This document shows, one piece after another, positions 1-10,309 of a stretch of 10,309 nt of DNA (positions within the stretch are counted from its first letter, which is position 1; the number at the start of each line of letters is the position of its first letter). The notes below the pieces were generated by a model. It was given only the letters and a program-made list of their open reading frames with translations, ran no database searches and had not been told where the DNA came from. The translations under genes were made by a program, and so were the position numbers. The stretch comes from Candidatus Helarchaeota archaeon (GTDB taxonomy: Archaea > Asgardarchaeota > Lokiarchaeia > Helarchaeales > RDOG01): the NCBI GenBank assembly GCA_029838215.1, contig JALGVI010000096.1:1-10309 (forward strand). Reading direction: 5' to 3'.

Positions 1-1637
1 AATTCCCAGATCTTTGGATTTTCATATTTTGAAAGATTTTCTTCTGCAAATTTCTTAATGCTTTCTTCGACGTCCTTCGTTAGTTCGACGTTCTCTTGGA
101 GTTGTATCACGGCTTTAACGATTTCACTGCCGGGTCGTTTTGGGTTTTCGACACCGATGATGGCACAAATTTGTATGTCGGGATGTTTTGTCAACACGTC
201 TTCGACATGAACGCTGTATACTTTGTAGCCGCTCACGTTCAACATGTCTTTTGTCCTGTCAACGATTTTGATATAACCATCCTCATCCATTTCGCCGACA
301 TCACCGGTATGTAACCAGCCGTCCTTGTCAATTGTTTGAGCCGTGGCTTCCGGCTTTTTATAATAGCCGCTCGTTATTTGTGGTCCTTTCACAAGGATCT
401 CGCCACGTTCTCCGATTCCAACAGCTTCTCCAGTCTCGATGTTTACTAACTTGATTTCAGTATTCGGAAGTGGCAAGCCGACGGTTCCAATTTTTTTAGG
501 GCCAAATCGTGGATTCGCTGTTACTAATGGAGATGCCTCAGTCATTCCATACACTTCAAGAACCTTTCCTTGAGCGTTCATGTGCTCTTCAAATTCACGA
601 ATGCTTTCGGCAGGGAATGGAGCCGCACCGCTCACGTAGATTGAAATATTATCCAAGACTTCATTAGGAATTGTCAGGGATTTTGGATTGCTTTTTATCA
701 TCATGTATAGCGTCGGAACGTTCGCAATAACAGTCGGTTTGTGTTCAATGATTTTCTTTATGATGAGATTCGTATCTCTGGGATTGGGAATCAAGATTTG
801 CGTTCCTGAAACGAAGGTAGCCACGTCCATTACTAGAGTCCCTGCAATGTGGAAATATGGGAACGCTGAACAGGCTATTTCGCTTTCGAATTGAGCCCAT
901 TCTTTCCATTGTAATATATTTGCATGAATATTTTTATGCGTGAGTTCGGTACCCTTCGGGCGCCCCGTGGTTCCGCCAGTGTAGTATAAAAAAGCTAAAT
1001 CTTTCTCAGGATCGATTTTTACAGGTTTTACATTTATCGGTGTGGATAGGGTGTCAACGAATTTCACGATTTTTTTTCCGGGAAAAGGAGTAACCTTACC
1101 AGATGGAATTTTCTTAAAAAGCTTTGCTAAAAACACTTTAAGCGTTCCAAAACCCATGAAAGTTGAGAGATCGATAGGAATAACGCATTCAAGTTTCGGT
1201 ACTTTATCCAAAACGGGTTTCAAGAGCTTTGCGTAAATTATATTCAATGTCACGATAAATTTTGCCTCGCTGTCATTTAATTGATAAACGACTTCATCTT
1301 GACTTAGCAGGGGCGAGCAACCCGAGCAAACGCCTCCCGCCAATAGTGTTCCGAAGTGAGTAATTAAGTATTGAGGTGAGTTTACAATGTTTATCGCAAC
1401 GACGTCCCCTTTTTTCAGTCCATTCTCCTGTAAAAAAGTAGCAAAACGCTGTATGTATTCCCATAATTCAGAATAGGGAATTGTTCGGTTCATAAAAATG
1501 CAGGCAGCTTTATCAGGATATTTCTGCAATGCTCGAGCAAACACTTCACCTAAATTCTCATATTTTAAATCAAGAGTTGGTGCTAAATGCTTATCATAAG
1601 ATTTTGTCCAAAATTTTGATGCTATTTTCTCCGCCAT
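1..1637 (-). CDS. fadD: Long-chain-fatty-acid--CoA ligase (AMP-binding/ANL family, FadD/LcfA-like); 3' end truncated by the window edge
   Basis: Not in the ORF track because the stop lies outside the window. I translated it by hand from ATG at 1637: MAEKIASKFWTKSYDKHLAPT..., open for 545 codons to ...ENPKIWE at position 3. It has the AMP-binding P-loop YYTGGTTGRPKG (951-986), FPYFHIAG, SGAAPF, YGMTE (537-551), GEILVKGPQ, GWLHTGD (TGD at 300-308) and IVDRTKDMLNVSGYKVY. An AGAGG SD-like sequence lies upstream. Chain-length specificity is inferred from family resemblance only. Confidence 0.93.
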   Translation of the reverse strand, partial: MAEKIASKFWTKSYDKHLAPTLDLKYENLGEVFARALQKYPDKAACIFMNRTIPYSELWEYIQRFATFLQENGLKKGDVVAINIVNSPQYLITHFGTLLAGGVCSGCSPLLSQDEVVYQLNDSEAKFIVTLNIIYAKLLKPVLDKVPKLECVIPIDLSTFMGFGTLKVFLAKLFKKIPSGKVTPFPGKKIVKFVDTLSTPINVKPVKIDPEKDLAFLYYTGGTTGRPKGTELTHKNIHANILQWKEWAQFESEIACSAFPYFHIAGTLVMDVATFVSGTQILIPNPRDTNLIIKKIIEHKPTVIANVPTLYMMIKSNPKSLTIPNEVLDNISIYVSGAAPFPAESIREFEEHMNAQGKVLEVYGMTEASPLVTANPRFGPKKIGTVGLPLPNTEIKLVNIETGEAVGIGERGEILVKGPQITSGYYKKPEATAQTIDKDGWLHTGDVGEMDEDGYIKIVDRTKDMLNVSGYKVYSVHVEDVLTKHPDIQICAIIGVENPKRPGSEIVKAVIQLQENVELTKDVEESIKKFAEENLSKYENPKIWE

Positions 1638-1788
1638 CTAAAAAGCCTCTCTTTTTTTGTGATCGGTTTTAAATATTTTGAGTATTTAATATGTTTGATC
1701 TTCTATATATTTAATCTTGAGTTGAAGACTAAAAATACATGAATGCAAGAATTGAATTTTAATTAAAAATATCCATGGAAGGACTATA
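1638..1788. promoter_or_regulatory. Divergent promoter region between fadD and tldD, with candidate TATA boxes
   Basis: 151-bp very AT-rich spacer between divergent start codons. TTTTAAAT at 1667-1674 is about 30 bp upstream of the fadD ATG. The palindrome TTTTAATTAAAA at 1757-1768 is about 25 bp upstream of the tldD ATG. SD-like GAAGGA at 1778-1783. The exact boxes are inferred. Confidence 0.45.
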
Positions 1789-3189
1789 ATGGTTGAAAAG
1801 GATCTCACGCTCCTTGCTCCTGAGGAAATATTTGATGCATTTACGGAAATCATTTCGGGTTTTAGTTCAACCGACCTATATGCAGACATCCTGTATGATT
1901 GCACGAGTTCATTGAGAATTCACAAGACAAAATCGAAAGAAACCATTACCGTAAATCCAAAAACGGCAGGCATTGTGATTCGCGCGTATGGAGATGTTTG
2001 GAGTGAGATAGCAGTAACGTCTCTTGGAGATCTTGCAGACGCGGCACGCAGGCTTCAAGAAAGATCAAGCAAGCAAAAGCTTCCTTTAACATCTCAAGAC
2101 CCGTATAAATTAAACGAAAAAATAACTCCTAAAATCCCCCACGATTCTATCTCTTTGGAGGAAAAATTATCCGAAATTCAAGAACGTTTTAAACTCATGG
2201 AGAAACATGATGAACGGATCATAAATCCGATAATTGCTTATTCCGAAAGCCAAGTGGAACGAATACTCGTGAACACGGAAGGGGCAGAATTGCGACAAGT
2301 CATACCGCGGACGAGAATTTTTTTGCAACCAATTGCAAGAGAAGGAGCTCGTACTGATTTTGATTATTATTCAGAGGGTGGTGAAGTAGGAGTTGAGATT
2401 CTAAAGAACTTATCCGCTGAAATTATCGAAACTGCAGTTAAAAACTCAATACAGATGTTAAAAGCGGAACACCCTCCTGCTGGGACATTTCCCGTAGTTT
2501 TAGATCCTGACATGACAGGATTGGTTGCACACGAAAGCTTCGGACACGGATTAGAAGCAGATCAAGTCCTTCGTGATAGATCCTACTTAAAGCCATATTT
2601 TCAAAAACAAGTGGCTTCAGAAATAACAAATATTTTTGACGGACCTACTGTTGAAGGTCAAGTCGGAACTTTTTTCTTTGATGATGAAGGCATCCCTGCA
2701 CAAACCACTCAACTCGTGCAAGACGGCATTCTCGTAAATTTCTTGCACACACGAGAAACGGCAGCAATGTTAAATGCCAAGCCTCGGGGTAACGGACGCA
2801 GGGAATCATTTGCACATAATGTTTACGTGAGAATGACAAATACCTATTTTCAGGCAGGAAATCATGACCTTGAAGAATTATTTGAAGGCATCAAGAAAGG
2901 AGTATTTCTAGTCAGAGGATATTTTGGAATGGAAGACCCACTTGGGGGAGGCATGCAATGCACGTCGAAAAAGGGATTTTTGATCGAGAATGGAGAGATA
3001 TCGAAATTACTCGGTCCTGTAACACTCTCGGGGAAAGTACTTGATCTCTTACAAAGCATTGATGCCATTAGTAAGGAAACCATAGAACTCCGTAGCGGCA
3101 TGTGCGGAAAAGGATACGAGGATTTCGTTCCGGTTTCATCAGGAGGACCGCACGTGCGAGCACAACACGCCATTGTCGGACCAGGGTGA
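1789..3189 (+). CDS. tldD: TldD/PmbA family metalloprotease, catalytic TldD subunit (466 aa)
   Basis: HExxxH metal motif in VAHESFGHGLEAD, FFDDEGIP, GNGRRES and VRMTNTY. The C-terminal GMCGKG carries the conserved TldD metal-ligand Cys. Length is typical. Confidence 0.93.
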   Translation: MVEKDLTLLAPEEIFDAFTEIISGFSSTDLYADILYDCTSSLRIHKTKSKETITVNPKTAGIVIRAYGDVWSEIAVTSLGDLADAARRLQERSSKQKLPLTSQDPYKLNEKITPKIPHDSISLEEKLSEIQERFKLMEKHDERIINPIIAYSESQVERILVNTEGAELRQVIPRTRIFLQPIAREGARTDFDYYSEGGEVGVEILKNLSAEIIETAVKNSIQMLKAEHPPAGTFPVVLDPDMTGLVAHESFGHGLEADQVLRDRSYLKPYFQKQVASEITNIFDGPTVEGQVGTFFFDDEGIPAQTTQLVQDGILVNFLHTRETAAMLNAKPRGNGRRESFAHNVYVRMTNTYFQAGNHDLEELFEGIKKGVFLVRGYFGMEDPLGGGMQCTSKKGFLIENGEISKLLGPVTLSGKVLDLLQSIDAISKETIELRSGMCGKGYEDFVPVSSGGPHVRAQHAIVGPG

Positions 3190-3194
3190 GAAAA

Positions 3195-4523
3195 ATGCAA
3201 GAAAAATTGAAATTAATTGAAGAAAGACTCAAGCAAGCCAACGTGCAAGAACATGATGTATACTTGATCCAGGAGACGCTCTACGAAAATCAGTATTTAA
3301 AAAACAAGATTCAAATTTCACGGAGTGCCACGACGACAAGTTACTTCCTGCGAGTTCTTGAACAAAAAAAAGATGCAACGGGAATTGGAATCGTCCGAAC
3401 CAATGCCTTTAGTCCATCCCAAATTGACGCCGCAATAAACACGGCAAAAAAATTGGCAAGAATCAATAAATCCCCAAAATATGACTTGCCTGATTCAAAT
3501 CAATCATACTCGAACGTGAAAGTGGCAGAAACTCAAGTCATGGACGATCCAGAGCAGGTACTTCAAGATAAATCAGAAGAATTACTAAATGAGATCTCAA
3601 ATCAGAAAGCAGTGGTTCCGACTTTTGGACGTTTACGATTACATCATCAGAAAAAATATCTGATAAATGCAAAAGGATTGAATTTAAATTTAGAAAAAAC
3701 TTTCTTTTATTTAGAACTCTCCTTAAAATCTCAGTCCAGAGGAGACATCGCAGAATATTGGGGAAAAGGATATCATAAAAACACGAACGACCTGAATTTT
3801 TCCGAAATAATTCCTGAATGGGCACGATTTTCTCAGGATAGTCTCAAGGCCAAACACCCGATACCAATGAAGGAATTAATTGTCGTATTCCCCCCAAGAG
3901 TTCTTCGAGAGGCTCTCGTGCCAGTCATTGGATTCCACGCATCAGGAAGGGCACGACACGAGCACATGAGCCAATTCCAAGAGAATAAAAAGGTTGGCAT
4001 GGAAAAAATCACCGTGTCTGATGACGGATTGCTGGAAAATGCACTGCAGACCAGTCCATGGGACGGAGAAGGAAATCCTTGCGGAAAGACAACCATTATA
4101 GAAAATGGCGTGTTTAAAAATTACATCTACGACCAGACATATGCGAGGTTAGAAAATGCAAAATCAACAGGAAATGGACTCAGAACAAGTGAAGGAAGCA
4201 TCATCAACGCACCCAGTAATTTCATAATTTCTCCAGGAACCGTGTCCGATGAAGAGATCATTGAAGAAATAAAAAACGGAATTTACGTGATGGAATTCTC
4301 CTGGCTGAACCCATCAGAAGTGACGGGAACATTTGGAGCTGAAATTCGTCTTGCTTACAAGATAGAAGATGGGCGGATTACAAAACCCATAAAAGGAGGA
4401 AATATCGGCGGAAACATCCTTGAAATGATCAAAAATATAAAACATGTTTCAAAAGAACGTAAATTGGTGGGAAATGTCTTATTCCCCTTGATGTCATTCG
4501 AGAATCTGATATTATCCACCTGA
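3195..4523 (+). CDS. tldE: TldE/PmbA family protein, non-catalytic partner subunit (442 aa)
   Basis: Same fold motifs as TldD (DDG...SPWDGEGNP, IIENGVFKNYIYD, STGNG, PSNFIISPG, GTFGAE, PIKGGNIGGN) but no HExxxH. I moved the start from 3102 to ATG 3195 (MQEKLK): SD-like GGTGA at 3185-3189 contains the tldD stop, and the first 31 aa of the long ORF overlap tldD. Confidence 0.88.
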   Translation: MQEKLKLIEERLKQANVQEHDVYLIQETLYENQYLKNKIQISRSATTTSYFLRVLEQKKDATGIGIVRTNAFSPSQIDAAINTAKKLARINKSPKYDLPDSNQSYSNVKVAETQVMDDPEQVLQDKSEELLNEISNQKAVVPTFGRLRLHHQKKYLINAKGLNLNLEKTFFYLELSLKSQSRGDIAEYWGKGYHKNTNDLNFSEIIPEWARFSQDSLKAKHPIPMKELIVVFPPRVLREALVPVIGFHASGRARHEHMSQFQENKKVGMEKITVSDDGLLENALQTSPWDGEGNPCGKTTIIENGVFKNYIYDQTYARLENAKSTGNGLRTSEGSIINAPSNFIISPGTVSDEEIIEEIKNGIYVMEFSWLNPSEVTGTFGAEIRLAYKIEDGRITKPIKGGNIGGNILEMIKNIKHVSKERKLVGNVLFPLMSFENLILST

Positions 4524-4550
4524 TATTGCGATGAATGATGCTGTCAACAG

Positions 4551-4560
4551 AATTTTTTTA
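4551..4560 (+). terminator. Candidate oligo-T terminator for tldDE, overlapping the vapC stop codon
   Basis: T7 run at 4553-4559, 30 bp after the tldE stop. Archaeal intrinsic terminators are oligo-T tracts. Confidence 0.35.
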
Positions 4561-4989
4561 ACAGAAATCATTATCTGAAAGAGAATTTAATGAAGAAATT
4601 GCCACTTTTTTAACCAGTTTTTCATCTGCAGTTATTATTGGTGCATTCAATGAAAAGCCTAATCCAATATAAGAAGAATCATAGATGGTAATCCCATATT
4701 GAAATGCTATTTTTATGGCTTGAGAAAACCACTTTTCGTAGTTAAATATTTTCAATTGAATGTCTTCCAGATTTTCGATGGCTTTCTTGACATCAAGCTC
4801 TCCAAATTCAGGATTATAACGTAGAGCATTTGCAACTTCATAAAAAAGCAAAGATGGGGCACAAAGCAAGATTTTTTGTTTCAAGAATTTTTCCTTGAGG
4901 AGAACTGCCTTATCAGTGTTTTTTTCAATATTAAACCATTTTATGACCACAGAAGCGTCGACAATGATTATTTGCGGAGTGTTCTCCAA
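4558..4989 (-). CDS. vapC: VapC-type PIN-domain toxin (ribonuclease), about 143 aa
   Basis: All four PIN acidic positions are present: IIVDASVVIKWF, FYEVANAL, ITIYDSSY, IITADEKL. Preferred start is TTG at 4989, 10 nt downstream of GGAGGAGG (5000-5007). It overlaps the antitoxin 3' end by 22 bp. Confidence 0.9.
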   Translation of the reverse strand: MENTPQIIIVDASVVIKWFNIEKNTDKAVLLKEKFLKQKILLCAPSLLFYEVANALRYNPEFGELDVKKAIENLEDIQLKIFNYEKWFSQAIKIAFQYGITIYDSSYIGLGFSLNAPIITADEKLVKKVAISSLNSLSDNDFC

Positions 4990-5222
4990 TGCTTTATTTC
5001 CTCCTCCCCAGACCATGAACCAGAGGTTTTTGTTCGTAATGTATCAATGTTACTTGATGCTTTTAGAGCCTTTTTAACATCAAAACTAGTATGTCTGAAA
5101 AATTCTTCCAAGATAAGTCTTTTTTCTACAGCTTCCCGCAGAATTTCAGACCAATTTATGTCTTTATATTGCTTCATTTTCTTTTTCAACCTTGAATCTA
5201 TCTTAAAACTAACGACTTCCAT
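4968..5222 (-). CDS. vapB: VapB-type antitoxin with N-terminal ribbon-helix-helix (CopG/MetJ-like) domain, 84 aa
   Basis: Alternating beta-strand VVSFKID followed by helices LKKKMKQY / INWSEILREAVEKRL (archaeal RHH antitoxin pattern). Charged C-tail SGEEEIKHWR. Lies directly upstream of and overlaps a PIN gene. Confidence 0.8.
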   Translation of the reverse strand: MEVVSFKIDSRLKKKMKQYKDINWSEILREAVEKRLILEEFFRHTSFDVKKALKASSNIDTLRTKTSGSWSGEEEIKHWRTLRK

Positions 5223-5236
5223 GATTAATAATATTT

Positions 5237-5272
5237 TACAAGTAATATTTAAGTATTACTTGTATTACTTGT
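5237..5272 (-). promoter_or_regulatory. vapBC promoter/operator: inverted repeat flanking a candidate TATA box, plus a third tandem half-site
   Basis: TACAAGTAATA (5237-5247) + tttaag + TATTACTTGTA (5254-5264) form perfect 11-bp arms. TATTACTTGT recurs at 5263-5272. The minus-strand reading CTTAAATA (5246-5253) lies 24-31 bp upstream of the vapB ATG. Confidence 0.6.
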
Positions 5273-5280
5273 CAATTTCG

Positions 5281-5294
5281 AATAACATGTTATT
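5281..5294. repeat. Perfect 14-bp palindrome AATAACATGTTATT in the vapB/nth divergent spacer
   Basis: Self-complementary sequence read directly. Function unknown. Confidence 0.55.
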
Positions 5295-5328
5295 AAATGT
5301 GCGGATGCCAAAAATTTACCGAGGATTC

Positions 5329-5338
5329 TTATTTAAAA
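5329..5338 (+). promoter_or_regulatory. Candidate TATA box for nth
   Basis: TTATTTAAAA about 20-30 bp upstream of the clustered in-frame ATGs at 5351, 5357 and 5360. Spacing fits a leaderless transcript starting near 5357-5360. Confidence 0.4.
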
Positions 5339-5350
5339 CCTGAGATGTAG

Positions 5351-6052
5351 ATGTTAATGATGAACGAGAAAGACAGGATTATAGAAATATACAGGCGGCT
5401 TAAGAAGATCCACGATGTCCCGACATTTCGCAAGTGTTCTTCATTTGAGGCTCTGATATTAACAATTCTTTCACAGAACACGAATGACAATAACCGCGAT
5501 AACGCGTACGAACAGTTATTGGAAACATTCGAGAAGATAACGCCCGAAATTCTTGCAGGGGCAGAGGTCGAAACAATCCGAGATGCAATCAAGGTTGCGG
5601 GATTGCACAACCAGAAATCAGCCCGACTCAAGAACGTATCGCAAGTTATTCTGGACGAATATGATGGTTCTGTAGATGCGATATTAGAACGACCATTAGG
5701 AGAAGCGCGTGAAATTCTCGTTGGTTTAAAAGGTGTCGGTTATAAAACGGCAGATATTCTGCTTTTATTTCATGCTGGATATCTGACGTTGCCAGTCGAT
5801 ACTCACATCACGCGGTTGAGCAAGCGTCTTGGATTTGCACCCGTTACCGCCAAGTATGAAGAGATTCGGAAGAATTTTCAAAAATACCTTGAACGATCCT
5901 TATTGATTTATAAGGAATTTCATTTGCTTTTAATAGAACACGGGAGGGCTACTTGTAAAGCGATAAAACCGGCGTGTTCGACTTGCATTCTCGAAGATCT
6001 CTGCCCAAAAATAATTACAAAAAAGCCAAAAAAATCAAAAAAGAAAAGTTGA
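5351..6052 (+). CDS. nth: Endonuclease III (HhH-GPD DNA glycosylase/AP lyase with 4Fe-4S cluster)
   Basis: LILTILSQNTND, HhH motif LKGVGYKTAD with the catalytic Lys, PVDTH with the catalytic Asp, and FCL motif CKAIKPACSTCILEDLC (C-x6-C-x2-C-x5-C). The true start may be 5357 or 5360. Confidence 0.95.
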   Translation: MLMMNEKDRIIEIYRRLKKIHDVPTFRKCSSFEALILTILSQNTNDNNRDNAYEQLLETFEKITPEILAGAEVETIRDAIKVAGLHNQKSARLKNVSQVILDEYDGSVDAILERPLGEAREILVGLKGVGYKTADILLLFHAGYLTLPVDTHITRLSKRLGFAPVTAKYEEIRKNFQKYLERSLLIYKEFHLLLIEHGRATCKAIKPACSTCILEDLCPKIITKKPKKSKKKS

Positions 6053-6106
6053 GTATAGTTTAGAACATATGACGATTTATTTTATTCCTGAATATTCAAC
6101 TCATTT

Positions 6107-6970
6107 GTGGTGGATTTTTTGATTAGAGAGCCCAGATATTCAGGGTCTTGGTATCCCGGAACAAAAAAAGAATTAGAAAGTCAATTAGAAAACTTCTTCA
6201 AATCTCATAAATTAGGACCCCGGATCACGCTTGAAGTGAATGATTCAGGGGATAGGAAGATCGTGTCCTTGGTCTCACCGCATGCAGGTTACGTGTATTC
6301 TGGTGCAATTGCGGCACACGGATTTGCCCAGCTTGCCTTGGATGGTCGACCCGATCTTTTCATAATAATAGGAATTAATCATCGTTCCTACACTTCAAAT
6401 CCTGCTTCAATACAGACGAAGGGTGGTTGGAAGACTCCATTAGGGATTGCACCAATTGCTGAAGAAATAGCAAGACAAATTTCGGAGTCAAATGAGAAAA
6501 TTCATAATGATCCAGGAACACATGCGGCAGAGCATTCTTTGGAGCTCCAACTTCCATTTCTCCAATATATTTATGGAGCGGAGATCAAGATCATTCCCAT
6601 CATCATTTCGATTCCCACGCTTGCAAACTGCCGAATGATTGGAACTACGGTTGCGGGAGCCATCCAAGATGAAAATGCCGTGATCATAGCGTCCACGGAT
6701 TTCACGCATTTTGAGGATGGAAAAACCGCAAAAGAACAAGATCAAAAAGCCCTTGATGCAATTCTCCAATTGGATGAAGAATTACTCATTGAAAATGTCA
6801 AAAACCACGGGATATCAATGTGCGGATATGGTTCTACGGCTGCAACAATCGTGGCATCAAAAAATTTGGGTGCGAAGCATGCAGAATTACTAAAATATGG
6901 GAATTCAGGAGATATCACTGGAGATTATTCAAATGTCGTGGGTTACGGAAGTTTAAAAATCTTCAAATAA
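6107..6970 (+). CDS. amrB: MEMO1 family protein (AmmeMemoRadiSam system protein B), 287 aa
   Basis: Motifs SGSWYP, PHAGYVYSG, IGINH, WKTPLG, EHSLELQLPFLQ, ASTDFTH, SMCGYG and VVGYGS. GTG start at 6107 or 6110. Confidence 0.93.
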   Translation: MVDFLIREPRYSGSWYPGTKKELESQLENFFKSHKLGPRITLEVNDSGDRKIVSLVSPHAGYVYSGAIAAHGFAQLALDGRPDLFIIIGINHRSYTSNPASIQTKGGWKTPLGIAPIAEEIARQISESNEKIHNDPGTHAAEHSLELQLPFLQYIYGAEIKIIPIIISIPTLANCRMIGTTVAGAIQDENAVIIASTDFTHFEDGKTAKEQDQKALDAILQLDEELLIENVKNHGISMCGYGSTAATIVASKNLGAKHAELLKYGNSGDITGDYSNVVGYGSLKIFK

Positions 6971-7122
6971 TGAGATCATCGAATAAAAAACATTCTTCCC
7001 AGTCTAACGTTCATATTTTTTGGATTTTAAAAAAAATCAGGTTGTTGAAAAGCCAGTTCCGTGAGAAATCTTACCTGTAATATCCATTTAAATAGAAGAA
7101 AAATCAATAATTTTCAAAATAA

Positions 7123-7145
7123 GCAATAAAAAAGCAGTTTATTGC
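7123..7145. promoter_or_regulatory. Inverted repeat GCAATAAA-N7-TTTATTGC upstream of pssA (candidate operator)
   Basis: Perfect 8-bp arms ending 30 bp upstream of the ATG at 7176. A candidate TATA box TTTAAATA lies at 7087-7094. Confidence 0.35.
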
Positions 7146-7175
7146 CAATAATTCAATAGACACGGAGCAAATCAG

Positions 7176-8078
7176 ATGAAAATTTTCAGAATGCTTTTAC
7201 TAAAAGATTACGTGACGTTGGGGAATTGCGTATGTGGGGCTCTTTCAATTTGTTTTTCAATATTAGGATTATTCACACCTCGAGATCTACCGTGGGGGTT
7301 TTGGTTTTCTTCAGCGTTCATTTTCTTGGGAATGGCATTTGACCTTGCAGATGGTTGGGTTGCACGGAAATTGAATCAAGCAAATGAAATCGGAGTTCAA
7401 ATAGATTCGCTTTCGGATGAAATTACTTTTGTCGTTGCTCCTGGAATCCTCGTTTTTTCATACTTTGGTATCTATTGGAATCCATATACACCTCCAAATC
7501 CGCTTTTCTTGATTCACATGTTGTTAATCATTTTCGGTGTTTGTTTCTTGATCGCTTGTGGAACAACAAGATTGGCTTGGTTTAACGTGGAAGACACCGA
7601 AGGGTATCAGGGTTTACCAACGCCAATGACAGCACTAATGGTGGTTGCACTATATTGGAATGATCTTTTTGCAAGGTATAATGGATTACCGGGTTCGGAT
7701 ATAACGGGTATTTATCTTTATCTAAATATTTTCTTTCTGTCCTTTAGCCTTCCAGTAGTGCTTCTCTTCTTCCTGATTCTATTTGGGTTTTGTAACATCA
7801 GTGATTATTTGCGGTATAGTGATAGAATAAGAAAAAAAACCGGTTTCATCCTCCCACTCATAATCATCACCAGTGCAGTAGGCATATTTTTCGGTCTGAC
7901 TAATTTTGGAATTGCTACAATTAATGCACTGAATCCCGCTATTACATTAGAGTTCAAAGTTTTTTCATTATTCGTTCACATTTTGGTATTCTTATTCATA
8001 TGTGCAGGATTGGGATATATAGGGTTGGGATTCAAGACATACTTGAACCAACGGAAGAATCAAAATTCAGAAAAATAA
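7176..8078 (+). CDS. pssA: CDP-alcohol phosphatidyltransferase, PssA type II (archaetidylserine/phosphatidylserine synthase-like), 300 aa membrane protein
   Basis: CDP-AP signature DLADGWVARKLNQANEIGVQIDSLSD. PssA-subfamily features: TLGN at the N-terminus, RLAWFNV and YQGLPTP. Multiple hydrophobic segments. The head-group substrate is inferred. Confidence 0.83.
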   Translation: MKIFRMLLLKDYVTLGNCVCGALSICFSILGLFTPRDLPWGFWFSSAFIFLGMAFDLADGWVARKLNQANEIGVQIDSLSDEITFVVAPGILVFSYFGIYWNPYTPPNPLFLIHMLLIIFGVCFLIACGTTRLAWFNVEDTEGYQGLPTPMTALMVVALYWNDLFARYNGLPGSDITGIYLYLNIFFLSFSLPVVLLFFLILFGFCNISDYLRYSDRIRKKTGFILPLIIITSAVGIFFGLTNFGIATINALNPAITLEFKVFSLFVHILVFLFICAGLGYIGLGFKTYLNQRKNQNSEK

Positions 8079-8135
8079 CTTCTTTCTTTTTTGCTTGATT
8101 TAATCTTTTAAAGTGGAAAATAAAAAATTCTCAAT
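8079..8135. terminator. Candidate bidirectional oligo-T terminator between convergent pssA and hisA
   Basis: Plus-strand CTTCTTTCTTTTTT at 8079-8092 immediately after the pssA stop. Minus-strand TTTTTTATTTT at 8117-8127 just after the hisA stop. Confidence 0.45.
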
Positions 8136-8858
8136 TTATTTAAAACGCGTGAAAATTTCTCTCAGGTTTAGCTTGTTTTCATATATGGCTTTACCAGTTA
8201 CAGCCGCCGCGCATCCAATACGTTCCAGATTCTCGAGGTCTTCAATGCCTGCAATTCCTCCTGCTGCAATTATGGGAATTTTCGTTTTTTCCACCATTTT
8301 TTTCGTGATTTCAAGTTGTTGTTGGGAAATGCCATCCAGTGTTCCATCAGCTTCAGAATGCGTGAATAAAATCCAGCCGGCATTTTTTTCTTCGAGTAAT
8401 CTTGCATATTCAAAAATATTCCACGAGGATGCTTCTTTCCATCCCTTAATTAGAACGGTTTCCCCTCGATAATCTACAGCGACACAGACGCGTTGTTTTC
8501 CGATATGATCGACCAAATCTTTGACGAAATCGGGTTCTTTAATGGCTTTCGTTCCGATGATTATCCGCTCAATGCCCCAAGAACATAATTTTTCGGCTTT
8601 TTCGAGGCTTCGGATTCCCCCTCCGACCTGAATCTTCATGTCAATGGAAGACGCGATCTTCTTTATGATTTCGAGATTTTCACCGGATCCAAATGCACCA
8701 TTCAAATCAACAATGTGAAGCTCAGTTGCACCTTGTTCTTGAAAATAAAAAGCAGCATCGAGAGGATTTTCGTGATAGACCGTGACCCTGTCTTCCATCC
8801 CTTTAAAAAGACGCACGCATTTCCTGTCTTTAATGTCAATGGCAGGAATAACTATCAT
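8136..8858 (-). CDS. hisA: ProFAR isomerase (phosphoribosylformimino-5-aminoimidazole carboxamide ribotide isomerase), 240 aa
   Basis: MIVIPAIDIKDRKCVRL (Asp8), LHIVDLNGA, IQVGGGIRS, IIGTKA, VAVD, KGW, ADGTLDG, IIAAGGIAGIEDL and TGKAIYE: the canonical (beta/alpha)8 HisA pattern. SD-like GAAGGATGA at 8862-8870. Confidence 0.95.
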   Translation of the reverse strand: MIVIPAIDIKDRKCVRLFKGMEDRVTVYHENPLDAAFYFQEQGATELHIVDLNGAFGSGENLEIIKKIASSIDMKIQVGGGIRSLEKAEKLCSWGIERIIIGTKAIKEPDFVKDLVDHIGKQRVCVAVDYRGETVLIKGWKEASSWNIFEYARLLEEKNAGWILFTHSEADGTLDGISQQQLEITKKMVEKTKIPIIAAGGIAGIEDLENLERIGCAAAVTGKAIYENKLNLREIFTRFK

Positions 8859-8885
8859 TTTTCATCCTTCTACAAGTTCGGGCAT

Positions 8886-10019
8886 CTATACCTTTTCTAT
8901 TGGAAAATTCTTGATAGTTTCTCCAATGAATTCCATCTGGGATTTTGAAATGCTGGGATTGATGGGGATTGAAAGAACTTGTCGTGTTGCGTATTCGGAA
9001 ACGGGAAATGACCCGGGTCCTAGATCATAAAGTTCTCGGTATAGCGGCATGAGATGAAGAGGCGTGGAATAATAAACACCCGTTCCTATATTGTTCTTTT
9101 GCATGTACACGATAAAAGGATCTCTTTTTTCCACTTCCTCGAATTTCACGGTGTATAGATACCAAGAATGTTTTACATGAGCCTCAACAATGGGCGGGTT
9201 GTACGGTCTTTTTTCGATCTCGTTGATAATTTTGGTTAAATAATCCGCATTTTGAGTTCGAACCTTGATAAAATCATCTAGTCGTTTCAACTGGACAGTC
9301 CCGATTGCGGCAATAATTTCAGACATTCTGAAGTTATGGCCGAGTCGCGTGGTCAGGTAATTTTCAGATTCACCATGATTACGAATTTGGCGAATGACAT
9401 CGGCGAGTTCGCCATCATTGGTCGTTATCATGCCGCCTTCACCTGTCGTCATGTTCTTGCTTGGATAGAAGCTGAAGCATCCTGCATTTCCAAGTGAACC
9501 AACTTTTTTACCTTTATATTCCGCTCCGTGTGCTTGACAGGCATCTTCAATTACGGCGATGTCTTTCTTTTCTGCCAGTTCCAAGATGGGATCCATGTTG
9601 ACGGGATGACCATACAAGTGAACAGGCATGATTGCACGAGTCTTATCTGAGATGACCTTTTTTACATTATCCACGTCAAGGTTAAACGTCATTGGATTGA
9701 CATCAGCGAATTTTACTCGTGCGCCGGCGTGAATAACCATTGAAGCACTGGCAACGAATGAAAAAGTAGGGACAATGACTTCTTGATCCTTTTTTAGATC
9801 AAGAGCAAGTAAGCAGGCATGCAATGCAGCAGAACCCGAGTTTACTGCTATTGCATGTTTTACTCCGATATAATTGGCAAAAGCTTCTTCGAATTTCAGC
9901 GTTTCGGGACCCATATTTCTTTTTTCGGTCAATGTATTGCTTTCTAGAACCGCTTTTACGGCTTTCACTTCATCGGAACCAATTATCGGGAGATTTATTG
10001 GGATGAACTTTGAACTCAT
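8886..10019 (-). CDS. DegT/DnrJ/EryC1/StrS family PLP-dependent (nucleotide-sugar) aminotransferase, 377 aa
   Basis: AVNSGSAALH, VIVPTFSFVASA, IMPVHLYGHP, IEDACQAHGA, SFYPSKNMTTGEGGMITT (PLP-binding Lys), GHNFRMSEIIAAIG and LSIPINP. Confidence 0.93.
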   Translation of the reverse strand: MSSKFIPINLPIIGSDEVKAVKAVLESNTLTEKRNMGPETLKFEEAFANYIGVKHAIAVNSGSAALHACLLALDLKKDQEVIVPTFSFVASASMVIHAGARVKFADVNPMTFNLDVDNVKKVISDKTRAIMPVHLYGHPVNMDPILELAEKKDIAVIEDACQAHGAEYKGKKVGSLGNAGCFSFYPSKNMTTGEGGMITTNDGELADVIRQIRNHGESENYLTTRLGHNFRMSEIIAAIGTVQLKRLDDFIKVRTQNADYLTKIINEIEKRPYNPPIVEAHVKHSWYLYTVKFEEVEKRDPFIVYMQKNNIGTGVYYSTPLHLMPLYRELYDLGPGSFPVSEYATRQVLSIPINPSISKSQMEFIGETIKNFPIEKV

Positions 10020-10067
10020 GGGAATTGCTTCCTAAAGCAAACTATCATTCAAGCAGAATTGCTTTTT

Positions 10068-10083
10068 CATATAAACAAAAAAA
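10068..10083 (-). promoter_or_regulatory. Candidate T7 terminator of the upstream gene next to a candidate TATA box (TTTATATG) for the aminotransferase-hisA unit
   Basis: Minus strand has a T7 tract at 10077-10083 followed by TTTATATG at 10068-10075, about 50 bp upstream of the ATG at 10019. Confidence 0.3.
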
Positions 10084-10156
10084 TCTTTTAAAAATCTATT
10101 GCAATTTTTGCTTGAATTTTAAACTTGAAAAGCACGGATTAGCGATTTTTAGCCAA

Positions 10157-10309
10157 TCAAGAGAACTTTTCAAGCAATGGAGCGACTTTTTTTGCGATTA
10201 TTTCTAAATACATGGAAATTAATCCAATATTTGATTTCGGATTTGATATTGAGATGATGACGGTATGCTTGTCGATTGGTGCAACCATTGTCGTGATATT
10301 CTCGGCATT
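10157..10309 (-). CDS. C-terminal 50 aa of a probable Roadblock/LC7 (MglB/LAMTOR-like) domain protein; 5' end outside the window
   Basis: Not in the ORF track. Hand translation of the minus strand from 10309 gives NAENITTMVAPIDKHTVIISISNPKSNIGLISMYLEIIAKKVAPLLEKFS*, with TGA at 10157-10159. The pattern is two hydrophobic beta-strands, then the N-[IL]-G-L-[IV] motif, then an amphipathic C-terminal helix, which matches the second half of Roadblock/LC7 domains. Only about half of the domain is visible. Confidence 0.7.
   Translation of the reverse strand, partial: NAENITTMVAPIDKHTVIISISNPKSNIGLISMYLEIIAKKVAPLLEKFS

Follow-up and report, generated by a model that had tools for sequence, protein, structure and literature searches.

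A contig-truncated Asgard archaeal gene whose relatives encode zinc-ribbon/Roadblock fusion proteins

The right edge of the window, the whole 10,309-nucleotide stretch of DNA that was analyzed, carries on its minus strand the 3' end of a gene of the Roadblock/LC7 superfamily. The explanation that best accounts for the observations as a whole, to which we give a probability of about 0.85, is that a gene for an Asgard zinc-ribbon/linker/Roadblock protein has been cut by the end of the contig, that its product is a predicted platform for a Rag-like GTPase, and that a NERD-like gene lies beyond the edge. As judged by sequence, the organism is a Helarchaeota-type Asgard archaeon. Roadblock proteins and Rag-like GTPases of Asgard archaea attract study as forerunners of the Ragulator/Rag signaling of eukaryotes.

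An Open Minus-strand Frame Reaches the End of the Contig

Direct translation of window positions 10157-10309 on the minus strand gave 50 residues and a stop, ending in ...TTMVAPIDKHTVIISISNPKSNIGLISMYLEIIAKKVAPLLEKFS*. This reproduced exactly the frame quoted in an earlier note that had been made from the letters of this DNA. The frame stays open up to the final base of the window. Because the window is an entire contig (G000:C76:1-10309, where G000 is the window's own genome), the gene has been cut by the assembly. At this edge the mechanical list of open reading frames contains only a 43-residue piece that starts with ATG or a 50-residue frame that is open at its 5' side, and for this reason the gene was missed by the ORF track. 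Its recognition corrects an annotation gap: sequence at the contig edge that appears non-coding holds the end of a conserved gene, and what is expected past that edge can be stated. The coordinates of the features are collected in Table 1.

Table 1. Features of the window and of the loci compared with it
Feature	Position	Strand	Basis or remark
AMP-binding enzyme	window 3-1637	-	cut by left contig end
TldD/PmbA pair	window 1789-3189, 3102-4523	+	mechanical ORFs overlap by 88 bp
PIN-domain (VapC-like) gene	window 4558-5016	-	
Endonuclease III	window 5351-6052	+	
Memo-like protein	window 6107-6970	+	
CDP-alcohol phosphatidyltransferase	window 7176-8078	+	
HisA	window 8136-8858	-	PF00977
DegT/DnrJ/EryC1 aminotransferase	window 8886..10019	-	Pfam PF01041, E 2e-124
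Spacer to aminotransferase gene	window 10020..10156	-	137 bp
Stop codon TGA	window 10159-10157 (10157..10159)	-	direct translation
Final 50 codons of contig-truncated zinc-ribbon/disordered-linker/Roadblock gene (predicted)	window 10160..10309	-	translation, ortholog alignment, HMM 50.9 bits
Predicted C-terminal helix α3, after PKSNIGLI turn	window 10169..10228	-	P0002 AF2 helix 225-244, pLDDT 88-91
Predicted Roadblock strand β5 (TVIISIS)	window 10244..10264	-	homology to P0002 AF2 strand 213-219
Predicted Roadblock strand β4 (TTMVAP)	window 10277..10294	-	homology to P0002 AF2 strand 203-208
Antisense frame opposite Roadblock domain	L003:1134-1646	-	
Antisense frame opposite Roadblock domain	L005:1336-1716	+	
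Antisense frame opposite Roadblock domain	L006:1598-1933	+	
Antisense frame opposite Roadblock domain	L007:1496-1909	+	
Antisense frame opposite Roadblock domain	L008:1649-2050	+	
NERD-like gene	L003:73-783	+	
NERD-like gene	L030:7140-7853		
NERD-like gene	L032:7139-7852		
NERD-like genes	L035-L063		ORFs of these loci
Extra Rag-like GTPase of G027	L028:3062-4564	-	
Extra Rag-like GTPase of G027	L028:12574-14037	+	

The Fragment Belongs to a Family of Zinc-ribbon Fusion Proteins

An HMM was built from the C-terminal domains of seven orthologs with the window sequence left out, which makes the comparison non-circular. Against it the translated fragment scored 50.9 bits (E 6e-18), with alignment to positions 79-125 of the 127 in the model. 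The best of 1000 shuffled fragments scored 9.6 bits with the same HMM, showing that the match is far above chance. With the fragment as query, open frames of 241-266 residues were retrieved from the same GTDB family and order (E 2.8e-12 to 1.4e-6), and the reverse search from P0002, the closest ortholog, recovered the window at 5.8e-11. The fragment aligns to the extreme C terminus of every homolog, with 38-60% identity to the short-form orthologs of its own order and about 32-35% identity to the long forms of a sister family (f4). No protein in a collection of 5.8 billion was more than ~60% identical to the fragment in a profile search, indicating that a full-length copy of this very gene is absent from the collection. 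An exact 30-mer from the contig edge had 0 matches in metagenome_contigs and 0 in genome_contigs.

The full-length orthologs (P0002-P0008) have 239-367 residues, the short form typical of the window's order having ~240. They begin with a zinc ribbon of the form CxxC-x10-CxxC, whose four cysteines are shared without exception by 24 sequences; every ortholog also matches Pfam zinc-ribbon families. The zinc ribbon is followed by a low-complexity linker of ~90 residues in the window's order and ~200 residues in the sister family, most of which has pLDDT < 50 in an AF2 model of P0002. The C-terminal domain comprises about 120 residues and has a Roadblock/LC7 fold (below). Judged from these orthologs, the full protein of the window would be a fusion of ~240 residues in which a zinc ribbon is joined by a disordered linker of ~90 residues to a Roadblock domain of ~120 residues. 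The earlier note was right about the superfamily, but the orthologs point to the C-terminal domain of a ~240-residue zinc-ribbon fusion instead of a plain Roadblock protein of ~120 residues. By comparison with the orthologs, an estimated 190 or so codons are missing past the contig end; in the window's genome these are predicted to encode the zinc ribbon, the linker, and the opening 60% of the Roadblock domain.

The linker of the short forms contains a conserved hydrophobic motif, S/T-L-F-x-x-L (P0002 residues 62-76), which forms the sole helix predicted within this disordered region. It may be a binding motif.

Sequence and Fold Evidence for the Roadblock Domain

A Pfam search with the 50-residue fragment alone, which covers about the last third of the domain, gave no Roadblock match at E ≤ 1. 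The fragment's match to RsgA_GTPase, 13.9 bits where the cutoff is 30, was treated as chance. Among the orthologs, three passed the Robl_LC7 model (PF03259) with 40.7, 34.0, and 31.5 bits (cutoff 23) and two passed the clan relative MAPKK1_Int (PF08923) with 25.7 bits (cutoff 25). The comparison with PF03259 that the earlier note had proposed is negative for the fragment itself, and five of its seven orthologs lie above threshold for one or the other of these Roadblock-clan models. At E 0.1 the closest ortholog, P0002, reached neither Robl_LC7 nor MAPKK1_Int; P0008, the most distant, scored 16.4 bits, under the cutoff.

A profile of the domain matched the solved Roadblock chains 7F8M (3.6e-9), 7YH1 (2.6e-8), and 9JUE (1.2e-5) in the PDB, nearly end to end. 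The top PDB profile matches in this search were to the "Cake" designed repeat proteins and are an artefact, nine 4-bit matches on a 20-residue stretch having been summed.

The AF2 model of P0002 has the secondary structure order H-E-E-H-E-E-E-H (α-β-β-α-β-β-β-α) over residues 122-244, with block pLDDT values of 63-91. The modeled topology agrees with the α-β-β-α-β-β-β(-α) arrangement of the Roadblock fold. The top Foldseek matches of the model were Prometheoarchaeum Roadblock3, MglB, and a Thorarchaeota Roadblock protein (E 7e-9 to 1e-7, target TM 0.72-0.78). Taken with the Pfam matches of the orthologs and the PDB profile matches, the AF2 model and the Foldseek results bear out the original suggestion that the end of a Roadblock/LC7-superfamily gene lies at this edge.

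In the alignment, residue i of the fragment corresponds to residue 197+i of P0002. On this mapping the window would hold just β4, β5, and the last helix of the domain (Table 1), and the "strand-strand-NxGL-helix" pattern read from the letters in the earlier note falls on β4-β5-α3 of the P0002 model. The turn that precedes the helix has the motif P..(S/T)..G.I, in which Pro-221, Gly-226, and Ile-228 (P0002 numbering) are identical in every member of sets of 8 and of 24 family sequences. All three, the family-invariant residues of this stretch, are retained in the window's frame.

A NERD-like Gene Is Predicted beyond the Contig Edge

Locus neighbors were scored with HMMs made from sequences of this analysis. 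Within the window's order a gene for a NERD-like protein of ~240 residues lies directly upstream of the zinc-ribbon/Roadblock gene, and co-oriented with it, in all seven testable loci. The order NERD-like gene, zinc-ribbon/Roadblock gene, DegT gene is found in G001 and in two Helarchaeota-labeled MAGs, the last two genes of this series being arranged as in the window.

The NERD-like protein matches Pfam NERD in 16 of 18 members and carries an invariant E...EID...IDAKxW signature. It models as a PD-(D/E)xK nuclease at a mean pLDDT of 78, and Foldseek matched the model to AF1548, Can2, McrC, and R2 endonuclease domains; a sequence-level relative was not found in the PDB. The protein has a length of about 240-270 residues and a helical N-terminal region.

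The gene occurs in 200 of 251 genomes of the phylum, mostly once, and in 79 of the 89 high-quality ones. It was not found in a search of the window's own genome, and for a gene this widespread such an absence fits a location in the assembly gap beside the contig. Throughout the class the NERD-like gene flanks the zinc-ribbon/Roadblock gene, in a co-oriented upstream position in the window's order and in a convergent downstream position in f4. Given how widespread the gene is, the adjacency may be no more than a gene order that has been retained. A complex prediction for the NERD-like and zinc-ribbon/Roadblock proteins of G001, run without controls, gave a score of 0.00 and is evidence neither way.

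From these loci we predict that the remainder of the gene lies beyond the contig edge, followed by a gene for a NERD-like PD-(D/E)xK nuclease and not by a GTPase gene. The expectation in the earlier note of a GTPase or longin/roadblock cluster just past the edge is not supported for this lineage: the three closest full loci (G001 and the two Helarchaeota-labeled MAGs) have the NERD-like gene upstream and no GTPase gene within 8-10 kb.

The same loci bear on a different reading of the fragment, as the C terminus of a simple stand-alone Roadblock/MglB-like protein (about 120-140 residues) with a GTPase or a roadblock/longin cluster past the edge. Stand-alone Roadblock paralogs of 125-150 residues are common in these genomes, and some are found in multi-gene clusters (L011, L016). 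However, such paralogs match the fragment weakly (E 0.008-0.1, 18-41% identity), whereas the strong matches (37-60% identity) all come from zinc-ribbon fusion proteins of 233-269 residues. The window also shares its DegT neighbor with the fusion-protein loci of G001 and the two Helarchaeota-labeled MAGs, which have no GTPase gene within 8-10 kb. We consider it quite improbable.

Integrity and Coding Strand of the Frame

A further possibility is that the fragment is a decayed remnant and not an intact gene truncated by the assembly. The upstream portion lies out of view beyond the contig end, and the N-terminal part was not found on other contigs of this 94%-complete assembly, which yielded just unrelated zinc ribbons and weak Roadblock paralogs. 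Against decay, all 50 codons are open, the invariant Pro, Gly, and Ile are kept, and the HMM score is high; moreover, the frame reaches exactly to the contig end, as would be expected of an assembly break. A pseudogene is, on balance, very improbable.

The two strands were compared across orthologs in a codon-anchored manner. None of the seven sequences, the window included, has a stop within the sense frame, whose mean identity to the window is 0.44; for the antisense frame the identity is 0.34. The earlier note had named as fatal to its own reading the outcome that the plus-strand ORF from 10212 is the conserved gene. This alternative, in which the minus-strand frame would be open by accident, can be dismissed. 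The antisense frame is open in the window and in four of six orthologs compared, but two orthologs each carry three stops in it and its conservation is lower; the Pfam, PDB, and fold matches are on the sense frame. The minus-strand frame is, on this comparative evidence, the gene.

Antisense open frames of 105-170 residues lie opposite the Roadblock domain in most orthologs (Table 1). As protein they are unconserved, and in two orthologs they are broken within the final 44 codons. Such long antisense frames probably arise from AT-rich codon usage.

A Rag-like GTPase Gene Adjoins the Family in a Sister Lineage

The adjacency to a GTPase gene does hold one taxonomic family away, in the sister family f4. 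The gene order there is Rag-like GTPase, zinc-ribbon/Roadblock, and then the convergent NERD-like gene. Of 29 f4 loci, 27 have a Gtr1/RagA-type GTPase gene immediately upstream in the same orientation; the other two are cut by contig ends, so that the count over testable loci is 27 of 27. The GTPase is also upstream of the zinc-ribbon/Roadblock gene in one complete genome. The f4 GTPase matches Gtr1_RagA and Arf and aligns over its full length with PDB 8YL2 (2.9e-91, 309 bits). This gene pairing makes the LokiRagO-type Rag GTPase of the adjoining upstream gene the very probable partner of the f4 zinc-ribbon/Roadblock protein.

The window's own genome encodes nine Rag-like GTPase matches. The best of them has 31% identity to the f4 partner and scores 115 bits against 8YL2, compared with 309 bits for the f4 protein. 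The best Rag-like GTPase matches of G000, G001, G002, and G005 have no adjoining Roadblock or NERD-like gene. The window's lineage illustrates that the link to a neighbor can be lost while the protein is kept, and this guides the choice of orthologs for biochemistry.

In Tran et al. (2024, PMC10933270), GTPase genes of MK-D1 are described as generally not in operons with Roadblock genes, and the matching of GTPases to regulators from genome layout is described as difficult. The zinc-ribbon/Roadblock family is unusual in that, in one lineage, its GTPase neighbor is fixed.

In one genome, G027, two more Rag-like GTPases of about 490-500 residues are encoded within 5 kb of the GTPase/Roadblock pair (Table 1). 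Both have N-terminal extensions of ~180 residues, one with a faint Folliculin match.

Comparison with Known Roadblock Systems

MglB is a Roadblock-fold GAP of the Ras-like GTPase MglA, and in the working model a Roadblock dimer acts on one small GTPase. The Thermus (1J3W/3T1R) and Myxococcus (6HJM) MglB structures share with the ortholog model the Roadblock fold and its C-terminal helix (target TM 0.74-0.78). The sequence identity is 12-14%, and MglB has neither the zinc ribbon nor the long linker. A gene for an MglA-type GTPase adjoins none of the zinc-ribbon/Roadblock loci examined, the linked GTPase of f4 being Gtr1_RagA/Arf-like. The resemblance to MglB is therefore at the level of the fold.

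Among the components of Ragulator, LAMTOR2/LAMTOR3 (p14/MP1) correspond to the MAPKK1_Int model (PF08923), which two of the orthologs pass marginally (25.7 versus 25). Foldseek matched the ortholog model to 5Y3A, 1VEU, and the C-terminal domains of Rag proteins (RagA/Gtr1). On the evidence, the likeness to Ragulator/Rag is confined to fold and family and does not extend to a five-subunit Ragulator-like set, a LAMTOR1-like anchor, or a lysosome-type membrane; a genomic link to a Rag-type GTPase is present in f4 and absent in the window's lineage.

The stand-alone Roadblock proteins of Asgard archaea, which share the fold and the phylum, gave the best profile and structure matches to the zinc-ribbon/Roadblock family. 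Solved structures are those of a Thorarchaeota protein (7F8M) and of Prometheoarchaeum MK-D1 Roadblock (7YH1), Roadblock2 (9JQ8), and Roadblock3 (9JUE). These proteins have a single domain of 110-130 residues with 14-22% identity to the ortholog model. Unlike them, the zinc-ribbon/Roadblock family adds an N-terminal zinc ribbon and a disordered linker of 90-200 residues. The Asgard stand-alone proteins form dimers that resemble those of Ragulator, according to Tran et al. (2024, PMC10933270). A second difference is that the zinc-ribbon/Roadblock gene is fixed beside a Rag-like GTPase gene in one family, in contrast to the MK-D1 genes as described in the same paper (PMC10933270).

Distribution of the Family

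The profile search of the 5.8-billion-protein collection found at least 326 relatives. Their labels comprise Promethearchaeota/Lokiarchaeia and Hel-, Hod-, Thor-, Hermod-, Odin-, and Heimdall-archaeota MAGs, and the closest named relatives of the G001 protein carry Helarchaeota labels. Some relatives already carry such names as "roadblock/LC7 domain-containing," "zinc-ribbon domain-containing," and "predicted regulator of Ras-like GTPase activity." Within the literature searched, no paper on the zinc-ribbon/Roadblock architecture or on 8YL2 was found. The family is known from database annotation and is uncharacterized, and the gene in the window is a truncated further member of it.

Across the 251 genomes of the phylum, the long architecture (open frames of 313-430 residues, E 1e-35 or better) is almost confined to the window's class. 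In the sister family f4, 53 of 54 sampled genomes have a match at E 1e-12. A 4.4-Mb single-contig genome of family f5 is without the long form. Outside the window's class, stand-alone Roadblocks of ~130 residues were the sole matches.

Proposed Mechanism

From the gene's identity, the architecture and fold of its family, and the conserved gene order we infer how the protein may act. Roadblock-superfamily proteins form homo- or heterodimeric platforms by means of helix α2 and the edge strand, and the C-terminal Roadblock domain here probably dimerizes as well. As with MglB and the Roadblock domains of Ragulator/Rag, such a dimer would bind and regulate a Rag-like small GTPase, an idea supported by the f4 gene pair. 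The flexibly tethered zinc ribbon would bring in a further partner or surface. The window's lineage has lost the gene link to the GTPase, and the protein would there work with one of about nine Rag-like GTPases whose genes lie at other sites in the genome.

A more elaborate proposal is that the zinc-ribbon/linker/Roadblock protein is a dedicated adaptor or regulator of LokiRagO-type Rag GTPases in Asgard archaea of the Lokiarchaeia class, that its adjacency to the NERD-like gene marks a nucleic-acid-processing module switched by a GTPase, and that the window's lineage has been rewired to another Rag-like paralog. The Roadblock/NERD-like adjacency has been kept through changes of gene order and orientation between the two lineages. 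We regard this version as unlikely, and the contig-cut fusion gene with its predicted GTPase platform as the preferred reading.

Downstream Genes and Remaining Contig Content

The Roadblock gene end, the DegT gene, and the HisA gene are all co-oriented. The ORF coordinates confirm the earlier placement of the frame 137 bp upstream of, and in the same orientation as, an aminotransferase-hisA unit. On its minus strand the spacer contains runs of T5 and T7, followed by TTTATAT ~50 nt upstream of the DegT ATG. The T runs may be a terminator, and TTTATAT may be a separate TATA-box promoter; these putative elements suggest that DegT is transcribed separately. Alignment of the spacer with three relatives revealed no conserved element.

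The remaining content of the contig is ordinary (Table 1). In other loci, stand-alone Roadblock paralogs of 130-140 residues are followed by a conserved gene of ~150 residues and by small genes, forming a separate recurring cluster (L011:1204-2085, L016:1027-1911).
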